Source of the DNA: Gammaproteobacteria bacterium
Lineage (GTDB): Bacteria; Pseudomonadota; Gammaproteobacteria; Pseudomonadales; Pseudohongiellaceae
DNA length: 64,000 nt
Reading direction: 5' to 3'
Assembly (NCBI GenBank): GCA_040218615.1
Contig: JAVJRC010000004.1
Coordinates: 77,659 to 141,658 of the forward strand
The notes under the pieces: generated by a model
What the model was told of the DNA's origin: nothing
Databases searched by the model: none
The model's input: only the letters and a program-made list of their open reading frames with translations
Shown: in pieces, positions 1 to 64,000 of the stretch
Numbering within the stretch: the stretch's first letter is position 1
Layout of the letters: the number at the start of each line of letters is the position of its first letter
Position numbers and translations under genes: made by a program

Positions 1-623
1 CAATAAATCAGCCCGGCGCCAAGCAGCAGGCAGGTTGCCAGGCCACCCCACACTCCCTCCCAGGATTTGTTGGGGCTCAGCTGCGGAGCGAGTTTTTTCT
101 GCCCAAAATAGGTACCGGCGAAATAGGCTCCCACATCGACAGCAGCCACCATCAGCACCAGCGAAATAACCAGATAGCCCTGGGGCTGAAGATACTTCAG
201 CAGCACCACTCCGACCCAGGTGGGGATCAGAGCCAGAATGCCCATCAAGCCCATGCGCGACTTGTCACTCCATTGAACCACATTATCCGGATAGCCCAAC
301 AACAGGAAAAACGCGAGCAGCCACCACACCAGGCCCAACAGCATCACCATACTGGAGCGAAAACTGTCTACAACTACCGTGCCAGGTGTCACTTCCAACA
401 GAAAGAAAGATCCAAGCAGCATTACCAAGACCGTAAGCAGGTACAGGAATTTCTGTTGTCCCGATTGCAAGCCGATGAGCGCAGACCATTCCCAGCTCGC
501 CAGCAACACGATAATGGCAACAGCCACTGCGAACAGAAATGGGGACAGCAGCGTGGTGATGGCGATAAGACCCAGCATGAGAATAACCGCAGTCACGATG
601 CGGAGCTGGAGACTTCTATTCAT
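1..623 (-). CDS. cdsA: Phosphatidate cytidylyltransferase CdsA (3' end runs off the window)
   Basis: Not in the ORF track because no stop lies in the window. My reverse-strand translation from the ATG at 623-621 gives MNRSLQLRIVTAVILMLGL...QLSPNKSWEGVWGG. It is multi-TM and has the CdsA SPxKSWEG motif. The ATG overlaps the uppS stop, matching the canonical uppS-cdsA order. Confidence 0.88.
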   Translation of the reverse strand, partial: MNRSLQLRIVTAVILMLGLIAITTLLSPFLFAVAVAIIVLLASWEWSALIGLQSGQQKFLYLLTVLVMLLGSFFLLEVTPGTVVVDSFRSSMVMLLGLVWWLLAFFLLLGYPDNVVQWSDKSRMGLMGILALIPTWVGVVLLKYLQPQGYLVISLVLMVAAVDVGAYFAGTYFGQKKLAPQLSPNKSWEGVWGGLATCLLLGAGLIY

Positions 624-1338
624 CGTGCTTTCCAAAGCGGCGCTGGCGCTGCATATAATCATCCAGCGCAGCCTGGAATGCGGCGTCGTTGAACTCCGGC
701 CAATAGCAGTCGGCAAAGTGAAACTCCGTGTAGGCAAAGTTCCACAGCAGGAAATTACTGATGCGTTTTTCGCCACCGGTTCGAATGCAGAGATCCGGGT
801 CCGGGAAATCACCAAGACAGGTGTTGCGGGTTATCGCGTTCACGTCGATATCTTCAGGCTGGATGTTTCCCTGTTTCACATCTGCTGCCAGTTTCTGTGC
901 CGCCTTGGTGATATCCCAACGGCCGCCATAGTCGGCAGCAACGATCACTGTGGTACCGGTGTTATTCGCGGTGAGCCGTTCGGCGTCTTCCATACTCTGA
1001 AGAATTTTTGAGGAGAAATCTGTGCGCTTGCCAATGAATTTGAAGCGCACGTTGGCCCGGTGAAACTGATTGATCTCGCGCCTTTTCAGCACCATGAGGA
1101 ACAAGGCCATCAGCGCGTTCACTTCACTGGCGGGTCGCATCCAGTTTTCGCTGCTGAAAGCAAACAGGGTGAGATAGGGAATTCCGCGACTGATACAGGA
1201 GTTAACGATATCCCGCGCCGCTTCGGCACCCTGCCGGTGACCGCTCTTGGTTGGCAGCCCTTGCGACCTTGCCCAGCGATTATTGCCATCCATGATAATA
1301 GCAATATGGCGCGGTAGAGCTGTGCTATCGGTTGTCAT
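616..1338 (-). CDS. uppS: Ditrans,polycis-undecaprenyl-diphosphate synthase
   Basis: 240 aa ORF with HIAIIMDGNNRWA, FAFSSENW and RTGGEKRISNFLLWN motifs. Sits between frr and cdsA. Confidence 0.95.
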   Translation of the reverse strand: MTTDSTALPRHIAIIMDGNNRWARSQGLPTKSGHRQGAEAARDIVNSCISRGIPYLTLFAFSSENWMRPASEVNALMALFLMVLKRREINQFHRANVRFKFIGKRTDFSSKILQSMEDAERLTANNTGTTVIVAADYGGRWDITKAAQKLAADVKQGNIQPEDIDVNAITRNTCLGDFPDPDLCIRTGGEKRISNFLLWNFAYTEFHFADCYWPEFNDAAFQAALDDYMQRQRRFGKHDE

Positions 1339-1341
1339 AGC

Positions 1342-1899
1342 TCAGAATGACAGCAGATCTTCTTCTTTCGCCTGAAAGGCGTCTTCAATTTGTGCGATGT
1401 ATTTGTCGGTAAGTTTCTGGATCTGTTCTTCCGCGCGATGCTGGTCGTCTTCAGAGATTTCCTTCTCTTTCTCCAGATCCTTGAAGTCGGTATTGGCATC
1501 GCGGCGGATATTGCGAATGGCCACTCGCGCATTCTCGGCTTCATTCTTTGCCTGCTTGGTAAATTCCTTGCGGGTTTCTTCAGTGAGCGGTGGCATGGGT
1601 ACGCGGATAGTGTTGCCATTGTTGGACGGGTTTAGCCCGAGGTCTGACTTGAGAATCGCCTTCTCGATATCGCCAATCATCTGTTTTTCCCAGGGCGAAA
1701 TGACCAGAGACCGACCCTCTTCAACGGTGACGTTGGCCACCTGGCTCAGCGGTGTGTCGGCCCCATAGTAGGACACCACGACTCCGTCAAGTAAGCTGGG
1801 GTGGGCACGGCCTGTGCGGATTTTTTTGAACGCCTCATCAAGGGAAACCAGGCTCTTCTGCATGCGATCTTCGGCATCTGCAATTATTTCATCGATCAT
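1342..1899 (-). CDS. frr: Ribosome recycling factor
   Basis: 185 aa with a typical Frr sequence ([16 protein letters not shown]...[12 protein letters not shown]). Follows pyrH-frr synteny. Confidence 0.97.
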
Positions 1900-1960
1900 T
1901 TTCTTCGCCTCGTTTTGCGTGCTTCAAAATTTGGGAACCGAGAATACCATTGTTGTTGAA

Positions 1961-2680
1961 TTATTCGATCAGGGTTCCATCCGGTTTGCCCATTACATTG
2001 TCCAGTAATGCGCCCGGCTTGTTCATATTAAAAACCTTGATAGGAATTTGGTGGTCACGACTCAGGCAGATTGCAGTCAGGTCCATGACGCCCAGCTTTT
2101 TCTCGATGACATCATCATAGGTAAGCCGGTCGAATTTTTTCGCATCCGGTGTGGTTTCAGGATCTGCCGAATACACACCATCAACCCGGGTTGCCTTCAG
2201 TATCAGTTCGGCATCGATCTCAATGCCACGCAAGCAAGCTGCAGAGTCGGTAGTGAAAAACGGATTGCCGGTGCCTGCCGAGAATATCACCACGTCCCCG
2301 GCATTGAGGTGCCGGATGGCGTTGCGTCGGTCGTAGTGCTCGACCACGCCACTCATTTGTATGGCTGACATGACACGAGTGGGAATACTGGCCCGCTCCA
2401 GGGCATCACGCATGGCCAGGGCGTTCATCACCGTGGCCAGCATACCCATATGGTCACCGGTGACCCGTTCCATTCCGGCCTCGTGCAGCAGGGCCCCGCG
2501 AAACAGGTTGCCACCGCCGATCACCATTCCAACCTGCACACCCAGTCCAACCAGCTGCCCGACTTCGACTGCCATGCGGTCGAGCACCTTGGGGTCAATA
2601 CCGAAATCTGCCTCTCCGGTGAGTGCCTCACCGGAGAGTTTGAGCAGAATCCTGTTGTACTTGCGGTCTCGCTGAGGCAT
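1961..2680 (-). CDS. pyrH: UMP kinase
   Basis: 239 aa, [13 protein letters not shown]...GGGNLFRG, amino-acid-kinase fold. Follows tsf-pyrH-frr order. Confidence 0.97.
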
Positions 2681-2706
2681 CGCAGATTTAAACTCCTGCT
2701 TGAGTG

Positions 2707-3579
2707 TTAACCAGCCAGTTGCGCGGCGACTTCTGCGGCGAAGTCATCGTCTTCTTTTTCGATACCCTCACCCACCTCAAAGCGGATAAAGCTGATCACA
2801 TCGGCATCAGATTCCTTCAGCAGCGCACCGACTTTCTTGTCCGGGTCCTTGACGAAGCCCTGGTCCAGCAAGCTCACTTCTTCCTTGAACTTGCGCATAC
2901 GACCCTCGATCATCTTGGCGACGATCTCTTCGGGCTTGCCGCTGTCTGCAGCCTGTGCCTTGTAAATTTCCGCTTCCTTGTCCAGCACGTCCTGTGGAAT
3001 ATCATCAGAACGAACCACCATGGGGCTGGCAGCGGCTACATGCATGGCAACATCGCGCGCCACTGACTCGTTGCCACCCTTGAGCGCAACCAGCACACCG
3101 ATCTTGTTGTTGTGCACATAACTGTCGATGACGCCATTGGTCTCCCCGTCCAGGGCCACTCGGCCGACGCGTCGGAGATTGATGTTCTCACCAATTTTTT
3201 GTACCAGCGCCTGTCTGTCTGACTCCAGCCCGCCATCCAGGATTGCAGCCACATCGGCTTCCTGGTTCGCAAAGGCAGCGTCCAGTGCCTGTTCAGAAAA
3301 TTGCAGGAAGTTGTCGTCACGGGCCACGAAGTCAGTTTCGCTGTTGACTTCAATAATGACTCCGTAATTGCCTTCTTCAGCGATCTTGATTAAGACAACG
3401 CCTTCGGATGCGACACGGCTCGCCTTCTTGGCAGCCTTCAGCCCACTGGCTTTACGCAGATCCTCAATTGCCTTTTCCATGTCACCATCGGCTTCCGCCA
3501 ATGCTTTCTTGCAGTCCATCATGCCAAGACCAGTGCGCTCACGCAGTTCCTTGACCATGCTCGCAGTAATGTTCGCCAT
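2707..3579 (-). CDS. tsf: Elongation factor Ts
   Basis: [27 protein letters not shown] is the classic EF-Ts N-terminus. I chose the ATG at 3579, preceded by GAGG, over the upstream in-frame start at 3618. Confidence 0.94.
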
Positions 3580-3831
3580 TGTTGTGCCTCTTAAATTTCT
3601 TTGAAGTGGTCTTGCCACTTCGTCATATTAGGAATTGATGCTGCCAGCATCGCTGAGGGTGGCAGCAATCCGGCCTGCACCTAAGGAGGGGCAAGCCATT
3701 TTAATTCACGCTGAAAACCGGGTAGACCAGTGCTCCCGGCTAATCTGACTATCCAGTCCAGGTCCAGCTTAGCGGGATAACCGGGTTGCACAGCAGCCCG
3801 GCTATGCCTGTCAGACCAGAACCTGAAAGGT

Positions 3832-4965
3832 CTAGTCTTCGCTGTCCTTTGCTGCAGCCTTTTTCTTGGCAGGCGCCTTCTTCTTGGCTGTAGTTTTCTT
3901 CTTGGCAGCTTTTTTCTTTGCCGGAGCCTTCTTGGCAGTTTTCTTGGCAGCCTTCTTCTTGGCCGGAGCTTTTTTCTTGGCAGCCTTCTTCTTGGCTGGT
4001 GCCTTTGCTTCGGCTGGTTCGGCTTCCTCTTCCGCGGCATCGGCCTTGGCTTCAGCTTTCTCTTCAGCTTCATCGCTCGCAGCGGCTTCTGGCTCGGCTT
4101 CTTCCTTGTCGCCCGACTCTTCAGCAGCTTTTTCTTCTACAGCTTTTTCTTCGGGCTCGGGAGCGGCAGCGGCTTTTTCTTCAGCGGGCTTGTCTTTCTC
4201 CCCGCCTTCTTCGTCTGCATTGCTGCTGGCGGTAACGGGCTCATCATCTATTTCGATGAACTCGCTGGCACCACCGTCAGGACCACTGCGCTTGTTACCT
4301 TCTACGCAGGCATCCGCCACGGCTTCCGAATACAACTGAATCGCGCGAATCGCGTCATCGTTGCCAGGAATCACATAATCCACACCGGCTGGATCACTGT
4401 TGGTATCGACCACACCAATCACCGGAATGCGAAGGCTATTGGCTTCGGTTACAGCAATTCTTTCGTGTTCCACATCAATCACGAACAGGGCATCGGGCAA
4501 ACCGCCCATGTCCTTGATACCACCGATACTGCGTTCCAGTTTTTCCTTGGCTCGGCGCAGCATCAACGCTTCTTTCTTGGTGAGACGCTCAAAAGTACCA
4601 TCCACTTCCTGGGTTTCCAGTTCTTTCAGGCGCTTAATCGAACCGCGAATAGTTTTGTAGTTGGTCAACATACCGCCCAGCCAACGATGGTTAACATAGG
4701 GCATGCCTGCGCGCTCCGCCTGCTCACGCACAATCTTAGCCGCAGCACGCTTGGTGCCGACAAACAGAATCTTTTTCTTCTTTTGCGCCAGGTCGGTGAC
4801 CTGTTCCAGAGCGGAATTGAGAGCAGGAACGGTGTGTTCCAGATTGATGATATGAATCTTGTTTCTGGCGCCAAATATGAATGGCTCCATCTTCGGGTTC
4901 CAGTAGCGACACTGGTGCCCGAAATGCACTCCTGCACGGAGCATTTCTTTCATGCTTACAGTCAT
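3832..4965 (-). CDS. rpsB: 30S ribosomal protein S2 with a ~135 aa C-terminal low-complexity extension
   Basis: [26 protein letters not shown]... is the canonical S2 core, about 240 aa. A Glu/Ala-rich and then AKKK-repeat tail follows in the same frame up to the stop at 3832. Start ATG at 4965. Confidence 0.92.
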
Positions 4966-5295
4966 CTTTATACCTTTTGGGTTAGGCCTCCACACACCCC
5001 ATGGTTCAACCCAATCCCGATGAAAAAATTGGGCACCCAGAACACACGTGTCGGTGTATGTGCGACGTTAAATAGTTAATTTACCCAGTATCACCCGGAA
5101 TGGGTGCCTGAGCGGGGCGCTTTATACCATAATCTGCTGATTTTCGAAACAATTTCGCTTACTTAGGGTTTGTAAATTAAGCATTCCAGGTTGGATCTTC
5201 GAAGTTGGTCCACTAAGGTGACTATGAAGGGCTTTCCGGGCACGTTTTGGACTCTGGAAGTCCTGATTCTAGAACCGAGGATGGTCGGATTCGGC

Positions 5296-5465
5296 AGCGG
5301 GATTGCACTTTCCGGACACGCCGTAAACCCGGGCCCAGCCACCGATCACAGATCGGTGTCGTTCGCCTGTCGCTGCGAGCTGCGCTCGCAAAACGCTCGG
5401 GCTCACCCCTGGGGGCTCGGGAGCAGCATCCCTGCTGCTCACGGTCCGGAAAGTGCAATCCCGCT
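5296..5465 (-). repeat. Structured palindromic element, long form, copy 1 (core on minus strand)
   Basis: Perfect 22 bp inverted arms (5296-5317 / 5444-5465). They enclose a ~125 nt core that is near-identical to the core at 30079-30203 in reverse complement. Confidence 0.85.
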
Positions 5466-5652
5466 CCCAAATCCTGAGAGGGCCCGTGAACCTTTCATCC
5501 CGCCCCGCTCTCTCACGCTGCACTTGAACTCTGCGGAATTTAGGTGGTGTTATGTAGCTCACCTCTGGTGGTTATAAAAGAAGAGCTTCTCTATTGCTCA
5601 GGCTGGTGCTGATATCGATAGAAGCTCGAGAAGAAAGATGCGCAGGAGTTCG

Positions 5653-5764
5653 AGGATGAGGGTCAGAAGGCTTAGATTGGGACCGTGAGCAGCAGGGATG
5701 CTGCTCCCGAGCCCCCATGGATGGGTTCACGGCGTGTCCCACTCTAAGCCTTCTGACCCTCATC
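5653..5764 (+). repeat. Structured palindromic element, short form, copy 2
   Basis: 30 bp inverted arms (5653-5682 / 5735-5764) with one mismatch. The core shares GGGACCGTGAGCAGCAGGGATGCTGCTC...ACGGCGTGTCCC with copies 1 and 3 but lacks the ~75 nt central module. Confidence 0.85.
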
Positions 5765-5896
5765 CCATCTGGCACTCCAGCAGTTTCAGGTTCAAACCCA
5801 ACAAAACCAGGACCGAGCATCGCTGTAATCCAAGGGGTGACTGCTTTAAAATAGCCGCCTTTCGCAAACCGGGCCAAAGCCCCGTTGTAGTAGCTG

Positions 5897-6670
5897 ATGA
5901 GTATTTCGATAAAAACCCCCGAAGATCTGGAAAAAATGCGCGTGGCCGGCCGGCTGGCTGCTGAAGTGCTGGAAATGATTGGTCCTCATGTGAAGCCAGG
6001 CGTCAGTACTGGCGAGCTGGACCGTATTTGCCATGACTATATAGTAGAAGAACAGAAGGCTATTCCAGCGCCGCTGAATTACAATGGATTCCCCAAATCC
6101 ATTTGCACCTCAGTGAATCATGTGATTTGCCACGGCATTCCCAGTGACGGTAAGTTGCTGAAATCCGGGGATATTATCAATATTGATGTGACCGTGATTA
6201 AGGACGGTTTCCACGGCGACACCAGCAAGATGTTCTGCGTGGGCGAGGTGCCCGATCATGCCAAGCGCCTGATTCGGGTTACCCAGGAATGCCTTTATAA
6301 GGCTATTGGTATCGTCAAGCCCGGGGTCACCCTCGGCGACATCGGTCACGTGATTCAGCAGCATGGGGAGGCCAATAACTACTCTATAGTGCGTGAGTAT
6401 TGCGGACATGGAATTGGACGGATCTTTCATGAAGAACCGCAGGTATTGCACTACGGTCGACCCAATACAGGACTCAAGATCAAGGAAGGCATGACTTTTA
6501 CTATCGAACCCATGCTGAACGCCGGCAGCCGCTACACCAAGCTTTCCAAGAAAGACGGCTGGACGGTGACCACCAAAGACCGTCGCCTTTCCGCGCAGTG
6601 GGAGCACACCCTGGCGGTCACCGCCGAGGGCTGCGAAGTGCTGACCCGGCGCTCCGACGAAAGCCTGTGA
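5897..6670 (+). CDS. map: Type I methionine aminopeptidase
   Basis: 257 aa, MSISIKTPEDLEKMRVAGRLAAEVL...HGIP...EHT. Divergent from rpsB and upstream of glnD, as in many gammaproteobacteria. Confidence 0.96.
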   Translation: MSISIKTPEDLEKMRVAGRLAAEVLEMIGPHVKPGVSTGELDRICHDYIVEEQKAIPAPLNYNGFPKSICTSVNHVICHGIPSDGKLLKSGDIINIDVTVIKDGFHGDTSKMFCVGEVPDHAKRLIRVTQECLYKAIGIVKPGVTLGDIGHVIQQHGEANNYSIVREYCGHGIGRIFHEEPQVLHYGRPNTGLKIKEGMTFTIEPMLNAGSRYTKLSKKDGWTVTTKDRRLSAQWEHTLAVTAEGCEVLTRRSDESL

Positions 6671-9399
6671 CTTTCGACAATCTTTCAATCTCTGAAGCTG
6701 CTGTTGAGGTTCCCGCCGACACCAGTGCGGAGCTGCTGGATGTCGCTGCGCTGAAAGATGCGCTGGCTGAGGCTGCCACGCCTGTACCGTTGCTGAAAGA
6801 GGCACTGGCAAGAACCAGCACTATTCTCGATGAGCGTTACCAGCAGAATCTGAATATCACTGACATCGTGCAGGGCCGGGCCTGGGTGATTGATGAGATT
6901 CTGAAAATTGCCTGGGAACGGCAGGACTGGCCAGATCAGGAGAACATCAGCCTGGTGGCTGTTGGCGGTTATGGGCGTGGTGAATTGCTGCCCCATTCGG
7001 ATATCGACCTGCTCATTCTTACCCGCAAGGATCGTAACGCCAGTTACCGGGAGTATATCTCCGCCTTTTTGACCCTGCTTTGGGACATTGGCCTGGAAAT
7101 CGGGCAAAGCGTGCGTTCGGTCAAGCAGTGCAAACAGGAAGCGATGAAAGATATCACTGTTGCCACTGCCTTGATGGAATCCAGAACCATTACTGGAGCA
7201 GCCGATCTGCACGAAAAGATGATGGACCTGACTTCTGGCAAGCGCGTGTGGCCAACCAAGAAGTTTCTCAGCGCCAAGCTGGAAGAGCAGAACCAGCGCC
7301 ACCAGAAATATCACGACGTGGATTATGCACTGGAGCCCAATGTAAAAACCTCGCCCGGCGGCTTGCGTGATATTCAGACCATTGCCTGGGTGACACGCCG
7401 CCATTTCGGTGCCGTCTCTTTCAAGGACCTGGTCGAACTGGGTTTTCTCAAGCCCTCAGAAGAAGCCATGATCAGTAAGGGCCAGCAATTCCTGTGGAAA
7501 TTGCGCTACGGGCTGCACATGCTGCAGGGGCGGTGTGAAGACCGCCTGCTGTTTGACAAGCAGCGGGAATTGGCACGTCTGTTTGGCTATGAAGATGACG
7601 AAAAGTCACTGGGCGTGGAAAAACTGATGAAGCAGTATTACCGGGCAGTGGCAAACCTTCGGGCGCTTAACGATGTGCTGCTGCAACACCTGGATGAAGC
7701 CATTCTCCGCGAAGGCGAGCGTGAGACGATCAAACCACTCAACTCCCGCTTCCAGATTCGCAACGACTACATTGAAGTAGTCAGCAATGACATGTTTGAG
7801 CGCTATCCTTTTGCGCTTTTGGAAATTTTTGTGCTGATGGCGCAGCACCCGGAAATCAAAGGCATTCGCGCCAGTACCATTCGGCTATTGAGGGACAACC
7901 GGCGCCTCGTTGACGATGAATACCGTAATGATATTCGCAATGTATCGCTGTTTATGGAATTGCTGCGTTCGCCACACATGGTCACCCTGCAGCTTCGACG
8001 CATGTCTCGATACGGCCTGCTGGGGCGGTATTTACCGGAATTTGGCCAGATCACCGGGCAGATGCAACACGATCTGTTTCATATTTATACGGTTGATGCG
8101 CACACACTTCAGGTGGTGGAGAATATGCGCCGCTTCTCCTATCCAGAAGCAGAATCCCAGTTTCCCGTAGCCGCCAAGATTGCACGCAATCTGCCCAAGC
8201 CTGAATTGTTGTATATCGCTGGTCTTTATCATGATATCGCCAAGGGACGTGGTGGTGACCATTCGGAACTGGGCAGACTGGATGCCGAGAATTTCTGCCG
8301 CAGGCACCGCCTCAGTGATTGGGATACCAAGCTGGTAGTGTGGCTGGTGGAAAAACACCTGATCATGTCCATGACCGCGCAGCGCAAGGACATCTCCGAC
8401 CCGGAAGTGATCCGTGAGTTCGCCCAGAGCATGGGTGACAAGCTGCATCTGGATTACCTCTACGCCCTGACCGTAGCGGACATTCGCGCCACCAATCCTG
8501 AGCTGTGGAATAGCTGGCGGGCATCCCTGATGCGAGAGCTCTATCTGAACACCAGTGCTGCCTTTCGAGAGGGCCTGGAAAACACGGTAAACCGTAGCGA
8601 ACGTATCGCGGACAAGCGGGACTCGGCGCGTGCCAGGTTGCTGGAGCGTGGTCTTACGGACACACAGATCGATGCGGTGTGGGAGAACGCTGCCGAGGAA
8701 TATTTTGTTCGCGAATCTACGGCCAATATCGTTTGGCACACGGAAGCGATTGCGACATTCTCAGGGGAAGGACCACTCGTCTCAATCAAGGAAATGGAAG
8801 TTACCACATCCAAAGACACGGCTGATGAAGGCGCCACGCTGGTGTTTATCTATACCAAAAATGCCGACTTCCTGTTCGCCAACAGCACAGCCGCTTTCGA
8901 AAAGCTGAATCTCAATATTCATGGCGCAAGAATCTTCACTTCTTCCAATGACTACTGCATGGATACCTATACGGTGTTGGAAACCAACGGCAAACCTGTC
9001 GGTAACAACCTCAAGCGGCTGGAAGAAATTAAACGGGAACTGGAATCCAATCTGCAAATCGGGCATCGACCCGCGACTCCTGCTCGCCTGCGCCGCAGTC
9101 GTAAGGCGCAATATTTCAGTAATGCCGTGGATACGGTATTTCTGGATTCGGGCAACAAGCCCTACTCCACTATCAAGATCAATTGCCCGGACCAGCCAGG
9201 CATTCTGGCCTGCGTAGGTAAGGTGTTTGCCGAAAATAACATCAACCTGCAGGATGCCCGGATTACGACGCTGGGTGAACGAGTGGAAGACCTGTTCTTT
9301 ATCACTGACCAACAAGGTAACCCGATCGAGGACGCAGAGCTGAAGAATCACCTGCAGGAAGAGATCAAATCAGAACTCGAAGACAGGCTCACAGCGTAA
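6667..9399 (+). CDS. glnD: Bifunctional PII uridylyltransferase/uridylyl-removing enzyme
   Basis: Nucleotidyltransferase (GGYGRGELLPHSDIDLL), HD (LYHDIAKGRGGDH) and two C-terminal ACT-like regions. The start is uncertain; I propose the GTG at 6667, which overlaps the map stop. Confidence 0.9.
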   Translation: MTFDNLSISEAAVEVPADTSAELLDVAALKDALAEAATPVPLLKEALARTSTILDERYQQNLNITDIVQGRAWVIDEILKIAWERQDWPDQENISLVAVGGYGRGELLPHSDIDLLILTRKDRNASYREYISAFLTLLWDIGLEIGQSVRSVKQCKQEAMKDITVATALMESRTITGAADLHEKMMDLTSGKRVWPTKKFLSAKLEEQNQRHQKYHDVDYALEPNVKTSPGGLRDIQTIAWVTRRHFGAVSFKDLVELGFLKPSEEAMISKGQQFLWKLRYGLHMLQGRCEDRLLFDKQRELARLFGYEDDEKSLGVEKLMKQYYRAVANLRALNDVLLQHLDEAILREGERETIKPLNSRFQIRNDYIEVVSNDMFERYPFALLEIFVLMAQHPEIKGIRASTIRLLRDNRRLVDDEYRNDIRNVSLFMELLRSPHMVTLQLRRMSRYGLLGRYLPEFGQITGQMQHDLFHIYTVDAHTLQVVENMRRFSYPEAESQFPVAAKIARNLPKPELLYIAGLYHDIAKGRGGDHSELGRLDAENFCRRHRLSDWDTKLVVWLVEKHLIMSMTAQRKDISDPEVIREFAQSMGDKLHLDYLYALTVADIRATNPELWNSWRASLMRELYLNTSAAFREGLENTVNRSERIADKRDSARARLLERGLTDTQIDAVWENAAEEYFVRESTANIVWHTEAIATFSGEGPLVSIKEMEVTTSKDTADEGATLVFIYTKNADFLFANSTAAFEKLNLNIHGARIFTSSNDYCMDTYTVLETNGKPVGNNLKRLEEIKRELESNLQIGHRPATPARLRRSRKAQYFSNAVDTVFLDSGNKPYSTIKINCPDQPGILACVGKVFAENNINLQDARITTLGERVEDLFFITDQQGNPIEDAELKNHLQEEIKSELEDRLTA

Positions 9400-9414
9400 A
9401 CAGGCATCCCTATC

Positions 9415-9765
9415 GTGATCGTTCTTTTCGGTATCAGCAACTGCGACACTATCAAGAAAACCAGGAGATGGCTGGATAGCCATAAGCTGGATTATGAGTT
9501 TCACGATTACAAAAAACAGGGCTGTAATACGAAACTTGCCAGGACGCTCACTGAGGTGTTCGAGCTGGACCGCCTGATCAACAAGCGTGGAACCACCTGG
9601 CGAAAACTGCCAGAGCAAGTCAAGAACTCGCTCACCACTGCAAAAGCCCGGGAGCTCATGACCGCCAACCCTTCGGTGATCAAGCGGCCAATCCTGAAGA
9701 TAGGTGATGAATGGGCATTGGGCTATGCTGAAAAGTTATGGGAAGCATTGATCAAAAAGCAGTAA
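9415..9765 (+). CDS. yffB: ArsC/Spx-family protein, YffB-like
   Basis: 116 aa, GTG start, LFGISNCDTIKKTRRWL...KRPIL signature of the ArsC-fold YffB subgroup. Lies upstream of dapD. Confidence 0.75.
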   Translation: MIVLFGISNCDTIKKTRRWLDSHKLDYEFHDYKKQGCNTKLARTLTEVFELDRLINKRGTTWRKLPEQVKNSLTTAKARELMTANPSVIKRPILKIGDEWALGYAEKLWEALIKKQ

Positions 9766-9804
9766 GCAAGCGAAAGTCACTGTTGAATACGATGGAAAAA
9801 TGGA

Positions 9805-10848
9805 ATGACTGAACAACCAATACATAGCGCTGCCATTGGGCTGGCTGGCAAGAACTCACAAGGTGAAATCATTGAGGTGTTTTACCCGCACCCGGAATTG
9901 GAGCCTGATCCCGCCATTGTGGAGTTAGCCTGCCAGGCAGCAGGTCTCTCCCCTGCCGAGAATGGCTATGGAGAATTGCCAGCGGACAAGCTCGACGGCC
10001 TGGCTGCTGAACTGGATCAGGCAGGGGCTGAGACATGGTCTCGCTGCCTGCGCGATTTGACTGACTGCAAGCAGACTGTGCTGTTTTGTTTACTCAGAAC
10101 TGACCAGGCACCAGGCAGCATTCCCGAGGCCTATCTGAAATTGCAGCTCCTATCCCACAGATTATGCAAACCTCATGAAATCAATCTGGATGGCCTGTTT
10201 GGCGTGCTCAAAAACCTGGCCTGGACCAATGAAGGCGCCATCGATCTGCAGGACCTGCCAGCCAGGCAACTGCAGGCCAGAAAGCAGGGCCAGGTACTGG
10301 ATGTGATGTCCGTGGACAAGTTTCCCAAGATGACCAGCTATGTGGTGCCAACTGGCGTTCGTATTGCCGACACGGCCCGGGTGCGACTGGGCGCCTATAT
10401 TGGCGAAGGCACCACGGTGATGCATGAGGGGTTCGTGAATTTCAATGCGGGAACCCTGGGAACCGCCATGATCGAGGGCAGAATCAGCGCCGGTGTCGTG
10501 GTCGGTGACAACAGCGATCTCGGTGGCGGTTGCAGCACCATGGGGACTTTATCGGGCGGCGGTACGACCATCATCTCGGTGGGCAGAAACTGCCTGATCG
10601 GCGCCAATGCAGGTATTGGCTTCCCCTTACCCGACGGCTGCATTGTCGAAGCCGGTCTGTATGTGACCGGCGGTACCAAGGTGAATGTCCTGGACGAGAG
10701 TGGTAACAAGACTGGAACCAGCAAGGCCAATGAACTTGCCAATACGCCTAACCTGCTTTACCGCCGTAATTCATTGAGCGGCGCTGTGGAAGCCGTGCCA
10801 ATCAAGAACAGCATCAGCCTCAACGAAGAATTACACAGCCACAACTAG
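9805..10848 (+). CDS. dapD: Tetrahydrodipicolinate N-succinyltransferase (long, Pseudomonas-type form)
   Basis: 347 aa with hexapeptide-repeat C-terminal half (IEGRISAGVVVGDNSDLGGGCSTMGTLSGGG). Adjacent to dapE. Confidence 0.88.
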   Translation: MTEQPIHSAAIGLAGKNSQGEIIEVFYPHPELEPDPAIVELACQAAGLSPAENGYGELPADKLDGLAAELDQAGAETWSRCLRDLTDCKQTVLFCLLRTDQAPGSIPEAYLKLQLLSHRLCKPHEINLDGLFGVLKNLAWTNEGAIDLQDLPARQLQARKQGQVLDVMSVDKFPKMTSYVVPTGVRIADTARVRLGAYIGEGTTVMHEGFVNFNAGTLGTAMIEGRISAGVVVGDNSDLGGGCSTMGTLSGGGTTIISVGRNCLIGANAGIGFPLPDGCIVEAGLYVTGGTKVNVLDESGNKTGTSKANELANTPNLLYRRNSLSGAVEAVPIKNSISLNEELHSHN

Positions 10849-10868
10849 GAAGCCTATCCAGGATTAGC

Positions 10869-12002
10869 ATGTCAGAAACACTCGACCTGGCCACCCGGCT
10901 GATTGCCCTCCCGTCGGTTACACCCGACGACAATGGTTGCCAACAACTCATTGCCGAGCGTTTGAGCAAGCTCGGATTTAGCATCGAACACCTGCCCTTC
11001 GGGGAAGTCCACAACCTTTGGGCAACCCTGGGAGATTCTGGTCCGCTGCTGCTGTTTGCCGGCCACACCGACGTGGTGCCTCCCGGCCCACTGGATGCCT
11101 GGAGTTACGATCCTTTTACCCCGACACAGGTCGACGGACTGCTCTACGGGCGCGGCAGTGCCGACATGAAAGGCAGCCTGGCGGCAATGATCACAGCCGC
11201 TGAGCGATTACTTGCGGCTGGTCCCGCATTGAGTGGCAGACTGGGGTTTCTGATTACCAGTGATGAAGAAGGTGCCGCCATTGACGGCACCCGGGCCGTG
11301 GTTAATTTATTGCTTGAGCGCGGTGAACGCGTCGACTTTTGCGTCGTTGGCGAACCGAGCTGCAGCCAGGCGCTGGGCGATACCATTCGTATCGGTCGCA
11401 GAGGATCACTGAGTTGCAAACTTGTTGTGAAAGGAATCGAAGGCCACGTGGCCTATGCACAATTAGCCCGCAATCCCATCCACCAGTCACTGGCGGCGCT
11501 GGAGGAACTCAGCAGCAAGTCCTGGGATGAAGGCAACGAAGCCTTTCCTCCAACCAGCTTTCAAATTTCCAACATCCACGCGGGTGTCGGTGCCAATAAT
11601 GTGATACCTGGAACTATGGAAGTCGACTTCAATATCAGGTACTGCACCGAGCAGACTGCCGAAGGGTTAGAACAAGCTGTAAATACCATACTCGAATCAC
11701 ACAATCTTGATTTCGAATGCCATTGGCATCTTTCCGGCGAACCCTTTGTTACCACAGAAAAAGGCTTTGTCGATCTGGTAGCGGCTGCGGTCAAGAACAA
11801 CACCGGCGTGGATCCAGAGCGATCAACCGGCGGCGGCACATCCGATGGCAGGTTCATCACCTGGCTTGGTCCTGATATCGTCGAGTTCGGGCCCTGCAAC
11901 GGGTCTATTCACAAGGTCGATGAACACGTGCGCATGGACGATCTGGACCGGATTTCCAGTATTTATCAGGACATCATGGAGCAGGTGCTGCGCTCAGCCT
12001 GA
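10869..12002 (+). CDS. dapE: Succinyl-diaminopimelate desuccinylase
   Basis: 377 aa M20 peptidase (LLFAGHTDVVPPG, GRGSADMKG, ITSDEEG). Confidence 0.93.
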   Translation: MSETLDLATRLIALPSVTPDDNGCQQLIAERLSKLGFSIEHLPFGEVHNLWATLGDSGPLLLFAGHTDVVPPGPLDAWSYDPFTPTQVDGLLYGRGSADMKGSLAAMITAAERLLAAGPALSGRLGFLITSDEEGAAIDGTRAVVNLLLERGERVDFCVVGEPSCSQALGDTIRIGRRGSLSCKLVVKGIEGHVAYAQLARNPIHQSLAALEELSSKSWDEGNEAFPPTSFQISNIHAGVGANNVIPGTMEVDFNIRYCTEQTAEGLEQAVNTILESHNLDFECHWHLSGEPFVTTEKGFVDLVAAAVKNNTGVDPERSTGGGTSDGRFITWLGPDIVEFGPCNGSIHKVDEHVRMDDLDRISSIYQDIMEQVLRSA

Positions 12003-12800
12003 GCCTGTCAGATACACATCAAACCGGCTGCTGCTGCCTTTAAACTGGATATCCGGTTCTGGTCCGGGGACCAGTGGGGACAGCCTGGCTCTTTTCACGA
12101 CCACGCGCCGCACAGCGATCTTCCGCGCCTTCTCGAGTAAACCTGCTTCCTCCTGCGCATCCTGATCTGAGACCAGCAATTGTTGCAGTACATACATAGG
12201 CTTTTTCGAACGAGCACTACGGGCGTCTGTGGGAAACATGGGGTCGAGATAGACCACATCATAATCTCCTGAAGGGGCGGGGAATTCCATAAAGTCAGTT
12301 TGTAACAGCTGCATCCGGCGCAACCCGTTCGTCAAGGCCGTTGCACTTGCTTCAGATTCTCTCTGTGCTGCCCTGTTCAATCCCCTGCTCAGTCCCCTGT
12401 CCAATCCATCTTGCAGCAGTGCTGCAACAATGGGTGAGCGCTCAAGCAGAGTAACCGAGCAACCTGCCATGGCCATCAAATAGGCATCGGCACCCAGGCC
12501 GGCGGTGGCATCCAGCACCCGGGGCGAAGGCAAGGTTTTTAAACCGATGGCTTTGCCCAGATTTTGTTTTTTCAGAGACTCGTCAGCTCGGCGGGCGAAT
12601 TTGGGGTCACTGAAATCCACTCGCAGTGGCCCGGGAGAATCCTTTCCAGTAGCTCGAAGTTCCAGGGCATGATCATTGATCTGCAAGATGAAGTCAGCTT
12701 CAGGCCTGTCTGTCAGGGGCAAACCAAGCGATTTGGCCAAAGCAAGTTCAGAGTCTGTTGCGGCGGGTCCAGCCTGAAGCACTTCGATGGTGGGAGCCAT
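11994..12800 (-). CDS. rsmJ: 16S rRNA (guanine1516-N2)-methyltransferase RsmJ
   Basis: VLDATAGLGADAYLMAMAGCSVTLLERSP SAM-methyltransferase motif of the RsmJ/YhiQ family. I chose the ATG at 12800, which avoids overlap with uppP, over 12887. Confidence 0.8.
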   Translation of the reverse strand: MAPTIEVLQAGPAATDSELALAKSLGLPLTDRPEADFILQINDHALELRATGKDSPGPLRVDFSDPKFARRADESLKKQNLGKAIGLKTLPSPRVLDATAGLGADAYLMAMAGCSVTLLERSPIVAALLQDGLDRGLSRGLNRAAQRESEASATALTNGLRRMQLLQTDFMEFPAPSGDYDVVYLDPMFPTDARSARSKKPMYVLQQLLVSDQDAQEEAGLLEKARKIAVRRVVVKRARLSPLVPGPEPDIQFKGSSSRFDVYLTGSG

Positions 12801-12807
12801 AGCTGCC

Positions 12808-13674
12808 TCAGGCGAAACTGAGCCCAAACAGGGTGATGCCAAGGCAAACCCGGTAAACGACAAAGGGCAGAAATCCGATGCGCTCAATCAGGCGAAGAAA
12901 ATAGTGAATACAGGCATAGGCCACTGCGGCAGCAACCAGGGCCCCATAGCCAATTGTAAACCATTGCGAAGATGCCACGCCCTCGTTAACGAGCTGGGTA
13001 CCCTGGAGCAATCCACTGCCTGCGATGATCGGAATCGCCAGTAAAAATGAAAACCGCGCAGCAGACTCACGGGAAAAACCCAGGAACAAGGCAGCCATCA
13101 TGGTGACGCCGGAACGAGAAGTGCCCGGTATCAATGCCAGCGCCTGAGCCAGACCAACGATTAATGCCTGTTGCCAGGACAGCCTTTGCAGTGAAACCGA
13201 GTTGCGACTGATCCTGTCTGCCCACCACAGCAGCAAGCCAAAGACAATTGAAGTTAAGGCAATAAGCTGCGCATTACGTGCGTAAGTGGCAATCATATCC
13301 CGACCCAGGTAGCCGGCCACTGCTGCCGGGATCGTGGCCAGAAGCAGCAGCCAGGCCAGCCGGGCATACTGTGCTGTCGAATACCTTTCACCAGCCGGGC
13401 TGGGGTCGCCGTTCGTTTCACTTTCGACTGGTTGATGGGAACCGGACAGGCTGCCAAACCAGGCGGTCAGCAACAGCCACAGCTCCTTGCGAAAATAGGT
13501 AATGACCGCCAGAAGACTACCCAGGTGTACCGCCACGTCAAAAGACAATCCCTGATCGGGCCAGGAAAGAATCTGTGACGGCAGGATGAGATGCGCGGAA
13601 GAAGATACAGGCAGGAATTCTGTCAGCCCCTGAATAATTGCCAGCACCGTGGACTGAAAGATCGAAGGCTCCAT
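12808..13674 (-). CDS. uppP: Undecaprenyl-diphosphate phosphatase (BacA/UppP)
   Basis: 288 aa polytopic membrane protein with EFLPVSSSAHL and PGTSRSG motifs. Confidence 0.93.
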   Translation of the reverse strand: MEPSIFQSTVLAIIQGLTEFLPVSSSAHLILPSQILSWPDQGLSFDVAVHLGSLLAVITYFRKELWLLLTAWFGSLSGSHQPVESETNGDPSPAGERYSTAQYARLAWLLLLATIPAAVAGYLGRDMIATYARNAQLIALTSIVFGLLLWWADRISRNSVSLQRLSWQQALIVGLAQALALIPGTSRSGVTMMAALFLGFSRESAARFSFLLAIPIIAGSGLLQGTQLVNEGVASSQWFTIGYGALVAAAVAYACIHYFLRLIERIGFLPFVVYRVCLGITLFGLSFA

Positions 13675-13687
13675 GGGATTTAGCCGC

Positions 13688-14377
13688 TCAGGAGTAGTCC
13701 ATTTGTTCTTTTACATAATTGGGTAACACGAGTGTGTCCGTTAGTGCATGTGAATCGAATTCAATGGCCGCGAGTGAACAGGCGTCTTCGATACACCATT
13801 GGACAGTAGAAGTCAGTGCTGGTTCAAATTGTGCTCGCAGCAACGCGCCCTGCGGTTCAATTTCCCAGGCAGCACCTACCGCACCCCACTCCGTATGGCC
13901 TGCATTTCCGGCGGATTCCGGCAAGTGCAGGGACTCAACTTCGCCTACCTGCTCTCGACCGAGCAATTCGCATCCCCTTTCCGGGTAGGTGCGATAAGCT
14001 GCGAAGTAGACTTCCGGATCTCTCGCCTGAATCGCAACCAGCCATTCCCCGTGTTTCTCTGCATTACCCGCAGCCCAGGCATTAAGGGCCAGTGCTGATA
14101 AAGGCAGCAGGGGCTTGTCCAGCGCGGCACCGAGACCTTGGGCAGCACCGATACCGATGCGCAGCCCCGTGAAAGAGCCGGGGCCCGTCACCACTGAGAT
14201 ACCGTCAAGATCATTCAAATTGCACCCTGATTCCAGGAGCAGCTTGTCTATCAGAGGCAAGACTTCCTGCGCGGCCTGTCGCGATTTTTCGCCGCTTGCT
14301 GTGGTGATGTTGTTTCCCGCAACGATTCCAACAGAGGTATGGCTCTGCGAGGTATCAATACACAATAAGGTTTTCAT
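13688..14377 (-). CDS. tsaB: tRNA t6A biosynthesis protein TsaB
   Basis: MKTLLCIDTSQ...GPGSFTGLRIG is the YeaZ/TsaB signature. ATG at 14377. Confidence 0.88.
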   Translation of the reverse strand: MKTLLCIDTSQSHTSVGIVAGNNITTASGEKSRQAAQEVLPLIDKLLLESGCNLNDLDGISVVTGPGSFTGLRIGIGAAQGLGAALDKPLLPLSALALNAWAAGNAEKHGEWLVAIQARDPEVYFAAYRTYPERGCELLGREQVGEVESLHLPESAGNAGHTEWGAVGAAWEIEPQGALLRAQFEPALTSTVQWCIEDACSLAAIEFDSHALTDTLVLPNYVKEQMDYS

Positions 14378-14460
14378 CAGGTGTTTGCCGGGTCTGGGTG
14401 GCAGCAAAAAAGAATGTTGAAGTTTAACTCGATATGACGGCAGATTTTCATGAAACCCAA

Positions 14461-14493
14461 TAAAAATCCCCCTTGATAGATATCAAGGGGGAT
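14461..14493 (-). terminator. Intrinsic terminator downstream of the polycationic protein gene
   Basis: On the minus strand, a 13 bp perfect stem (AUCCCCCUUGAUA / UAUCAAGGGGGAU) is followed by UUUUUAUU. A second 14 bp hairpin lies at 14518-14548. Confidence 0.7.
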
Positions 14494-14607
14494 TACTTGG
14501 GTGCGAGGGGTAGACCTCCACCTTCCGCAGCTTTGCTGCGGAAGGTGGATAAATGGCTTGGTCTGTTTCGCTTGCTAGTTTTCCTGGCCAATCAAGACCA
14601 GTTCTAG

Positions 14608-15948
14608 CTAGCGCTTCTTGCGACGTGCCGTTTTGCGTTTGGCCGTTTTGCGCTTGGCGGTTTTCCTTTTCGCCTTCTTGCGCGCTGGCTTACGCTTGGC
14701 TGTCTTCTTCTTGGCCTTCTTTTTAGCCTTCTTCTTCGCAGCTTTCTTTTTGCGAGCCGGCTTACGCTTGACTACTTTTTTCTTCGCCTTCTTTTTGCGT
14801 GCTGGCTTGCGCTTGGCGGTTTTCTTCTTCGCCTTGCGCTTCGCTGCTTTCTTCTTGCGAGCTGGCTTACGCTTGGCTGCCTTGCGCTTGGCTACTTTCT
14901 TCTTAGCCTTCTTCTTGGCTGCCTTCTTCTTGCGTGCCGGCTTGCGCTTGGCGGTTTTCTTCTTCGCCTTACGCTTGGCTACTTTCTTCTTGGCCTTCTT
15001 CTTGGTTGCTTTGCGCTTGGCTGTCTTCTTCTTAGCCTTCTTTTTAGTTGGCTTGCGCTTGGCAACTTTACGCTTCGCAGCTTTCTTGGCTGCTGCTCTG
15101 CGCTTCACAGACTTCCGCTTGGCAGTCTTCTTTTTGGCCTTCTTTTTGGCTTTTTTCTTGGCCTTCTTGCGACCAGGAGCCTTTTTCTTAGCCTTCTTGC
15201 GACCAGGCGCTTTCTTCTTCGCCTTACGCTTGGCTACTTTTTTCTTAGCCTTCTTTTTAGCCTTTTTCTTGGCCTTTTTCTTTCGGGCCGGCTTGCGCTT
15301 GGCGGTTTTTTTCTTCGCCTTACGCTTGGCTACTTTCTTTTTGGCTTTCTTCTTGGCCTTCTTCTTGGTGGCCTTACGCTTGGCAGTTTTCTTCTTCGCC
15401 TTACGCTTGGCTACCTTCTTTTTGGCCTTTTTCTTGGTTGCTTTGCGCTTGGCAGTCTTCTTCTTGGCCTTCTTCTTAGCCTTTTTCTTGACTGTCTTGC
15501 GCTTGGCAACTTTACGCTTCGCAGCTTTCTTCGCGGCCGCTCTGCGCTTCACTTTCTTCTTCGCTTTCTTTTTGGCTTTGCTGACCTTCTTCTTGGCTTT
15601 CTTTTTGGCCTTGCTAGCCTTCTTTTTCACTTTCTTTTTGGCCTTGCTGACCTTTTTCTTGGCCTTGCGAACCTTCTTCTTCACCTTTTTCTTGGCTTTG
15701 CCCGCTTTTTTCTTGGCCTTTTTCTTCGCCTTACTTACCTTCTTTTTGGCTTTTTTCTTGGCCTTACTGACCTTTTTCTTTGCGGCTTTCTTTTTGGCAG
15801 TGGCTTTACGCTTTACTGCCGCCTTTTTCTTGGCAACTTTCTTCTTCGCAGTCGTTGCTTTACGCTTCGCTGCTACCTTCTTCTTGGCAACCTTCTTCTT
15901 AGCTGCTGCCTTTTTCTTCGCAACTTTCTTTTTCGCTTTCTTAGCCAT
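14608..15948 (-). CDS. Extreme polycationic Lys/Ala/Arg repeat protein (histone-H1/AlgP-like composition)
   Basis: 446 aa ORF with ATG preceded by GAGG. The translation uses only M, A, K, R, V, T, S, G and P. A terminator lies downstream. The equal-length plus-strand ORF is a mirror artefact. Confidence 0.7.
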   Translation of the reverse strand: MAKKAKKKVAKKKAAAKKKVAKKKVAAKRKATTAKKKVAKKKAAVKRKATAKKKAAKKKVSKAKKKAKKKVSKAKKKAKKKAGKAKKKVKKKVRKAKKKVSKAKKKVKKKASKAKKKAKKKVSKAKKKAKKKVKRRAAAKKAAKRKVAKRKTVKKKAKKKAKKKTAKRKATKKKAKKKVAKRKAKKKTAKRKATKKKAKKKAKKKVAKRKAKKKTAKRKPARKKKAKKKAKKKAKKKVAKRKAKKKAPGRKKAKKKAPGRKKAKKKAKKKAKKKTAKRKSVKRRAAAKKAAKRKVAKRKPTKKKAKKKTAKRKATKKKAKKKVAKRKAKKKTAKRKPARKKKAAKKKAKKKVAKRKAAKRKPARKKKAAKRKAKKKTAKRKPARKKKAKKKVVKRKPARKKKAAKKKAKKKAKKKTAKRKPARKKAKRKTAKRKTAKRKTARRKKR

Positions 15949-16107
15949 TTTTGACCTCGCTACCTAATGTCAAGTTACATTACAGAGTACTGCTAAATTT
16001 GCTCCCAACGGCGTTTGTCAGTGCTGCCTGACTTCCCTTTCCCAGCTGACGCCCTCCGCTTGGAGACACCCTTCTTTACAATCGCCTGCTTCCTGGCAAA
16101 CGATTTC

Positions 16108-16845
16108 CTAACCGGTTTTCCTGCCCGCCCGCTTCTTACCCGCAGGGTTCTTACGCTTGGCTCGTTTTGTAGACGCCTTTTTGACTGGTTTCTTGCCACC
16201 CTTTTTGCCAGCAGCTTTCTTGCCAGCTTTCTTTGCAGCCTTTTTCGCAGCCTTTTCTACCTTGCGTTGCGCAGCTCTCCGAGCTGCCGCTTTCGCCTTT
16301 GTGGCTACTTTCCTGGCGTCTTCTTTCTCTTTCTTCTTTGCAGCGTTTTTTGCTGCAATTCTTGCCTTTAATGCGTCTTTTCGGGCTTGTCGGGCTGCTT
16401 TAGCTGCGTCTGCCTTGGCACGTTTCCGTTTCCACCTGGCAGTAAACGCGTCTATAGCACGCTGCAAGTCTTCTTCTGCTCTGGCTGCTTCAGCCTCTCT
16501 TCTTGCTTTTTCCTTTTCTGCGAGTTCTATTGCCCTCGCTTTAGCTTTGGCAGTTCGAATTCTTGCCTTTATCGCCGCCACCTTGGTGGCCGCTTTTAAT
16601 TTTGCGTTTTTAGCACTCTGCGCTGCTCTTTTACTGGCAGCTGTTTTCTTTTTCGACGCAGCCTTCTTCGCAGCTGTCGCCTTCTTCCCGGCTGCAGTGA
16701 GTAATTTCTCCGCAGCCTCGGCCTTGTCTTCCAAACTGGCAACAGCAGCCCTGGCTTTTAATAGCGCCTTGCTGCTCGTTTTGTTACCACTTCTACGGCC
16801 CTTCTTCTTTTTAGTAGCAGCAGGTTTCTTTTTAGCTTTAACCAT
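16108..16845 (-). CDS. Basic Ala/Lys-rich coiled-coil protein with polylysine termini
   Basis: 245 aa, MVKAKKKPAATKKKKG... Central charged A/K/E/R heptad-like region, then C-terminal KKAAKKAGKKAAGKKGGKK. No obvious RBS. Confidence 0.6.
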   Translation of the reverse strand: MVKAKKKPAATKKKKGRRSGNKTSSKALLKARAAVASLEDKAEAAEKLLTAAGKKATAAKKAASKKKTAASKRAAQSAKNAKLKAATKVAAIKARIRTAKAKARAIELAEKEKARREAEAARAEEDLQRAIDAFTARWKRKRAKADAAKAARQARKDALKARIAAKNAAKKKEKEDARKVATKAKAAARRAAQRKVEKAAKKAAKKAGKKAAGKKGGKKPVKKASTKRAKRKNPAGKKRAGRKTG

Positions 16846-17304
16846 AAAATTGTCTGGTTATTTCAAAGTCGATGTTGCATGACATGATTTTAACGCAACA
16901 TCAACCCACTGCTCGCGGGCAACATATCACAATTTTTATTTAGCAAACAACAAACTAACGCTTAAAACACACTAAATAAAAAAAACTTTTGTTTGGTTCA
17001 CGCATGATGCCCACAGAATCATGGTATCAATCACTTATTTCGCTAGCTGAAGAGAAAACTTTAAGAAAACTGTGCGGGTATTGTTGTAATTACAATAAAA
17101 CTGCACAAACTTTGTACAAAGTTGTGATGTTTCAGCACCTGAAAATGCTATTTAAAAGACTTAACAACCGTAGACAAAGAAAATGCACATGCGATTCGCG
17201 TAAATAAGTTAGCAATTTATCTGCCAACTTTACTGTTTTAATGTGTTGCAGCTAACAAATCGTTTAAAAAACTCACGCGCGACTAAAATTTGACGTCCAA
17301 AACG

Positions 17305-17338
17305 AAAAAGCCTGCTCCAATGTGAAGCAGGCTTTTTT
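17305..17338 (-). terminator. Intrinsic (bidirectional-looking) terminator downstream of adk
   Basis: AAGCCUGCU / AGCAGGCUU 9 bp stem flanked by an A-run and a T-run, 29 nt beyond the adk stop. Confidence 0.75.
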
Positions 17339-17366
17339 CGAAGTGCACTTTGTTATTGTGGATAAC

Positions 17367-18068
<702 letters not shown>

Positions 18069-18118
18069 TTATTCTCGTTCATAGTCTGGCTGCTAATTCA
18101 CAGCTGGTGTTTTTCGAA

Positions 18119-18958
18119 TTACAGTCCCGCTTCCTTGGCCTGATCCCACAATGCATCGAGTTCCTGCAGCGATGCATTTTGCAGGCTGCCACCCTTGTCC
18201 TGCAATGTGGATTCGATCCAGCGAAAACGGCTCTCGAAACGTTCGTTGGCAGAACGCAGTGCTGATTCGGGTTCCTGGTCCAGATGGCGGGCCAAATTGA
18301 CCACGCTGAATAACACATCTCCCAGCTCGTGTTTGATGCGATGGCTATCCGCAGCAGAAGCCTCATCAGCCAGAGCGTCTTCCAGTTCACGGATTTCTTC
18401 TTTCAGTTTCGCCAACACCGGCGCCGTATCGGTCCAGTCAAAACCATTGCTCGCCGCACGTTTCTGCAACTTCCTGGCGCGCTCAAGGGCTGGCAATGCT
18501 CGCGGCACATCATCGAGCACGCTGGCGAGTGATGGCTCATCCTGCTCACTGCCACGTTTGCTTCGTTTCTCAGCTCGTTCCTGTTCTTTTATGGCTTCCC
18601 AGTTAACCACGACCTGTTCCGGAGAGAGATCCTGCTCTTTGCCGAAATTTTCAACCTTACCGCCCGGAAAAACATGGGGATGACGTCGCAGCAGTTTGTT
18701 GCTGATGGCCCTGGCTACATCTGAGAAATCGAAAGCCTGCTGTTCATTTGCAAGCTGTGCGTAGAAAACAACCTGGAACAATAAATCCCCCAGTTCATCT
18801 TCCAGATCTACCAGGTCATCACGTTCGATGGCATCCACCACTTCATACACTTCTTCGATGGTGTAGGGAGCCAGCGACTGAATGGATTGCTCCAGATCCC
18901 AGGGGCAACCGTGTTCCGGGTTGCGCAATTTGGACATGATATCCAGCAAGTCTTCCAT
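18119..18958 (-). CDS. mazG: Nucleoside triphosphate pyrophosphohydrolase MazG
   Basis: MEDLLDIMSKLRNPEHGCPWDLEQ..., with tandem MazG domains (EEVYEV, ELGDLLF, ELGDVLF). The ATG at 18958 aligns with the E. coli MazG N-terminus. Confidence 0.9.
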   Translation of the reverse strand: MEDLLDIMSKLRNPEHGCPWDLEQSIQSLAPYTIEEVYEVVDAIERDDLVDLEDELGDLLFQVVFYAQLANEQQAFDFSDVARAISNKLLRRHPHVFPGGKVENFGKEQDLSPEQVVVNWEAIKEQERAEKRSKRGSEQDEPSLASVLDDVPRALPALERARKLQKRAASNGFDWTDTAPVLAKLKEEIRELEDALADEASAADSHRIKHELGDVLFSVVNLARHLDQEPESALRSANERFESRFRWIESTLQDKGGSLQNASLQELDALWDQAKEAGL

Positions 18959-19028
18959 TGCGGATTGATTGTTGCCTGTTTGTTGTCCGTCGGATACGGA
19001 AGTCACAACTTCTCCAAGAGCGTGCTGC

Positions 19029-20387
19029 TCAACTGGCAGTAAACACTGCCATCGATTCAACGTGCGCGGTGTGAGGGAACATATCCATTACCCCTGCCGA
19101 TTTCAATTGATAACCATGCTTGAGCAGCTCTGCGGTGTCCCGGGCCAGCGTTGCGGGATTGCAGGAAACGTACAGAATCTTTTGTGCTCCCCGTGACGCG
19201 ATCAGGGGAATAATCTCAAGTGCACCTGAACGTGGAGGGTCCAGGAGTATCTTGTCGTAAGTTTGCATGGCCCAGGGCTGGTCCGGACGTGTCAGGTCGC
19301 CACTTGCAAAAGTGGCATTGTCAATCTGGTTCAATCTGGCGTTGTCTTCAGCCCGGACAACCATTTCCTCGCTACCCTCCACGCCCAGAACAGAGCCACA
19401 GGAACGGGCAATGGGCAGGGTGAAGTTTCCCAGACCACAAAACAAATCCAGCACATTGTCACTGGCTTGCAGATCGAGTATCTCAATGGCGCGATGAATG
19501 GCTTGGCGGTTAATGGATGCGTTTACCTGGGTAAAATCCTGAGGGTGAAACTGCATGGTCAGGTCAAATTCGGGAAGAAAATATTGCAGCCGCTCTGCGC
19601 CCGATGGATGGACCTTGTGCACTGTTTGTGGACCCGCAGGCTGCAGATACAACTCCACCGAATGCTCAGCAGCAAATGCCAGCAACAGTTTCATATCAGT
19701 CTCGGGTATGGCTTGCAGGTGACGAAACACCAAAGCCACCTGTCCGGGACTGTCCGGATCAGGGCCGGTTTCGCCGACTGCGACTTCGATCTGGGGAATC
19801 TGAGTTGAGACGCTTAAGCAGGTAATTAATTCACGCAGGATGGGAATCAGCCTGGCGACTTCTGCAGCCAGTACCTGGCAATTGTCCATGTCGGTGATGA
19901 ATGTCGAATATTTTTCCCTGAATCCAACCAGGGCACCACCTTTCTTGGTCACCAGTCTCACCGCCAGCCGAGCCTTGCGTCGGTAGTGACTGGTATCACC
20001 GTGCATTCGCGGCAGCAGTGAAAAATCTTCTGGCGACAATCCTGCGGCGTGTTGCAGCTGTTCCAACAAGACCGATTCCTTGAACTGCAATTGCTTGTCA
20101 CTGTGCAGGTGACGCAGGGAGCAGCCGCCACATTGCTGGGCAAATTCGCAACCCGGGTCAACACGTTCTGCCGCAGCCTGCTCGATTTCCACGGCTTTCA
20201 GCTCATCCAGCTGACTTCTTTTACGCACGTATTGGGCCAGGACACGCTCACCAGGCAGTGCGCCATCAACAAATGCCACCTTGCCTTCGATATGGCTGAT
20301 GCCCCGACCTTCATGGCTCAACTTTTCGATTTCGAGGCTTACGGGTTCTGTGGGGAGTGGTCGGCGACGTCTTCGTCTTGCATTCAT
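19029..20387 (-). CDS. rlmD: 23S rRNA (uracil1939-C5)-methyltransferase RlmD
   Basis: TRAM-like N-terminus, Cys cluster (CGGCSLRH), and C-terminal DLFCGLGNFTLP / VSCNPATLARD methyltransferase motifs. ATG at 20387. Confidence 0.9.
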   Translation of the reverse strand: MNARRRRRRPLPTEPVSLEIEKLSHEGRGISHIEGKVAFVDGALPGERVLAQYVRKRSQLDELKAVEIEQAAAERVDPGCEFAQQCGGCSLRHLHSDKQLQFKESVLLEQLQHAAGLSPEDFSLLPRMHGDTSHYRRKARLAVRLVTKKGGALVGFREKYSTFITDMDNCQVLAAEVARLIPILRELITCLSVSTQIPQIEVAVGETGPDPDSPGQVALVFRHLQAIPETDMKLLLAFAAEHSVELYLQPAGPQTVHKVHPSGAERLQYFLPEFDLTMQFHPQDFTQVNASINRQAIHRAIEILDLQASDNVLDLFCGLGNFTLPIARSCGSVLGVEGSEEMVVRAEDNARLNQIDNATFASGDLTRPDQPWAMQTYDKILLDPPRSGALEIIPLIASRGAQKILYVSCNPATLARDTAELLKHGYQLKSAGVMDMFPHTAHVESMAVFTAS

Positions 20388-20458
20388 GGGCGAATAGCCA
20401 GGCTTTGAGTTGGCGGGTTTAACGGCTGGGACTGCTGAACAATGCAATCAATTTGCAT

Positions 20459-21349
20459 TTAATTCGAATAAACCCCGGTAGACAGATAGCGATCGCCACG
20501 GTCGCAGATGATGGCAACGATGGTCGCGTTTTCCAGTTCCTGGTTGAGCTGTAGTGCAGCATGGATGGCACCACCGGATGACACACCGCAAAAAATGCCT
20601 TCCTGCCGGGCAAGGGCACGCATGGCGTCTTCGGCGTCTTGCTGATTGATATCGATTACCCGGTCGACGCGGCTGCGATCGAATATTTTTGGCAGATACT
20701 CTTCCGGCCAGCGACGTATTCCAGGTATACGGGAACCATCTGCCGGTTGCAGCCCGACGATTTGTACATCCGGGTTCTGTTCCTTCAAATAGCGTGACAC
20801 ACCCATAATGGTCCCGGTGGTTCCCATGGAGCTGATGAAGTGAGTCACCTTCCCCTTGGTGTCGCGCCAGATTTCCGGTCCGGTGTGGACATAGTGGGCG
20901 TTGGGATTGTCCTCGTTGGCAAATTGATCCAGAACCTTGCCCTTGCCTTCCTGCTGCATTCGTAGCGCCAGATCCCTGGCACCTTCCATGCCCTCTTCCT
21001 CGCTGACCAGGATTAAATCGGCTCCATATGCCAGCATGGACGCTTTTCTTTCATCACTGAGGTTGTCCGGCATGATCAAGGTCATGGCATAGCCCTTGAT
21101 CGCTGCGACCATGGCCAGGGCAATACCCGTGTTGCCGCTGGTTGCCTCAATCAATTGATCGCCGGGTTTAATATCGCCGCGAAGTTCTGCCTGCAAAATC
21201 ATATTGTGGGCAGGCCGGTCTTTCACTGAACCGGCCGGATTATCACCTTCGAGCTTGGCCAGAATCGTGTTGGAAGATTCTCCGGGCAGGCGCTGCAATT
21301 GCACCAAAGGCGTGTTGCCTATTTGTTTCTCGATGCTGGGGTAAGCCAT
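20459..21349 (-). CDS. cysM: Cysteine synthase B
   Basis: 296 aa PLP enzyme (NPAGSVKDRPA, TSGNTGIALA). Lies next to rlmD, as in Pseudomonas. Confidence 0.9.
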   Translation of the reverse strand: MAYPSIEKQIGNTPLVQLQRLPGESSNTILAKLEGDNPAGSVKDRPAHNMILQAELRGDIKPGDQLIEATSGNTGIALAMVAAIKGYAMTLIMPDNLSDERKASMLAYGADLILVSEEEGMEGARDLALRMQQEGKGKVLDQFANEDNPNAHYVHTGPEIWRDTKGKVTHFISSMGTTGTIMGVSRYLKEQNPDVQIVGLQPADGSRIPGIRRWPEEYLPKIFDRSRVDRVIDINQQDAEDAMRALARQEGIFCGVSSGGAIHAALQLNQELENATIVAIICDRGDRYLSTGVYSN

Positions 21350-21456
21350 GGCTGGGTGCCGGTCGCGGGAAAGCGCAAAATTCTACATGGTTTAACAAGA
21401 CCGTAAAAGCTGCGCAGCAGGTTCAATCCCGGCAATTGGAGGCAAACCTGCTGGTT

Positions 21457-22170
21457 TTACTTGAACAGGTGGCGACTGTGGAGGGGTTTCTCGCCCAGAT
21501 GAACAGACAGCGCCTGCCGAAGCAGACGCTTGGCGGAACTGGCTGCAGCCTGATCCTGCAGTTTTAAATCGCGCAACGCGATGAGATGCTCGCCGAGGTA
21601 TTCGTCTGTAGCGGTTTCAGAGGCTGTTGGCGCCGCCGTCAATCGAAAACCGATATCGGGCGTGAACTGATAGCAGGCTTCGGCGCTGATGGCTTCATGT
21701 GACGCACAATCCACTTCAAGATTCAGGGCATAGCCCAACTCCGCCAGCAAATACAGCTCAAACTGACGCAAAATGGGTTCAATCTCTTTCTCACCTGCTT
21801 GCAAGCCCAACAGCGCGTCCTGGTAGTGCCGGTACAGCACTTTGTGTTCTTCCTGGTTATGCAACAGGCGAGACAGCAGTTCATTGAGATAGAGGCCACT
21901 GAATAGTCTGGAGCCCCGCAATTGAATGGCGGACAGATTGCATTCCAACCCGGTCAATGTTTTGACTTCGCTGCGGCCACTGAACGAAGCCAGCAAAGGC
22001 TGGAAAAGCTGAAGCAATGAACGAAATCTGGACTTCTCGCGCCGCGCGCCTTTGGCAACGGCACGTACCAGACCATAATCAAGGGTAAAGAAATCTACCA
22101 GCAGGCTGGTGTTTTGAAAGGCTCGACTATGCAGCACATAGGCCGGTTGTAGGGTGACACGAGAATCCAT
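21457..22170 (-). CDS. recO: DNA repair protein RecO
   Basis: 237 aa, PAYVLHSRAFQNTSLLVDFFT... Follows rnc-era-recO order. Confidence 0.9.
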   Translation of the reverse strand: MDSRVTLQPAYVLHSRAFQNTSLLVDFFTLDYGLVRAVAKGARREKSRFRSLLQLFQPLLASFSGRSEVKTLTGLECNLSAIQLRGSRLFSGLYLNELLSRLLHNQEEHKVLYRHYQDALLGLQAGEKEIEPILRQFELYLLAELGYALNLEVDCASHEAISAEACYQFTPDIGFRLTAAPTASETATDEYLGEHLIALRDLKLQDQAAASSAKRLLRQALSVHLGEKPLHSRHLFK

Positions 22171-22185
22171 AGTTGCAGCGCAAGT

Positions 22186-23079
22186 TTAATCTGTGTAGCC
22201 AAGACTCTGTAACGCACGTTCGTCGTCGGCCCAGCCGGATTTTACCTTGACCCAGAGGTTGAGCATGACCTTGGTGGAAAACGCGGTCTCCATGTCTTCC
22301 CTGGCAGCGCTGCCGATCTGCTTCATACGTGATCCGTCTGCGCCAATCAGTATTTTCTTTTGCCCGGGCTTATCCACCAGAATCAAACCATGGATATGCA
22401 AAACTTTCTCTTCCTGTTCGAATTTTTCGATTTCGACCGTAACTTCATAGGGTAACTCATCACCCAGTTGCCTGGTCACTTTCTCCCTGATCAACTCAGC
22501 AGCAAGAAAGCGGGAGCTGCGATCGGTAACCTGGTCCTCGGGGAACAGGAACGGCCCCTCAGGCAGATACCCATGCACCAGTTGTTCCAGAGTCTCCAGG
22601 TTATGACCGCCCAGTGCAGAGATGGGCACCACTTCCGCGAAATCGTATCGCTTGGACAATTGTTCAATATGGGGCAGCAGCAGTTGTTTGTCTTTCAGTA
22701 AATCAACCTTGTTGATCACCAGAATCACCGGCACCCTGGATTGCTGGAGTTTACTCAAGACCAGTTCGTCGGTTTCATTGAATACAGTGCGCTCAACTAC
22801 GAATACCACCACATCCACATCGCGCAAGGTGGTTAACACCGCCTCATTCATGATGCGATTGAGTTGCTTGCGCTGGTCCGAATGCAAACCTGGTGTGTCC
22901 ACAAACAGGGTTTGATGACTACCCGTGGTGTTGATGCCCAGGATTCTATGCCGCGTGGTCTGTGGTTTGCGTGAGGTAATGCTGATCTTTTGCCTGAGCA
23001 AATGATTGAGCAAAGTAGACTTGCCCACATTGGGTCTGCCTACCAGCGCGACATAGCCACAAAAAGTTTTCTCAGTCAT
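22186..23079 (-). CDS. era: GTPase Era
   Basis: 297 aa with G1 [17 protein letters not shown] and a KH domain. Overlaps the rnc stop. Confidence 0.96.
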
Positions 23080-23758
23080 TCTCGTCCAGTGCGTCCAGTT
23101 GTTTCAGCATATTTTTCGCCGCTTCCTGTTCAGCCATGCGTTTGCTGCTGCCAGAGCCCTGTTGCGCCTGCCCGGAGAGAGTGGTCTCGCATGCCACCAG
23201 GAATTGTTGCGCGTGGGCTTTACCGCTTGTCTCCAGCACCTTGTAGCTGGGCAGTTCTTGTCCCTGGGACTGCAGCAACTCCTGTAATTGGGTCTTGTAG
23301 TCCTTGCGCCGTCGGCGTTTGGGATTCGCCAGCAGTTCGCTGGTGATTCTTGCGATGAATTCCTTGCAGCGGCCTATACCCGCATCCAGATAGACTGCGG
23401 CGACGATGGCTTCCAGCGTGTCCGCCAGGATGGATTGGCGCTGTTTGCCACCGCTGCTGGCCTCACCAGCGCCGAGATAGACTGCATCACCGACGCCCAG
23501 TTCAGCGGCGATTGTGGCCAATGCAGATTTATTGACAATGGCCGCGCGCATGCGAGTGAGTTCGCCTTCGCTGGCTTCTGGATAGGATTCAAAAAGCTGT
23601 TCGCCGATGACAAAATCCAGCAAGGCATCGCCCAGATATTCAAGGCGTTCGTTATTGGGTCTGCCGGCACTGCGGTGCGTCAGTGCCTGCCGCAGTAATC
23701 CCGAGTCTTTAAACTGATAGTCGAGGTTCTGTTGGAGTTGATCTTGCCCGGCTGCCAT
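23072..23758 (-). CDS. rnc: Ribonuclease III
   Basis: [11 protein letters not shown]...[12 protein letters not shown] catalytic signature plus a dsRBD. I chose the ATG at 23758; the listed 292 aa ORF is extended at its N-terminus. Confidence 0.93.
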
Positions 23759-23771
23759 CTCACAAGTCGTT

Positions 23772-24149
23772 CTATTGCAGAACGGTGTCGAAGACGGCGA
23801 CGATATCCAGATTGGCCACCAGTGGAAGGCGGCGTTCATAGGCCACCGTGATAATGGCGTTGCCGTTTTCCTTGCGCATGCGAATGTCCGAAAGATCAAA
23901 GCCGGACACGTTATTGATCCGCAGACTGGCCGAAACACGTTCCCTGACATCGTTGACTGTCATATTGGCCGCCTCGCCATTGTCGATCAATTCCTGACAG
24001 ATGCCGGTGATCAGATTGTGATCCACATACAGGGGTCCTACTTTCAGACCCACCGTGAAAAACAGGGTGATGATGACAATAACCAGCATCAATCCTGATT
24101 TTGAAAATCCCCGTTGCCTGTCAAGTCTGCTATTGCTTACACGATTCAT
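23772..24149 (-). CDS. DUF4845-type small membrane-anchored protein
   Basis: About 125 aa with a single N-terminal TM. It occupies the conserved slot between lepB and rnc. ATG at 24149 with AGGGA upstream. Confidence 0.7.
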   Translation of the reverse strand: MNRVSNSRLDRQRGFSKSGLMLVIVIITLFFTVGLKVGPLYVDHNLITGICQELIDNGEAANMTVNDVRERVSASLRINNVSGFDLSDIRMRKENGNAIITVAYERRLPLVANLDIVAVFDTVLQ

Positions 24150-24267
24150 GGTCAATTTCCCTGCGTTCTCCGACAATGTATCGGCCTATGGCCCCAATAT
24201 AACAGTAGATTTTGTGGCTGCTATTTTCTACCAAGCAGTTCACAGAATTGCTGTATTTCGATGCCCC

Positions 24268-25125
24268 TTACTCGGTATCCGGCGCTTGCTGGATAAACTT
24301 GTTTTGACTGAAAGTGGGCAGATTCAGACCTGGCTCCTTGTGCATCCACACAGCAATGGCCTTGCCCACGATGTTTTCCTCCGGCACGGTGCCCCAGTCG
24401 CGACTGTCGAAACTGTTGTCCCGGTTATCGCCCATCATGAAATAATGTCCATTGGGCACCACCCAGGTGGTACGCTCATTGTTATTTCTCAGATTGCTGA
24501 TGAACTGCGTGTCGTGAGTAATACCGCCAATCGTCTCAGCATACAATTCACCGGGAAGTTCGCCGATCTGGGTATCCACCAGAATGTCCGCCACAAACTC
24601 TTTTTCAACCAGCTCACCGTTCACAAAGAGATCCCGGTTTTCATAACGGATGGTATCACCGGGCAAACCGATAACCCGCTTGATGTAATAGGTTTCTTCG
24701 ATGGGTTGAATGAACACCATCACTTCACCCCGCTTCGGCTCATCCACATCGACCAGTTTCGTTCCCAACACCGGCAGACGCAAGCCATAGGCATATTTGT
24801 TCACCAGCACGAAGTCCCCCACCTGCAGGGTTGGAATCATGGATCCAGTAGGGATCTGGAATGGCTCTACCAGGAAGGACCGCAGCACCAGGACGATAAG
24901 CAACACCGGGAAAAAAGATTTGGCATATTCGATTACCACAGGCTCTCGCGCCAGCTCTTCCAGTTCTGTGCTTATTTGCTCGTCGCTTTTACCCTTGAAC
25001 TCGCGTTTCTGATAGTCGGCAACAGCCTCCTCCCTGCCCTTTTTGAGCAGCAGATGATCGAGCAACCACAGCACACCACAGAACGCGACCAGGCATACCA
25101 GGACCAGGGCAAAATCGATATTCAC
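24268..25125 (-). CDS. lepB: Signal peptidase I
   Basis: 285 aa, GTG start, with SGSMIPTL and GDNRDNSFDSR boxes. Confidence 0.94.
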   Translation of the reverse strand: MNIDFALVLVCLVAFCGVLWLLDHLLLKKGREEAVADYQKREFKGKSDEQISTELEELAREPVVIEYAKSFFPVLLIVLVLRSFLVEPFQIPTGSMIPTLQVGDFVLVNKYAYGLRLPVLGTKLVDVDEPKRGEVMVFIQPIEETYYIKRVIGLPGDTIRYENRDLFVNGELVEKEFVADILVDTQIGELPGELYAETIGGITHDTQFISNLRNNNERTTWVVPNGHYFMMGDNRDNSFDSRDWGTVPEENIVGKAIAVWMHKEPGLNLPTFSQNKFIQQAPDTE

Positions 25126-25180
25126 AAGACACTCACCTTAAACTGACCAACTTCAACTGATCACCTTTACCTTTCTACCG

Positions 25181-26980
25181 TTAACTGTCGACCTTGAGCA
25201 CAGCAAGAAAGGCTTCCTGGGGCACTTCAACATTGCCCACCTGCTTCATGCGCTTCTTGCCTGCTTTCTGTTTCTCCAGCAGCTTCTTCTTGCGCGTGAT
25301 ATCGCCACCGTAGCATTTGGCAGTGACATTCTTGCGTAGCGCCTTGACCGTGGAGCGCGCAATGATCTGGCCACCGATGGCAGCCTGAATCGCAACATCG
25401 TAAAGCTGCCGGGGAATCAGTTCTTTCATTTTTTCCACCAGCAATCGCCCCTTGGAATGGGCATGCTCACGAAACACAATCAGTGCAAGCGCATCGACGC
25501 GGTCGCCATTGATGAGCACATCCAGGCGAACCAGATCGGATGGTTCATAGCGATCGAATTGATAGTCCAGGGAAGCGTAGCCGCGACTCACTGATTTGAG
25601 GCGGTCAAAGAAGTCCATCACCACTTCGTTCATGGGCAGTGCGTAATTCAGGGAGACTTGTTTGCCGAGGAACTGCATGTCTTTTTGTACGCCCCGTTTC
25701 TCAACGCACAGGGTTATCACATTGCCCAGGTATTCCTGGGGCACCAGTATATTGGCAATTACAATGGGCTCGCGCATTTCGGCAATATTGTTCACCGGTG
25801 GCAGAGCGGAAGGACTGTCTACCTTGCGCACTTCACCATCTTCCATTACTACTTCGTAGACCACCGTTGGAGCTGTGGTAATGAGTGAAAGGTCATACTC
25901 CCGCTCCAGCCGCTCATGGATAATCTCCATGTGCAGCATGCCGAGAAAGCCGCAGCGAAAACCGAAACCCAGGGCATCAGAACTTTCGGGCTCGTAGTAA
26001 AGGGAAGCATCGTTGAGGGTGAGCTTCTCCAGGGCATCGCGAAAATCCTCAAAGTCATCTGAGGAGACCGGGAACAGTCCCGCATAGACCTGGGGTTGAA
26101 TCTTGCGAAATCCGGCCAGCGCTTTGACATCGGGCGTCTTCGCCAGAGTCAGGGTGTCACCTACCGGCGCGCCGTGAATGTCCTTGATACCGGCTTCGAT
26201 AAAACCCACTTCTCCGGCCCTGAGCCGATTGGTCAGGGTACGCTTGGGAGTGAACACACCGATGTTGTCTACCACATGCCCCTTGCCAATTGTCTTGGCG
26301 ATGATCTTGTCGCCCTTGTTGAGTTCACCCTGCATCACCCGCACCAGGGAGACCACACCCAGGTAATTGTCAAACCACGAGTCAATGATAAGTGCCTGCA
26401 GATCGGCGTCGCTGTTACCTGTGGGAGGTGGCACCTTGGCGATGATCTGTTCGAGGATGTCTTCCACGCCCATACCGGTTTTGGCACTGGCTTCCACCGC
26501 TTCGGTGGCATCGATACCGATAATTTCTTCAATCTCCTGGCGCACCTGCTCCGGCTCCGCCTGGGGTAAATCCATTTTGTTCAACACCGGGATCACTTCC
26601 AGTCCCTGTTCGATGGCGGTGTAGCAGGTTGCCACCGACTGGGCCTCGACTCCCTGGCCGGCATCGACCACCAGTAACGCCCCTTCACAGGCCGCAAGGG
26701 AGCGGGAAACTTCATAGGTAAAATCCACATGGCCGGGCGTGTCGATGAAATTGAGCTGATACTTTTCACCATTTCTGGCCTGGTAATACAGCGTGACGCT
26801 TTGTGCCTTGATGGTGATGCCCCGTTCCCGTTCGATGTCCAGGTTGTCGAGAATCTGTTCTGCCATTTCCCGCTCGGCAAGTCCTCCACAATGCTGGATG
26901 AATCGATCGGCAAGGGTAGACTTGCCGTGATCAATATGGGCAATGATGGAAAAATTTCTAATGTGGCTAAGGTCTGTCAC
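25181..26980 (-). CDS. lepA: Translation elongation factor 4 (LepA)
   Basis: [25 protein letters not shown] and NKMD motifs. A GTG at 26980 gives a 599 aa product, matching the E. coli LepA length. Confidence 0.95.
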
Positions 26981-27116
26981 TTCGAGGCTTCTGGGATTGA
27001 TTCGGTTCAATGGGCACACGTGCCATTTATCAGGCGCGCAAGTCTACTCCAATACAGCTTTACTTGGCAGCATGGCGCACCACAATGTTGTGGCAATACA
27101 TTGGAGTCGGTTGGTG

Positions 27117-28532
27117 TTATTGGGCGAGTTCCAGTGCCAGCGTGGTGGCCTGCCCTTCCCGGACTATGCGAATGGGGACGAAACCACTGTCTGGTAATGC
27201 ATTGGCGATTTCGGCGAATTCCTCGGCACTGCTTACTTCGCGCCGATTCAGCGCCACAATGACATCGCCTTCGCGCAAACCCGCTTCCCGGCCCGGACCT
27301 TCGTTTAGCTCGGCTATACGGACGCCGTTCAGGCCCGATACCTGTCGTGCTTCAGGGCTGAGTTCGGCCACCCGGAATCCGAGCGGATTGCCTCGATCCC
27401 GAACCACTGCCGGTGCCGTGTCCGCGACTATGTTGGTAGGCGAGCTGCCCAGGGTGACTGCACGGGTTAATAACTCACCGTTTCGATACAGCAGCACATC
27501 TGCTGTGGTGTCGGGTCGATACTGCCCCACATAAAATGGCAGATCGGTGTAGTACTCAATTTCGTGGCCGTTGAATTCAACGATGATGTCTTCGTTGCGA
27601 ATCCCGCCAGTCTCTGCGGGAGAACCGGGTTGAACTTCATCGACGAAGGCACCTTTCGGCCGGTCCATGCCAAAAATTTCTGCCAGGGCATAATCCACTT
27701 CGCGCATTCTCACGCCGAGCAGACCCCGTTCCACTGCCCCGCTGTCGCGAAGCTGCTCCACCACATTCATGGCCACGTTGCTGGGTATGGAAAAGGAGAT
27801 TCCGTTGGAGCCACCCGTCGAGCTGAGAATCTGGGAATTGATACCCACTACCTCACCGCTGAGATTGAACAGGGGACCACCGGAATTACCCTGGTTAATG
27901 GCCACATCAGTTTGAATGAACGACATGTAATTGTAGGCAGAGCGACCGGGCACCGAACGGCCTTTGGCGCTGACAATGCCGGCAGCGGCTGAAAATTCCA
28001 GACCAAAAGGTGAACCAATGGCCAGCACCCACTCACCTACCCGCAGGTCGTCGGAGTTACCGAATTCCACGTACGGAAGTTCGCTGGCATCAACCTTGAG
28101 CAAAGCCAGGTCGGAAGGCTCGTCGAGACCAACCACTTCTGCATCGAAAACCCGCCGGTCGTTGAGTGTGACCTGGATTTCGTCGGCACCGACAACCACA
28201 TGGTTGTTGGTAATGACAAAACCATCGGAAGAAATCAGAAAACCAGAGCCCACTGCCGCTCGCTGGCGTTGTTCCGGGATACCTTCAATATTGAAATCCG
28301 GATCCCCGTTGGGATTGAGTCGACGGAGTAATTCTTCCAGCTCCTCGTCGGCAATGGGAGCACGCGCGGCGACTCTCCGGGTGGTGGAGATCTCCACGAT
28401 AGTCGGAGCGTTTCTCTCAACCAGGGTGGCAAAATCAGGTAATTCCGCCGCTTGCGCCAGGCTGCCCATAAGCAGACTGGAGATGAGGCAAGCGCCGAGC
28501 GCTGTTAAGACTTGTCTTTGGCTAGTTTTCAT
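27117..28532 (-). CDS. mucD: Periplasmic serine endoprotease DegP/MucD family
   Basis: Signal peptide, trypsin-like domain (TNNHVV, GNSGGPL) and two PDZ regions. Downstream of rpoE-rseA. ATG at 28532. Confidence 0.88.
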   Translation of the reverse strand: MKTSQRQVLTALGACLISSLLMGSLAQAAELPDFATLVERNAPTIVEISTTRRVAARAPIADEELEELLRRLNPNGDPDFNIEGIPEQRQRAAVGSGFLISSDGFVITNNHVVVGADEIQVTLNDRRVFDAEVVGLDEPSDLALLKVDASELPYVEFGNSDDLRVGEWVLAIGSPFGLEFSAAAGIVSAKGRSVPGRSAYNYMSFIQTDVAINQGNSGGPLFNLSGEVVGINSQILSSTGGSNGISFSIPSNVAMNVVEQLRDSGAVERGLLGVRMREVDYALAEIFGMDRPKGAFVDEVQPGSPAETGGIRNEDIIVEFNGHEIEYYTDLPFYVGQYRPDTTADVLLYRNGELLTRAVTLGSSPTNIVADTAPAVVRDRGNPLGFRVAELSPEARQVSGLNGVRIAELNEGPGREAGLREGDVIVALNRREVSSAEEFAEIANALPDSGFVPIRIVREGQATTLALELAQ

Positions 28533-28642
28533 GGGCGCTAATGTAGCATATTGCAGGCGCGATCTCACCGCTTGCTGCATTCGGCCGGGCAGGCGATTTC
28601 AGTCCTGCTGGAGGGAGTTTGGAGGCTGGTCGAAGCTCTGGT

Positions 28643-29206
28643 TCAGGGCCTGGTCTGGTACTCGTTGACCAGTCTGTACAGCGGTGAATCCTGCAGGTGC
28701 TCTATCCGTACGGGTTCTTCTGGATTGAAACGCATTGAGTCAAAGAACTGCCGGAAATACTCCGTTGTGACTTCAGGATCTACTTCAATTGCTGGACTAT
28801 CTGCGATCAGTGCCGCAGGTTGTATCAGTTGTTCCTGGGCAACCGGCGCCGATTGCTGGACCACAGCAGGCGCATCAGGGCTGGTGACTTGCGGTTGCAG
28901 GGCGATAACGGCCACCACAGCGACACTGGCGGCGATAGCCACGCGGGTGAGCTGGGCTGTCCAGCGACGGGAGCCCGCGCGGACAACGGCTGGTTCCTGT
29001 TCGACGGCAGCAGCCACTTTTTCGGCCAGGGTATCAGCCACGGGAATGCCACGTTCATGCAGCACTGACTGTGCCAGATGGTAACGCTGCCAGCGCTGTG
29101 CGAGTTCGGGATCGCTTTCCATGGCTTTGAGCACACGGCGCAATTCCAGCTCGTCGGTCTCTCCGTCCATCAAGGCAGAGAGTGATTCCTGTTCGTATTG
29201 GTTCAT
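28643..29206 (-). CDS. rseA: Anti-sigma-E factor RseA/MucA
   Basis: MNQYEQESLSALMDGE...RWQRYHLAQSVL is the RseA N-terminal domain, followed by a central TM. Immediately downstream of rpoE. Confidence 0.88.
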   Translation of the reverse strand: MNQYEQESLSALMDGETDELELRRVLKAMESDPELAQRWQRYHLAQSVLHERGIPVADTLAEKVAAAVEQEPAVVRAGSRRWTAQLTRVAIAASVAVVAVIALQPQVTSPDAPAVVQQSAPVAQEQLIQPAALIADSPAIEVDPEVTTEYFRQFFDSMRFNPEEPVRIEHLQDSPLYRLVNEYQTRP

Positions 29207-29304
29207 TTAGCGGCCCCGCTAACTACTGATTAGTACCGATTCAATTCGTCTGTTGGCTGGCTGTGTCTTCACAACGCTTCCCTTTTTGAGGCAGCAAACA
29301 GCAG

Positions 29305-29874
29305 TTAAATCAAATCTCTTATCTTCTTGTCGATCGCTTCCCTTGCCCTGAAGATTCTCGATCGCACCGTGCCTACCGGACAATCCATGACTTCGGTAAT
29401 GTCCTCGTAGCTTAATCCGGAAAATTCCCGCAGCGTAAACGCTGTTTTCAAATCTTCTGGCAAATCTTCTATCGCTTCCAGAATCGCCTGCTTTAGATTC
29501 TCTGTAGCCAGCGCGCCTTCCGGATCTTCTATGTCTCTGAGCACCGAACCGAACTCGGTCATTTCGGCCTCATCCACGTTGACATCACTGGCCGGTGGTC
29601 GCCGGCTCCGGGATACCAGGTGGTTCTTCGCCGTATTCACTGCAATTCGGTACAACCAGGTATAAAAAGCGCTGTCGCCCCGGAACAGGGGTAGAGCGCG
29701 ATAGGCCTTAACGAAGGCCTCCTGGCTTACATCCTCTGCTTCTGCAGCATCGTGGACGAAGCGTCCTACCAGAGCAGCTACCCGGTGCTGATAACGCAGC
29801 ACCAACAGGTTAAATGCGTTCTTTTCACCTGCCAGCACCCTGTCAACAAGCTGCTGATCGGTCGCTTCAGACAT
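29305..29874 (-). CDS. rpoE: ECF sigma factor RpoE/AlgU
   Basis: MSEATDQQLVDRVLAGEKNAFNLLVLRYQHRV... is close to the RpoE N-terminus. ATG at 29874 with AGGAG upstream. Confidence 0.95.
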   Translation of the reverse strand: MSEATDQQLVDRVLAGEKNAFNLLVLRYQHRVAALVGRFVHDAAEAEDVSQEAFVKAYRALPLFRGDSAFYTWLYRIAVNTAKNHLVSRSRRPPASDVNVDEAEMTEFGSVLRDIEDPEGALATENLKQAILEAIEDLPEDLKTAFTLREFSGLSYEDITEVMDCPVGTVRSRIFRAREAIDKKIRDLI

Positions 29875-29964
29875 TTGTTCCAACTCCTAAATCCGTTTTT
29901 ATCCCGATTCCCTAGCCTGAGATAACACAGAAACTGCCAGGAACAAATGCACCTGCTCGAGGAA

Positions 29965-29991
29965 GTAGACAGTAATTCAGGGCAAAAGTTC
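29965..29991 (-). promoter_or_regulatory. Putative sigma-E-dependent autoregulated promoter of rpoE
   Basis: The minus strand reads GAACTT-N16-TCTAC about 90 nt upstream of the rpoE ATG. This matches the GAACTT-N16/17-TCnnA type consensus known for RpoE/AlgU promoters. Confidence 0.5.
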
Positions 29992-30048
29992 TCACGTCAT
30001 AGAAAATTTTTGGTGGTGGCCCGCTTAGAAAGTAGCTCCGAACTACGA

Positions 30049-30233
30049 GGATGAGAGTCAGAGAGTGTAGTTTGGGACCGTGAGCAGCAGGGATGCTGCT
30101 CTCGAGCCCCCAGGGGTGAGACCGAGCGTTTTGCGAGCGAAGCTCGCAGCGACAGGCGAACGACGCCGATCTGCGATCGGCGGCTGGGCCGGGTTTACGG
30201 CGTGTCCCACACTACACTCTCTGACTCTCATCC
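30049..30233 (+). repeat. Structured palindromic element, long form, copy 3
   Basis: 30 bp inverted arms (30049-30078 / 30204-30233) with one mismatch. The core is near-identical to the reverse complement of 5318-5443. Confidence 0.85.
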
Positions 30234-30434
30234 AATCGGGCACTATGTTCTGAATCGGGTTGCCATCACCAACATGACTGCCAACTTTACAATATCCGGC
30301 AGGACAGCGATCATCCGCTGCTTGCCCATACTGGAATTCCTCCTGATTCAACCAAGCCGTAACCAAACCCCATGTGTAAAAGGTCTCTGCCAAAGGCGCA
30401 TTCCTTTTATTTTTCATAGAGTTAGCACAACATC

Positions 30435-32078
30435 ATGACATCTTCAGGCGCTGCCGCAGGCAGCGCAAGCGACATCCTCATTATTGGCAGTGGCGCAGCA
30501 GGTCTGACCCTGGCCCTGCGTTGTGCTGATTTTGCCAAGGTCACGGTGCTCAGCAAGGGCAACCTGGAGGAAGGTGCAACCTACTACGCCCAGGGGGGCA
30601 TCGCCGCGGTTCTGGATGATGAGGACAGCATCGATTCCCACGTTGCCGACACGCTTACTGCAGGCGTAGGGCTCTGCCACCGGGATGTCGTCGAACACAT
30701 GGTCAGCCAGAGCGCCGGCGTTGTTTCCTGGCTGGTGGATCAGGGCGTGCCGTTCACCACCAAATCCGGAAATCGTGCTGCTGGCGGTCCCAGCCAAGCC
30801 ATCGACGCAGAGACGCTCAGTTCCCTGCATTTGACCCAGGAAGGTGGCCACAGTCACCGCCGTATCATCCATGCCACCGATGCTACGGGCAAGGCAGTGT
30901 TCGAAACCCTGCACAGACGCGCTGAGGAGCACCCTAACATCCGGTTGCTCGCCGGGTGTACCGCTGTGGATTTAGTGACACAAAGGCCTGACAACGGCTC
31001 TGAGCCCGTCTGCGTGGGCTTGTATGCCCTGAATCAGCAAACCAACAAGGTGGAAGCCCTGCGGGCACGCTTTGTGGTGCTGGCCACTGGCGGTGCCAGC
31101 AAGGCCTATCTTTATACCTCCAATCCCGACGGCGCCAGCGGTGATGGCATCGCCATGGCATGGAGGGCGGGTTGCCGGGTCGCCAACATGGAATTCAATC
31201 AATTCCATCCAACCTGCCTGTTCCACCCACACGCCAAGTCATTTCTCATCAGCGAGGCCTTGCGCGGTGAAGGGGCAACCCTGGAGCTGCCCGATGGCGA
31301 GCGATTCATGGGCCGGTTTGATCAACGGGAAGAACTCGCGCCGCGCGATATTGTGGCCAGGGCCATTGACCATGAAATGAAGCGCCTGGGTTGTGACTGC
31401 GTATTCCTGAATATCAGCCATAAACCTTCTGCATTTGTTCGCGAACACTTTCCTACAATCTACGATCGCTGTCTGAAGTTTGGCATCGATATCACCCAGG
31501 ACCGCATCCCGGTTGTGCCCGCCGCTCACTATACCTGTGGCGGTGTGGTCATCGGTCGTGATGGCGAAACCGATATCAAAAACCTGTTCGCCGTGGGCGA
31601 AACCAGCTTCAGCGGCCTCCATGGTGCCAACCGCATGGCCAGCAACTCCTTGCTGGAATGTTTTGTGGTTGCTTTCGGTGCCGCTGAGCGCATCCGGGAA
31701 AACATGACGCAAACCGAGCTGGTGGAAACCATCGCCCAGTGGGATGAAAGCCGGGTTACCGACTCGGATGATGAAGTCCTGGTATCACACGACTGGGATG
31801 AAATTCGCCGCTTCATGTGGGATTTCGTCGGCATCGTACGGACCACGCGGCGCCTGGAGCGAGCCCATAGCCGCATTCAGTTGATTCGCGAAGAAGTGCG
31901 TGACTATTACATCAAACACCGGGTCACCAACGACAACCTGGAACTGCGTAATCTGGCGCTGGTTTCTGAACTGATCATCCGTTGTGCCTTGCAGAGAAAA
32001 GAAAGTCGCGGCCTGCATTACACACTGGACTACCCGGAACTGAGCGATCCACCTGTCGATACGATTCTCAGCCCCTAG
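30435..32078 (+). CDS. nadB: L-aspartate oxidase
   Basis: 547 aa flavoprotein ([11 protein letters not shown], succinate dehydrogenase/fumarate reductase-like). Divergent from rpoE, as in E. coli and Pseudomonas. Confidence 0.94.
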
Positions 32079-32497
32079 CGCTGAAATCGCAGATAGCGCT
32101 GCAGGCGACAATAGTCGCTTCGGGAAAGCGTGTCGGGGAGCAGCAGAATTTTCCGGGAAGACTTTGCTGGCAGCTTTCCGAACAAGGGCTGCTCCACAAA
32201 TTCCAACACGGTCAGATACTCACTGAGAAACAACAATCGGGGCAAATCACAGCGCAATGTGTCGCCTTCGGTTTCCACCAAGGCCAACTGTTGCGACAGC
32301 CGAATCCTGGTTATCCGCTCGTATGAATGCGGCCCGTACTCCCTGACAACTCGCAAGGCACTCCTGGAAACAGCAAGCAGCAACAACGCAATCAATTCTC
32401 CGGGCAACTGCAGGCACAGACTGGCCACTGCCGCTAACAGATGCAGCAAGGCCAGAAGGCCCAGGGTCATGGGCGAAAAACAAATATCGACAGACAT
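32075..32497 (-). CDS. ygfX: YgfX/CptA-family inner membrane protein
   Basis: 140 aa with two N-terminal TM helices. Immediately downstream of sdhE, the conserved sdhE-ygfX pair. Confidence 0.7.
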
Positions 32498-32555
32498 GAG
32501 GCCCAGCTACCAGAATCAATTTCACTGGTACTTCCTCTGCCGTTCAATCTCTAGT

Positions 32556-32810
32556 CTAGTTGCGGGATGAGTTGTGCGCGAGAATCTTCGCGATTAGAGG
32601 CTTGAATGCCGGATTACCCGGTTCGACCCGTTCCAGCAAATAACTGAAAAGATCCTGGTCTTCCTCGGCCAGAAACTCCTGATATAACATTTGTTCTTGG
32701 TGCGGCAGTGTGGCAAACACTTCCGTTGCGAATGGTACCAGCAACAAATCCAGTTCCAGCATACCGCGGCGGCTGTGCCAGAAAATTTTATGGGGGTTAA
32801 GTTCGGACAT
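32556..32810 (-). CDS. sdhE: FAD assembly factor SdhE (YgfY/CptB)
   Basis: 84 aa, WHSRRGMLELDLLL is the SdhE RGxxE motif. Confidence 0.9.
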   Translation of the reverse strand: MSELNPHKIFWHSRRGMLELDLLLVPFATEVFATLPHQEQMLYQEFLAEEDQDLFSYLLERVEPGNPAFKPLIAKILAHNSSRN

Positions 32811-33100
32811 GATTGGCTTGAGAGCTTACGGGTGAATTGCGTATAAATCCAATAAAGAGGTAGTGGCTCAACCAGAAAGTTGCGCTGAGCTACGAGGCTG
32901 GGAGTCCGGGCACAGTTTTACAATAAATCTAGAGCCACTATCCATCAGTCTACTTGCCCCTGTAGCTTTAACCTGTATCCTTCCATTTGCTTGATCATGG
33001 GGACTCAAGCTGGCAACACACTCGGAATCCAGCCCCTTGTTATTGCCGTTGTCACCCCCAAGTATTTCAGACAAACACAACCAATGTTCGTAACCAGTCC

Positions 33101-34036
33101 ATGAATCCAGTTTTACTGTCAGACAAGAACTCCCACGATTACGTAAAAATTTCCGGTCCGGATTCCCGCAGCTTTTTGCAGGGACAGCTCACCTGCAACC
33201 TGGACCACCTCAGCAGTGAGCGCAGCCTGCGAGGTGCCCTGTGTAATCTGAAAGGCCGGGTGGTGGCAGATTTCCGACTGCTGCAGACGGAGCAGGAAGT
33301 GATCATGCTGCAATGCAGTTCGGGTATCGGGGAGAAAATTATCGACATCCTGTCCCGTTATGCGGTGTTTTCCAAAGTCGAGCTTGCCGTGGCCGAAGGC
33401 CCGGCTGCTGTGTGCGGGCTGATCGGCAGCACCCTGCCATCTGACCTGCAGGACCTGCTGCCTGCGTTGCCAGATAAAGTCGACGAGGTCAGCAGCAACG
33501 AATCCGCACTGATCGTGCGCGAACCGGGCACAAGTCCCCGCTATCAAATCTGGTGTCACCAGCGAGAGGTTGGCACTGCCTTGCAAAGTGAGGGATCAGG
33601 CGATGAAGCGGATTGGCTGCGTGGAGAAATACTGGCGGGGGTCGTGCATGTCACCACCGTGACCAGCGAAGTGTATACACCACAACTGCTCAACTACGAT
33701 ATTTCCGGTGCCGTTGATTTCAAGAAGGGCTGTTACACTGGCCAGGAAGTGGTGGCGCGGATGCATTACCGGGCGAAAGCCAAGAAGCGTTTGTATCGGT
33801 TGCAGTCAGCACAGGCACTTGCAGGGGATTCGATGATCGCAACACAGCAGGAGCCCGAGGTGCCCGTGGTGGAATTGCTGCTGGTGGCTCCAGCTAATGG
33901 GGATGAAGAACGCAATCTCGGATTGGGTATCGTCAGTACCGAATTGGCAGAATCTGCCAATCCCTTGATCTTGAACGGGAATCCAGAGCAGGTGGTGGAA
34001 GTGGTGCCGCTGGAATATTGCAGCGAAGCGCCCTAG
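33101..34036 (+). CDS. ygfZ: Folate-binding tRNA-modification protein YgfZ
   Basis: GcvT-like fold with C-terminal KGCYTGQEVVARMHYR motif. Divergent from sdhE. ATG at 33101. Confidence 0.88.
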   Translation: MNPVLLSDKNSHDYVKISGPDSRSFLQGQLTCNLDHLSSERSLRGALCNLKGRVVADFRLLQTEQEVIMLQCSSGIGEKIIDILSRYAVFSKVELAVAEGPAAVCGLIGSTLPSDLQDLLPALPDKVDEVSSNESALIVREPGTSPRYQIWCHQREVGTALQSEGSGDEADWLRGEILAGVVHVTTVTSEVYTPQLLNYDISGAVDFKKGCYTGQEVVARMHYRAKAKKRLYRLQSAQALAGDSMIATQQEPEVPVVELLLVAPANGDEERNLGLGIVSTELAESANPLILNGNPEQVVEVVPLEYCSEAP

Positions 34037-34082
34037 CCTGTTGCGGTCAGAATCCTTTCCCGTCTGCGCCCGGGTGATGCAG

Positions 34083-34454
34083 CTAGGGGCGATTACTCCA
34101 GGTGAATGAGGCCCAAAGACTTTCCATCATGTGCTGATCGAGGTTTTCCAGCATCTGGATGATGTCGATATGCTTGGTGATGTCATCGTCGCTCAGTTCC
34201 TCTCGCTCGAGAATGCGCTTGTTCAGCCAGATGGCATCCTTGACGCTGATGAAATAAAGCAGCGCTTCGGGATCTGAGTTGATGCGGCGGGTTTGCAGGG
34301 ATTCGACACCGTATCGCTTGATACAGTCGAGACAGGCCTGACGGTCTTGATTACCCACCGCAAATTCGACGGGCACCTGACTCTCTGCCACCAGGGACAC
34401 TGGTTTGGAGTCTGCAGCTTCCCGATACTGGTTTAGCTGAACAACATCACCCAT
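34083..34454 (-). CDS. Hypothetical protein (no family recognised)
   Basis: Open frame 34083-34508 with a GTG at 34508 and an internal ATG at 34454. Neither start has a clear RBS and no motifs were recognised. Confidence 0.4.
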   Translation of the reverse strand: MGDVVQLNQYREAADSKPVSLVAESQVPVEFAVGNQDRQACLDCIKRYGVESLQTRRINSDPEALLYFISVKDAIWLNKRILEREELSDDDITKHIDIIQMLENLDQHMMESLWASFTWSNRP

Positions 34455-34812
34455 AGGACTTTCTAGCCTGATGCTAGCCTCTTGCGAGATACGAGCGCCG
34501 GATCCCACAAAATTTGCAGTGAATCGACGTACAGGTATTGTTGCTACACTGGGTTGCTGTGGTCAACTTATTGATTTTAAATAGAAAAAAATTTGTAAAA
34601 TTGCATCCTCCAATAACTAATAACTAAAAAAACGCGCAATGTTTCAGATTTGAAATCCCCCGAAGTTGAAGATTTCAGTACCGGAATGCTGCTATTTCTC
34701 ATCAGGGTTTCCAGCAGCAATAATTACTCATGAATTTTCAGCGAAATTCACCAAAATGGTGCAAATAGCAATTGTGGATTGTCGGCTAGATTAGGCTTTT
34801 AAAATGGGAAGC

Positions 34813-34844
34813 TGGCGCCCCCGGGCCGATTTGAACGGCCGACC
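34813..34844 (-). pseudogene. tRNA 3'-end fragment (T-arm, acceptor 3' strand and CCA only)
   Basis: A 26 nt stretch (34819-34844) is identical to 34930-34955 of the adjacent tRNA-Arg. No complementary 5' acceptor strand lies upstream. Confidence 0.65.
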
Positions 34845-34923
34845 AGCTCCCCCTGACAGTAGCTCTGTCTTTGGGGGATGGCGGCGCTTGGAATGGTGCT
34901 CTTGCTGGCACCAGTAGGAACCT

Positions 34924-35000
34924 TGGTGTCCCCGGGCCGATTTGAACGGCCGACCTAGCGCTTAGGAGGCGCTTGCTCTATCCAGCTGAGCTACGGGGAC
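34924..35000 (-). tRNA. tRNA-Arg (anticodon CCU)
   Basis: The minus strand reads GTCCCCGTAGCTCAGCTGGATAGAGCAAGCGCCTCCTAAGCGCTAGGTCGGCCGTTCAAATCGGCCCGGGGACACCA. Cloverleaf with 7 bp acceptor stem, CT-CCT-AA anticodon loop, TTCAAAT T-loop and encoded CCA. Confidence 0.93.
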
Positions 35001-35076
35001 ACGGGGCGCAAGTATATACTGTGGTCACTTTCACGACGAGAACCTGCCCTGCCCAGTCTTGTGCCCGGACAAAATC

Positions 35077-35781
35077 ATGCTCAGCGTTGTATTGCCCACC
35101 TTTAATGAAAGCCGTTGTGACTGTCTGCAGGAGATCCTGCGCAATCTTCAACAGCTCGTTCAGGACAGCGACGCCCAGGTAATTATTGTGGACGGCAGCA
35201 GCACTGATTCCACCCTGGACCAGATTGCCCAACATCAATTTGAGCCACTGACCGAAGCTGGCTCTTCGCGGGCTGCCCGACTCAATCGCGGTCTCGAGGC
35301 AAGCACGGGTGAGCTGGTGTTACTGCATCACCCACGCAGTGTTGTGGAGCTGCCAACCCTGCTCAGCCTGGAATCCATGGCCGCCAGCCACGAGGCTGAC
35401 TGGGGAAGTCTCACTCATCGGTTTGACCTGGACCACCCCCTGCTGAGATTTACTTCCTGGTACTCAAACAGGATTCGTGGCGATCTCCGTGGCATTTTCT
35501 ATCTCGATCATTGTATTTTTCTGCATCGAAGATTGATCGATCAGGGTATTCGGGTCCCGGAAGTGCCCATCTTTGAAGACACCAGGTTGTCACGGTTGTT
35601 ACGTAAACATGCAAAGCCGGTGCGCCTGCAGCAGCCATCGACGACTTCCGCGATTCGTTTTCAGCGTAATGGCATTTATCGCCAGGCTTTGCTGAACCAG
35701 CTGGTTAAAGTTGCGCACATGCTGAGAGTGCCGACACAAACAATTAATCGACTGTATGAGAAAGGCTTAAACCTGAATTGA
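35077..35781 (+). CDS. Family 2 glycosyltransferase of the rSAM/arsenosugar-associated type
   Basis: MLSVVLPTFNES...VIIVDGSSTDST N-terminus, then FEDTRLSRLL and TSAIRFQRNG in the C-terminal half. From memory this resembles the TIGR04283 family. Convergent with arsS. Confidence 0.65.
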   Translation: MLSVVLPTFNESRCDCLQEILRNLQQLVQDSDAQVIIVDGSSTDSTLDQIAQHQFEPLTEAGSSRAARLNRGLEASTGELVLLHHPRSVVELPTLLSLESMAASHEADWGSLTHRFDLDHPLLRFTSWYSNRIRGDLRGIFYLDHCIFLHRRLIDQGIRVPEVPIFEDTRLSRLLRKHAKPVRLQQPSTTSAIRFQRNGIYRQALLNQLVKVAHMLRVPTQTINRLYEKGLNLN

Positions 35782-35803
35782 CGAACGAAACGCGGAGCGA
35801 AGG

Positions 35804-36772
35804 CTAGGACGAACAGCTACCGCCACCCAGTACGCAAAATTTTGCACAGTGAGGGTGATTCAGTTTTACGCTTTGCCATGATTGCTTGAGCGAGGTTCCC
35901 AAGTTAAAGCGCTGGTCATAGGGCAGCAAGGTACAGGCTTGCACCGACAGATGGTCGTCACCCTTGTGCTTAACCACCATGCGCGAGCTTGCACACATGA
36001 TATCGGCTGGATCTACCTTGAGAATCCCCCAGCAAGCCGTGGTGATTTCTGGCACATCCACCGAGTCATCCATCTCGGGGAAGAGCACCAACTCCTCCGG
36101 ATTGTTTGCATCCAGGCTGATATTTTCCCGGGCAAACATGTCCCCGTAACCGGTGCGCATACTGGCCTCGTCTTCTTCCCACATGGTGCGCCCGGCTACC
36201 GCAAAATCGATATCGGATCCACTCAACCACTGTAGTGATTCAATGGCGGGCTTCCAGGATCGCTTGCCACGCTCCAGTGCATGGGTTTCTTCAAGGTAGT
36301 GATCCAGTGAAATACGCAATCGCAGCAGACCGGGAAAGGCTGCCCTCAGTCGTTCCAGTTTGTCGCGTTCGCGCAGCAGCGTCTTCATGCCATTGGTCAG
36401 TATCAGGGTTTTAAAACCACCGCGGAGACAGAGCTCGATAATGGCAACCATGTCCGGATTGAGAAATGGCTCGCCCCCGGTGAAGGCGATTTCCTCGGTA
36501 CCGAATTTCTCGGCTACGATTTCGTCGATTAACTGCTGCACTTCGTCAGCAGTAATATAGACAAGCCGGTCATTGGTAGGACTGGATTCTATATAACAGT
36601 TCTCACAGGTGAGATTACAGAGGCTGCCGGTATTGATCCAAAGAGTCTTGAGCCGGCGCGGATCTACGCTGGCACGGACTTCTCCATCCAGGGTGCGATC
36701 AGGATCGACAAACTTGCCCTGGCTGCGCGCCGAACTGTCGGTGATGTCCTGAATATTCAGTTTTTCATTCAT
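35804..36772 (-). CDS. arsS: Arsenosugar-biosynthesis-type radical SAM protein ArsS
   Basis: 322 aa with CNLTCENCY (CxxxCxxC) rSAM cluster and Cys-rich C-terminus HCAKFCVLGGGSCSS. Immediately downstream of arsM. Confidence 0.78.
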   Translation of the reverse strand: MNEKLNIQDITDSSARSQGKFVDPDRTLDGEVRASVDPRRLKTLWINTGSLCNLTCENCYIESSPTNDRLVYITADEVQQLIDEIVAEKFGTEEIAFTGGEPFLNPDMVAIIELCLRGGFKTLILTNGMKTLLRERDKLERLRAAFPGLLRLRISLDHYLEETHALERGKRSWKPAIESLQWLSGSDIDFAVAGRTMWEEDEASMRTGYGDMFARENISLDANNPEELVLFPEMDDSVDVPEITTACWGILKVDPADIMCASSRMVVKHKGDDHLSVQACTLLPYDQRFNLGTSLKQSWQSVKLNHPHCAKFCVLGGGSCSS

Positions 36773-36800
36773 GGGTAGTGCCGATTACCACTGTCGGGCT

Positions 36801-37874
36801 CTAACAGCAGGATGACGACCCTGAAGATCGATCGGCATCAGCCTGCTGCTGGTAAGGCATGTCTGTTCCACAGTCGGGAAAGATGCCGTAGTGGGTGGAA
36901 AAGTCGCCATAAAACTCAAAATATTGCTCAAAGCGAGTGTTCTGCAACATCATCAGGGTATTGCCACAGACAGGTGTGATCCTGCCTTTCTCGAACAGGT
37001 GGTGGTCATCCAGCTGGAAGAAATTCTCCTGCTCCTCTACTCCGCCCAGATACTTGATTGCCTGACCATAATCCTCACAAGCAGGTTCCAGCTCAGGCAG
37101 TTTGAAGAGCCGATAGGTGACGGAATAGAACTGATAAGCTTCCAGCCTGGCGGCCAGGGCGTCATTTTCAACACTGATACCATGGGATTCCACGATTCGT
37201 GGATCGTTGAAACCGCACTCTTTGGCCAGGTTTTGAAAATCATTCCAGTACAACGCGCCTCCAAGGCATTCGCCGTAGAGTTCCCGATCCTGGGCCAGCT
37301 CCGGCGGCAGACGGCGATTACAATACACATCGGAAAAATAGAATTCACCGCCCTCTTTCAACACCCTGAATGCTTCAGCCAATACAGCACGCTTGTCAGT
37401 GGCCAGGTTGACAACACAATTGGAAACGATGACATCGAACTGCGCGGATTCTATTCCTGCAGCACCCAGATCCTGAATATTGCCTTTCACGAACCTGACA
37501 TTGGCCTGACTGAATCCGAATTTTTCCCGATGCCACTCCACATGCCGGTTGGCAATTTCCAGTTGCTCATCGGTCATGTCAATTCCGGTAACGGAGCCTT
37601 CTTCACCCACCAGTTGCGACAGGAGATAACAATCGCGCCCGGTGCCACTGCCCAAATCCAGCACATCAAGCCCTTGTATCGAGGTTGGAATAGTCAGGCC
37701 ACAGCCGTAATAACGGGTTAGCACTTCTTCGTGGATATTGGCCAGCGCCTGCTTGATGCTTTGTGGATACTGGACTACCGTGCAGCAGACATTGGTTTTC
37801 AGATCCTCGCTACTTTGCAATTCCTTGCCATAGTAGTCACGCACCTCTGCTTCCACCTTGCTCATCTCATTCAT
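36801..37874 (-). CDS. arsM: Arsenite S-adenosylmethionine methyltransferase ArsM-like
   Basis: 357 aa with VLDLGSGTGRD SAM motif. Cysteines sit at the ArsM-typical places (NVCCT, YYGCG, SNCVVNL, GECLGG). Confidence 0.78.
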   Translation of the reverse strand: MNEMSKVEAEVRDYYGKELQSSEDLKTNVCCTVVQYPQSIKQALANIHEEVLTRYYGCGLTIPTSIQGLDVLDLGSGTGRDCYLLSQLVGEEGSVTGIDMTDEQLEIANRHVEWHREKFGFSQANVRFVKGNIQDLGAAGIESAQFDVIVSNCVVNLATDKRAVLAEAFRVLKEGGEFYFSDVYCNRRLPPELAQDRELYGECLGGALYWNDFQNLAKECGFNDPRIVESHGISVENDALAARLEAYQFYSVTYRLFKLPELEPACEDYGQAIKYLGGVEEQENFFQLDDHHLFEKGRITPVCGNTLMMLQNTRFEQYFEFYGDFSTHYGIFPDCGTDMPYQQQADADRSSGSSSCC

Positions 37875-38148
37875 TGCTGTTTCCTGTTCCTGCTCCCGCT
37901 TTCGCGCCTATGTTCTCATGCCTCGTTCCCGGGCGCACTTCAGAGGCTGCCAGGGACCCACAATTCCGAGTCTCGTCCCTCAGTAGACCCCAATACGGCA
38001 GATTTCCTTCAACGGCAATTTTCCGTGCCGGTTCCCAGACCTGCCCTACTCAACCAAGGCTACGGTTTAAGGTTATACTGGAGCAGGCAGGTACTGGCGG
38101 TTGATCCAACAACCCGCAGGATGCCAGTGGCGCTATTCCTTACTCGAT

Positions 38149-39681
38149 ATGACTGAAAACACCGAAACACTACTCGCACAGCTACAGCAAGCGAAGCAAC
38201 AGCTCGAGGCTGGAGATTCCGCTGGAGCCACCTCTCTCTACACCGAAGTCGCCCAGCAGGCAGGAGATGACCTGCTGGTCAATCTGCACCTGGCACAGCT
38301 TTGTACCGCCATGGGTAACGCCAGCGCCGCTGAATCGCATCTGCAAACAATCATTGCGCAGGAAACAGATGACCTGGAACTGCTCGTTACAGCTGCAAAA
38401 TGCCTGGGTGAAATTAACCTGCACGACAAGGGCATAAGCCTGGCAAGAAGAGCTGTTGCCATTGATCCGGAAAATCCCGACGCACTTTCAGCGCTGGGTA
38501 GCCTGCTGGTGGAAGCCGGAAAGACTGAAGAAGCCCAGGATCATCTTTTGCACATGATAGAAAAGCGCAAGAACCTGCGACTGGCATATACCAATCTGGC
38601 CCGCCTGAGAAAATTCACCTCCGAAGACAGCACCCTGATCGATCAGGCGGAAGCTGTCATTGCTGATGGCCTGCCTGCCCGGGAGCAACTGGCAGTCAAC
38701 TTTGCCCTGGGAAAGATCTACGATGATTGCCGTGAGTTCCACAAGGCATTTCCCCATTTCCAGCAAGCCAACGAACTGCAAAAAGAAGCCCATGACCACA
38801 ACAACGATTTAAACTGGTTTAAACAGATCAACACTGTTTTTACCGAAGGCACGATCGGCCGCCTTAGCGAAGGTGGCCACCAGTCCAGCCAACCGGTCTT
38901 TATCGTCGGCATGCCCCGCTCGGGCACCACACTTATGGAGCGGATAATCGCCAGTCATTCCCAGGGGGCAGGCGCTGGGGAATTGTTGGCAATGCCACGA
39001 ATTGCCCATCAAATCATGCGGGAGAATGAGGTTAGGCCAGCAGAGCGAGCACAACGGAGAATGACGCCTGATCTCATGGCAGGTTACAGCAATTACTATT
39101 TGCAAACCCTGCGACTCGGGCAGCCACCGGCACAACGTATCGTCGACAAGCTGCCAGGCAATTACCAGAACCTGGGTTTGATTCACGCACTGTTTCCCAA
39201 TGCCTCAATTGTTCATGCAGTCCGTCATCCACTGGATACCTGCCTGTCTTGCTATTTTCAGGCCTTCGCCGAAGTCCGTTGGTCCAACGACCTGAAAACC
39301 ATTGCTGACACCTATAAGCTCTACCGGGAATATATGAAGTATTGGCAAAAAGTCCTGCCTCGCGGCAAGATTCTGGAGGTTCAGTATGAGGCGCTGGTCG
39401 AAAACCCGACCGAAGAAGGGCAGCGCATGTTGAACCATTGCGGCTTGAGCTGGGAAGCAGAAAGCCTGGAATATCACCAACAACAGGCAGTGGTGAGAAC
39501 CGTAAGTCATGCCCAGGTCCGACAACCCATTTACCAAACTTCCAGAAAGCGCTGGATGAATTATGCCAAGCATATCCAGCCGCTGGTCGATGAACTCACT
39601 GAGTATCTGAAAGAAGACCAGGCAATGCTGGAAGAGAATGGCCTCAAGCTAAAAAAGAAGAAGCGATTCGGTCTTTTCTGA
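38149..39681 (+). CDS. TPR-repeat sulfotransferase family protein
   Basis: N-terminal half is TPR-like helical repeats. C-terminal half has FIVGMPRSGTTL (PAPS 5'-phosphosulfate-binding loop) and VRHPLDTCLSCY. ATG at 38149. Confidence 0.75.
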   Translation: MTENTETLLAQLQQAKQQLEAGDSAGATSLYTEVAQQAGDDLLVNLHLAQLCTAMGNASAAESHLQTIIAQETDDLELLVTAAKCLGEINLHDKGISLARRAVAIDPENPDALSALGSLLVEAGKTEEAQDHLLHMIEKRKNLRLAYTNLARLRKFTSEDSTLIDQAEAVIADGLPAREQLAVNFALGKIYDDCREFHKAFPHFQQANELQKEAHDHNNDLNWFKQINTVFTEGTIGRLSEGGHQSSQPVFIVGMPRSGTTLMERIIASHSQGAGAGELLAMPRIAHQIMRENEVRPAERAQRRMTPDLMAGYSNYYLQTLRLGQPPAQRIVDKLPGNYQNLGLIHALFPNASIVHAVRHPLDTCLSCYFQAFAEVRWSNDLKTIADTYKLYREYMKYWQKVLPRGKILEVQYEALVENPTEEGQRMLNHCGLSWEAESLEYHQQQAVVRTVSHAQVRQPIYQTSRKRWMNYAKHIQPLVDELTEYLKEDQAMLEENGLKLKKKKRFGLF

Positions 39682-39738
39682 GCTTGAAATCATTGTCTAA
39701 TCAAAGCAATCACTATCCAGAGCATTGCGAGAGCACTC

Positions 39739-41622
39739 ATGAACTGGTCCTATAACAAGTTGTCTCTGGTGCTATTCGCGGGACTGGCGATACTGACTGC
39801 GGTCATTTACTGGCCCGGACTACACGGCGGTTTCATACTCGATGATTTTCCCAATCTGGCACTGCTTTCCATGCTGCCCGCGGATGCCAATGTTGCGCAA
39901 ATACTGAACCTGTCCACCAATGGCATCGCCAGCGAGCTGGGCAGGCCATTGTCCCTGCTAAGCTTTCTCGTGCAAGCCTCATCCTGGCCTGATGATCCGT
40001 TCAGCTTCAAGCTGGTCAACCTGTTTATACACTTGCTCAATGCCGGGCTGTTGCTGTTGTTTTTTACGCTTCTCTTCCGGGCAAACCCCAGCCTGAAGAT
40101 CAAGCCCCTCTACTTGTTGGCACTGCTTTCCTTTTGGCTGTTACACCCGATCAATGTTTCCAGCGTGCTCTATGTCGTGCAGCGAATGAACCTGCTTGCT
40201 TCCCTGTTTGTGCTGTCAGGCCTGGTCAGTTATTTATGGTGCCGGATTCGATTCCTGGAATCAGGTGGGCGTGGCTATTTTGCTGCGGCTGTCATTTCTC
40301 CGTCGATCATGTTCGTGCTCGGAGTATTGAGCAAGGAGAATGCTGCCCTGCTCTATCTGTATCTGGCGGTGATGGAAGTCACTTTGCTGGATGAAAGCCG
40401 AACAACTACCAAAGCTGGAAAGCTCAGCCAGTTGGCTGTGTTCCTCCCGCTCTTGCTGGGCATTTTGGCTTTTGTATTTTATGTGCCAGGGGTGCTGGAG
40501 GCGTATCAGCAGAAGCCATTCACATTGATCGAGCGCAGCCTGTCCCAGTTCGCCGTGCTACTAAGCTATTTGTCGAATATTCTGTTTCCGTTTCCTGACC
40601 GGTTCGGTTTGTTCCACGATGACTTCCCGGTTTACGGGTCAGTGGCTAACCTTGCTGTCGTTTTTTCGGTCGCTATTGTCCTGTTCTTGTTAGTCGCGGC
40701 CATCCGAAAGCGCAAATCACAGCCTGTGCTGAGTTTCGCGGTGTTGTGGTTTTTTGCTGGCCACGCGCTGGAATCTACCATTCTGCCGTTGGAACTGTAT
40801 TTTGAGCATCGCAATTACTTGCCAGCGGTCGGCGTGCTATTCGCCTTGATCTGGCTGCTGCAAAAGGGAGAGACCCTTTTCACCGGCACTGAGAGAATCG
40901 TCACCCGCAGTTTTACTCTGATCTTTCTGTGCTGGTTTGCAACTATCACCGTGCTGGAATCATTTCTGTGGGGGGACTCGATGACACAGGCTTACGTGGA
41001 GGTGGAAAGGCACCCCGAATCTTACCGTGCCAGCACGCACCTGGTGCAAACCGTCACCAGCAGTGGTGATCCCCAATCAGGTTTTCAACTGCACAGGCAA
41101 CTGATGGGCTCCGACAGCAATCGTGTTGGTGATTATCTTCGCTGGCTGGAGTTTGGCTGCATTTTGCAGAACCTCGAGTTGCCTGCCCAAAATGAACTGC
41201 AAGCAGTTGCCGCCAATGCCCCTATGGAATTCACCGCCATAGCACAACTCAATCGGCTGCTGCCTGCAGTGCTGAATGGTTCCTGCCCCGGCACGCTGCT
41301 ACCCGGACTAATTGTCACGATCGAGGCTTTGCTGCAGAACGAAAATTTTGCTTTCTCAAGAGCAGATCTGCTGTATGCCCTCGCCACGGTCTATGACGCA
41401 CAGGGAAATTTGAGCCGTGCAACGGAACTGGGGCAGCAGTCGTTCTCTCTCAGGCCCGGAATCAGCACCGGATTAGTGCTACTGAATTGGCTAATCGAAT
41501 CGGATAACCTGGAAGCAGCCAGGGTCTTATTGCAGCAGTTTGAATCGGAGTTTGCCCTGGAGATTGCCAGCAGAGCAGGCTTGCGCAATCAGCTTGCAGC
41601 TATTGCCGAGCGGCTCGATTGA
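39739..41622 (+). CDS. Polytopic membrane protein with C-terminal TPR domain (GT-C / PMT-TMTC-like)
   Basis: 627 aa with at least 10 predicted TM helices. ILDDFPN follows TM1, similar to the GT-C first-loop acidic motif. The C-terminal ~200 aa are helical repeats. Confidence 0.6.
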   Translation: MNWSYNKLSLVLFAGLAILTAVIYWPGLHGGFILDDFPNLALLSMLPADANVAQILNLSTNGIASELGRPLSLLSFLVQASSWPDDPFSFKLVNLFIHLLNAGLLLLFFTLLFRANPSLKIKPLYLLALLSFWLLHPINVSSVLYVVQRMNLLASLFVLSGLVSYLWCRIRFLESGGRGYFAAAVISPSIMFVLGVLSKENAALLYLYLAVMEVTLLDESRTTTKAGKLSQLAVFLPLLLGILAFVFYVPGVLEAYQQKPFTLIERSLSQFAVLLSYLSNILFPFPDRFGLFHDDFPVYGSVANLAVVFSVAIVLFLLVAAIRKRKSQPVLSFAVLWFFAGHALESTILPLELYFEHRNYLPAVGVLFALIWLLQKGETLFTGTERIVTRSFTLIFLCWFATITVLESFLWGDSMTQAYVEVERHPESYRASTHLVQTVTSSGDPQSGFQLHRQLMGSDSNRVGDYLRWLEFGCILQNLELPAQNELQAVAANAPMEFTAIAQLNRLLPAVLNGSCPGTLLPGLIVTIEALLQNENFAFSRADLLYALATVYDAQGNLSRATELGQQSFSLRPGISTGLVLLNWLIESDNLEAARVLLQQFESEFALEIASRAGLRNQLAAIAERLD

Positions 41623-41756
41623 GCCGATGAGCCTGTCCTGAAATTCCAGCAACACCGCCCTCGTCACAGAAATTACCCTGAAATCAGGGGACATTCCCAG
41701 TGTTCTGGCTTAACTTATTGCCCGGACACAAGACAGCCTGGATAACTGCGTTACCT

Positions 41757-44546
41757 ATGGATCAGCAAAAAAGTTTCATCAGCTACTCAACAGCCGCATT
41801 TTTCCTGTCCGGATGTTCGGCTCTCATCTTCGAAACAGTTTGGTTCCGGGCTGCCAGTGTCGCGCTTGGCACGACTGTCTGGAGTGCCGCAGTGGTGCTC
41901 ATGGCTTTCATGACCGGATTGGGGCTCGGCAATGCAGTCGTCGCTTTCCAGGGGCACAAAATACACAGCCCCGTTCGATTCTATGTCCTGATCGAAATCC
42001 TTATTGGTATCAGCGGTCTGGCCGCGGTGTTTCTCCTGCCAGGAGTCTCTGGCTTTGCGGCTTCCATGCTGGCAGGCCTGACCGAAAACGGCCTGTTGCT
42101 TAATGCCGCGAGGTTTTTCATCGCCTTCCTTGTCCTTTTGGTTCCAGCGACCGCCATGGGAGCCACCTTACCGGTTCTGCACAAAGCCCTGCACCGCGTT
42201 GAACAATCCTTTTCATCTTCAATCGCCAGACTTTATGGCTGGAATACTCTGGGCGCTGTAGTCGGCACACTGGCGGCTGAATTTTTCCTGATTTATTGGT
42301 TGGGCCTGAACGCTGTAGGGGTAGTCGCCTGCCTGCTGAACCTGCTGGCAGCACTGCTGCTGTTTAATTTGTTTGGTGGTGAGTTTCCAAGCTTTGACAG
42401 CAATGGCAACGAACTAGGTAAAAAGTCTTTACCACAGGCATCATGGCTGCTGATACCACCGGCAGTGATCGGTATGTCCTTGCTGGCACTGGAGATCATC
42501 TGGTTCCGTTATCTGCTGCTTACCCAGAACGAGTCAAGCACGCTATTCGCCACTATGTTGGCCATTGTCCTGGTGGGCATCGCCATGGGCGGATTGCTGG
42601 TGTCTCGAATCCGCACCTTTGCTGACAGGCTGTCGGCTAGCCTGGCCATCATTCCCGTTGTCGCCGCAGCGAGCACGGTGGCTGGCCTTGTTGCCTTTCA
42701 GTTTCTGTATTCAAACTATCTTCCTCAACTGAGGGAAAGCTTTGGATTCTTTACGCTGGCGGCGATGGTGTTGATGCTGCCTACCAGCATCGCTTCCGGC
42801 ATTCTCTTTCCACTGTATGGCGAGCGTTTCTACCAACATTACGGAGTAGACACCCAGGCCTCGGGCATGTTGACCGTGTCCAATACCCTGGGTGCAGCGC
42901 TGGGTTCCTCCCTGGCAACGCTGGTGCTGCTGCCATTACTTGGTATTGAACGCTCCCTATTGTTAATCGTCACGCTCTATTTGCTGGTAGCACTGCTGTC
43001 CATGACGCCAGCTATCACCACCGGGCTTGTGACTAAGTTCAAGGCAACGACAGTGATCGCATCAATACTGGTGCTGGCACTGTTTCCATTCGGATCCTTG
43101 CAACGCTCCTACCAAGTGTTTGACAGCTTTCTGCCTGACATGGAATTGGTAGCAGTGAATGAAAGCCTCTATTCGACTCTGCAATATTACGAAATTCGGC
43201 GGCTCGGTCAGATTGAGTCCTATCGGCTGGTGACCAATGGGTATTCCATGTCCGGCACCGATTTTTCGGGCGAGAGATACATGAAGCTTTTCGCCTATCT
43301 CCCGGCAATTCTGCACGGCAACCTCCAGGACATACTGCTGATCAGCTATGGAGTGGGGAATACAGCGGAAGCCGCAACAAACTTGTCCACCTTGCAATCA
43401 CTCGACATTGTGGATGTCTCAGAAGAGATCGTTGAGATGAGCCGACCGTTTCACCAAGTGATTGGTTACGATCCGCTGGATGACCCCAGGACAGAAGTGC
43501 ACATTGATGACGGTCGGTTTTTCCTCCAAACCACAGACAGAAAATATGACCTGATCACTGGCGAGCCTCCCCCACCCAAGGCACCGATGATTGTCAACCT
43601 GTACTCAAAAGAATTCTTCGAACTGACCTACGAGCATTTGAATCCGGGTGGCATGATCAGTTACTGGTTGCCCATCCACGATCTGCACGACAGTGACTCA
43701 ATTGCCATCATCAAGGCGTTCTGCGAGGTTTACCGGGATTGCAGCCTGTGGAATGGCTACAATATGGATTGGATTTTATTAGGTAGCCGAGATGGCCTGC
43801 CTGCCATGGATGAACAGGTGCTGCAGGAAAATTGGGCGCGCTATGCAAACCAGGAACTGAGTGACATCGGCATTGAAACTCGAGGATTGCTCGGTGCCAC
43901 ATTCATGGCCGATGCGGCAGAACTCAATCGCCTGAGCCAGCGCTTTCTTCCCGTTACCGACAACTACCCGCAAAGGATCTCGCCCTCTACACAGGGTATG
44001 CTGGACCCGTCACCGCTGTACGCGCATTTACTCAATATAGACACCAGAAAACAGCGATTTCGTGAGAGCGATTACATCAATTTTCTGCTGCCGAACAGTT
44101 TTCGGCAAGAAGTGAACCAGGCCTTCGAATATGAACGCATTGCCAGTCTGGTAGCCCTAAACCCTCACATGGATTATACGCTTCCCTATTACTGGGATGG
44201 CTTGAGTCAGCTAATGGAGGATTCCCAATTGAGAGTTCTGCCGCTGCTGCTGTTGGGGAGTAATCCCAGAGAGCAATCGATTCGAGCGGGAATGCGGGAT
44301 GGAACAGATCTGAATACTCGCGCTGCCTTGATTAAACATCTCCTGGTAGAGCGCGACTATGCAGCGCTGGAGCTTGAAGCCGAAAGATATTTGCGCATTG
44401 AAACCGATCAAAATACGCGACTTTTTATCAGCCAGATCCAGATGCTGGCAAAAGCTTTGCAGGGCACGCTGTCTGATTCGGATGTACAAAACTCTTTAGC
44501 AGCCAGCGATGCTCGATTCGTTGACTGGATCAAAGCCAAGTACTAG
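41757..44546 (+). CDS. Fused polytopic membrane domain / spermidine-synthase-like protein
   Basis: N-terminal ~470 aa is multi-TM. The central domain has ILLISYGVGNTAEA and YDLITGEPPPP, a class I SAM/dcSAM-binding spermidine-synthase pattern. The C-terminus is helical. The start could be ATG 41757 or GTG 41700. Confidence 0.7.
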   Translation: MDQQKSFISYSTAAFFLSGCSALIFETVWFRAASVALGTTVWSAAVVLMAFMTGLGLGNAVVAFQGHKIHSPVRFYVLIEILIGISGLAAVFLLPGVSGFAASMLAGLTENGLLLNAARFFIAFLVLLVPATAMGATLPVLHKALHRVEQSFSSSIARLYGWNTLGAVVGTLAAEFFLIYWLGLNAVGVVACLLNLLAALLLFNLFGGEFPSFDSNGNELGKKSLPQASWLLIPPAVIGMSLLALEIIWFRYLLLTQNESSTLFATMLAIVLVGIAMGGLLVSRIRTFADRLSASLAIIPVVAAASTVAGLVAFQFLYSNYLPQLRESFGFFTLAAMVLMLPTSIASGILFPLYGERFYQHYGVDTQASGMLTVSNTLGAALGSSLATLVLLPLLGIERSLLLIVTLYLLVALLSMTPAITTGLVTKFKATTVIASILVLALFPFGSLQRSYQVFDSFLPDMELVAVNESLYSTLQYYEIRRLGQIESYRLVTNGYSMSGTDFSGERYMKLFAYLPAILHGNLQDILLISYGVGNTAEAATNLSTLQSLDIVDVSEEIVEMSRPFHQVIGYDPLDDPRTEVHIDDGRFFLQTTDRKYDLITGEPPPPKAPMIVNLYSKEFFELTYEHLNPGGMISYWLPIHDLHDSDSIAIIKAFCEVYRDCSLWNGYNMDWILLGSRDGLPAMDEQVLQENWARYANQELSDIGIETRGLLGATFMADAAELNRLSQRFLPVTDNYPQRISPSTQGMLDPSPLYAHLLNIDTRKQRFRESDYINFLLPNSFRQEVNQAFEYERIASLVALNPHMDYTLPYYWDGLSQLMEDSQLRVLPLLLLGSNPREQSIRAGMRDGTDLNTRAALIKHLLVERDYAALELEAERYLRIETDQNTRLFISQIQMLAKALQGTLSDSDVQNSLAASDARFVDWIKAKY

Positions 44547-44824
44547 GGGGCAATTCTTCACATTCAGCCCGAGGTTGCTTCTTGCGAAAAACAGAATTGC
44601 CCACCTAGCACCAGCAAAATGTAGTCGGATTGAGCATATCGGAATCAGTGCAAACATCTAGCAAACCACAGGTGGACAAGCGGTTTACCGAAGTTTACTG
44701 CCCGGGGTTTAGCAAGCGATCTATGGAAAGGACCCTTCCAGATAAGCACTAACTCGTTGTTTCCCTTCATTTTGTGCTAAATTGCGGCGCTGCAGAGAAA
44801 ATCAGCAATCTGCAAGGAACCCCC

Positions 44825-45292
44825 ATGTCTCAACTCCACTGGGAATGCCGACGATTCAGCGAATTGTCCCTCGAACAACTCTATGCCCTGCTGCAACTGC
44901 GGGCCGAGGTGTTCGTGTTGGAGCAGCAATGCCCCTACCAGGATCCGGATGGTAATGACCAGGAGGCGCTGCATGTGCTGGGTGCGGCTGACGGGAAATT
45001 ACTGGCCTATACCCGCTTGCTGCCCCCTGGTATCAGATATGAGGGCTGCTCCATTGGCCGTGTGGTGACAAGCCCGGAAATTCGTGGAGATGGAACAGGT
45101 CGGCAACTGATGGAGAAATCTATCCAGTATTGCCACGAGAACTGGGGCGAATCGGACATCACAATTTCTGCTCAGCAATACCTGGAAAAGTTCTATAATG
45201 GGCTGGGATTTGAAACAGAATCCGAGCCATACCAGGAAGACGGAATACCTCATGTCCAGATGCGACTCCCCGCCAGCAAACAGAGTGACTAG
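44825..45292 (+). CDS. elaA: GNAT family N-acetyltransferase ElaA
   Basis: LSLEQLYALLQLRAEVFVLEQQCPYQDPDG...YQEDGIPHVQM is closely parallel to E. coli ElaA. Confidence 0.85.
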   Translation: MSQLHWECRRFSELSLEQLYALLQLRAEVFVLEQQCPYQDPDGNDQEALHVLGAADGKLLAYTRLLPPGIRYEGCSIGRVVTSPEIRGDGTGRQLMEKSIQYCHENWGESDITISAQQYLEKFYNGLGFETESEPYQEDGIPHVQMRLPASKQSD

Positions 45293-45295
45293 TCT

Positions 45296-46366
45296 TTGAG
45301 CCAGAATGAAGACAAGCTGGAATTCGATTTCGAGCGAATATCCATACTGTTTACCAACACAACCACAGGGTATGTAGGTATTGCCGCTGCCAGTTGCAGC
45401 ATGGCTTTTCTTATAGCCATCATGGCGACACCTGAATATGCCATTGCCTGGTTGCTGGCCATGTTTCTTAGCTATGTTCCCAGGATACTTCTTTCTATCA
45501 GCTTTAAACGCAAACTGGCTACTGGTGAAATCGACAAGAACAATATCGGCGCTTGGGAAAACCACTTTTTCAATTTCAGTATCGTACCCTTTGTCTGCTT
45601 TGCCCTGGCCGTAATAATCCCCTACGGGCCGAATATCCTCACCAGCTTGTTGTTTTATGCCATTGCCATGATGGCGCTAGTTGCCGGCGGCATTCTGACC
45701 TACAGCACCTCGCTGCCTGCCATCATGTTGTTTCTCCACGTGGCCATGCTGCCACTGATCGGCAGAATTTTGTTTGTTGAAGGCATACTGGCCAATGCCT
45801 TGCTGGTGATCCTGATCATCAGCTACGTGATGTTGATCAGGCTTATCCCCAGGCAGAACCGGGTGTTGCTGGAAAACATTGCCCTGAAAATCGAAAACAG
45901 GTCACAGTCCCTTACCGACCCATTGACGAGGCTGGCGAACAGAAGACGTCTCTACCTTTTCATGGAAGACCTGGCACCTGTATCCGAACGCCAAAAAGAT
46001 CCGTTTACCATCGTCTTGCTGGATGTGGATCATTTCAAGAAATACAACGACACCTACGGACACAGCGCGGGGGATGAGCTACTCATCAAACTGGCAAGAA
46101 TCCTCACCGACTGCTCACGTGACCAGGACCTGGTTGTGCGCTACGGTGGAGAGGAATTTTTGTTGGTATTGCCCTCGACTAAACTGGAAGCAGCAAAAGT
46201 CGTCTGCAATCGTATAAGCGAAGCCGTCAAGCAACAAACAGACGTAACCATAAGCGGCGGACTCGCCATGCAATCCGAAGGGACGCCTTTCGAAGAGTTA
46301 ATTGAACAGGCAGATGCCAAGCTCTATGAGGCGAAGGAAAGCGGGCGAGATGCGATTCTTGCCTAG
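45296..46366 (+). CDS. Membrane-anchored diguanylate cyclase (GGDEF)
   Basis: 5-6 TM N-terminus, then a GGDEF domain with RYGGEEFLLVLP active site. The TTG start at 45296 is uncertain. Confidence 0.85.
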   Translation: MSQNEDKLEFDFERISILFTNTTTGYVGIAAASCSMAFLIAIMATPEYAIAWLLAMFLSYVPRILLSISFKRKLATGEIDKNNIGAWENHFFNFSIVPFVCFALAVIIPYGPNILTSLLFYAIAMMALVAGGILTYSTSLPAIMLFLHVAMLPLIGRILFVEGILANALLVILIISYVMLIRLIPRQNRVLLENIALKIENRSQSLTDPLTRLANRRRLYLFMEDLAPVSERQKDPFTIVLLDVDHFKKYNDTYGHSAGDELLIKLARILTDCSRDQDLVVRYGGEEFLLVLPSTKLEAAKVVCNRISEAVKQQTDVTISGGLAMQSEGTPFEELIEQADAKLYEAKESGRDAILA

Positions 46367-46374
46367 CGTACTGC

Positions 46375-47841
46375 CTAGCCGAGGGCTGTCTTGACGCCGT
46401 CGAACTGGGAGAGCGCGGCTTCATCCTGCACCGGCCAGAACTTGCTCACTGCCACAATGGCCAGGGAAGCAAACAGAAAACCTGGCACGATTTCATAAAG
46501 GTCGAACAGGCCTCCACTCAGATTTGACCACAGCACCACGGTAACCGCTCCCAGCACCATTCCTATAATGGCTGAGTTGGCAGTCATCTCTCGCCATAGT
46601 AGAGAAAACAGGATTACCGGCCCGAAGGAAGCGCCGAATCCGGCCCAGGCATAGCTGACCAGATCCAGTACCCTGCTGTTGCGGTCACTGGCGATAAACA
46701 GTGCCAATAGTGCGATTACCAGTACGGCTATGCGGCTCACTCTCAGCAATTCTTTTTGCGAAGCGCCAGGTCTAACAAATACCCGATACACATCCTCGCT
46801 GATCACACTGGACGAAACCAGAAGTTGTGAATCGATGGTGGACATAATGGCTGACAGAATCGCCGCTGTAATGATTCCTGCAATCCAGGGATTGAACAAA
46901 GTCTGGCTGAGTGCGATAAACACGGTTTCCGGATTATCCAAAGGTGCATCGGCAAAGTAGGCTATGCCGGCCAGTCCAGTGGTAACCGAACCGAACAACA
47001 CAAGCAGCATCCAACTCATGGCGATGCGCCGCGCAGGAACCAGCTTTTCAGCACTTTCAGCCGCCATGAATCGAGCCAGGATATGCGGTTGCCCCATGTA
47101 GCCCAGCCCCCAGGCAATCAGGGACACGAAACCGATCAAGCCCAGATCTCCCAACAGTTCAGTGCTGCGCGGATTAACGGCTTGCATTTGTTCCCACATG
47201 GGAGCGAACCCACCCGCGCTCTGAACAACGACCACCGGTGTAATCAGCAAAGCTGCCAGCATCAGCAATGCCTGGATCGCATCGGTCCAGGCCACGGCCA
47301 GAAAGCCGCCGAAAAAGGTGTAGGTCACGATCACCAGGCCACCCACCAGCAAGGCGGTTGAATAGTCGAGTCCGAAGCTGCTTTCAAAGAGTATGGCACC
47401 CCCAACCAGCCCGGAAGCGGTATAGAAGGTAAAGAACAGCAGGATGACAGCGGCGGACAGGCAGCGCAGCATTCGCGTCTTGTCCTGGAAGCGATTCTCG
47501 AAATAATCTGGCAAGGTCAGCGAGTTGCCGGCCTGCTGGCTATAGACGCGCAAAGGGCGAGCCACGAACAACCAGTTAAACCAGGCCCCCAGTGTGAGCC
47601 CTATGCCGATCCAGATTTCACTCAGCCCGCTGAGGTAGATGGCGCCTGGCAGACCCAGCAACAGCCAGCCGCTCATATCCGAGGCACCCACGCTCAGCGC
47701 CGTCACTGCGGAACCCAGTTTGCGCCCACCCAGAATATAGTCGCCCAGGTCGTGGGTACGGCGGTAAGCCTTGACCCCCAGATACAGAATCAGCAGCAAA
47801 TAGGCGAGAAAGGTAACGAGGAGAGGCTGGTCAAATTCCAT
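46375..47841 (-). CDS. putP: Sodium/proline symporter
   Basis: 488 aa SSS-family transporter, with an N-terminus typical of PutP (YILGGRKLGSAVTALSVGASDMSGW). Confidence 0.88.
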   Translation of the reverse strand: MEFDQPLLVTFLAYLLLILYLGVKAYRRTHDLGDYILGGRKLGSAVTALSVGASDMSGWLLLGLPGAIYLSGLSEIWIGIGLTLGAWFNWLFVARPLRVYSQQAGNSLTLPDYFENRFQDKTRMLRCLSAAVILLFFTFYTASGLVGGAILFESSFGLDYSTALLVGGLVIVTYTFFGGFLAVAWTDAIQALLMLAALLITPVVVVQSAGGFAPMWEQMQAVNPRSTELLGDLGLIGFVSLIAWGLGYMGQPHILARFMAAESAEKLVPARRIAMSWMLLVLFGSVTTGLAGIAYFADAPLDNPETVFIALSQTLFNPWIAGIITAAILSAIMSTIDSQLLVSSSVISEDVYRVFVRPGASQKELLRVSRIAVLVIALLALFIASDRNSRVLDLVSYAWAGFGASFGPVILFSLLWREMTANSAIIGMVLGAVTVVLWSNLSGGLFDLYEIVPGFLFASLAIVAVSKFWPVQDEAALSQFDGVKTALG

Positions 47842-48107
47842 GCAAGCACACTTATCAGGGCATTACTGCTTCCGGACCCACACGGGCTGCCGGGCATCGC
47901 TAAAAGTGCGCCATTCTACAGTTTTCTGGCCCTGGCTGGGCAAATCCCTCCTCGGAAGTACCAATTCCGCCAGTTCGAAGGCCCAATGTGTCATATTGAG
48001 GCTTAATTACTATATTAAATAGTTTACAAATATCCATTATCTACAGATATATAAAGTAAATACTTTACTATTAATGCCGATAACACTGGAGAGGGTCAGG
48101 AGCTCAC

Positions 48108-48740
48108 ATGGAACTTCCCCAGAGCCAGCAAGCCATACTGCAGCGTCTCAAGGTGCGCGGGCCTCAGTCGGTTAAAATCCTTGCAAATCAACTGGCTATA
48201 ACGACCATGGGGGTGCGCCAGCACATCGCAGAGCTGGAGACTCGTGGGTTCGTGGCCCAGACTGCGGAAACCCGGCAAACACGGGGCCGCCCGGTACACT
48301 ACTGGCAACTCACTGCCCGTGGCCATCAGCAATTTCAGGATACCCATGACGAGTGCCTCACTGGCTTAATCTCGGCGATTGAGCTGGAACACGGTGAATC
48401 GGGCCTTGAACAACTGGTTGCCCGGCAATCCCAGTCCCTGGAACAACGCTATCGGGAAGAATTAGGCACCGCAGGCCCGGAGCTGGAAGTGAAACTGCAG
48501 CGCCTGGCTGAACTTCGTGACGCCGATGGCTTTATGGCTGAAATTCGTCTGCTCCCCGATGGCTGGATGTTGATAGAGAATCACTGCCCCATCATGAAAG
48601 CAGCCCAATCCTGCGGACAGTATTGTGCATCCGAACTGGACATGTTTCGTTCCCTGCTGGACAACGCGGCCAGCGTGGACCGGGTCGACCATGTCCTGGC
48701 CGGTGCCCGCCGCTGTGCCTACAAGATTTGCCAGCTCTAA
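48108..48740 (+). CDS. Winged-helix transcriptional regulator with Cys-rich C-terminal domain
   Basis: N-terminal wHTH (ILQRLKVRGPQSVKILANQLAITTMGVRQHIAELE). C-terminus has HCPIMKAAQSCGQYC (C-x8-C-x3-C) plus C-x4-C at the end. Confidence 0.65.
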   Translation: MELPQSQQAILQRLKVRGPQSVKILANQLAITTMGVRQHIAELETRGFVAQTAETRQTRGRPVHYWQLTARGHQQFQDTHDECLTGLISAIELEHGESGLEQLVARQSQSLEQRYREELGTAGPELEVKLQRLAELRDADGFMAEIRLLPDGWMLIENHCPIMKAAQSCGQYCASELDMFRSLLDNAASVDRVDHVLAGARRCAYKICQL

Positions 48741-48827
48741 CCCGCTAACTCGTTGATTTCCTGTTATAGTGGCGCCCTGAATTTCCCTGCCCCAGGACCT
48801 GGGCGCAGCACCTCTTGAATATGAAGC

Positions 48828-50150
48828 ATGAATAGACGCAGTCTCTTTCTATCCAGCATTGTCCTGATCACAGCCCTCGTGTTTGGGGTGGTCCCCAAGC
48901 TGATTGGCATGAATTTGCGCGAAGTCGCGATTGCCAACCTGTTTGCCTTGATTCCGCCTGAATACGCGCGACAGCTCCAGATCAACGAGACCCGGTTCGA
49001 TTCTGGCTGGTTTGGCTCACAGGCCCGGTTCGATCTTGAATACAATGCATTGGGTCTGGCAGATCCACTGGTGTTGACCCTGGAATTTGACTTCGGTCAC
49101 GGACCGCTACTCTTCACTGATGCTGGCCTGGCTATAGGTCTGGCCTACGCCCGAATCAACCCGACTTTTGATAGCAGAGAAATCACAGAAGCCTTCAGCG
49201 ATGTGCCCTTCGACCTTCCCGAGCTGGAAATGAACCTGCTCAGCGAATTCGACCAGACACTGACGGTGCAATTGCTAATCGGACCCACCACTCACACTGA
49301 AGAGGGTGTATTGGTGACTTTTGGCGGACTCACTGGCACCCTGGTTGCCAACGCGGATCAGTCCGCTGAAATCACTGTTGAACTGGGTACTTTCAGTGCT
49401 GAGGAAGGTGCCAACGGGTTTACCTTGCAAGGTCTGACCGTGGACAGCCAGACCGAACAGCTCAGCGACCTTTTGGCACCGAGCTCTGCTGACCTGACGA
49501 TTCCATCACTTTCGGCAACCGGCGTTGCCGCCTTTACCGCTGCGGATATCTCTGCCCAGTCCAGACTGATGGCAAACCCGGGGAGCAATGAGCAGATCGA
49601 TATCACCCAGGTAATTGCCCTGGGCAAGCTGCTCAGCGATTACCCACTCGAATCCTTTACCTGGACGTCAGAGATCAGGGAACTGCGCAAGGAAGTGATT
49701 CGCAGCTACTACGAAATTTTGAATTCCGCCCAATCCGCAACTTCAGGTAATGCCGATCCGGATTTGGAAGCACTTGCGCAACAGATGTTGCTGGTAATGG
49801 CGCACAACAGTCTGATCTTCAATAATAATATTGAAGCCAATGTGTACGCAGGCGATCACTCCCTGGAATTATTGGTTAACTGGTTGGGGCTACCCCAGCT
49901 CGGCAGTGTCAGTGAATTGAGCGTGGAACAAATCATCTCTGCACTGGAGGTGGAGTTACAGTTGTCGCTGGACCTGGAAGCCATCGCTCGCAGCCCCTTT
50001 GCCAGCATGATCGACCCCTATGTACAGGAAGGATACATCACCCTGGACAATGGCCGGGTGCTGCTGGATGTCTCACTTATCAATGAACAACTCTTTATTA
50101 ACGGTGAAGTGACCGAGCTTGGAAACTTTACCATCCGACAAAATCTATGA
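48828..50150 (+). CDS. YdgA-like DUF945 family protein
   Basis: 440 aa with an N-terminal signal-anchor. [13 protein letters not shown] and overall composition resemble YdgA/DUF945. Confidence 0.65.
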
Positions 50151-52297
50151 GCTCTGTATCTGCCGAAGCACGGCCTCGCTATGACGAGCAACCGCGTAAA
50201 CTCTATGACTACCCCAGGTATTGGGCGGAGTGCTATGGCACTGCGCCCTATCTGCCCATGTCCCGTACAGAAATGGACGAACTGGGTTGGGACAGTTGCG
50301 ACATCATAATCGTCACTGCCGATGCCTATGTGGACCATCCCAGCTTCGGCATGGCGGTGATAGGAAGGTTGCTCGAAGCCCAGGGCTACCGTGTGGGGAT
50401 TATCGCTCAGCCTCAATGGGACTCTGCCGACCCGTTCAAGGTATTGGGCAAACCCAACCTGTTCTTCGGTGTCACCGGCGGCAATATGGATTCCCTCATC
50501 AATCGCTACACTGCGGATTTGAGAATGCGCAGCGATGACGCCTACACCCCGGACGGTGAGCCAGGCATGCGGCCGGACCGATCTGTCATCGTCTACAGTC
50601 AGCGCTGCCGGGAAGCCTATTACGACACGCCCATCGTGATTGGTGGTATCGAAGCCAGTCTGAGGAGAATCGCCCAGTACGATTACTGGAGCGACAAGGT
50701 CAGGCGCTCCATCCTGGTGGATTCAAACGCGGACATACTGCTGTATGGCAATGCAGAACGAGCCTTGGTGGAAGTTGCCGCGGAGCTGGCGGCAGGCAAT
50801 CCCATCGAAACATGCTGGGACCTGCGTGGCACTGCCCATGTACGCAGTAGCACACCTGCTGGCTGGACAGAAATCGATTCCACCCGCATAGACTGGCCAG
50901 CGCAGATCGACAAGATTCCCAATCCCTATGACTACCATCAGCTCAACGAATCAAGCGCCGGGAATTCTGGCAATGGCGATGCAGCCCCGGGCAGTGATAA
51001 GTCACAGCCTGAAAGCGAGCAAGCCCAGGCGGTAAAAATTATCCCGCTTCCCCTGCAACGACAATCTGAATTTGAGAAAGAAACATCCTATATTCGACTT
51101 CCCGCGCTGAATAAAGTGACAAATGACCCGGTGCTTTATGCACACGCCTCGCGTGTGTTGCACCAGGAATCCAACCCCTATAACGCACGACCTCTGGTAC
51201 AACGCCACGAGACCCAGGAAGTGTGGGTAAACCCACCCCCTATCCCGCTGGAAACCGAAGAGATGGACTGGGTTTTTGACCTGCCCTTTAAGCGCCGGCC
51301 ACACCCCAGCTACGGCGACTCCAGAATTCCCGCCTATGACATGATCAAGACCTCGGTCAACATCATGCGTGGCTGTTTTGGCGGCTGCACATTCTGCTCC
51401 ATTACCGAACACGAAGGCCGAATCATCCAGAGCCGTTCAGAAGAAAACATTCTTCGCGAGATCGAAAAGATCCGGGATCAGGTGCCTGGCTTCACCGGCA
51501 CCATTTCTGACCTGGGCGGTCCGACGGCCAATATGTACAAACTCAATTGCAAGTCCGCTGATATACAGAAGCGCTGCAAGAGGCTGTCCTGTGTCTACCC
51601 CAATATCTGCAAGCACCTGAATACGGACCACAGTCCCACCACCCAGCTTTACCGCAAGGCCCGGGCCATACCCGGCGTCAAGCGCGTGGCTATCGCTTCA
51701 GGCCTGCGTTATGACCTGGCATTGAAAGATCCGGAATACGTCGAAGAGCTGGTCACTCATCATGTTGGCGGCTATCTGAAGATTGCGCCAGAGCACAGCG
51801 AAGATGAAACCCTGTCGAAAATGATGAAACCCAGCATTAACGCCTATGACGAATTCAAGAAGCTGTTTGACAAGTTTTCCAGGAAGGCGGGTAAGGAACA
51901 GTATCTCATCCCCTACTTCATCGCAGCGCATCCCGGCTGCACGGAAGAGGACATGCTCAACCTGAGCCTGTGGCTCAAGTCGCGAAATTTCAAGCCAGAC
52001 CAGGTGCAGACTTTCTATCCGTCGCCAATGGCCCTGGCCACCGCCATGTATTATTCAGAGCGAAACCCCTTGCAGAAGCTGCGCTATAAAAGTGACAAGC
52101 TGAACGTCTGCAAGGACATTGATCAGCGCAGGCTGCAAAAAGCTTTCCTGCGCTATCACGACGAGAAGAACTGGCCCATGTTGCGGGAGGCGTTAAAGCG
52201 CTTGGGCAGAGAAGAGTTGATTGGCAACTCCGAAAAGAGTCTGGTTCCCCCGGCCAAGCCTCGCAGTAAACAGCGACGTCACCCGAAACGACGCTAG
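50147..52297 (+). CDS. ygiQ: YgiQ family radical SAM protein (UPF0313)
   Basis: 716 aa, [35 protein letters not shown]-terminus, [10 protein letters not shown] cluster motif and basic C-terminus. Confidence 0.88.
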
Positions 52298-52307
52298 CGG
52301 ATTTCCC

Positions 52308-54095
52308 CTAGGGGCGCACCCGCAGGTTGATTTCCTCGACTATCTTCCAGGCGCCCTCTTCTTCCAGCATCAGTAATTTCTTCTGAGTACTGTCACTGTA
52401 GTTGGGCGACTCATAGCGCAACCACAAGCGCACATCCTGCATGCCTTCCTCGACCCCCACATGCTCGAATTCACTGGGCGTTAATTTGATCGAGGCAGCT
52501 CCGCCAATTACTCGTTGGCGATTATTCCGCCACGCGGTGACGCTGTCGTGATAACGGGGCGTAAACCCGGAATGGTAACTGGCAAAGTATTCATCCAGGG
52601 ACTGTGACTCCCAGGCAGTGAGCCATTGCTGTACTGCAGACTCCAACTGTTCAACAGGATCAGAGTCCGGGGTGCCAGCGGGGACGGTAACCGAAGGGGC
52701 AACATCCTCTGTTCTGACCACCGCAACCGCATTGGTAACTTCGATTTCTTCGGCTTCCTGAGGCTCCGGCTCAATCTCTTGTAACTGCGCTGGACTCACC
52801 TCCGCTGCGGGCACGTCGCTGACCGCAGTATCTTCATCGGCAACTGCCTCAGCAGACAGCGGTTCAAACTCCGGTTGCGAAATTGCGTCGTCCGCGACAC
52901 CGATCTCCTCTGCTGTTACCAGTGCCAGACTCGAATCCGATACCGGCTCCGGAATGTCTGCTGGTATGGGCGGGATAGTCGACTGCATGGGTGGTTCACT
53001 GACTGGCTGGTCTTCCTCAACACTGGCCACTGCGGCAACATCCGGCGTGGCGTCTGCGGTGTCAAGCTGTTCAGTGTCCGGGTTTGCTGTGGCGAGATTA
53101 CCGGAATCCTGTTCAAGCTGGCCTGGGCTTGATGGTGGTTCAACTGAGTTCTCCGCCGTCGCTTCCTCTCCAGCAGCAAACGGTGAAGGCATCGACTGCG
53201 TTTCTGCAGACTGAGAATCCCTGTCTGCATCGTCATTGCCAATCTGCTGATAGAGAAAACCGACAGACGCGACCATGACAACGGCGGCGATTGGCATTAA
53301 AGGTCGCAGGTTTTGCGAGTCACTCTTCAATCCGCCGGGCAATCCTGCCTGGGCATTGTTCTTTAAAAGCTGCGCCAGTTCAGATTTGGACACCGGCCTG
53401 ATGTCCGTGCTCCCCTGGCGCGACTCTACCAATAGCCTGCACAGGGACAGCGCAGGGCCCGGATAACCCCGGCAGCTCTTGTACAGAATATTCATCGCCG
53501 CCGGCTCCAGCTGCAATCCTGGCACGCCACATTTTTCCACATAGCGATACAGAAACTGGCCCAGCGTTTCCCTGTCCATTGGTGTCAATTCGTAGCGATT
53601 GGAGACACTGAGCAGCATGGACTTGAATTCATGCTTGCCGAGCAGGCGTTTCTCCAGGCTTAATTCACCGCACAGCAAAATATTCAGCACCCGCTTCTTC
53701 TGCACCTGGACTTCTGCGAGCCGATAGATTTCCAATAAGGTGATGTCGGTAAGCAGGTGAGCATCATCGAAAATGAGCACGATTGGCTTGTCATCTTTAG
53801 TGACCAGCGTGTCCTCTATCATCCTCGCAAAATTCGAAGAAACCGGGAGCTTCAGATCCTGCGCCAGCATGGTTCTCAACATATCAGGCGATTCGACAGC
53901 GGCCTTAAAAAAGATGACCCGGAACCCTTTCCGGCGCATATATTGGGCAAGCTTCTCGCAGAGCGTGCTCTTCCCTGTTTGCGGATTGCCAAGCAGTTTT
54001 ACGAAGGCTTCGGGGGCAGACAAGGCCGAGTGCAGGCCCTGCAGGGTTTGCAGATAGGGGCCTTCACCGAAATAGAATGCGTTATGCTGTTTCAT
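52308..54095 (-). CDS. ExeA/GspA-like AAA ATPase, TM helix, acidic linker, NTF2-like C-terminal domain
   Basis: Walker A GNPQTGKST and Walker B VLIFDDAH. One TM (PIAAVVMVASVGFLY), a ~190 aa D/E/P/A/S-rich region, then WLTAWESQSLDEYFASY...WKIVEE. Confidence 0.7.
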   Translation of the reverse strand: MKQHNAFYFGEGPYLQTLQGLHSALSAPEAFVKLLGNPQTGKSTLCEKLAQYMRRKGFRVIFFKAAVESPDMLRTMLAQDLKLPVSSNFARMIEDTLVTKDDKPIVLIFDDAHLLTDITLLEIYRLAEVQVQKKRVLNILLCGELSLEKRLLGKHEFKSMLLSVSNRYELTPMDRETLGQFLYRYVEKCGVPGLQLEPAAMNILYKSCRGYPGPALSLCRLLVESRQGSTDIRPVSKSELAQLLKNNAQAGLPGGLKSDSQNLRPLMPIAAVVMVASVGFLYQQIGNDDADRDSQSAETQSMPSPFAAGEEATAENSVEPPSSPGQLEQDSGNLATANPDTEQLDTADATPDVAAVASVEEDQPVSEPPMQSTIPPIPADIPEPVSDSSLALVTAEEIGVADDAISQPEFEPLSAEAVADEDTAVSDVPAAEVSPAQLQEIEPEPQEAEEIEVTNAVAVVRTEDVAPSVTVPAGTPDSDPVEQLESAVQQWLTAWESQSLDEYFASYHSGFTPRYHDSVTAWRNNRQRVIGGAASIKLTPSEFEHVGVEEGMQDVRLWLRYESPNYSDSTQKKLLMLEEEGAWKIVEEINLRVRP

Positions 54096-54168
54096 AGATT
54101 TGTTGTCGACCTGAACGTGAAGCTATCGCTGTAGCTGTTTTCTATAGCTACAGGTAAAGGAAACAAAG

Positions 54169-54963
54169 CTATTCTGGCCTCTCTGACTCACCCCGGGCCA
54201 CTGCGTGTTCAATATTACTCAGAATTCCACGCAATATGTTCATTTCCATCACATCGATGCGAATACGGCCAAACAGCCTGCGTAGTCTCTGCATTAGTTG
54301 GCGAGGATTCCTGGGATCATGGAAATCAATCTTGATCAGCGTGCGCTCCAGGTGATCATAAAAGTGTTCGACCTGTTCTCCGGTTGCCCATTGCTGGTCC
54401 CAGTTTTCATCGTCTGCCCTGCTGTCAGTGCCCGACACATTTAGCGCAGCCTTGAATAATTCATAACAAATCACCATCACAGCTGCCGCCAGGTTCAGCG
54501 AACTGTAGCCAGGGTTGGTGGGGATATGCACGTGGTAGTGGCATTGCTGAAGCTCATCGTTGTTGAGGCCGGAGTCTTCCCGACCAAATACCAACGCAAC
54601 CTTGTTGGCAGGCGCCGCCTCGAGCACTTTCTGTGCACACTGCCCGGGATCTACCATGGGCCAGGGTATGCTGCGTATCCTGGCACTGGCACCGATAACC
54701 AGTCCACAGTCCGCCACAGCTTCCTCCAGAGTCGAAACCACCTGGGCCTGCTCCAGCACATCCAGTGCTGACGCCGCACGGCCTACTGCGACCCCACTGG
54801 GAAATTCTTCCGGCTGCACCAGGGCCAACTGCGCAAGCCCCATATTCTTCATTGCTCTTGCCGTGGCACCAATATTTCCGGGATGGGAGGTATTGACCAG
54901 CACGACTTTGACCTGCGTCTCCAGCAGCGCCGTAATATCCTGATTCACTTGTTGCTCTTCCAT
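54169..54963 (-). CDS. trmJ: tRNA (cytidine/uridine-2'-O)-methyltransferase TrmJ
   Basis: SPOUT fold, LVNTSHPGNIGATARAMKNMG. Divergent from suhB, as in Pseudomonas and E. coli. Confidence 0.9.
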   Translation of the reverse strand: MEEQQVNQDITALLETQVKVVLVNTSHPGNIGATARAMKNMGLAQLALVQPEEFPSGVAVGRAASALDVLEQAQVVSTLEEAVADCGLVIGASARIRSIPWPMVDPGQCAQKVLEAAPANKVALVFGREDSGLNNDELQQCHYHVHIPTNPGYSSLNLAAAVMVICYELFKAALNVSGTDSRADDENWDQQWATGEQVEHFYDHLERTLIKIDFHDPRNPRQLMQRLRRLFGRIRIDVMEMNILRGILSNIEHAVARGESERPE

Positions 54964-55202
54964 AGCCTGAGATTCCCCACTGTTCGCTGCAAAATTATAA
55001 CAGGTAGGAAATCGGAAAAATGGGCCAGGTTAAAGGGGAGATAAATAGGGTCAGAGCAAAAATACCGCAGTTTTACCGCCAGCCCATTTCTCACAACTAA
55101 TCCAAACTGCTGTATTTTTACTCTGACCCCATTTATGTCTGCTATCATGGCGCCGCCCAGATTTCTGGCAGAATCGCTCAATCCCAACAGAAGTTTCGAA
55201 CT

Positions 55203-55997
55203 ATGCACCCACTCGTCAATATCGCCTACCGAGCCGCCAAAGATTCGGCTGATGCTCTGGCGCACAAGACCGACCGACTCGACCGAATCAAGGTTCTCGA
55301 CGAGGATGAACTTTCATTTCTGACTACCGCCGATCAGGACAGTGACCAGACCCTGATCTATCACATCCAGAAAACTTACCCGGACCACAATATCCTGTCC
55401 CGGGTCTCAGGAAAGCATGAAGGCAAAGCCGAGGAGCCTACCTGGCTTATCGACCCTCTGCTTGGCAACAAGAACTTCGCCAAGGGCTATCCTCGATTTG
55501 GAGTTGCCCTGGCAGTCAAGGTAAAAGACGTGGTGGAACACGCTGTGGTACTGGCTCCCATGCTGGGAGACGAGTTTATGGCCAGTCGCGGCCGGGGTGC
55601 CCAATTGAATTCACGACGCATCCGCGTGACCGGCAAGTCTGACCTGAAAAGCAGCCTGGTCGGACTGGACAGCACTGGACTGGATAGTCAGCTCTTTCTC
55701 GATGCGCAACATGCCCTGCTGCAAGCCAAGGCCAGCCCGCGAATTAGCGGTTGCGGTGCGCTGGATCTGTTGGACACCGCCTGCGGCCGTTTGCAGGCAG
55801 GGTGGTGTCGTCAGCCTGGTGATGCCAGCATGGCTGCTGTAAGTCTGATATTAAAAGAAGCGGGTGGCCTAATCGGTACCGAGGAAGGCAATCCCAAGCT
55901 GGACAAGGGAAGCGAGATGATTTTTGGAGAATCTGAAATCTTCAAGCAGCTCATCAAAATCCGTTCCCGGCTCAATGCCGGAAAAGCTCCAGAATAA
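55203..55997 (+). CDS. suhB: Inositol monophosphatase family protein SuhB
   Basis: 264 aa, MHPLVNIAYRAAKDSA..., with WLIDPLLGNKNF (WxIDPxDGT-like) motif. Confidence 0.88.
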   Translation: MHPLVNIAYRAAKDSADALAHKTDRLDRIKVLDEDELSFLTTADQDSDQTLIYHIQKTYPDHNILSRVSGKHEGKAEEPTWLIDPLLGNKNFAKGYPRFGVALAVKVKDVVEHAVVLAPMLGDEFMASRGRGAQLNSRRIRVTGKSDLKSSLVGLDSTGLDSQLFLDAQHALLQAKASPRISGCGALDLLDTACGRLQAGWCRQPGDASMAAVSLILKEAGGLIGTEEGNPKLDKGSEMIFGESEIFKQLIKIRSRLNAGKAPE

Positions 55998-56133
55998 GTA
56001 CAGGATTGCAATTTAATGTGACGATTGCTGCCCCGGAAGGTGGATGCGGTATAGTGCTGCTTCAATCAGGGTCTGCAGTATTGGATCAGAACGAAATCAG
56101 CCGGAGTGGGCAACAGCCAGCATCACATCAGCA

Positions 56134-57501
56134 ATGACGTCCAGAACCAATAGCCACAATCTTGTCGAGGGATCGATACAGCAAGCGCTGATCAGAATGA
56201 CCCTGCCCATGATTATTGGCATGATCATGCTGTTTACCTTCAGCCTGGTGGACACCTGGTTTATCAGTTTCCTCGGCACTGAGGCACTCACTGCCATCAG
56301 CTTCACCTTTCCCGTCACCTTCACTGTCATGAGTCTTGCCATCGGCATGGGTATTGGCGCATCAGCAGTGGTCGCCAAGTACCTGGGTGGGTCGCTCTAC
56401 GAAAAAGCCAAACAGGCAGCGACGGTAATCAATTATATCTCTCTGTCACTGGCCATCGTGATTGTGGGCCTGCTGTGGATGTTCATGGACCCCATTTTTA
56501 TGCTGATGGGCGCAAGCGAGGACCTGTTGGGACCTATCAGGTCCTACATGGTGGTCTGGTTTCCAGGCAGTGTGCTGGTAGTCAGCATCATGACGGGCAA
56601 CAGTATTTTGCGTGCCTGCGGCAATACCCGCACGCCCAGCATCCTGATGGCTTCAGCCGGCCTGATTAATGCTGTGCTGGATCCCATTCTCATATTCGGC
56701 TTGGGTCCGGTACCTGCCTTGGGAATTCAGGGTGCGGCCTGGGCTACTGTAATCGCCTGGTCCGCAGGATTTATCTATCTCTTCTACCTGCTGATCTTCA
56801 AACTGGAAATGGTCAGCCCGGTATTGCCAACCAAAGAGGTATTTAGAAACTCAGGCAGAGATATGCTTCGAATCGGCGTGCCTGCGGCTGGGGCCAATAT
56901 GATGACACCGCTGGCTGCAGGGATCATGACCCGAATTGCGGCGGGCTTTGGTGACTCTGCGGTTGCGGCCTTCGGTGTAGGCGCAAGAATTGAACCCATG
57001 GCCACGCTATTGGTATTGGCTATCTCTTCCTCACTCCCGCCGCTAATTAGCCAGAATTTTGGCGCTGACCGAATGGACCGGGTGGAAGAAGCTTACCGCA
57101 TAGCCACACGATTCATCATGGTGTGGCAATTGGGGGTGTATTTGTTGCTGGCGATTGGAGCCACTGTGATTGCCGGGATGTTTTCCAGTGACCCTGAGGT
57201 TGTCAGAGCCATCAGGCTGTTCATCTGGATCATGCCGGTTGGCTATGGATTGCAGGGCATCATAATCCTGACCAATTCCTCACTCAATGCCCTGCACAAA
57301 CCCTTGTCGGCACTGTATCTGAGTATTGCCAGATTTTTTGTTTTCTATGTGCCCCTGGCCTATCTGGGCAGTATCCAGTTCGGCCTGTTCGGGTTTTTCG
57401 CGGGAGCGGTCTGCGGAAATTTTCTGATGGCGATCATTTCCTGGCGCACATTCAACCGTGCTTTGGGTGCGGAACAGGCACTACAACAAAACGCAGCCTA
57501 G
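56134..57501 (+). CDS. MATE family efflux transporter
   Basis: 12-TM profile. The N-terminus (GSIQQALIRMTLPMIIGM) is typical of MATE/NorM-like proteins. ATG at 56134. Confidence 0.85.
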   Translation: MTSRTNSHNLVEGSIQQALIRMTLPMIIGMIMLFTFSLVDTWFISFLGTEALTAISFTFPVTFTVMSLAIGMGIGASAVVAKYLGGSLYEKAKQAATVINYISLSLAIVIVGLLWMFMDPIFMLMGASEDLLGPIRSYMVVWFPGSVLVVSIMTGNSILRACGNTRTPSILMASAGLINAVLDPILIFGLGPVPALGIQGAAWATVIAWSAGFIYLFYLLIFKLEMVSPVLPTKEVFRNSGRDMLRIGVPAAGANMMTPLAAGIMTRIAAGFGDSAVAAFGVGARIEPMATLLVLAISSSLPPLISQNFGADRMDRVEEAYRIATRFIMVWQLGVYLLLAIGATVIAGMFSSDPEVVRAIRLFIWIMPVGYGLQGIIILTNSSLNALHKPLSALYLSIARFFVFYVPLAYLGSIQFGLFGFFAGAVCGNFLMAIISWRTFNRALGAEQALQQNAA

Positions 57502-57621
57502 TCGGGTCTGGAAACTATTCAGCTAGCCACGGGGATTACGCGAACAGTTTGATGAAGAATTGTTGATGTCTCTCGCCAAGCCCGCAAAGAGCGCCAAGGG
57601 AAAAGCCCGGCAAGACCGAAA

Positions 57622-59238
57622 TTAGCGGCTAAAGAAATTCCGAACCGTCGTCATCAAACCCGCTTGCTTGACTCCAGCCGCAGGATCCATGACTTCCTCA
57701 ATCGGTAATCCAGAGCCATCTTCCTGCTCTTCTCCGGAGAGGCTGAAGCTCTTGTCTTCAACGGTGGCCGCCTCTCCATCATCGGAGTAGGTCAAGCGGT
57801 TGTTGCGCTCCTGAAAAGCCAGCATTTCCTGACAAATCTCGTTGTATTCTTCCTGGGTCAGCAGCTCAGGCATCTCTTTCATGTTCAGAGTGAACTGCCT
57901 GTCGTTGGCGGCAGAGAGATAGTGCAGGTTCTTCTTGTGAGTAAGCAACAATCCCTCTTCTTCTGCAATCTTGTAAAGAGGAGTGCCGCGCAAGGGAATG
58001 TAGGGGAAGAAGAAGAAATGTTCTGGCTCGATTTGCTGGTTCAGCTTGAGTGTCTCGCGCATATTGTCTGCGGTTTCCAGCGGCATGCCGACGATATTGA
58101 AAGTAAGCCGGTTTATTCCCGCTTTCTTGCAGTTTTCAGCCGCTTCGATCACTTGCTGGTTTTTCATTTTCCGACCCAGCATACGACCCCGGTATTCTTC
58201 ATCACCGCTTTCGATACCAAACCAGATCGTGTGACAACCAGCCTCCGCTGCAGTTTTGCAAAATTCCTCATTCATCACTTCGACACGGGAATTAATTGAA
58301 AACGGCAGGCGAATGCGTTCTTTGTAAATTTCAAAGAAGGCACGAACGAACTTCAGATTGGAAAGAAACAACTCGTCCCAGAACTCAAAATAACCGACAT
58401 CGTAAAGGTCACGAAGCCGCTCCAATTCGTCGACCATTGCTTCGGGTTCGTATTTACGCAGAAAGGTTTTCTTGCTGCGCCAACCTTCCAGAATGGGAGT
58501 GTTGCAGCAATAGGTACAGCGATAAGGACAGCCGCGCCCGGTCATTACCGGCAAGACCAGTTTCCCTTTAGGGCCAAAAATAGATGAATTTACATCCTTG
58601 AACCCATCTTCCTTGGAAAAAATATCGTAGTCGGGAAATGGCAGGGATTGCAGATCACCAATCTGGTGTGGTTCGGACTTGTACACTTCTCCGTCGATCA
58701 GCTTTTCCCACAATCCATCAGCATGACCATCTTTGGTGCCACGCAGGTGTTGGACTATATTGCCGATGGCATATTCACCATCACCCACACAGATATAATC
58801 GATATTGGGATTTTCGATGGTCTGTTCCTGGGAGAGCATGGCCTGATAGCCGCCGATTACGATGGGCAAATCGGGCATCAGCTTTTTCAGCTCGGCGAAA
58901 TAGGGCTCCATGGGAAACCAGTGCGGACTCATGATGGAGAATGCGATCACATCAGCATCGAGTGCTTCGATTTTCCGGGCATAGTTTTCCGGTGAATACT
59001 CTTCGGCATCACGCAATATCAGCACGGGCTCCAGCATCACTTCCACTTCCGGAAAATCTCGCTTGAGGTAGGCCGACATGCTGGCGATGGGCATGGCAAT
59101 TTCGTTGCCATCGGGTGAGTAAAACGAGAAGACCAGGCGTAACTTCTCTCGTTTGACTGAACCGAAATAGCGGGATTTATGCTGAGGATAAACGGGCCGC
59201 TCTGTACTGGCAGCAATAACGTCAGCTTTGGAATTCAT
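57622..59238 (-). CDS. B12-binding-domain radical SAM protein (function unknown)
   Basis: 538 aa. N-terminal Rossmann-like B12-binding region (DVIAFSIMSP...VIGGY), rSAM cluster GRGCPYRCTYC, and an acidic ~60 aa C-terminal tail. Confidence 0.82.
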   Translation of the reverse strand: MNSKADVIAASTERPVYPQHKSRYFGSVKREKLRLVFSFYSPDGNEIAMPIASMSAYLKRDFPEVEVMLEPVLILRDAEEYSPENYARKIEALDADVIAFSIMSPHWFPMEPYFAELKKLMPDLPIVIGGYQAMLSQEQTIENPNIDYICVGDGEYAIGNIVQHLRGTKDGHADGLWEKLIDGEVYKSEPHQIGDLQSLPFPDYDIFSKEDGFKDVNSSIFGPKGKLVLPVMTGRGCPYRCTYCCNTPILEGWRSKKTFLRKYEPEAMVDELERLRDLYDVGYFEFWDELFLSNLKFVRAFFEIYKERIRLPFSINSRVEVMNEEFCKTAAEAGCHTIWFGIESGDEEYRGRMLGRKMKNQQVIEAAENCKKAGINRLTFNIVGMPLETADNMRETLKLNQQIEPEHFFFFPYIPLRGTPLYKIAEEEGLLLTHKKNLHYLSAANDRQFTLNMKEMPELLTQEEYNEICQEMLAFQERNNRLTYSDDGEAATVEDKSFSLSGEEQEDGSGLPIEEVMDPAAGVKQAGLMTTVRNFFSR

Positions 59239-59526
59239 GCAAGTTCCCTGGGATCGTGAAAATTAGGTATTCGATTGTCGCCCGAAGCCGCCCTGCTCTG
59301 GAGGTTTAACGCAAATGGCGTAAGGGGCTGTGTCAATTGTATCGACCACGAAAGGCGAAAGTATATCACTATTGAGAAGCGGTATCATGAGCGGGAAATC
59401 ACATAAATCCCTTGTAAATCGAGTGGTTACTCCCGCTATTCCGCTAATTATGCCGGCCGGATTTCACTTGTATGCCCCGGATGCTATATGCTCTGCTCCC
59501 TTGCTGACCGCGATACATCACGCTCT

Positions 59527-60111
59527 ATGACCGCAACCCCAAACAGGAACAACACCGTGGATTTGCTTGAGGCCCTGCACAGCCGATCGTCTTCACCCAG
59601 GTTGACCGAGCCCGGCCCCTCTGCGGAGCAACTGCAGAACCTGTTTCACGCCGCCTCGCGCGCTGCAGACCATGGTCTGCTCAGGCCCTGGCGATTCCTG
59701 ATGGTTCAGGGCGAGGCCAGGGAAAGATTGGGTGAACTATTCGTCAAAGCAGCCCTTGCCGATGAGGAAGAGATTAGCGATGCGAAACTGGAAAAAATTC
59801 GCAACAAGCCACTGCGTGCTCCCACTATTATTGTCACCATCTCGAGCCTGAAGGAACATCCCAAGGTTCCGGAGTTTGAGCAGGATCTGTCCGCCGCAGC
59901 CGCTACCCAAAATATGCTGCTGGCTGCACATGCACAGAATATTGGTGCCATGTGGCGCACCGGCTCTATGGCTTATCATCCGGTGGTTATGGAAGGACTG
60001 GGTCTGCAGGACGGGGAAAAAATCATCGGCTTTCTCTACCTGGGCACCAAGGCATGCCCGGACAAGCCAATCAGGAAAGTCGATCTCTCAGAATTTGTAC
60101 AGGAGTGGTGA
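59527..60111 (+). CDS. ydjA: NAD(P)H nitroreductase YdjA-like
   Basis: Collinear with E. coli YdjA (LEALHSRSSSPRL, RPWRF, APLRAPTII, GFLYLGT). Confidence 0.85.
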   Translation: MTATPNRNNTVDLLEALHSRSSSPRLTEPGPSAEQLQNLFHAASRAADHGLLRPWRFLMVQGEARERLGELFVKAALADEEEISDAKLEKIRNKPLRAPTIIVTISSLKEHPKVPEFEQDLSAAAATQNMLLAAHAQNIGAMWRTGSMAYHPVVMEGLGLQDGEKIIGFLYLGTKACPDKPIRKVDLSEFVQEW

Positions 60112-60128
60112 CGGTGGGTAGCCGCAGC

Positions 60129-60524
60129 ATGGACATGCAATGCTGGAAGTGCGGCACGGAGCTGAAAAACCTGCTGCTGCCTTTTTCCCGTTACGAAGAG
60201 TGCAGCACTTGCAAGGCTGATCTCCATGTTTGTCTCGCCTGCAGAAATTACAATCCGAATGTTGCCGATGCCTGCGAGGAAGACAGAGCCGACTTTATTC
60301 TGGATAAGGACAAGGCCAATTTCTGCGACTTCTTCAAGGCCAATCCAAGGGCCTACAAAAAACAGGACGACACGGCGGCAAAGGAAGCGCGAGCGAAACT
60401 GGCTGCGCTTTTCGGAGAAGAACTTCCCGAAGACGATGAAGAGAACGAGCAAACAGATTCGACCCCCGAAACTGAAGCTGACCGCGCCCTGGCCGAACTC
60501 AAGCGCCTGTTCGGTGACGAGTAG
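60129..60524 (+). CDS. Cys-rich zinc-ribbon-like protein with acidic C-terminal tail
   Basis: MDMQCWKCG...CSTC...CLACRNY...C...C. The C-terminal part is a charged helix. The start may instead be an upstream GTG. Confidence 0.6.
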   Translation: MDMQCWKCGTELKNLLLPFSRYEECSTCKADLHVCLACRNYNPNVADACEEDRADFILDKDKANFCDFFKANPRAYKKQDDTAAKEARAKLAALFGEELPEDDEENEQTDSTPETEADRALAELKRLFGDE

Positions 60525-60535
60525 TCTGCTAAACC

Positions 60536-61111
60536 ATGCGCACCACAGTCTTCTCTACCCCCCTGCTCACTCCACTGCTCCGGCTGATCTCTGTGGTGAT
60601 CCTGAAGCTTATTGGCTGGAGAACCCGGGGCGAGCCGCTGCAACATCAACGCTGCGTACTGATTGGTGCACCTCATACCAGTAACTGGGATTTCCCATTG
60701 ATGCTCATGGTGGTACTCAAACTCAAACTGCGAGTATTCTGGATGGGTAAGCACACCCTGTTTCCATTTGGTCTTGGCTGGTTCATGAAATGGTTGGGTG
60801 GCATTCCCATCGACAGAAGTGCCGCTCACAATGTGGTCGGCGAAACAGTCAGGCAATATACCGAGAACGATGAACTGATCGTGCTGATTCCACCCGAGGG
60901 CACAAGAAAAAAAGTCGATCGCTGGAAGACCGGTTTTTACCACATTGCCAACCTGGCGGCGGTACCGATATTGCTGGGTTATGTGGATGCGTCGAAAAAG
61001 GAGGCGGGTTTCGCTGACTTCTACTCACCCAGCGGAGACATCGAACGGGATATGGTTGAAATCAGGGCATTCTACGCTGAGAAACAGGGATTGAATCCGC
61101 AGAACACCTGA
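60536..61111 (+). CDS. Lysophospholipid (PlsC-family) acyltransferase
   Basis: 191 aa with an N-terminal TM, HTSNWD (HxxxxD) catalytic motif and PEGTR block. Confidence 0.8.
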   Translation: MRTTVFSTPLLTPLLRLISVVILKLIGWRTRGEPLQHQRCVLIGAPHTSNWDFPLMLMVVLKLKLRVFWMGKHTLFPFGLGWFMKWLGGIPIDRSAAHNVVGETVRQYTENDELIVLIPPEGTRKKVDRWKTGFYHIANLAAVPILLGYVDASKKEAGFADFYSPSGDIERDMVEIRAFYAEKQGLNPQNT

Positions 61112-61126
61112 GGACCCGTGATTAAC

Positions 61127-61849
61127 TCAGCTCTGCGGTGCTGCCGGGCTGTAGCTCAGGCAACGCAGGGCATTATCGATAATATAGGCAGCGTACTCTT
61201 CCATGCCAACTTCTTGTAGCCGAAATTTCCAGTGCTTGAGATGCCACTGTTGTAGTTGTGCGGTGATGGAAGACGCCAACAAAGCCGGCTTCTCACAGGA
61301 AAATTCTCCCTTGGCCACTCCCGCCTGAATCGCATCCACGAGGATAGAATCAAAGCGAAGTTCCAGATCCAGCGCTTGTTGTTGCTGTTCCTTGTCCAGC
61401 CCCTTGAGTTCCATATAACAAAAGTAATACCAGGGATTAAGCAACTGCATCATGAATATTTCACCGTAGACAATTGCTCGCAAGCGTTCTACCGGCTCAA
61501 GATCCTGATTAACAAGCTCCCCAATCACCTGATCGATATACTGCCGCAGCACTCCTTCTATAACTGAGGCAAGGTCGTTCTTGCTGCCAATATAGGCGTA
61601 AAGACCACCCATGCTGATTCCGGTTTCCCGGCTTAAATCTCGCAGACTCATGGCCTGAAAGCCCTTGCCATTGGCAAGCTTGAATGTTGCGGAGAAAATT
61701 TTTTCCAGATTGCCTATGGCGACTTTTGGATTCTTTATTTGAATCTTGTCCTTGTGCATGTCGAAGACACTGGTCCAGAAGGGTTCTCCCTCCAGTTTCC
61801 ATGCGCGACGAAAAGCAGCAAGTGTTGTCTCTGTGGGCCAGTCAGCCAT
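61127..61849 (-). CDS. TetR/AcrR family transcriptional regulator
   Basis: HTH MSLRDLSRETGISMGGLYAYIGSKNDL. Confidence 0.85.
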   Translation of the reverse strand: MADWPTETTLAAFRRAWKLEGEPFWTSVFDMHKDKIQIKNPKVAIGNLEKIFSATFKLANGKGFQAMSLRDLSRETGISMGGLYAYIGSKNDLASVIEGVLRQYIDQVIGELVNQDLEPVERLRAIVYGEIFMMQLLNPWYYFCYMELKGLDKEQQQQALDLELRFDSILVDAIQAGVAKGEFSCEKPALLASSITAQLQQWHLKHWKFRLQEVGMEEYAAYIIDNALRCLSYSPAAPQS

Positions 61850-61965
61850 ATCTCGGACTTATCAATGAATTCTGCGAGTGATGCTATTTATTTTGAGTTC
61901 TTCATTTTATACCAGACTCCAGCGTGATGTCGCCGCGGATGACGGACACTATCGATCAGCCTTGA

Positions 61966-62673
61966 TCAGAACCAGTAGGAAGCCACGGCACTGGAACCTG
62001 CGACCAGACAAAGTAACAAGGAACCCCGGCGCAGATTCTGATGAGAGATCAGGTGCAGGCTACGCATGGCGACCCAGTAACCCGCCAGTGTTGCGGGCAT
62101 CAAAGGCAGCGCCAGTTGCATTTCCTGCCAACCGAAGCGGCCGACGGTGGCCAGCATTGCCAGTGTCATGCAGGCACTGAAAATAAAGAATGCAGCCATA
62201 TTGGCGCGGATGAAATCACTGGCCTGATGCTGCAACACCAGCGCCATGGGCGGCCCCCCTATAGACGAGCTGGTCCCCATGAAGCCGGACAGAAACCCGG
62301 CAGAAAACATGGCCTTGTTGGTGGGTTTGAGTACGATGTTGGTGAGACTCAAGCCCACTGCCACCAGCACTGACAAGCCCAACCAAAGCGCCAATGCACG
62401 TTGGTCAATCCATAACAGAAGCAGGCCGCCGATTACTGTGCCGGGCACCCTGCCAAAAATGGCAAATTTGAGCCCTTTCAAAGAAATGGAATGTCGATGT
62501 TTAAAGGCATTGGGTAGCGACAGGGTAAGCGCGGAGACGGTAATGGGCGCTGGCACGTAGAGCGGGTCGATGAAGAACAGCAACGGCGCGGCAATGATCG
62601 CCAGGCCAAAACCGATCGAGCTCTGCACGAAGGATCCAACAAATATCACCAGGAAGGCGATAGCTATATCCAT
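61966..62673 (-). CDS. TauE/SafE family anion exporter
   Basis: 235 aa, 7-8 TM, with duplicated Gly-rich helices typical of TauE/SafE. Confidence 0.8.
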   Translation of the reverse strand: MDIAIAFLVIFVGSFVQSSIGFGLAIIAAPLLFFIDPLYVPAPITVSALTLSLPNAFKHRHSISLKGLKFAIFGRVPGTVIGGLLLLWIDQRALALWLGLSVLVAVGLSLTNIVLKPTNKAMFSAGFLSGFMGTSSSIGGPPMALVLQHQASDFIRANMAAFFIFSACMTLAMLATVGRFGWQEMQLALPLMPATLAGYWVAMRSLHLISHQNLRRGSLLLCLVAGSSAVASYWF

Positions 62674-62857
62674 ATCCAGTGTTCCCTATTCCCGCTATCT
62701 CGCCGAGCTCTGAGTTGAAATCGAAGCAGTTTGAAGCCTATCGCCTGCGTCTGCAGTCGCCAGAGATTGATTGTATGAATAATTGGCGCTTACCGCACTC
62801 AATGACGTCACCCTTGCTCCGGAACCTGCAATGTCCATTGACTGACTTGGCGAATAA

Positions 62858-64000
<1,143 letters not shown>

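Follow-up and report, generated by a model that had tools for sequence, protein, structure and literature searches.

A covarying three-way junction with CsrA-type loops at the tip of a mobile palindromic repeat family related to Yersinia YPAL/RU-2

The window analysed here (64,000 nucleotides of contig JAVJRC010000004.1, assembly GCA_040218615.1, from a member of the Pseudohongiellaceae) holds three hairpins in which a common interior is closed by different outer stems, and the question raised by this locus is what kind of element keeps its centre while its arms change. A preliminary description proposed either a functional structured nucleic acid that needs a generic closing helix only, or a core that inserts into pre-existing palindromes. 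In each copy a stem of 30 bp, near-perfect and with a sequence of its own, carries the common core at its tip; the core is 52 nt long, or 125-126 nt with an optional module (Table 1). The inner hairpins measure 112-188 nt, and with the outer helix the elements reach up to about 270-290 nt. All three copies fold far better than shuffled sequences (z = -9.3 to -11.0). The 20-mer GAGCAGCAGGGATGCTGCTC, which represents the hairpin described as invariant, has exactly three occurrences in the window, where 0.02 are expected, and a covariance-model search of the window with filters off gave no fourth copy.

Table 1. Positions of the three copies and their parts in the window
Feature	Positions	Strand	Details
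Copy 1, long form, inner hairpin of 188 nt	5287-5474	-	5' arm 5444-5474, 3' arm 5287-5317
Copy 1 core, 126 nt	5318-5443	-	P2 hairpin 5418-5443, loop AGGGAU 5428-5433
Copy 1 optional module, ~76 nt, in place of P3 loop	5331-5406	-	two hairpins: GCGAGC-GCA-GCTCGC 5375-5389, CACCGATC-TGT-GATCGGTG 5340-5358
Spacer of copy 1/copy 2 divergent (head-to-head) pair	5475-5653	.	pair arrangement
Copy 2, short form, 112 nt	5654-5765	+	arms 5654-5683, 5736-5765
Copy 2 canonical core, 52 nt	5684-5735	+	covariance-model score 90.9 bits
Copy 2 P2	5684-5709	+	hexaloop AGGGAU 5694-5699
Copy 2 GAGC	5709-5712	+	
Copy 2 P3	5714-5725	+	hexaloop AUGGAU 5717-5722
Copy 2 bulge UUCAC	5726-5730	+	
Copy 2 GGCGU	5731-5735	+	
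Copy 3, long form, 185 nt	30049-30233	+	arms 30049-30078, 30204-30233; core 30079-30203
Copy 3 P2 loop AGGGAU	30089-30094	+	
Copy 3 optional module	about 30116-30190	+	
Element 3, full extent	29994-30286	+	outer imperfect helix 30010-30276

The perfect 22-bp arm pair AGCGGGATTGCACTTTCCGGAC first noticed in copy 1, on the opposite strand, lies at 5296-5317 and 5444-5465. The arms had been called unrelated between copies, and they are indeed copy-specific; however, those of copies 2 and 3 have GGATGAG.GTCAGA...TTGGGAC in common, with compensated differences, and GGAC/GTCC ends the arms of all three. The helices also run past the perfect arms: in copy 1 to 31 bp when one mismatch and one G·U pair are allowed, in copy 2 over 23 bp, a U·C mismatch and a further 6 bp with an imperfect helix reaching ~5637-5820, and in copy 3 to about 30010-30276. 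Inside the core, alignments agree with the described compensated change from CGCCGATC-TGC-GATCGGCG in copy 3 to CACCGATC-TGT-GATCGGTG in copy 1, and with the loop-only difference between GCGAGC-GAA-GCTCGC and GCGAGC-GCA-GCTCGC; compensated changes are found in the optional module across five aligned long-form copies. The insert itself amounts to 73-74 extra nucleotides in copies 1 and 3 at the position of the short loop of copy 2, which is not a tetraloop, as had been thought, but a six-base A-U-G-G-A-U loop closed by C:G. The 3' junction strand of the copy 1 core reads GGGTTTACGGCGT.

Alignment of 72 distinct copies, collected as described below, shows very strong covariation and identifies the core as a three-way junction. 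The outer helix (P1) and both inner helices (P2 and P3) covary strongly, whereas the junction and the loops are constant. In the alignment 96.1% of the cells are paired compared to 66.6% in shuffles, and the covariation score of 0.742 (0.166 when shuffled) was reached in none of 500 shuffles, with slid controls at or below 0.12. RNAalifold, run independently, gives the same P1, P2 and P3, and two further pairs, 2:25 and 30:48, come from mutual information. The long helix is near-perfect over its inner 25-35 bp and imperfect further out, free in sequence with its two sides complementary, and the 52-nt junction on top of it bears two small hairpins, each with a C-[A-N-G-G-A-N]-G hexaloop. The P2 stem has 8-10 bp with a U·Y mismatch, and P3 has a UAC/GUA stem and reads UACA-N-GGA-N-GUA. 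This is in line with the first of the two proposals, a functional structured nucleic acid with a generic closing helix.

In the stems G·U pairs outnumber A·C pairs five-fold (126 versus 23 in a fixed 25-bp stretch of 110 copies, p = 2e-18), and this argues that one specific strand folds. The bias is found in both members of divergent pairs (17:1 and 18:4), which rules out a mutation bias caused by the replication strand or by host transcription. We infer that the folding strand is RNA; a single-stranded transposition intermediate is an alternative source of strand specificity that would leave an identical signal.

The core is not new. As judged by sequence, its homologue is the central part of the Yersinia palindromic sequence YPAL, also called RU-2 (De Gregorio et al. 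2006, Delihas 2007), a MITE: the published Y. pestis sequence has the same arrangement, AAAGCGU-CCGCGCCAAGGAUGGCGCGG-CUCGAGC-CUACAUGGAUGUA-UUUACGGCGU-CUUUAC, and our covariance model gives scores of 59-64 bits to YPAL-like copies on the metagenome contig L107. The earlier remark that the repeat is the opposite of MITE logic is therefore overturned. From the available accounts, YPAL is a uniform repeat of 167-168 bp found in Yersinia and Erwinia carotovora (Pectobacterium). The family met here is far broader. Scanning for the exact 20-mer gave copies in Pseudohongiella, Porticoccaceae and other Gammaproteobacteria, a degenerate-pattern scan of metagenomes, in which CAGGGATG and GGA were forced by the pattern, gave at least 120 loci, and with the covariance model at least 189 copies in at least 136 loci were obtained from Gammaproteobacteria and metagenomes. 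BLAST against E. coli genomes and PLSDB plasmids gave no match, and neither did a degenerate-pattern scan of the IMG/VR viral contigs, so that a link to phages is not indicated. From Yersinia to Pseudohongiella and diverse lineages in metagenomes the core sequence is constant, but the arms and termini differ beyond recognition. The window copies are thus members of a large non-coding family of mobile palindromic repeats of which the Yersinia YPAL/RU-2 MITEs are the only members described so far.

Mobility is most directly seen in a young subfamily (two copies on L067, and copies on L038 and L129), where the whole 165-bp unit, arms included, occurs at different loci. The unit has sharp ends, imperfect terminal inverted repeats of ~20 bp and target-site duplications of 8-10 bp at four loci, and between close relatives filled and decayed alleles alternate (remnants at L140-L143 and L147/L148). 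Since the inverted repeats and duplications of the young copies lie outside the arms, the arms move with the core. The termini differ between subfamilies, again with a constant core. No target duplication could be recognised at the three window copies, which look old. After insertion the arms diverge by compensated changes: copy 2 of the window and copy 2 of L144 occupy one and the same intergenic region, and their arms are related, with differences that are compensated; the differences at the L005/L007/L012 and L011/L014 loci are G·U intermediates. In comparison with near-identical sister genomes, 29994-30286 is the sole strongly diverged stretch of the window.

These observations bear on the second proposal, in which the core is a small insertion targeting the centres of pre-existing palindromes and the arms are host sequence. 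Some copies within one genome do have completely different arms, YPAL targets are reported in the secondary literature to span or adjoin dyad symmetry, and sister genomes have core-less alleles (L147/L148 and L142). However, the young copies share, in addition to their arms, the 20 nt beyond them, the arms of same-region copies in sister genomes differ by compensated changes, no long core-less palindrome of the kind expected as an empty site was found in the window, and natural perfect palindromes of 25-35 bp are implausible as an abundant target. The core-less alleles have the outer arms and one inner arm only, and are more simply explained as internal deletions. Insertion into palindromes is therefore largely refuted, and we give it hardly any credence.

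The two hexaloops are the part of the core that resembles a described protein-binding site. According to reviews, the CsrA SELEX consensus is RUACARGGAUGU, in which ACA and GGA do not vary, the loops have six bases and the stems are no longer than 4 bp; the RsmE site is an ANGGAN hexaloop, the CsrB repeats are CAGGA(U/A/C)G, and a CsrA dimer can bridge two sites that lie 10-63 nt apart, best at more than 18 nt. The Csr/Rsm system is described there as one of the Gammaproteobacteria. In the motif comparison P3 reads UACA-GGA-UGU, which is the CsrA SELEX optimum, and P2 reads C-ANGGAN-G. The P3 positions that the search pattern had left free are C33 in 78/78, A34 in 75/78, A32 in 58/78, G40 in 76/78 and U41 in 57/78 copies. 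In the 47 copies found by the model only, GGA is kept, with variation at the two N positions and at the 3' loop base. Both GGA triplets lie in loops of short hairpins and are 23 nt apart in the 52-nt core, within the range of dimer bridging. Of 183 distinct copies, 158 have two C-ANGGAN-G sites. At the L005/L007 locus the expanded copies have two extra C-ANGGAN-G hairpins and so four sites. From these motifs the tip looks like a double docking site for CsrA.

Within the window there are two candidate sites in copy 2 and a single one in each of copies 1 and 3. The latter two retain the P2 site only, because the lineage-specific 75-nt two-hairpin module replaces the P3 loop; in copy 1 the P2 loop AGGGAU is the single C-ANGGAN-G site, and GGA is absent from its module. 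In copy 1 of L144 both sites are lost to insertions. The candidate sites are dispensable in some copies, namely copies 1 and 3, L144 copy 1 and the decayed remnants. A simple motif regular expression for csrA gave no match in six-frame translations of the window and the collected loci. It may be mentioned that csrA is a single small gene, which may well lie elsewhere in the genome.

We see about an even chance that the element is a mobile, self-folding RNA module that binds CsrA/RsmA. It spreads by transposition of the whole unit, as shown by the terminal inverted repeats and target duplications that young copies have at their outer ends. The sense strand, with GGA in its loops, would fold by itself wherever it is inserted, since the flanking sequence is kept away from the tip by the long helix. 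The tip would bind a CsrA/RsmA dimer. CsrA would thereby be tethered to the transcript that contains the element, or be titrated by the copies together, and the RNA would be shielded from decay by the hairpin. The copies that sister genomes have in the same intergenic region show that after insertion the arms drift at about the rate of neutral DNA and yet remain complementary, with the tip under selection. The broader statement, a widespread gammaproteobacterial transposable family whose cargo is an insulated double CsrA/RsmA site, the tip being kept by selection for CsrA binding while arms and termini turn over, we would put somewhat below even.

Close neighbours are divergent pairs in 25 of 27 cases, copies 1 and 2 being arranged likewise. 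The sense strands of a divergent pair both face away from a spacer of 44-98 nt, and several spacers look A+T-rich; L082 has an array of alternating orientation, with spacers alternating between 124 and 190 bp. The head-to-head pairs may be a functional or a mobile unit. In the window the copies are located between the divergent genes rpsB/map and rpoE/nadB, the pair of copies 1 and 2 being placed between the apparent rpsB and map promoters. With a rough ORF caller, the median distance to genes is 75-86 nt from 3' ends versus 136-146 nt from 5' ends. The orientation relative to the upstream gene has no clear bias (co-oriented 52, opposite 43), and the G·U excess is alike in both classes (34:3 when co-oriented, 24:5 when opposite); these gene-orientation statistics are rough, because the heuristic ORF caller mis-called the window's own neighbours.

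The pairs would also fit an independent sponge sRNA gene of the CsrB/RsmZ kind, with its own promoter and terminator and, in divergent pairs, a common bidirectional promoter in the spacer, from which the sense strands lead outward; the multiple GGA-loop hairpins are likewise reminiscent of CsrB/RsmZ. Against this, sigma-70-like promoters upstream of the copies are depleted (4 versus 9.5 expected), and many spacers are too short for two promoters outside the arms. A sigma-70-like promoter was not found in the spacer at 5475-5653, nor any promoter- or terminator-like site around copies 1 and 2, and copy 3 has one promoter-like site, downstream at 30286-30314, and no terminator. T-runs are not in excess downstream (18, compared to 25 upstream). 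As an own promoter and a Rho-independent terminator are lacking, the identification as a CsrB/RsmZ-type sponge gene was rejected, and we regard it as very unlikely.

The apparent proximity to gene 3' ends and the extreme stability of the stems (-82 to -122 kcal/mol for the window copies) are in agreement with a generic hairpin that stabilises or terminates mRNA, a role proposed for YPAL in Yersinia, in which the stem alone matters and the core is conserved by recent descent or gene conversion. YPALs are also reported to be co-transcribed with upstream genes and to have a possible influence on the stability of the upstream transcript. Yet it is the core and not the arms or termini that is kept from Yersinia to Pseudohongiella and metagenomes, and the core stems covary while loops and junction are fixed, which argues for selection and not recency. 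Furthermore, a plain hairpin works in either orientation, while the fold here is strand-specific. We consider this reading improbable.

A purely selfish MITE deserves more weight, although we still think it doubtful. The three-way junction would then be a cis signal in a folded single strand (ssDNA or RNA) for the mobilising machinery, and the likeness to CsrA sites would be coincidental. Inverted repeats, target duplications and dispersed identical units all speak of mobility, and the G·U bias, which is seen in either member of a divergent pair and whichever way the adjacent genes point, is what would be expected from selection on a transposition intermediate. There is no promoter enrichment, the strict head-to-head arrangement looks like a mechanistic footprint, and the target-duplication length reported for Yersinia, in the accounts available, varies from 3 to 26 bp, unlike a standard DDE transposase. 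On the other hand, known transposases act at the ends of an element and not at its centre, and here the termini vary and the core is constant. Among 150 flanking ORFs, with 165 Pfam families of which none occurs more than three times, no transposase, RAYT, reverse transcriptase or integrase is found in the 25 most frequent families, which also disfavours the suggestion that the arms are target-site features of a REP/RAYT or IS200/IS605 system. Selfishness would leave unexplained why both loops are C-ANGGAN-G with the N positions free, why P3 is the SELEX optimum and why extra hairpins occur at L005/L007, and copies at one locus in sister genomes still show G·U intermediates and compensated arms.

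If the tip does bind CsrA, the element would distribute sites for a post-transcriptional regulator by transposition. Rewiring of Csr/Rsm regulons could then be fast and horizontal, each insertion wiring a transcript into the regulon or adding to a dispersed sponge, and the roughly 37-144 YPALs per Yersinia genome given in the available accounts would represent a previously uncounted pool of CsrA ligand. It would also explain why a small selfish repeat has an invariant centre across distant genera. Regardless of CsrA, YPAL is a broad gammaproteobacterial family rather than a Yersinia curiosity, a covariance model for it now exists, where Rfam has a narrow, opposite-strand model only, and both the rule of divergent pairs and the way in which the arms evolve in concert are clean patterns that can be tested. 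On the practical side, the repeat breaks metagenome assemblies at element sites; contigs end inside the core at L139 and L149-151.

Among known systems, ribozymes and riboswitches were rejected on the grounds that no Rfam family reaches its gathering score at the element, that there is no gene association and that the closing helix has 30 bp. With permissive thresholds Rfam gives only generic miRNA-hairpin models and Ysr224 (Yersinia sRNA 224, RF02770), which aligns to 5680-5790 on the minus strand of the window with 33.8 bits and, according to which stretch is searched, an E-value between 1.6e-6 and 5.6e-6. Its consensus is the reverse complement of the YPAL 3' arm and core, but the score is below the gathering score of 70, the strand is opposite to the structurally constrained one, and the model is Yersinia-specific and includes arm sequence. 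Ysr224 is the one recorded transcript of the family, and it comes from the antisense strand.

Like integron attC sites, the elements are imperfect palindromes with a strand-specific single-strand fold, but attC conserves its outer ends and varies its centre, which is the reverse of the pattern here, as was pointed out in the preliminary description; attC was also rejected for the lack of an integrase among the most frequent neighbour families. REP, BIME and REPIN sequences are likewise intergenic palindromes that fold as single strands and are often inverted doublets (compare the L082 array). The elements here are much larger, conserve the tip rather than a 5' GTAG/CGTC tag, and have target duplications, which IS200/IS605-type mobility does not make. 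No strong flanking motif was found, and GTAG(C) is modestly enriched downstream (GTAGC in 8 copies versus 1.9 expected). CTAC/GTAG-like strings can be seen downstream of some copies. Mobilisation by RAYT or IS200/IS605 was rejected, given the weak k-mer enrichment, the target duplications and the absence of RAYT from the most frequent neighbour families. The similarity to CsrB, CsrC and RsmX, RsmY and RsmZ lies in GGA hairpins with C-ANGGAN-G-type loops, up to four in expanded copies, at a spacing fit for dimer bridging. In contrast to these RNAs, most copies here have two sites and lack an own promoter and terminator, the sites are placed on a three-way junction on top of a 30-60-bp helix, and the elements are dispersed, mobile and multi-copy; none of the Rfam Csr/Rsm models match.

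The closest relative is YPAL/RU-2. The likeness comprises the central ~52 nt (stem-CGU, a hairpin with an (A/G)GGAU loop, CUCGAGC, CUACAUGGAUGUA and UUUACGGCGU-stem), the architecture of a long palindrome, imperfect and in young copies about 165-170 bp in size, with folds at z = -6.6 to -11, and the intergenic, multi-copy occurrence with target duplications and apparently near gene 3' ends. The homology is confined to these ~52 nt and the arms cannot be aligned; the family here has copy- or lineage-specific arms and termini with the tip alone in common, an optional 75-nt module, and in the window a host of the Pseudohongiellaceae, as the homologues of Map also indicate, outside the Yersinia/Pectobacterium range. 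The YPAL descriptions that we found in the literature make no mention of a three-way junction, strand bias, CsrA-type loops or divergent pairing. What is new is the breadth of the family, its covarying junction, its strand specificity, the CsrA-type loops and the divergent arrangement.

The window holds three copies of the repeat, all of which contain the 20-mer GAGCAGCAGGGATGCTGCTC (three occurrences in the window against 0.02 expected) and fold much more stably than shuffled sequences (z = -9.3 to -11.0). When the full 64 kb was scanned with a covariance model and filters off, no further copy appeared, and no other long inverted repeats were found in the window. The preliminary description had assigned perfect 22-bp arms to copy 1, and these lie exactly where they were placed (see table). 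The compensated change of one hairpin from CGCC.../...GGCG to CACC.../...GGTG and the loop-only difference in GCGAGC-GNA-GCTCGC were also found in the alignments, and the insert of copies 1 and 3, put at about 75 nt, measures 73-74 nt. The description of the arms as unrelated does not hold between copies 2 and 3, whose arms are related with compensated differences, and the loop of the short copy 2 has six bases and is no tetraloop. Outside the perfect arms an imperfect helix continues, in copy 3 to about 30010-30276. Copies 1 and 2 are arranged head-to-head in the rpsB-map spacer, and copy 3 sits in the rpoE-nadB spacer, with rpoE on the minus and nadB on the plus strand. Homologues of its Map protein assign the window to the Pseudohongiellaceae (Gammaproteobacteria). 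The t44 RNA (RF00127, 69 bits) is part of the rpsB leader, and in the rpsB-map spacer only t44 and the adjoining promoter-like region are conserved among sister genomes. The tRNA gene in the window is unrelated to the repeat element.

Positions of the repeat copies, their structural elements and neighbouring features (L numbers are comparison loci from other genomes and metagenome contigs)
Feature	Position	Strand	Remarks
rpsB		minus	t44 leader at 4981-5082
copy 1	5287-5474	minus	perfect 22-bp arms 5296-5317 and 5444-5465
75-nt module, copy 1	5331-5406	minus	
copy 2	5654-5765	plus	
map	start 5897	plus	
copy 3	30049-30233	plus	
75-nt module, copy 3	30116-30190	plus	
tRNA gene	34927-35000	minus	Rfam tRNA, 65 bits
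75-nt module in other loci	L015:5045-5195, L017:1594-1738		
P2	core 1-10 paired with 17-26		conserved U3·Y24 mismatch; pair 2:25 covaries
A27	core 27		unpaired
P3	core 31-33 paired with 40-42		
G51, U52	core 51, 52		unpaired
further divergent pairs	L004, L005/L007, L015, L028, L036, L039, L078, L114, L122, L132, others		

In most short copies the core is exactly 52 nt long, and its three-way junction, with the two small hairpins P2 and P3, is directly adjoined by the outer helix P1. Positions 28-30 and 48-50 probably pair as well, which would lengthen P3 beyond a bulge of five bases (UUYAC); pair 30:48 covaries (C:G, U:A or G·A). Standard pairs occupy 96.1% of the cells in an alignment of 72 distinct copies (66.6% when shuffled), 545 cells are changed on both sides (shuffled 137), and the covariation score of 0.742 (shuffled 0.166; reached in 0 of 500 shuffles) drops to 0.12 or less when the partners are slid by 1-3 columns. 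RNAalifold independently recovered P1, P2 and P3. A covarying three-way junction, formed by the core, caps a helix that is free in sequence. Some P2 stems, in eight comparison loci (L023, L045, L054, L083, L088, L092, L108 and L122), carry symmetric GGA/GGA or GA/AG internal loops, as in GC-GGA-GCC-AUGGAU-GGC-GGA-GC, which supply further GGA triplets beside the loop site.

Rfam gave no match at the element at gathering score; the minus strand of copy 2 reached 33.8 bits with the Yersinia sRNA model Ysr224 (gathering score 70). Ysr224 is the antisense of YPAL/RU-2, a 168-bp Yersinia palindromic MITE, and the centre of Y. pestis RU-2 as printed by Delihas (PMC2759123) is the same as that of the window element, which by its core can be assigned to the YPAL family. 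The part of the literature accessible to us knows YPAL from Yersinia and Erwinia carotovora only, but the family defined by the core is broad. An exact 20-mer scan of one genome per species found true copies in Pseudohongiella, Porticoccaceae/HTCC2207, other Pseudomonadales and a Psychrobiaceae MAG; in Shewanella the copy is partial, and five matches in coding DNA are due to chance. A degenerate pattern with the stems left free matched at least 131 times in at least 120 metagenome loci and not at all in IMG/VR, and the covariance model built from the 72-copy alignment detected 189 copies among 136 loci, 47 of them outside the degenerate pattern.

The constraint on the helix differs between the strands. 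Within a fixed 25-bp stretch beside the junction of 110 distinct copies, counted with no scoring bias, there are 126 G·U against 23 A·C (p = 2e-18), with a G·U majority in 63 copies and an A·C majority in 6, and the strand favoured is the one with GGA in its loops. This bias does not depend on gene orientation, with G·U to A·C counts of 34:3 where the neighbouring genes are co-oriented and 24:5 where they are opposite. Head-to-head pairs, whose members are on opposite DNA strands and separated by a few hundred bases, show the G·U excess in both members (17:1 and 18:4), so that a mutation bias of the replication strand or of host transcription cannot explain it. The constraint belongs to the own sense strand of each element, and one strand folds. 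A functional RNA needing only a generic closing helix, as proposed earlier, agrees with the covarying junction and the sequence-free helix, and we infer that the folding strand acts as RNA.

The sense strand also bears a tip which looks like a double CsrA site. In the SELEX consensus of CsrA, RUACARGGAUGU, ACA and GGA are invariant, and the GGA occupies a loop of six bases whose stem has no more than 4 bp; RsmE structures contain an ANGGAN hexaloop, CsrB repeats are CAGGA(U/A/C)G, and a single CsrA dimer bridges sites separated by 10-63 nt, best when the distance exceeds 18 nt (PMC4347634, PMC7652899). P3 reads N-U-A-C-A-N-G-G-A-N-G-U-A, a 3-bp stem with an ANGGAN loop closed by C:G, and the P2 tip reads C-[A-N-G-G-A-N]-G, the two GGAs of the core being spaced by 23 nt. 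The search pattern constrained only GGA within P3; the unconstrained positions are C33 in 78/78, A34 in 75/78, A32 in 58/78, G40 in 76/78 and U41 in 57/78. The 47 copies found by the model only retain GGA, with all four bases at the flanking N and U, C or A as last loop base, which indicates a hexaloop rather than a tetraloop closed by A:U. Two motifs of the C-ANGGAN-G type are present in 158 of 183 distinct copies, one in 20 and none in 2, and in the expanded copies of L005/L007 P3 holds two extra hairpins of this type (GCAC-AAGGAU-GUGC and GGC-AUGGAU-GCC), giving four sites per copy. Judged from its sequence, the tip may bind a CsrA/RsmA dimer, and such binding would be the reason for the invariant tip. 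No published link between CsrA and YPAL or MITEs was found in the literature searched. We regard the complete mechanism, in which the folding strand acts as RNA and dimer binding keeps the tip invariant, as evenly poised between right and wrong.

Several observations weigh against such a role. Copies show no orientation bias relative to the upstream gene (52 co-oriented, 43 opposite, from crude gene calls), sigma-70-like promoters are not enriched upstream of them (4 against 9.5 expected), the surroundings of copies 1 and 2 yielded none, and the window pair appears to lie upstream of both the rpsB and map promoters. The sole recorded transcript of the YPAL family, Ysr224, is antisense. Some copies have also lost sites. 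The Pseudohongiella-specific module of about 75 nt, whose stems covary (GCGAGC/GCTCGC, GCAAGC/GCTTGC, GCAGGC/GCCTGC), sits exactly in the GGA loop of P3, and in copies 1 and 3, L015 and L017 this loop is replaced by two GGA-less hairpins. Other insertions replace P2 loops at exactly that place in L144 (L144:1870-2060), and L140-L143 hold decayed remnants. The core could instead be a cis-signal for mobilisation, a single-stranded transposition intermediate being also expected to give strand-specific constraint; we consider this explanation rather improbable, and the remaining alternatives more improbable still.

Young copies do bear marks of transposition. Four of them (two on contig L067, the others in L038 and L129) share a 165-bp unit whose sharp borders, imperfect 20-bp terminal inverted repeats and flanking direct repeats (GCGCCGAT, GAGAGAGGGC and CTCCTCGCGC) indicate transposition with target duplication. 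Their arms fall inside the unit, which argues against the insertion of a core into pre-existing palindromes, the other origin considered in the preliminary description. At the rpoE-nadB site, within nearly identical flanks, L146 has the window's element and L147 and L148 a much-diverged allele in which the outer arms and the inner arm on the 5' side remain, without core and 3' arm; the rpsB-map site of L142 has a similar solo 5' arm, and we take such alleles to be old elements with an internal deletion rather than empty palindromic targets. The element block at 29994-30286 is only about two-thirds identical to L147/L148 by eye. The window's two arms differ from the L147/L148 allele at the same positions and have thus changed in concert, which suggests arm-to-arm conversion or allele replacement by recombination. 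A second subfamily has constant termini (TACTAAGC..GAAC / ..TTAGTA) and core with a variable mid-arm, and the differences within the L005/L007/L012 and L011/L014 loci are G·U intermediates. Between copy 2 of the window and copy 2 of L144 the arms agree at about 70% of positions and their differences are compensated, in genomes whose Map proteins are 90% identical and whose intergenic DNA around this site can no longer be aligned. The arms travel with the core and later co-evolve. An origin from REP/RAYT or IS200/IS605 systems is disfavoured by the lack of a transposase, RAYT or reverse transcriptase among the 25 most frequent Pfam families of 150 flanking ORFs, in which no family was seen more than three times. 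In several short-read assemblies made independently from close relatives, contigs end within the core of copy 2 or copy 3 (L139:1-38, L149-L151), so that assembly is fragmented by the repeat at these loci.

Close copies pair head-to-head: 25 of 27 neighbours at most 300 bp apart are divergent (minus first, plus second), including window copies 1 and 2 (5287-5765) and the L144 pair from the same intergenic region; the two convergent cases belong to a single L082 array, and none is tandem. The inner-stem spacer is usually 44-98 nt. The rule may reflect the mechanism of insertion or duplication, or it may mark a functional unit; with the divergent order, a transcript reading through from either side runs into the antisense copy before the sense copy.

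The array in L082 (L082:3829-4823) has at least five copies of alternating orientation with gaps of alternately 124 and 190 bp and a period of 466 bp, and resembles BIME clusters in organisation. According to the secondary literature, as far as available, YPAL duplicates 3-26 bp of its target, which is at or close to dyad symmetry, and is co-transcribed with upstream genes, with a possible effect on the stability of the upstream transcript. P1 has 12-14% non-Watson-Crick pairs 6-7 bp from the junction (for instance 5677/5742 and 30072/30210 in the window), which is 2-3 times the 4-5% of neighbouring positions and may represent a structural or recognition feature. There the Pseudohongiella copies have a fixed 1x1 mismatch, and YPAL has an internal loop.

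Follow-up and report, generated by a model that had tools for sequence, protein, structure and literature searches.

Intergenic palindromic repeats of a Pseudohongiella-like gammaproteobacterium are probable divergent members of the YPAL family and carry a candidate dual CsrA/RsmA-binding head

The palindromic element that occurs three times in the window (the whole 64-kb stretch of DNA analysed) is assigned, with very high confidence on the homology of its head, to the YPAL superfamily of repeats. YPAL (Yersinia palindromic sequence), also called RU-2, was reportedly described by De Gregorio et al. in 2006. The explanation that we favour overall, with modest confidence, is that the element is a YPAL-type repeat in which a hairpin selected on one strand would present a dual CsrA/RsmA-binding module. 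Each unit is one member of a dispersed, non-coding, multi-copy repeat family, of which only the YPAL (RU-2) miniature insertion sequences of Yersinia and Pectobacterium are known to have been described. The part that is conserved in this family is a three-way junction with two GGA hexaloops, and not the terminal repeats. The features in the window are as follows.

5633–5789, plus strand: copy 2, the whole short-form element of about 157 nt, composed of an imperfect outer stem, 30-bp inner arms and a three-way-junction head (from the fold with flanks; 91 bits with the covariance model R1)
5654–5683, plus strand: 5′ inner arm of copy 2 (5′ strand of P1), GGAT...GGAC (sequence, repeat finder, pair tally)
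5736–5765, plus strand: 3′ inner arm of copy 2 (3′ strand of P1), partner of 5654–5683 except at T5677·C5742
5684–5735, plus strand: conserved head of copy 2, a three-way junction with P2 and P3 (alignment, pair counts, RNAalifold)
5687–5706, plus strand: P2 hairpin of copy 2, 7-bp stem GAGCAGC/GCTGCTC with the hexaloop AGGGAT at 5694–5699 (covariation)
5684–5685 with 5708–5709, plus strand: paired extension of the P2 stem of copy 2
5711–5733, plus strand: P3 hairpin of copy 2, GCC/GGC and CCC/GGG stems with the hexaloop ATGGAT at 5717–5722 (covariation)
5726–5730, plus strand: internal loop of P3 of copy 2, conserved TTCAC
5287–5474, minus strand: copy 1, long form, with arms at 5287–5317 and 5444–5474 (repeat finder, covariance model, pair tally)
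5318–5443, minus strand: head of copy 1, with an insert of about 73 nt replacing the P3 loop
30031–30244, plus strand: copy 3, long form of about 215 nt, with inner arms at 30049–30078 and 30204–30233
30079–30203, plus strand: head of copy 3, 125 nt, with an insert of about 73 nt (about 30112–30189)

A search of the 64-kb window with the covariance model and all filters off matched exactly three copies, and all of them are intergenic. Copies 1 and 2 form one head-to-head pair between rpsB (with its t44 leader) and map, and copy 3 lies between rpoE and nadB. Each unit has a GC content of about 0.6 and folds into one long hairpin. The imperfect outer stem lengthens this hairpin beyond the inner arms, giving the unit sizes listed for copies 2 and 3, and the outer boundaries of the elements are fuzzy. 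The hairpin fold of copy 2 has an energy of −83 kcal/mol (z = −12.8 against shuffled sequences), and the fold with flanks has −96 kcal/mol (z = −9.0). Neither a sigma-70-like promoter nor a U-tract or Rho-independent terminator was detected in the region 5050–5950. When the whole window was compared with Rfam at the gathering threshold, only t44 and a tRNA were found. The t44 RNA (rpsB leader; 4981–5082, minus strand, 69 bits) adjoins copy 1 and is located downstream of it in the direction of rpsB.

The first-pass annotation of this DNA had reported that copies 2 and 3 share a core enclosed by 30-nt inverted arms, and both the sequence and the repeat finder confirm this. The coordinates given there for copy 2 (5653–5764) were one base too low, and the rest of that description was exact. 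The arms are 97% complementary within each of the two copies. An explicit pair tally reproduced the six compensated differences claimed for them: six pairs differ between copies 2 and 3 (left-arm positions 5661, 5668, 5669, 5671, 5672 and 5676 of copy 2), all six are Watson–Crick pairs in both copies, and two of the six are transversion pairs. The single T·C mismatch is kept in both copies, as had been stated, at arm position 24 (T5677·C5742 in copy 2 and T30072·C30210 in copy 3); it had been placed near the base of the arm, but it is located at the core-proximal end, 7 bp from the core. Across the family, mismatches other than wobbles occur in about 9–10% of the elements at positions 6–7 from the junction and in 0–8% elsewhere, and the conserved T·C mismatch is a trait of this lineage and not a rule of the family. 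The 31-nt arms of copy 1 are mutually paired except for one U·G and one G·G.

The cores and the arms of the three copies are decoupled. Arm identity is 80% between copies 2 and 3 and only 37–40% between copy 1 and either of them, whereas the cores are 95–98% identical, including the insert of about 73 nt that copies 1 and 3 have in common. Similar decoupling was also found at the loci L038, L067 and L091. Judging from these alignments, either the cores would have undergone gene conversion or the arms would have been made anew at insertion. In copy 3, the insert adds two hairpins and removes the GGA loop of P3. Both long forms in the window, copies 1 and 3, have lost this loop and retain one GGA hairpin. 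Long forms were also observed in Porticoccaceae (L005 136–263, minus; L012 3668–3795, minus; L007 4097–4223, plus), where P3 is expanded by extra GGA-loop hairpins with the loops AAGGAU and AUGGAU, so that one element has up to four GGA-loop hairpins. The long forms of Porticoccaceae and those of Pseudohongiella and the window (about 73 nt, no GGA) appear, from their sequences, to be two independent elaborations of P3.

The structure of the head was deduced from the covariation in a gap-free alignment of 61 distinct copies. It is a three-way junction in which P1 consists of the arms and in which the P2 and P3 hairpins have A-N-G-G-A-N hexaloops. P2 consists of a 7-bp stem and two further pairs, with the hexaloop AGGGAU; P3 has two segments of 3 bp with a conserved internal loop, UUYAC, between them and is capped by A-N-G-G-A-U. 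The proposed partners are paired in 97% of the cells among these 61 members, as compared with 36–46% when the partners are slid. Covariation scored 0.78, as compared with 0.19 in shuffled alignments, and none of 500 shuffles reached 0.78. RNAalifold found double changes at 22 of the 28 pairs. Six of the seven P2 pairs covary (for example, the pair 14–37 is G-C in 51 copies, U-A in 5, C-G in 2 and A-U in 2), and so do the P3 pairs 43–54, 44–53 and 42–60. The pairing statistics for the arms are partly circular, as copies with arms were kept, whereas those for P2 and P3 are not. The earlier suggestion that the hairpin is under selection is thus upheld by the 61 members.

The arms are 14–45 bp long across the family, and those in the window have about 22 variable bp between the conserved GGAT and GGAC ends. 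They differ between most loci (between-contig identity of 0.31), though relatedness is frequent among copies that share a contig. The way in which they change can be seen from related copies and orthologues: compensated double changes number 81 and uncompensated ones 5, and a further 65 changes are one-sided, 47 of them between a Watson–Crick pair and G·U. The arms evolve by point substitutions, with G·U as the intermediate on the way to a compensated pair, which is the course that a helix under selection usually takes. All six compensated differences that separate copy 2 from copy 3 are fully explained by this process. The 65 one-sided changes, with the 47 of the Watson–Crick↔G·U kind among them, also mean that fold-back copying does not explain the arms; this was the proviso under which the first-pass annotation would have given up its reading, namely that arms are always perfect through fold-back synthesis. 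The element family offers a natural data set for the evolution of long helices.

A strand asymmetry was found among the non-Watson–Crick pairs of the arms: with symmetric scoring, G·U accounts for 95 of them and A·C for 18 (p = 8e-14). We hold with high confidence that pairing is selected on one strand, which is the strand showing GGA in its loops. This fits the early reading of the structure as one that acts in single-stranded form, either as RNA or as ssDNA. Since G·T is the mildest and best-tolerated mismatch in DNA hairpins too, the G·U excess cannot separate RNA from ssDNA; that the selected strand acts as RNA seems the somewhat more probable of the two possibilities.

The homology with YPAL is located in the head of 52 nt. 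The Y. pestis RU-2/YPAL sequence (PMC2759123, Delihas) holds the same P2–P3 core, ...CGTCCGCGCC-AAGGAU-GGCGCGG-CUCGAGC-CUAC-AUGGAU-GUA-UUUACGGCGUC..., and the P3 region of the window element matches RU-2 at 23 of 28 positions. Beyond this core of about 50 nt, no sequence similarity between the arms and outer segments and YPAL/RU-2 was found. The window copies appear to be new and divergent members of the YPAL family, that is, distant homologues. The Rfam family RF02770 (Ysr224), which covers the YPAL core, gave the sole non-trivial Rfam match to the window element: copy 2 scored 33.8 bits (E = 8.6e-6), on the opposite strand and below the gathering threshold of 70. Sub-threshold matches of 29–34 bits were obtained at six family loci. 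The first-pass annotation had recognised no named family in the element; this is not supported, given the homology of the head and the consistency of these sub-threshold matches. The only locus that passes the Ysr224 threshold is L084, whose two copies score 125 and 105 bits and are 86–88% identical to RU-2 over 167 nt; these YPAL copies also score 60–65 bits with the covariance model R1, which was built without them. A review counts Ysr224 among the most often annotated 'sRNAs', which fits a repeat. The Ysr224 model does not represent the three-way junction, and its strand is opposite to the one that favours G·U and shows the GGA loops; the model is drawn too narrowly, and the strand chosen for it is probably the wrong one.

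The summaries in two papers (PMC2229807, PMC2759123) describe YPAL as a MITE-like repeat of Yersinia and Erwinia carotovora, about 168 bp long with internal inverted repeats. According to the same summaries, YPAL has recently been mobile, inserts next to dyad symmetries with target-site duplications of 3–26 bp, and has copies that are co-transcribed with upstream genes and may affect transcript stability (PMC2229807, PMC2759123). The window element resembles it in size (168 nt against about 157 nt for the short form) and in forming a long hairpin with internal inverted repeats, and both are intergenic, multi-copy and not AT-rich. Three differences are found. The Yersinia arms are conserved between copies, which is consistent with a recent burst, whereas the arms in the window and in most environmental copies differ by locus. 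YPAL has been reported only from Yersinia and Erwinia carotovora, whereas the present element comes from a Pseudohongiella-like marine gammaproteobacterium. The window also has the long form with its insert of about 73 nt. Regarding the earlier verdict 'not a decaying MITE', the element is indeed not decaying, as its pairing is selected, but 'not a MITE' does not stand, as the literature classes YPAL as a MITE.

The family comprises at least about 175 copies in at least 128 public loci, and the loci that are named are mostly from Gammaproteobacteria. An exact 20-mer from P2 gave 18 matches in a genome scan, and the same architecture was found in Pseudohongiella, Porticoccaceae/SAR92 and other gammaproteobacterial genomes, with the nearest relatives of the element in Pseudohongiella. 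A degenerate pattern of the two-hairpin core matched at least 120 metagenomic loci, and long complementary arms lie beside 104 of 135 pattern matches, although the pattern does not demand arms. Many of the related contigs carry several copies. The 'Yersinia-specific MITE' YPAL and the 'Yersinia sRNA' Ysr224 are thus very probably parts of a far larger structured family that is found in marine and environmental Gammaproteobacteria. The literature search gave no earlier account of the breadth of this family or of head-to-head pairing, nor one of a three-way junction with twin GGA loops or of a strand-specific wobble signature. Copy 2 gave no blastn match in E. coli genomes or in PLSDB plasmids.

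Some candidates were set aside. Five loci of the 20-mer scan (L003, L006, L008, L010 and L013) lack the architecture and are chance matches, as are L019 (viral), L028, L048, L059, L106 and L139 among the matches to the metagenome pattern. The microRNA matches in Rfam at E > 0.001 are of the kind that any long hairpin gives, and RU-3 (Delihas) is a REP-type repeat of E. coli that differs from the window element.

Three side observations concern individual relatives. A contig from Logan SRR23272297 (L140) is 99.2% identical to the window at 5710–9670 and represents an independent assembly of the same organism; it ends inside copy 2, illustrating how repeats break short-read assemblies. In Pseudohongiella OZ243108.1 (L017), a long-form element at 1594–1738 (minus strand) has, directly on its 3′ side, a long array in which the octamer GGAGCCTC is repeated in tandem. 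In Halothiobacillus neapolitanus, the 'CGTC-1 dimers' are all located within 41-bp palindromes, ...GAAAaACC--attcacgGGTaTTTC... (PMC3733652); these palindromes resemble the arm-head-ATTCACGG-arm layout of the element and may belong to this family despite their different name.

The element shares single traits with several other known systems. Rfam family RF01731 (TwoAYGGAY), which occurs partly in gamma-Proteobacteria and for which RMfam predicts CsrA binding, also has two adjacent hairpins with A-Y-G-G-A-Y loops in a poorly conserved outer stem. It gave no cmscan match at E ≤ 10 over 5100–5950 and none at E ≤ 0.01 in 18 loci; of the loops of copy 2, AUGGAU of P3 fits the AYGGAY pattern, but AGGGAU of P2 does not (R for Y). 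The window element also differs from it in being a dispersed multi-copy repeat with an outer stem of 25–35 bp. The sponges CsrB, CsrC and RsmX/Y/Z likewise have several loop GGA motifs that match the CsrA SELEX consensus. These sponges are single-copy genes with a GacA/UvrY-dependent promoter, a terminator and about 4–22 GGA sites, whereas the present family has two sites per unit (range 1–5 overall) in many dispersed units, with no promoter or terminator detected.

Among repeats, the REP/BIME/REPIN group and the CGTC-tagged REPs are also intergenic palindromes with head-to-head dimers, alternating clusters (as at L067), compensatory changes in the hairpin and a CGTC motif, a similar one being located 5′ of P2 here. 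REPs, however, are single stem-loops of 20–40 bp with an unpaired tag, whereas the present unit has 150–215 nt with a three-way junction, and its CGTC-like 'tag' is partly paired, C13 being joined to column 38 and G14 to column 37; and no RAYT gene (IS200/IS605-type Y1) was found among the 58 window ORFs. The MITEs ERIC/IRU and Correia/NEMIS are likewise long intergenic hairpin repeats, of 100–170 bp. They are transcribed, and Correia elements are cut by RNase III. They have conserved terminal inverted repeats and TA duplications, whereas here the apical head is conserved and the stems vary. The family also differs from a classical MITE in its non-conserved arms and in that no parent IS was found.

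The leading guess at a function, which we put forward tentatively at close to even chances, is that the twin GGA hairpins are a dual binding module for CsrA/Rsm, as predicted from the loop motifs. According to the literature, CsrA has a preference for GGA in a hairpin loop, and its sites are generally paired, matching the protein dimer. ANGGA motifs number 2.1 per element on the sense strand, as compared with 0.14 on the antisense one. The SELEX consensus RUACARGGAUGU is matched exactly in 11 of 144 elements and at 11 of 12 positions in 41 more, as compared with no exact match and one match at 11 of 12 positions in 2,880 shuffled sequences. A part of the loop conservation and of the SELEX match stems from the way in which copies were collected, as the search patterns fixed GGGATG and GGAWG; the ANGGAN loops are also kept in 45 covariance-model matches from outside the regex selection.

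The favoured explanation would work as follows. The conserved head of about 52 nt sits on a stem of 25–35 bp in which pairing is required and the sequence is free. The twin GGA hairpins would form a dual site for one dimer of the CsrA/RsmA family, with the long stem as a rigid clamp, and the unit could thereby act as a portable CsrA-binding module, either by titrating the regulator or by tagging transcripts. The copies would spread as a non-autonomous mobile or duplicating element, preferably as head-to-head pairs. If the loops bind CsrA/Rsm, these repeats would add a distributed and evolvable layer to the Csr/Rsm regulon, and they would represent a new class of protein sponge, one whose spread is by duplication. 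A bolder form, in which the YPAL superfamily as a whole is a SINE-like, mobile and dispersed carrier of a high-affinity dual CsrA/RsmA site in many Gammaproteobacteria, is a speculation that we consider rather unlikely on the present sequences; if it were true, copy number and transcription level would buffer or retune the Csr/Rsm network, and single insertions would put neighbouring transcripts under CsrA control.

The arrangement of the copies was also examined. Copies separated by 600 bp or less are arranged head-to-head in 25 cases, tail-to-tail in 2 and in tandem in 1; a preference for head-to-head dimers, with head-to-tail ones rare, is also known from REP families. Such pairs are found in all three kinds of intergenic region (tandem, convergent and divergent), and the idea that they mark divergent promoters was rejected. 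Singletons have no orientation bias toward genes (39 in the same and 32 in the opposite direction relative to the upstream gene, and 35 and 35 relative to the downstream gene). All three window copies are sited in a 5′-UTR pointing at the downstream gene, but this siting did not generalise in the family. Orientation relative to GC skew, as a proxy of the replication strand, was unbiased (27/33), and sigma-70-like promoters were not enriched upstream of the elements across the 91 that were analysed. At L067, five copies occur within 1 kb (3829–4823) in strictly alternating orientation, like a BIME cluster; a 466-bp unit with two opposite copies is duplicated in tandem there.

These data must also be weighed for other explanations. 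A selfish REP- or MITE-like DNA element, whose hairpins and loops are recognised as ssDNA by a transposase encoded elsewhere (HUH/RAYT-like or other), would have its structure kept for mobilisation and not for an RNA function. We regard this as possible but unlikely. The recent mobility and the 3–26 bp target-site duplications beside dyad symmetries that are reported for YPAL would suit such an element, as would the REP-like excess of head-to-head pairs, the CGTC-like tetranucleotide 5′ of P2 in the consensus, the unbiased orientation toward genes and the near-identical cores with arms that can be unrelated. However, the Pfam scan of the 58 window ORFs found only families of cellular function or no match, and no transposase, integrase or HUH enzyme, so that the nearby dedicated transposase that the first-pass annotation had named as a refuting condition is absent from among them. 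The orientation relative to GC skew is unlike that of lagging-strand-template transposition, and the pairing of C13 and G14 of 'CGTC' by covariation is unlike the unpaired REP tags. Moreover, the loops coincide with the CsrA consensus far beyond chance, and most copies have unique arms, so that recent copying from a single master element does not account for them. A generic hairpin acting in cis on mRNA, through stability, processing by RNase III or attenuation, as ERIC, Correia and REP do in UTRs, would make the GGA loops incidental, and this appears improbable. A perfect 30-bp duplex is a textbook substrate of RNase III, whose gene (rnc) is located in the window at 23075–23950; every copy is intergenic; and co-transcription of YPAL with upstream genes, possibly with an effect on transcript stability, is reported, as mentioned above. 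Against this, the orientation is unbiased relative to both upstream and downstream genes and there is no U-tract terminator, and such a role would leave unaccounted for the conservation of the loops and the junction across orders while the stems are free.

The remaining two explanations concern the arms. If template switching or fold-back at the DNA level copied one arm from the other, palindromes would be kept up without selection, and compensation would be a mutational by-product. The six compensated pairs that distinguish copy 2 from copy 3, with two transversion pairs and no intermediate, could be read in this way, and so could the close metagenomic copies L021, L083, L123 and L124, which differ only by compensated doubles. 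However, a process on dsDNA treats both strands alike and cannot yield the observed excess of G·U over A·C. The one-sided differences between related copies, the survival of the same T·C mismatch in copies 2 and 3, and the covariation of the short P2 and P3 stems in the manner of the arms also speak against it. As the sole cause, it is very improbable and largely refuted, though it could still speed compensation. Finally, small guide or antisense RNAs might be cut from the hairpin like shRNAs, in which case the variable arms would be their precursors and would themselves carry the specificity. The locus-specific stretch of about 22 bp between the conserved GGAT and GGAC ends would suit this idea, but nothing else in the window matches the arms, there is no exact match to them in 2.9 million viral contigs, their length of 14–45 bp does not suit it, and orthologous arms drift through wobbles with no sequence constraint seen. 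We give it hardly any credence.

Several other features of the window were observed. The ORF at 14608–15948 (minus strand) encodes 446 aa that consist almost entirely of AKKK/AKRK repeats, like histone H1 or AlgP, and is the source of most direct-repeat families in the window; the plus-strand ORF that overlaps it has no Pfam match. The ribosomal protein S2 encoded at 3835–4995 (minus strand; Pfam domain at residues 18–233) has a Lys/Ala-rich C-terminal extension of about 150 aa, with repeats at 3838–4016 of the same kind as those of the gene at 14.6 kb. A 32-nt direct repeat occurs at 34813–34844 and 34924–34955 with 94% identity. The second of these is the 3′ part of a tRNA-Arg(CCT) gene (34924–35000, minus strand); the first, where no tRNA was called, may be a tRNA fragment as left at an integration site.

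Follow-up and report, generated by a model that had tools for sequence, protein, structure and literature searches.

The lysine-rich protein encoded at positions 14608..15948 (minus strand) of the 64,000-nucleotide stretch of DNA analysed here, to which we refer as the window, is probably a translated, stand-alone disordered polycation that arose when a two-part, histone H1-like protein was split into two cistrons. We call the gene for this protein Y, as it carries the tail module of the ancestral protein, and the adjoining gene for the head X.

Y is a single ORF of 446 codons with an ATG start. The protein has nine residue types, K241 (54.0%), A102, R41, V24, T19, P9, S6, G3 and M1, and D, E, F, W, Y, L, I, H, C, N and Q are all missing, so the count bears out a preliminary description of a protein of this length and simplicity, mostly Lys, with no acidic, aromatic or large hydrophobic residues. 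K and R together make up 63% of the protein, giving a net charge of +282 in about 50.6 kDa. There are 97 basic runs, of which 81 are exactly three residues long with 1-2 small residues between them, and the AKKK, AKRK and PARKK types of repeat reported earlier are indeed present, with 35 copies of AKKK, 10 of TAKRK, 7 of VAKRK and 6 of PARKK. AF2 predicts long isolated helices without a tertiary fold (pTM 0.20). Y is thus a K/A-rich, low-complexity, acidic-free protein with no fold in AF2, and in these features it fits the bacterial H1-like lysine-rich disordered polyanion binders, which are a functional class and not a homology family. To our knowledge these H1-like lysine-rich proteins are the least understood of the bacterial chromatin or condensate proteins, with few studied (AlgP, PhaF and Hc1/Hc2).

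Within the repeats there is a 15-residue motif, VKRR[A/S]AAKKAAKRKV, present in two copies in all 7 orthologues checked and also in the fused protein of locus L012 (see below). In the window both copies read VKRRAAAKKAAKRKV, at 15508..15552 (aa 133-147 of Y) and 15064..15108 (aa 281-295), both on the minus strand. Ahead of Y is a conserved leader (15949..15994, minus strand) that includes a GAGG Shine-Dalgarno sequence at 15955..15958, 6 nt from the ATG; in the alignment of the 7 split loci GGTAGCGAGGTC.AAAATG does not vary, and conservation extends over about 45 nt. Downstream is an intrinsic terminator (14459..14494, minus strand) with a 13-pair stem followed by TTTTATT, and the ribosome binding site, start codon and terminator described previously are therefore all in place. 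Direct reading of the sequence gave a further hairpin (14518..14548, minus strand), located past the stop codon of Y and ahead of the terminator, with a perfect 13 bp and no T-run. A search of the locus against Rfam gave sub-threshold matches to the terminator hairpins and nothing else. The exact 446-aa product is encoded on 4 public contigs, each of 50 kb to 1 Mb.

X (16108..16845, minus strand) lies upstream of Y and encodes a K/A-rich protein of 245 aa with short basic tails, for which AF2 confidently predicts a helical-hairpin head. The predicted helices are at residues 23-66 and 69-210 (mean pLDDT 83.9, core above 90), and alignments show the core to be nearly invariant among orthologues. 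In related genomes the two genes can be one. An X-type head and a Y-type tail are in a single ORF in L012, L013, L016 and L019, and in L017 and L018 an X-type head is followed by a K/A/P tail. The fused proteins are of 369-542 aa overall: those of 459-542 aa are joined through '..RKxTGKPMAKKK..' and retain the Y start codon sequence, while the K/A/P-tail forms (369-392 aa) are in more distant genomes. As X and Y are a single polypeptide in these relatives, Y is best seen not as an orphan without a domain but as the separated tail of a two-part protein built like AlgP. The earlier statement that the protein has no globular or coiled-coil domain is thus true of the Y polypeptide itself, but the head is encoded next door by X.

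A tree of the heads, made quickly by NJ on about 190 columns and without bootstrapping, places the split forms in one clade nested among the fused forms, which suggests a single gene fission behind split X and Y. We also considered stop-codon read-through or a frameshift linking X to Y, and rejected it because the spacer has many in-frame stops and frame offsets that differ between loci. In L006 the spacer is only 57 nt, making co-transcription likely, and X and Y are probably transcribed together. In three alignments the family now comprises 14 loci, all in the adk-tsaB slot of marine gammaproteobacteria, in which a head with the core ..IRTAKAKARA..DLxKAxAAFxxxWKRKRxKA..ARKxALKARIAA.. adjoins or is fused to a tail that starts MAKK and carries the 15-residue motif. 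The relatives of the window genome are all from marine or estuarine metagenomes.

Comparison with these relatives shows that Y is a genuine, conserved protein-coding gene whose lysine frame is under purifying selection. Y orthologues of 340-446 aa were found in the adk-tsaB slot of every related genome examined, where TsaB identity is only 42-84%, and over this range the start of Y, ATGGCTAAGAAA, and its leader are conserved, with the start region almost invariant. The codon comparison is unambiguous for L001-L003 only, as distant protein alignments are ambiguous in the repeats. Between the window genome and L003, substitutions at the first, second and third codon positions number 8/9/62, and there are 55 synonymous and 13 non-synonymous codon changes. 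All indels in Y are in frame and of the size of the repeats, and DNA differences within the 15-residue motif are synonymous only in the loci checked. The basic fraction is constant at 0.626-0.638 in all split-form Y proteins despite the range in length. Runs of eight or more A are completely missing from Y in five orthologues, where 2-8 would be expected from shuffled Lys codons (P <= 0.006 in 4 of the 5).

The other reading of Y is that it is non-functional, either a decaying remnant cut off from X by a nonsense mutation or insertion, or a frame that happens to run through AAG/AAA repeat DNA with the true product elsewhere. The preliminary description had raised disruption of the frame in close relatives, and a product on another frame or strand, as matters that would count against the gene. 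The number of repeats does differ among relatives, no database family or annotation covers Y, and two frames on the antisense strand likewise stay open throughout the region in all orthologues, including in the window an ORF of 449 codons at 14618..15967 (plus strand). However this openness is explained by Y having neither Leu codons nor the TCA Ser codon, and we reject the antisense ORF as the true gene, since its protein would change at 64 of the 68 codons that differ from L003. The lysine frame is kept with a strong third-position bias, the Shine-Dalgarno sequence and start are kept in 7 split loci, the invariant motif varies only synonymously and poly(A) runs are avoided. Split-form Y proteins, at 340-446 aa, are also no shorter than the fused tails, at 171-337 aa. 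On these patterns a non-functional Y is already disfavoured, and we think it very improbable.

With regard to genomic setting, the placement between adk and tsaB given for Y at the outset holds for the X-Y pair as a whole, which follows adk in all the loci studied here. The further proposal of a lineage-specific insertion goes too far. All related genomes sampled, among them a Pseudohongiellaceae MAG, have a homologue in the slot, in either fused or split form, and the surroundings are purely housekeeping, with translation and RNA genes such as tsaB, rlmD, an rsmJ-like gene, era, rnc and lepA, and with no signs of mobile DNA.

Upstream of X there are three motif matches that we treat as putative promoters. 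The first (P1, 17036..17063, minus strand) is a sigma-28 (FliA)-like motif, TAAAGTTT-N12-GCGAAATA, present in 12 of the 12 loci that have upstream DNA, with a spacer fixed in length and variable in sequence. The published sigma-28 consensus is TAAAGTTT-N11-GCCGATAA (PMC7286023), and the -10 part of P1 agrees with it at only 4 of 8 positions. The second (P2, 16921..16931, minus strand) is an extended -10-like element, TGTGATATGTT, 74 nt ahead of the X start; the pattern TGTGnTATGTT is found in 12 of 12 loci, 67-76 nt ahead of the start codon except in L019, where the distance is 209 nt. The third (P0, 17211..17226, minus strand) is a sigma-54-like motif, TGGCAGATAAATTGCT. Scanning 330 kb of loci with a strict pattern gave 6 matches, every one inside the X upstream intergenic region, and a relaxed pattern added 2 further matches to give 8 of 12 loci. 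X-Y would then be driven from a heavily conserved regulatory region, and the combination of sigma-28-like, extended -10 and sigma-54-like motifs would imply condition-dependent expression. A hairpin downstream of the sigma-28-like motif was also seen, with only 4 pairs and weak covariation.

Our profile and sequence comparisons detected no homology of X or Y to AlgP or Hc2, nor to any entry of Pfam, NCBIfam or the PDB. A Pfam-A hmmscan of Y gave no family at E <= 0.1, HC2 (PF07382) included, and 16 X-head sequences gave none at E <= 1, only scattered single spurious matches. The Pfam profiles for Hc1, the linker histone H1 globular domain and the phasin domain matched neither protein, NCBIfam gave nothing for X or Y, and a PDB profile search with the X head gave nothing. 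Every match that Foldseek gave for the X model was a generic helical hairpin, and no match reached E <= 0.001. An exhaustive HMMER search with X found 8 weak, fragmentary head relatives among 1.84 billion representative proteins, with no link from these to a known family. Word-seeded searches, each with 8000 candidates filled by low-complexity proteins, gave no match for X and only unrelated enzymes with K-rich tails for Y; the X and Y proteins of related genomes were themselves missed, crowded out by such candidates. Exact look-up in a clustered collection of 15 billion protein sequences showed X and Y of the window, L003, L006 and L007, and Y of L008, to be absent, although the Adk proteins neighbouring X-Y in related loci are present in the same collection. 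The sole match in a contig scan with TsaB was from Oscillospiraceae and is irrelevant.

The likeness to H1 tails, Hc2 and AlgP proposed in the preliminary description therefore stands for composition and architecture, but not for homology. AlgP of Pseudomonas aeruginosa has an alpha-helical head, for which an antiparallel coiled coil is predicted, and behind it a long K/A repeat tail that is disordered, as in the X+Y pair and its fused relatives, and repeat number varies between strains for AlgP as it does between relatives for Y. This tail has a net charge of +55, and AlgP is located on polyP granules and requires the tail for granule spacing (PMC9239181). However the AlgP tail is of KPAA type and about 25% basic, whereas that of Y is of (A/V/T)KKK and AKRK units with no KPAA unit in a scan of the sequence, and a far higher charge. 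X/Y is also in a different genomic location, and head and tail are separate genes in the window, the one-polypeptide arrangement of AlgP being confined to the six fused loci named above. Alignment by hhalign of a 16-sequence X-head profile with AlgP gave a probability of 0.4% and E = 0.16, to be taken as a lead and not as definitive, as the AlgP sequence was entered by hand.

PhaF, a Pseudomonas phasin whose C-terminal domain is H1-like, is likewise built of two parts, its helical head being followed by a disordered, lysine-rich tail with affinity for nucleic acid. For AlgP and PhaF, the ligands of the lysine-rich C-terminal domains are DNA, polyP granules or RNA (PMC9239181, PMC11894788, PMC12818456), and the PhaF tail is proposed to anchor a cellular body to the nucleoid (PMC11894788, PMC12818456). 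X/Y differs in having no Pfam phasin match, no pha genes nearby in the 64-kb window and different repeat chemistry. In the case of Hc2 (HctB) the resemblance is to Y alone, as Hc2 consists almost wholly of repeats rich in lysine and alanine, and its polypeptide has no folded domain set apart from them; in Chlamydia trachomatis it is of 165-237 aa, varying by repeat number (PMC2848022), and hctB is transcribed from a sigma-28 promoter (PMC12282069), to be compared with the conserved sigma-28-like motif upstream of X-Y. However Y does not match PF07382 and is about twice as long; it is coupled to a helical head gene, from which it was derived, and it comes from a marine gammaproteobacterium that is free-living and for which no developmental cycle is known. 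The tail of eukaryotic linker histone H1 shares a K/A/P-rich, disordered, polyanion-binding composition, the L017 and L018 fused forms being the nearest to it in composition, but X/Y has no winged-helix globular domain and a much higher basic density, and nothing points to shared ancestry.

As no homology to characterised H1-like proteins was detected, we infer function from composition and architecture, and on this basis Y with X most likely binds polyanions: DNA, possibly polyphosphate or RNA. The polyanion-binding role suggested for Y from its composition is thus a reasonable one. Binding would be electrostatic, through the roughly 80 basic triplets spaced by 1-2 small residues, with chromosomal DNA the most likely ligand and polyphosphate or RNA possible, and Y would probably turn helical after charge neutralisation. 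The X hairpin may supply oligomerisation or bridging, as proposed for the AlgP and PhaF heads, and the two copies of the invariant 15-mer make it a candidate for a site of specific contact, with X for instance.

A more specific proposal is that X+Y is an analogue of AlgP, with Y coating or nucleating polyP condensates and X tying them to the nucleoid or spacing them. AlgP does act on polyP granules with the same design, and the charge density of Y is far above that of AlgP, although no homology between them was detected. adk always precedes X-Y in our loci; it has its own terminator and so is not co-transcribed with X-Y. Among the matches listed for the Y search, 13 of 32 are Y-like (V/A)KKK tails fused to adenylate kinase of other bacteria, and such Adk-polyK genes lie beside genes for H+-pyrophosphatase, PFK-family proteins (PF00365), inorganic pyrophosphatase and PhoU/PHO4, which favours a polyP connection. 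Their extensions, of 130-300 aa, have near-identical repeats, (V/A/T)AKKKAKKK ... ending in RR or KKR, and some of the fusions give weak PF07382 matches. However neither the VKRRAAAKKAAKRKV motif nor the X head is present in these extensions, which are attached to enzymes. Other matches have lysine tails on malate dehydrogenase, BlaI-type regulators, DksA and others. The tails of Adk and Y are most likely convergent low-complexity sequence, similar in composition only. We found no literature on Adk with lysine-rich extensions. The sigma-54-like motif would fit control by nitrogen starvation, a condition under which pseudomonads make polyP (PMC11894788), but there is no ppk, ppx or other polyP gene within the 64-kb window. 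We regard a dedicated polyP role as possible but somewhat unlikely.

Y could also be an RNA- or ribosome-binding polycation, serving as an RNA chaperone, translation modulator or ribosome-associated factor. The H1-like disordered region of PhaF binds RNA and activates translation in P. aeruginosa (PMC12818456), and the translation and RNA genes of the neighbourhood would suit such a role. The neighbourhood is however generic housekeeping with no operon linkage, Y has no recognisable RNA-binding fold or specific motif, and a polycation with +282 charges would attach to any polyanion without specificity. This makes a specific RNA function improbable in our view, and we prefer the general polyanion-binding role given above.

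Such proteins are systematically under-counted. X and Y are absent from the clustered collection and their relatives are missed by word-seeded searches; short-read assemblies do break at Y, as the contigs of two relatives, L004 and L005, end in or right beside the repeat region; and proteomics using trypsin would destroy the Y product.

A bolder and rather unlikely extension is that X and Y are the two components of a chromatin or condensate system, switched by flagellar-type sigma factors, that compacts the nucleoid or organises polyP specifically when free-living marine gammaproteobacteria are in a motile, non-growing or dispersal state. If this were so, freeing the tail would let the dosage of a +282 polycation be tuned independently of the head, with the sigma-28-like promoter, plus a sigma-54-like one in most lineages, as the switch. 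X-Y would then do in free-living cells what Hc2 does under sigma-28 control in condensing Chlamydia elementary bodies, and the recurrent adenylate kinase fusions would point to poly-lysine tails being used more widely as address labels for polyanion-rich compartments.

The X/Y locus is in effect a natural dissection of an H1-like protein into head and tail genes. As fused and split forms are found in sister lineages, the role of the tail alone, the contribution of the head and the selection on charge density and on length become directly testable, and the latter two, one fixed at 63% basic and the other variable, are each open to study at this locus.

The gene that we call Y (14608..15948, on the minus strand, which the preliminary description did not state) starts with ATG and encodes 446 residues of nine types (K241, A102, R41, V24, T19, P9, S6, G3 and M1). 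It is 54% Lys and 63% Lys plus Arg, lacks acidic, aromatic, Leu, Ile, His, Cys, Asn and Gln residues, and has a net charge of +282 and a mass of about 50.6 kDa. The texture is very regular: 81 of 97 basic runs are exactly three residues long, the spacers are one or two small residues, and the units are AKKK, TAKRK, VAKRK and PARKK. There is a GAGG 6 nt 5' of the ATG, and downstream a perfect 13-bp hairpin is followed by a terminator-like hairpin with TTTTATT after it. The preliminary description of the Lys-rich ORF was therefore correct.

Over the Y region every orthologue has not only the Lys frame but also two antisense frames open, so that ORF integrity alone is uninformative; what keeps the antisense frames open is solely the lack of Leu codons and of the TCA Ser codon in the Lys frame. 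The preliminary description had allowed for the true product being on another frame or strand, but the substitution pattern supports the Lys frame. Compared with the most closely related genome, the window genome has differences by codon position of 8/9/62; 55 of the codon changes are synonymous and 13 are not, every indel is in frame, and the antisense protein would be altered at 64 of the 68 differing codons. The third-position bias and these antisense changes speak against an antisense product. The third-position excess is also found in more distant pairs, for which the repeat alignments are less certain.

The gene order adk - X - Y - tsaB - uppP, X being the gene next to Y, is kept in genomes reached through TsaB relatives of 84%, 50%, 44% and 42% identity, with Y orthologues of 420, 380, 340 and 377 aa, and four public contigs encode a product identical to the 446-aa protein. 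Across seven loci there is hardly any variation in the 45 nt 5' of the Y start, which include GGTAGCGAGGTC.AAAATG, or in the first codons, ATGGCTAAGAAA. No Y orthologue has a run of eight or more A, despite about 80 KKK triplets, and when AAA and AAG are shuffled over the Lys positions 2-8 runs of this kind are expected (P <= 0.006 in four of five orthologues). Long poly(A) tracts reportedly cause slipping of ribosomes and polymerases (Koutmou et al. 2015), so their avoidance fits a sequence that needs faithful expression. A 15-residue motif, VKRR[A/S]AAKKAAKRKV, is present in two copies in each of seven orthologues checked, and the copies have synonymous differences only, with DNA identity of 80-100% within genomes and 81% between them, so that the constraint on Y goes beyond composition. 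At the sequence level these five lines, gene order, substitutions, start region, poly(A) avoidance and the motif, decide the matter in favour of Y being a gene, and it is most improbable that it is non-functional sequence. Logan short-read contigs of two close relatives stop inside or just beside Y, one (L005) beginning within the last 99 Y codons and the other (L004) 345 nt before tsaB, which marks the repeat gene as an assembly breakpoint.

X (16108..16845, 245 aa) is directly upstream of Y and is also K/A-rich, but its core, about 150 residues long and containing E, D, L, I, F and W, is nearly invariant. Its AlphaFold2 model is a confident helical hairpin (helices 23-66 and 69-210, mean pLDDT 83.9), whereas that of Y has isolated long helices and no tertiary structure (pTM 0.20). 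Further loci were found by a metagenome scan with the X alignment and by additional TsaB-guided look-ups. A single ORF covers X and Y in L012 (a 1.9-Mb contig; 4273-5901), L013 (105-1484), L019 (3208-4812) and L016 (TARA), the first three being complete at 459-542 aa and the last cut by the contig end. The junction reads '..RKxTGKPMAKKK..' and the DNA retains the Y start sequence, ATGGCTAAGAAA. In two more distant genomes, L018 and L017 (a Pseudohongiellaceae MAG by its NCBI name), the adk-tsaB slot has a single protein of 369-392 aa with the same head as X and a milder tail of the K/A/P type, 44-45% basic.

In a quick NJ tree of the heads all split forms are one clade nested among the fused forms. 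The fission seems to have happened once and, in the same step, to have created a ribosome-binding site for the tail gene. The extreme tail composition predates the split, as the fused L012 tail is already 63% basic. Read-through joining X to Y is ruled out, since the spacer of 57-185 nt in split forms has several in-frame stops and a frame offset that varies by genome. Y is thus the tail of a two-part H1-like protein, now encoded on its own, and the preliminary interpretation was only partly right: Y itself has no globular or coiled-coil domain, as it said, but it is half of a split gene, the other half being the neighbouring X.

The four fused ORFs have ACGGGGA 8-9 nt upstream of the internal Met that matches the Y start, so that a separate tail protein might already be made in these lineages by initiation inside the fused ORF. 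The L019 fused protein has an atypical acidic C-terminal tip (..GEKKEGGKKEELTPDTSLP). A 68-aa basic ORF (15993..16199, minus strand), in another frame, overlaps the 3' end of X and reaches into the spacer; its only Pfam match, DUF5569, is weak and sub-threshold (E = 0.023) and it is probably spurious.

With regard to known families, neither X nor Y has a match in Pfam or NCBIfam, the X-head profile has none among PDB sequences, Foldseek gives only generic hairpins, and hhalign of the X head against AlgP, using an approximate AlgP sequence, gives a probability of 0.4%. AlgP has KPAA units and Y has none. The pair is therefore like AlgP and PhaF in architecture but, as judged from these comparisons, not a detectable member of the AlgP, PhaF or Hc1/Hc2 families. 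X-head relatives number only eight, all fragmentary, among 1.84 billion representative proteins, in part because clustered collections seem to lack proteins of this sort: the exact X and Y of related genomes were not found in a 15-billion-sequence clustered collection that does have the proteins of neighbouring genes.

The 230 nt upstream of X (about 16846..17075, minus strand; alignment A5) are conserved nearly base for base although TsaB is only 42-50% identical. Each of the 12 loci for which upstream DNA is available (L001, L003, L006, L007, L008, L011, L012, L014, L016, L017, L018 and L019) has a sigma-28 (FliA)-like motif, TAAAGTTT-N12-GCGAAA(T/C)A (17036..17063, minus strand, in the window). 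Its distance to the start codon of X or of the fused gene is 170-322 nt, and its spacer is fixed in length and variable in sequence. The FliA consensus is TAAAGTTT-N11-GCCGATAA (PMC7286023); the -35 part agrees at 8/8 positions and the CGA core of the -10 is at the exact spacing. An extended -10-like element, TGTGATATGTT (TGTGnTATGTT; 16921..16931, minus strand), about 70 nt before the start, is also in 12/12 loci. A sigma-54-like motif, TGGCA-N6-TTGC(T/C) (17211..17226, minus strand), with the correct -24/-12 spacing, is in 8/12 loci, 242-404 nt upstream of X, and in 330 kb of collected loci the strict pattern matches nowhere but at six of these sites. All three are motif-level promoter candidates. 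The conserved block takes in the extended -10-like element and a T-rich tract, and the X start has no obvious Shine-Dalgarno sequence, the conserved sequence there being ATAACCAGACAAnnTTATG. The chlamydial Hc2 gene hctB is sigma-28-dependent, one of only two sigma-28 targets there (PMC12282069), a suggestive parallel.

The window is ordinary chromosomal housekeeping DNA (glnD, dapD, dapE, uppP, tsaB, adk, mazG, rlmD, recO, era, rnc, lepA, a DegP/MucD-type protease gene, rseA, rpoE and nadB), with a t44 sRNA (Rfam RF00127, 69 bits) in the region 4981..5082 and a tRNA at 34927..35000, both on the minus strand. No polyP, PHA, flagellar or mobile-element genes are present in it. The X-Y relatives come from marine and estuarine metagenomes. 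One cluster includes a sulfotransferase-TPR protein (38101..39681), a 627-aa ORF without Pfam match (39739..41622, plus strand) and, adjoining it, a 948-aa protein (41700..44546, plus strand) whose sole recognised domain is a central spermine/spermidine-synthase domain. It is curious to find a polyamine-related enzyme encoded in the same genome as a giant polycation.

As to function, the basic fraction of Y stays at 0.626-0.638 over lengths of 340-446 aa, a sign that selection acts on its linear charge density, as it would in a protein that binds polyanions electrostatically. The lysine-rich tails of AlgP and PhaF (PMC9239181, PMC11894788, PMC12818456) suggest, by analogy, DNA, polyphosphate or RNA as the likely ligands of Y, and X would provide oligomerisation or bridging. 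C-terminal (V/A/T)AKKKAKKK tails of 130-300 aa, much like Y, are found on many adenylate kinases from metagenomes that are 41-50% identical to the window Adk, one of them at 35% (P0009-P0012, P0014, P0016, P0020, P0022-P0024 and P0028; loci L009 and L010). Such proteins were 13 of the 32 matches of the first search. The two tailed genes examined adjoin genes for an H+-pyrophosphatase and a PFK-family (PF00365) protein, with an inorganic pyrophosphatase at one and PhoU/PHO4 at the other, and X-Y always follows adk in the loci here. However this hint of phosphate biology is weak, because similar tails are also on unrelated enzymes and other proteins (malate dehydrogenase, BlaI-type regulators, DksA, fumarate hydratase and SWIB proteins) and adk, upstream of X-Y, has its own terminator. 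A polyP-granule role for X-Y is unlikely, and an RNA or ribosome role for Y is less likely still. X and Y are a variant of an already known kind, the bacterial H1-like lysine-rich proteins, and binding of DNA or the nucleoid by Y together with X is, by analogy, the best explanation as a whole and probably the right one.

Follow-up and report, generated by a model that had tools for sequence, protein, structure and literature searches.

The window analysed here, a stretch of 64,000 nucleotides from a Pseudohongiellaceae genome, carries three neighbouring genes encoding an ArsM-type methyltransferase, a radical SAM (rSAM) enzyme of a family that we refer to as c0, and a small glycosyltransferase (GT2) related to TIGR04283 (Table 1). 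The rSAM gene follows arsM in the same orientation after a spacer of 28 nt, and the GT2 gene is convergent with the pair and ends 22 nt from the rSAM stop codon; the adjacency, shared orientation and convergence recorded in the first-pass annotation were thus confirmed. Upstream of the ATG of the GT2 gene, a further TTG is present at position 35059.

Table 1. Location of the three genes within the window
Gene	Position	Strand	Description
TIGR04283-like GT2	35077-35781	+	ATG start
Radical SAM, family c0	35804-36772	-	322 aa
arsM methyltransferase	36801-37874	-	357 aa, long three-domain type

In GC content (0.51-0.53) the trio is like its surroundings, and in a Pseudohongiella MAG (syntenic locus L005) it is found next to the same orf-ygfZ-nadB flank, with 74-77% protein identity. 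In view of this unremarkable GC content and conserved flank, a recent origin of the trio as an island at the tRNA was rejected. The divergent TPR/sulfotransferase genes that begin at 38101 were also considered as part of the module, and were rejected because neither L005 nor any other c0 locus has them. A search for RNA elements around the operon, riboswitches included, identified the tRNA alone, and predicted promoter and terminator sites were not more numerous than those of shuffled sequence. ACR3 is absent from the whole genome, a single, weak ArsB-family match was obtained, on contig 6, and all ArsR-type HTH_5 genes are on contigs other than that of the locus; the earlier statement that no arsR, arsB or acr3 gene is nearby therefore holds.

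The arsM product aligns over its full length with the crystallised algal ArsMs from Chlamydomonas reinhardtii (5evj; E 3e-98, residues 5-352) and Cyanidioschyzon (CmArsM, 4fr0/4fs8; E 3e-92, with 4fr0 covering residues 7-333), with which it has the SAM-binding motif in common, and carries a Pfam Methyltransf_31 domain (115.7 bits, residues 68-219). It differs from these proteins in being bacterial and in its Ser/Cys-rich tail, SSGSSSCC. Cysteines C29/C30, C57, C153 and C203, in the contexts VCC, YGCG, SNCV and GECLGGA, all align with cysteines of 4kw7, the only alignment in which all four are matched by Cys; in the comparison with 5evj, C57 and C153 stand opposite Cys and C203 opposite Ala, as in an engineered variant. 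In CmArsM, the four conserved cysteines of ArsM are C44, C72, C174 and C224. Both the SAM motif and the four characteristic cysteines initially attributed to arsM were thus recovered.

The best NCBIfam matches of the arsM product are ArsM types throughout, and its scores lie below every ArsM cut-off (PRK11873, 176.4 versus 263; NF040538, 153.9 versus 500; NF038099, 90 versus 400). The ArsM within a canonical ArsS operon (G009) has the same score profile and is likewise under the cut-offs, indicating that the NCBIfam models miss this ArsM clade. The window protein belongs to the same clade as the ArsMs of canonical ArsS operons, to which it is 55-57% identical and whose HMM profile it shares. 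Judging from these comparisons, the methyltransferase is a full-length ArsM homologue, and it is predicted to methylate As(III).

The rSAM gene had been annotated as arsS on the basis of a CxxxCxxC cluster and a Cys-rich C-terminus, and as the Cys rather than the Sec version of the enzyme. These features are real: the cluster motif is C52-x3-C56-x2-C59, with all three cysteines invariant in the family, the C-terminal domain has six family-invariant cysteines (C247, C260, C280, C309, C313 and C320) and ends in HCAKFCVLGGGSCS, and the reading frame requires neither an in-frame stop nor a Sec codon. The identity as ArsS, however, could not be maintained. On TIGR04167, the ArsS model, the protein reaches 58 bits, below the cut-off of 300, over profile positions 4-144, which correspond to the N-terminal core only, as compared to 390-477 bits for full-length true members from the same class. 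DUF3641 was not found, the Pfam matches being Radical_SAM and Fer4_12 only; hhalign of the C-terminal halves of c0 and ArsS gave a probability of 0.3%, and the match between the full profiles covers the rSAM core alone. In a phylogenetic tree with a single outgroup, the ArsS clade (support 100/99) is set apart by very long branches from a clade of c0 and c0-like proteins (96/91), and the placement of the window protein outside the former contradicts the ArsS assignment. The window rSAM is not ArsS but a member of the unnamed family c0.

The best-scoring named family for c0 is Rv1681 (MoeX; NF049973), with 95.5 bits against a cut-off of 380 and an alignment of the N-terminal core alone (profile positions 72-216 of 326); distant c0-like proteins also score best on this family, with 97 bits. 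We know of no function for the Rv1681 family. In an AlphaFold model of the c0 rSAM (mean pLDDT 72), the cluster loop and the C-terminal tail are predicted with low confidence. Foldseek retrieved generic twitch/SPASM-type rSAMs only, such as SkfB, BlsE, MoaA and anSME (TM about 0.5), and no closer relative was found among solved structures. These matches say nothing on function. A full-text literature search of incomplete coverage found no papers on the family.

The glycosyltransferase had been described as being of the rSAM-associated, TIGR04283-like type, and TIGR04283 is indeed its best family by far, with 135 bits against a cut-off of 182 and an end-to-end alignment (profile positions 1-221 of 221), the next family reaching 37 bits. 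The protein carries HHPRS where the canonical DXD-equivalent motif is HAD[ST], so that the Asp of this motif is lost, and YLDHC where the canonical sequence is TGDQ. An HPR-type first motif, most commonly HHPRS, is present in about 110 of 126 representative relatives, and YLDHC in 101 of the 126; by these motifs, the window transferase is a member of a TIGR04283-like HHPRS subfamily. In L005, L006 and L012 a transferase of this clade comes after the rSAM gene, and in L007 none is found within 7 kb of it. TIGR04282 (DUF2064) has no match in the whole 99.8%-complete genome; it is also missing from three other genomes with the same type of transferase (G301, G302 and G307), and present in two with the HADS type (G311 and G337). 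Profile searches thus uphold the family assignments made at the outset for ArsM and the transferase, in both cases as best matches below the cut-offs, and not that for ArsS.

At least 596 species genomes, the majority of them from Alphaproteobacteria, contain family c0. Its distribution was followed in 300 genomes of the same class as the source and in 50 genomes that carry c0, with the proviso that these samples include related organisms and the counts thus overstate independence. Canonical ArsS occurs in 142 of the 300 genomes; the first-pass annotation had singled out the non-cyanobacterial setting of the locus as noteworthy, but with ArsS systems this common in the class such a setting is not unusual. 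In the class sample, a TIGR04283(-like) transferase was found in 143/144 ArsS-positive genomes versus 17/155 ArsS-negative ones. None of the 50 c0 genomes has ArsS, and 46 of them have a TIGR04283(-like) transferase, in 34 cases above the curated cut-off; the phyletic pattern of c0 thus complements that of ArsS.

Gene order points in the same direction. Canonical operons of the class (G009, G090, G229 and G148) are arranged as ArsM-ArsS-TIGR04283-TIGR04282, and the window order ArsM-c0-GT parallels the first three genes. Adjacency of c0 to ArsM and the transferase is also seen in L005 and L012; the three-gene arrangement, initially presented as an arsenosugar-type trio, therefore recurs in other genomes. 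In each of the four ArsS-negative genomes of the class sample that have an intact long ArsM (G098, G144, G210 and G233), arsM is immediately followed, in the same orientation, by a distant c0-like gene (37% identity, full-length), and intact long ArsM is always paired with ArsS or c0(-like) in this sample. No c0-like gene was found in 17 control genomes that lack both ArsS and the transferase.

Recurrent neighbours of c0 in other genomes are TIGR04282-like, MTAP and FAD disulfide reductase genes. ArsM is present in six of the 50 c0 genomes, in five of these within about 4 kb of c0. An ArsM-like gene is thus missing from 44/50 c0 genomes and from about 83% of ArsS genomes (present in 24/144), a rarity which suggests that the core pathway needs no in-house ArsM and might not concern arsenic. 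Most c0 genes lie in variable housekeeping contexts, for example with zwf-pgl-pgi, folE, apaG or trkH. Among the 120 longer proteins listed, no c0-ArsM fusion was found; the fusions there are to a Metallophos_2 phosphoesterase, the commonest partner listed, and the source genome has no such gene.

In Synechocystis, ArsS works together with ArsM (PMC8552651), and ArsS adenosylates DMAs(III) to DDMAA (5'-deoxy-5'-dimethylarsinoyl-adenosine) (PMC13598754). The window locus resembles the canonical ArsM-ArsS system (Synechocystis SsArsM/SsArsS; TIGR04167, TIGR04283 and TIGR04282) in the order of ArsM, rSAM and transferase, as found in gammaproteobacterial operons, and in the MoaA/twitch-like core and Cys-rich C-terminus of the rSAM. 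It differs in that the rSAM is of another family, the transferase is of the HHPRS type and convergent rather than co-directional, and TIGR04282 is absent. A second system that pairs ArsM with an rSAM enzyme is that of arsinothricin, where As-C bond formation, here a prediction, has been shown for ArsL. The ArsL of Burkholderia gladioli arsQML has 428 residues, with CX3CX2C at 194-201, and transfers an ACP group (PMC8552651), as compared to 322 residues and a motif at 52-59 in c0; the window locus also lacks an ArsQ permease and the context of an As-inducible ars operon.

Considering these data together, we propose that c0 functionally substitutes for ArsS in an organoarsenical (arsenosugar-type) module, as a non-orthologous As-C bond-forming enzyme, and we place the probability of this reading at roughly 0.6. 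The original idea of the locus as a candidate for organoarsenical synthesis is hence retained, but with a non-orthologous rSAM in place of ArsS as the enzyme. The pathway would start with arsenate reduction encoded elsewhere in the genome, where contig 6 carries an ArsC gene, and ArsM, in light of its close homology to characterised ArsMs, would convert As(III) to trivalent methyl- or dimethyl-arsenic. The co-transcribed c0, through its [4Fe-4S]/SAM site, would then add a 5'-deoxyadenosyl group to arsenic as ArsS does, a step suggested by gene order and phyletic substitution. More speculatively, adenine could be removed by an MTAP-like phosphorylase encoded on contig 6, a role suggested by the MTAP genes that adjoin c0 in other genomes, and the HHPRS-type transferase, working with no TIGR04282 partner, might join the arseno-ribosyl unit to an acceptor. 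With TIGR04282 absent from the genome, the late steps cannot be those of canonical systems.

That the enzyme is simply a divergent, ordinary member of TIGR04167 is very improbable. Its CxxxCxxC cluster, a tail of similar appearance (H-C..C..G-G-S-C) and the likeness of the core motifs TGGEPFLNP and TGGAPELNP would fit such a reading, but not the low TIGR04167 score, the missing DUF3641, the negligible hhalign probability or the long, well-supported separation of the two clades. A difference in chemistry deserves more attention: since the C-terminal domains of c0 and ArsS are unrelated, and probably bind substrate, identical chemistry is not guaranteed. c0 could thus act on the arsenical made by ArsM but transfer a different fragment of SAM, in the manner of ArsL, or catalyse a later radical step, yielding an undescribed organoarsenical. 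The divergent GT subfamily and the missing TIGR04282 are compatible with this alternative, as are the arsinothricin ArsM model, which is the second-best HMM for the window arsM, and the ability of rSAM enzymes to form other As-C bonds, as exemplified by ArsL. We nevertheless consider it unlikely, because c0 shares the partner families of ArsS (TIGR04283, TIGR04282-like and MTAP), MTAP fits a 5'-substituted adenosine, and the resemblance to ArsL is limited: its architecture differs, the 25 best matches of c0 include no family named after ArsL, and no ArsQ-type permease is encoded at the locus.

A further alternative is that the usual substrate of the rSAM/TIGR04283 core, in its ArsS and c0 forms alike, is something other than arsenic, for instance another metalloid, a chalcogen or a common metabolite, and that the ArsM-type methyltransferase is an occasional accessory. 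The low frequency of ArsM-like genes in both c0 and ArsS genomes, the housekeeping surroundings of most c0 genes and the failure to find an arsenite efflux system in the genome (no ACR3 and one weak ArsB-family match) argue for it. However, ArsS is experimentally an arsenic enzyme, the window rSAM gene follows at short distance an ArsM that retains all four As(III)-binding cysteines, all intact long ArsMs of the class sample accompany ArsS or c0(-like), and genomes without ArsM could draw on methylated arsenic from the environment. On balance, a non-arsenic role appears quite unlikely, and substitution for ArsS remains our preferred reading.

In marine food webs, organic arsenic occurs chiefly as arsenosugars and arsenolipids and, to our knowledge, ArsM and ArsS, the first two enzymes of arsenosugar biosynthesis, are the only ones that have been defined. 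If c0, here present in a Pseudohongiella-like gammaproteobacterium, holds the slot of ArsS, gene surveys based on ArsS would under-count organoarsenical producers. The three-gene version in the window is compact enough for cloning as a unit. With it one could ask directly whether the same C-As chemistry is achieved by two different substrate-binding domains, and the MTAP link and the TIGR04282-independent transferase would give a way into the late steps. A bolder proposal, tentative and rather doubtful, is that c0 and the HHPRS transferase form a distinct, TIGR04282-independent route. In this route c0 would make the As-C bond using a substrate-binding domain that bears no relation to the one in ArsS. 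The transferase, in which Arg replaces the metal-binding Asp, would take as its donor a sugar-1-phosphate produced by MTAP instead of a nucleotide-activated sugar, and the product would be an organoarsenical unlike cyanobacterial arsenosugars. Were this the case, much of the arsenic cycling by marine and soil proteobacteria would proceed through enzymes that arsenic-gene surveys do not count.

The interval holds three open reading frames, for a GT2-type transferase (GT), a radical SAM (rSAM) enzyme and a methyltransferase, and their coordinates confirm this part of the first-pass annotation. The methyltransferase and rSAM genes, with a 28-nt spacer, probably share a transcript, and the GT gene is convergent with the rSAM gene across a 22-nt gap. 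The GC content of the trio is similar to that of its neighbourhood; an insertion at tRNA-Arg(CCT), if any, is not recent, since a Pseudohongiella MAG shows synteny over the flank (a small ORF, ygfZ and nadB). The TPR/sulfotransferase genes beside the trio showed no conservation, either at the syntenic Pseudohongiella locus or elsewhere next to the trio.

Features of the trio and its immediate flanks
Feature	Position	Strand	Remark
tRNA-Arg(CCT)	34924-35000	-	just upstream of GT gene
GT2 gene	35077-35781	+	ORF
Radical SAM gene, 322 aa	35804-36772	-	ORF
Methyltransferase gene (arsM), 357 aa	36801-37874	-	ORF
TPR protein with short sulfotransferase-like match (NoeE, residues 264-287)	38101-39681	+	divergent from arsM

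The trio had been read as an arsenosugar-type ArsM-ArsS-GT2 locus, and the ArsM identity, with its four cysteines, was borne out. When compared to solved structures, the methyltransferase matched Chlamydomonas ArsM (5evj) with E 3e-98 over residues 5-352, and CmArsM (4fr0/4fs8) with E 3e-92; in the structure-database alignment the four cysteines align within their usual sequence contexts. Judged from its sequence, this protein is an ArsM. It scores under every curated NCBIfam ArsM cut-off, which we attribute to model coverage and not to a different function, because the ArsM of G009, a genome of the same class in which it lies within a canonical ArsM-ArsS-TIGR04283-TIGR04282 operon, is also below cut-off with a nearly identical score profile.

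The ArsS label attached to the rSAM enzyme was wrong. Against TIGR04167, the ArsS family model, it reached 58 bits (cut-off 300) over the N-terminal core only, versus 390-477 bits for true full-length ArsS proteins of the same class, and a Pfam search detected Radical_SAM and Fer4_12 domains and no DUF3641. Profile-profile comparison between its family, here called c0, and true ArsS covered residues 38-189 only (24% identity), and the C-terminal halves, compared alone, gave a probability of 0.3% and are regarded as unrelated. In a maximum-likelihood tree with a single outgroup, the window rSAM falls firmly outside ArsS: its clade (96/91) is distinct and lies at a great distance from that of ArsS (100/99). 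The tails look alike (HCAKFCVLGGGSC in the window rSAM, HCYGCTAGQGSSC in ArsS), and this was treated as a short motif resemblance only. An AlphaFold model analyzed with Foldseek showed a generic twitch/SPASM-type rSAM fold. ArsL, another As-C-forming rSAM enzyme, differs from c0 in architecture (PMC8552651).

The assignment of the transferase to the TIGR04283 type, the arsenosugar-associated GT2 family, stands in part: no other family comes close and the alignment runs end to end, but the score of 135 bits is under the cut-off of 182, and the window GT and the other members of its clade have HHPRS and YLDHC in place of the canonical LHAD[ST] and TGDQ. LHAD[ST] corresponds to the DXD motif of GT-A enzymes. 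Searching 1.84 billion representative proteins with the window GT gave 125 clusters at E 1e-30 or better; an HPR-type motif is present in about 110 of 126 full-length relatives (exactly HHPRS in 61), and YLDHC in 101. TIGR04282 (DUF2064), the usual companion in canonical systems, had no homologue genome-wide in the four examined genomes with an HHPRS-type GT (the source genome, G301, G302 and G307), and was present in two genomes with HADS-type GTs (G311 and G337). This small sample suggests a variant late pathway that would dispense with TIGR04282, a putative nucleotidyl-transferase-like partner.

Gene order and phyletic distribution place c0 at the position of ArsS. Canonical operons of the same class are ordered ArsM-ArsS-TIGR04283-TIGR04282 (G009, G090 and G229; G148 holds these genes in another order), whereas the window order is ArsM-c0-GT, and its ArsM is 55-57% identical to the ArsS-linked ArsMs of those operons. 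Among 299 class genomes scored for a TIGR04283(-like) GT (E 1e-25 or better), it was present in 143 of the 144 ArsS-positive genomes (match at E <= 1e-40) versus 17 of the 155 ArsS-negative ones, although these phyletic counts, like those that follow, are descriptive and not independent trials because the sampled genomes are related. In 50 genomes picked solely for carrying c0, ArsS was found in none and the GT in 46, with scores exceeding the curated cut-off in 34. A long ArsM (E < 1e-100) occurs in 20 genomes of the class sample, 15 of which, G296 among them, have ArsS; four others (G098, G144, G210 and G233) are without it, and in each of these arsM is immediately followed, in the same orientation, by a gene for a distant c0-like protein. 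In G233 the operon encodes TIGR04282-like, TIGR04283-like, ArsM and c0-like proteins followed by an FAD disulfide reductase fusion, and its c0-like protein is 37% identical to the window rSAM over the full length, Cys-rich domain included. The last, G185, has neither ArsS nor c0, and its arsM (G185:C42:64432-65487), with an internal TAA, looks like a decaying orphan. No c0-like gene was found in 17 control genomes without ArsS and without GT.

ArsS and c0 occur together in a single sampled genome, G296 (C39:22661-24811 and C47), where arsM adjoins c0 and the TIGR04283 gene adjoins ArsS. This coexistence with arsM beside c0 comes from G296, and one example of ArsS-ArsM adjacency from G141; both genomes, as well as G039, are unpublished. 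A TIGR04283(-like) match with neither ArsS nor a c0-like gene was seen in 12 genomes (G014, G017, G081, G111, G126, G135, G147, G203, G216, G286, G291 and G295); some of these matches are weak and some genomes fragmented, and in others there may be a partner enzyme of a third type.

The c0 family is large and nameless: thousands of database proteins are annotated just "radical SAM protein", and a full-text literature search found no paper on it. Species genomes with relatives number at least 596; most are of Alphaproteobacteria, and others are from Pseudohongiella, Aliidiomarina, Latescibacterota and SAR324. Within the class of the source genome c0 is rare (two genomes besides the source genome in the 300-genome sample, E 1e-60 or better). 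Across 80 loci, viewed with flanks of up to 7 kb on either side, c0 mostly lies in variable housekeeping surroundings, and a recurrent minority of c0 genes adjoins at least one gene for a window-type ArsM, a TIGR04283-like GT (of two kinds), a TIGR04282-like protein, an MTAP phosphorylase, a MerA-like FAD disulfide reductase or a Metallophos_2 phosphoesterase. Of its physical partners the phosphoesterase is the most frequent, being fused to c0 in many proteins of 600-650 aa (nearly all of the 120 listed, P0124-P0243, among 650 longer proteins matching c0) or adjacent to it in 9 of the 80 loci (cluster c4, e.g. L025:8446-9384, minus strand). Phosphorolysis of a 5'-substituted adenosine by MTAP would accomplish the removal of adenine required for making arsenosugars. 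The FAD pyridine-nucleotide-disulfide oxidoreductase, which recurs in arsM/c0(-like) operons (loci L111-L113, from G233, G144 and G210, and L015, L017 and L018) and is part of a 744-aa fusion in G233, may supply reductant or keep the arsenical trivalent.

The source genome (99.8% complete) carries on contig 6 a glutaredoxin-type ArsC gene and an MTAP-like gene (257 bits, slightly below the cut-off of 275). It has a weak ArsB-superfamily match only, ACR3 and the c0-associated phosphoesterase were not found in it, and the window's contig holds no ArsR-type gene.

Canonical ArsS is common in the class sample (above cut-off in 142 of 300 genomes), though just 24 of 144 ArsS genomes have any ArsM-like gene; the same holds for just 6 of the 50 c0 genomes. 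Where a genome does have arsM, it mostly neighbours the rSAM gene (within about 4 kb in five of the six c0 cases). Most hosts evidently run the rSAM/GT core with no ArsM of their own, and may use environmental methylated arsenic, or another substrate.

The ArsS reaction is redox-neutral and converts DMAs(III), by adenosylation, to 5'-deoxy-5'-dimethylarsinoyl-adenosine (PMC13598754), and in Synechocystis ArsM and ArsS work together (PMC8552651; preprint 10.1101/2024.02.01.577332). The proposal of organoarsenical synthesis at this locus survives as a functional idea, with a non-orthologous rSAM enzyme in place of ArsS and a variant transferase; these would constitute a minimal ArsM-linked module, in which both the reaction catalysed by c0 and the final product are inferred.
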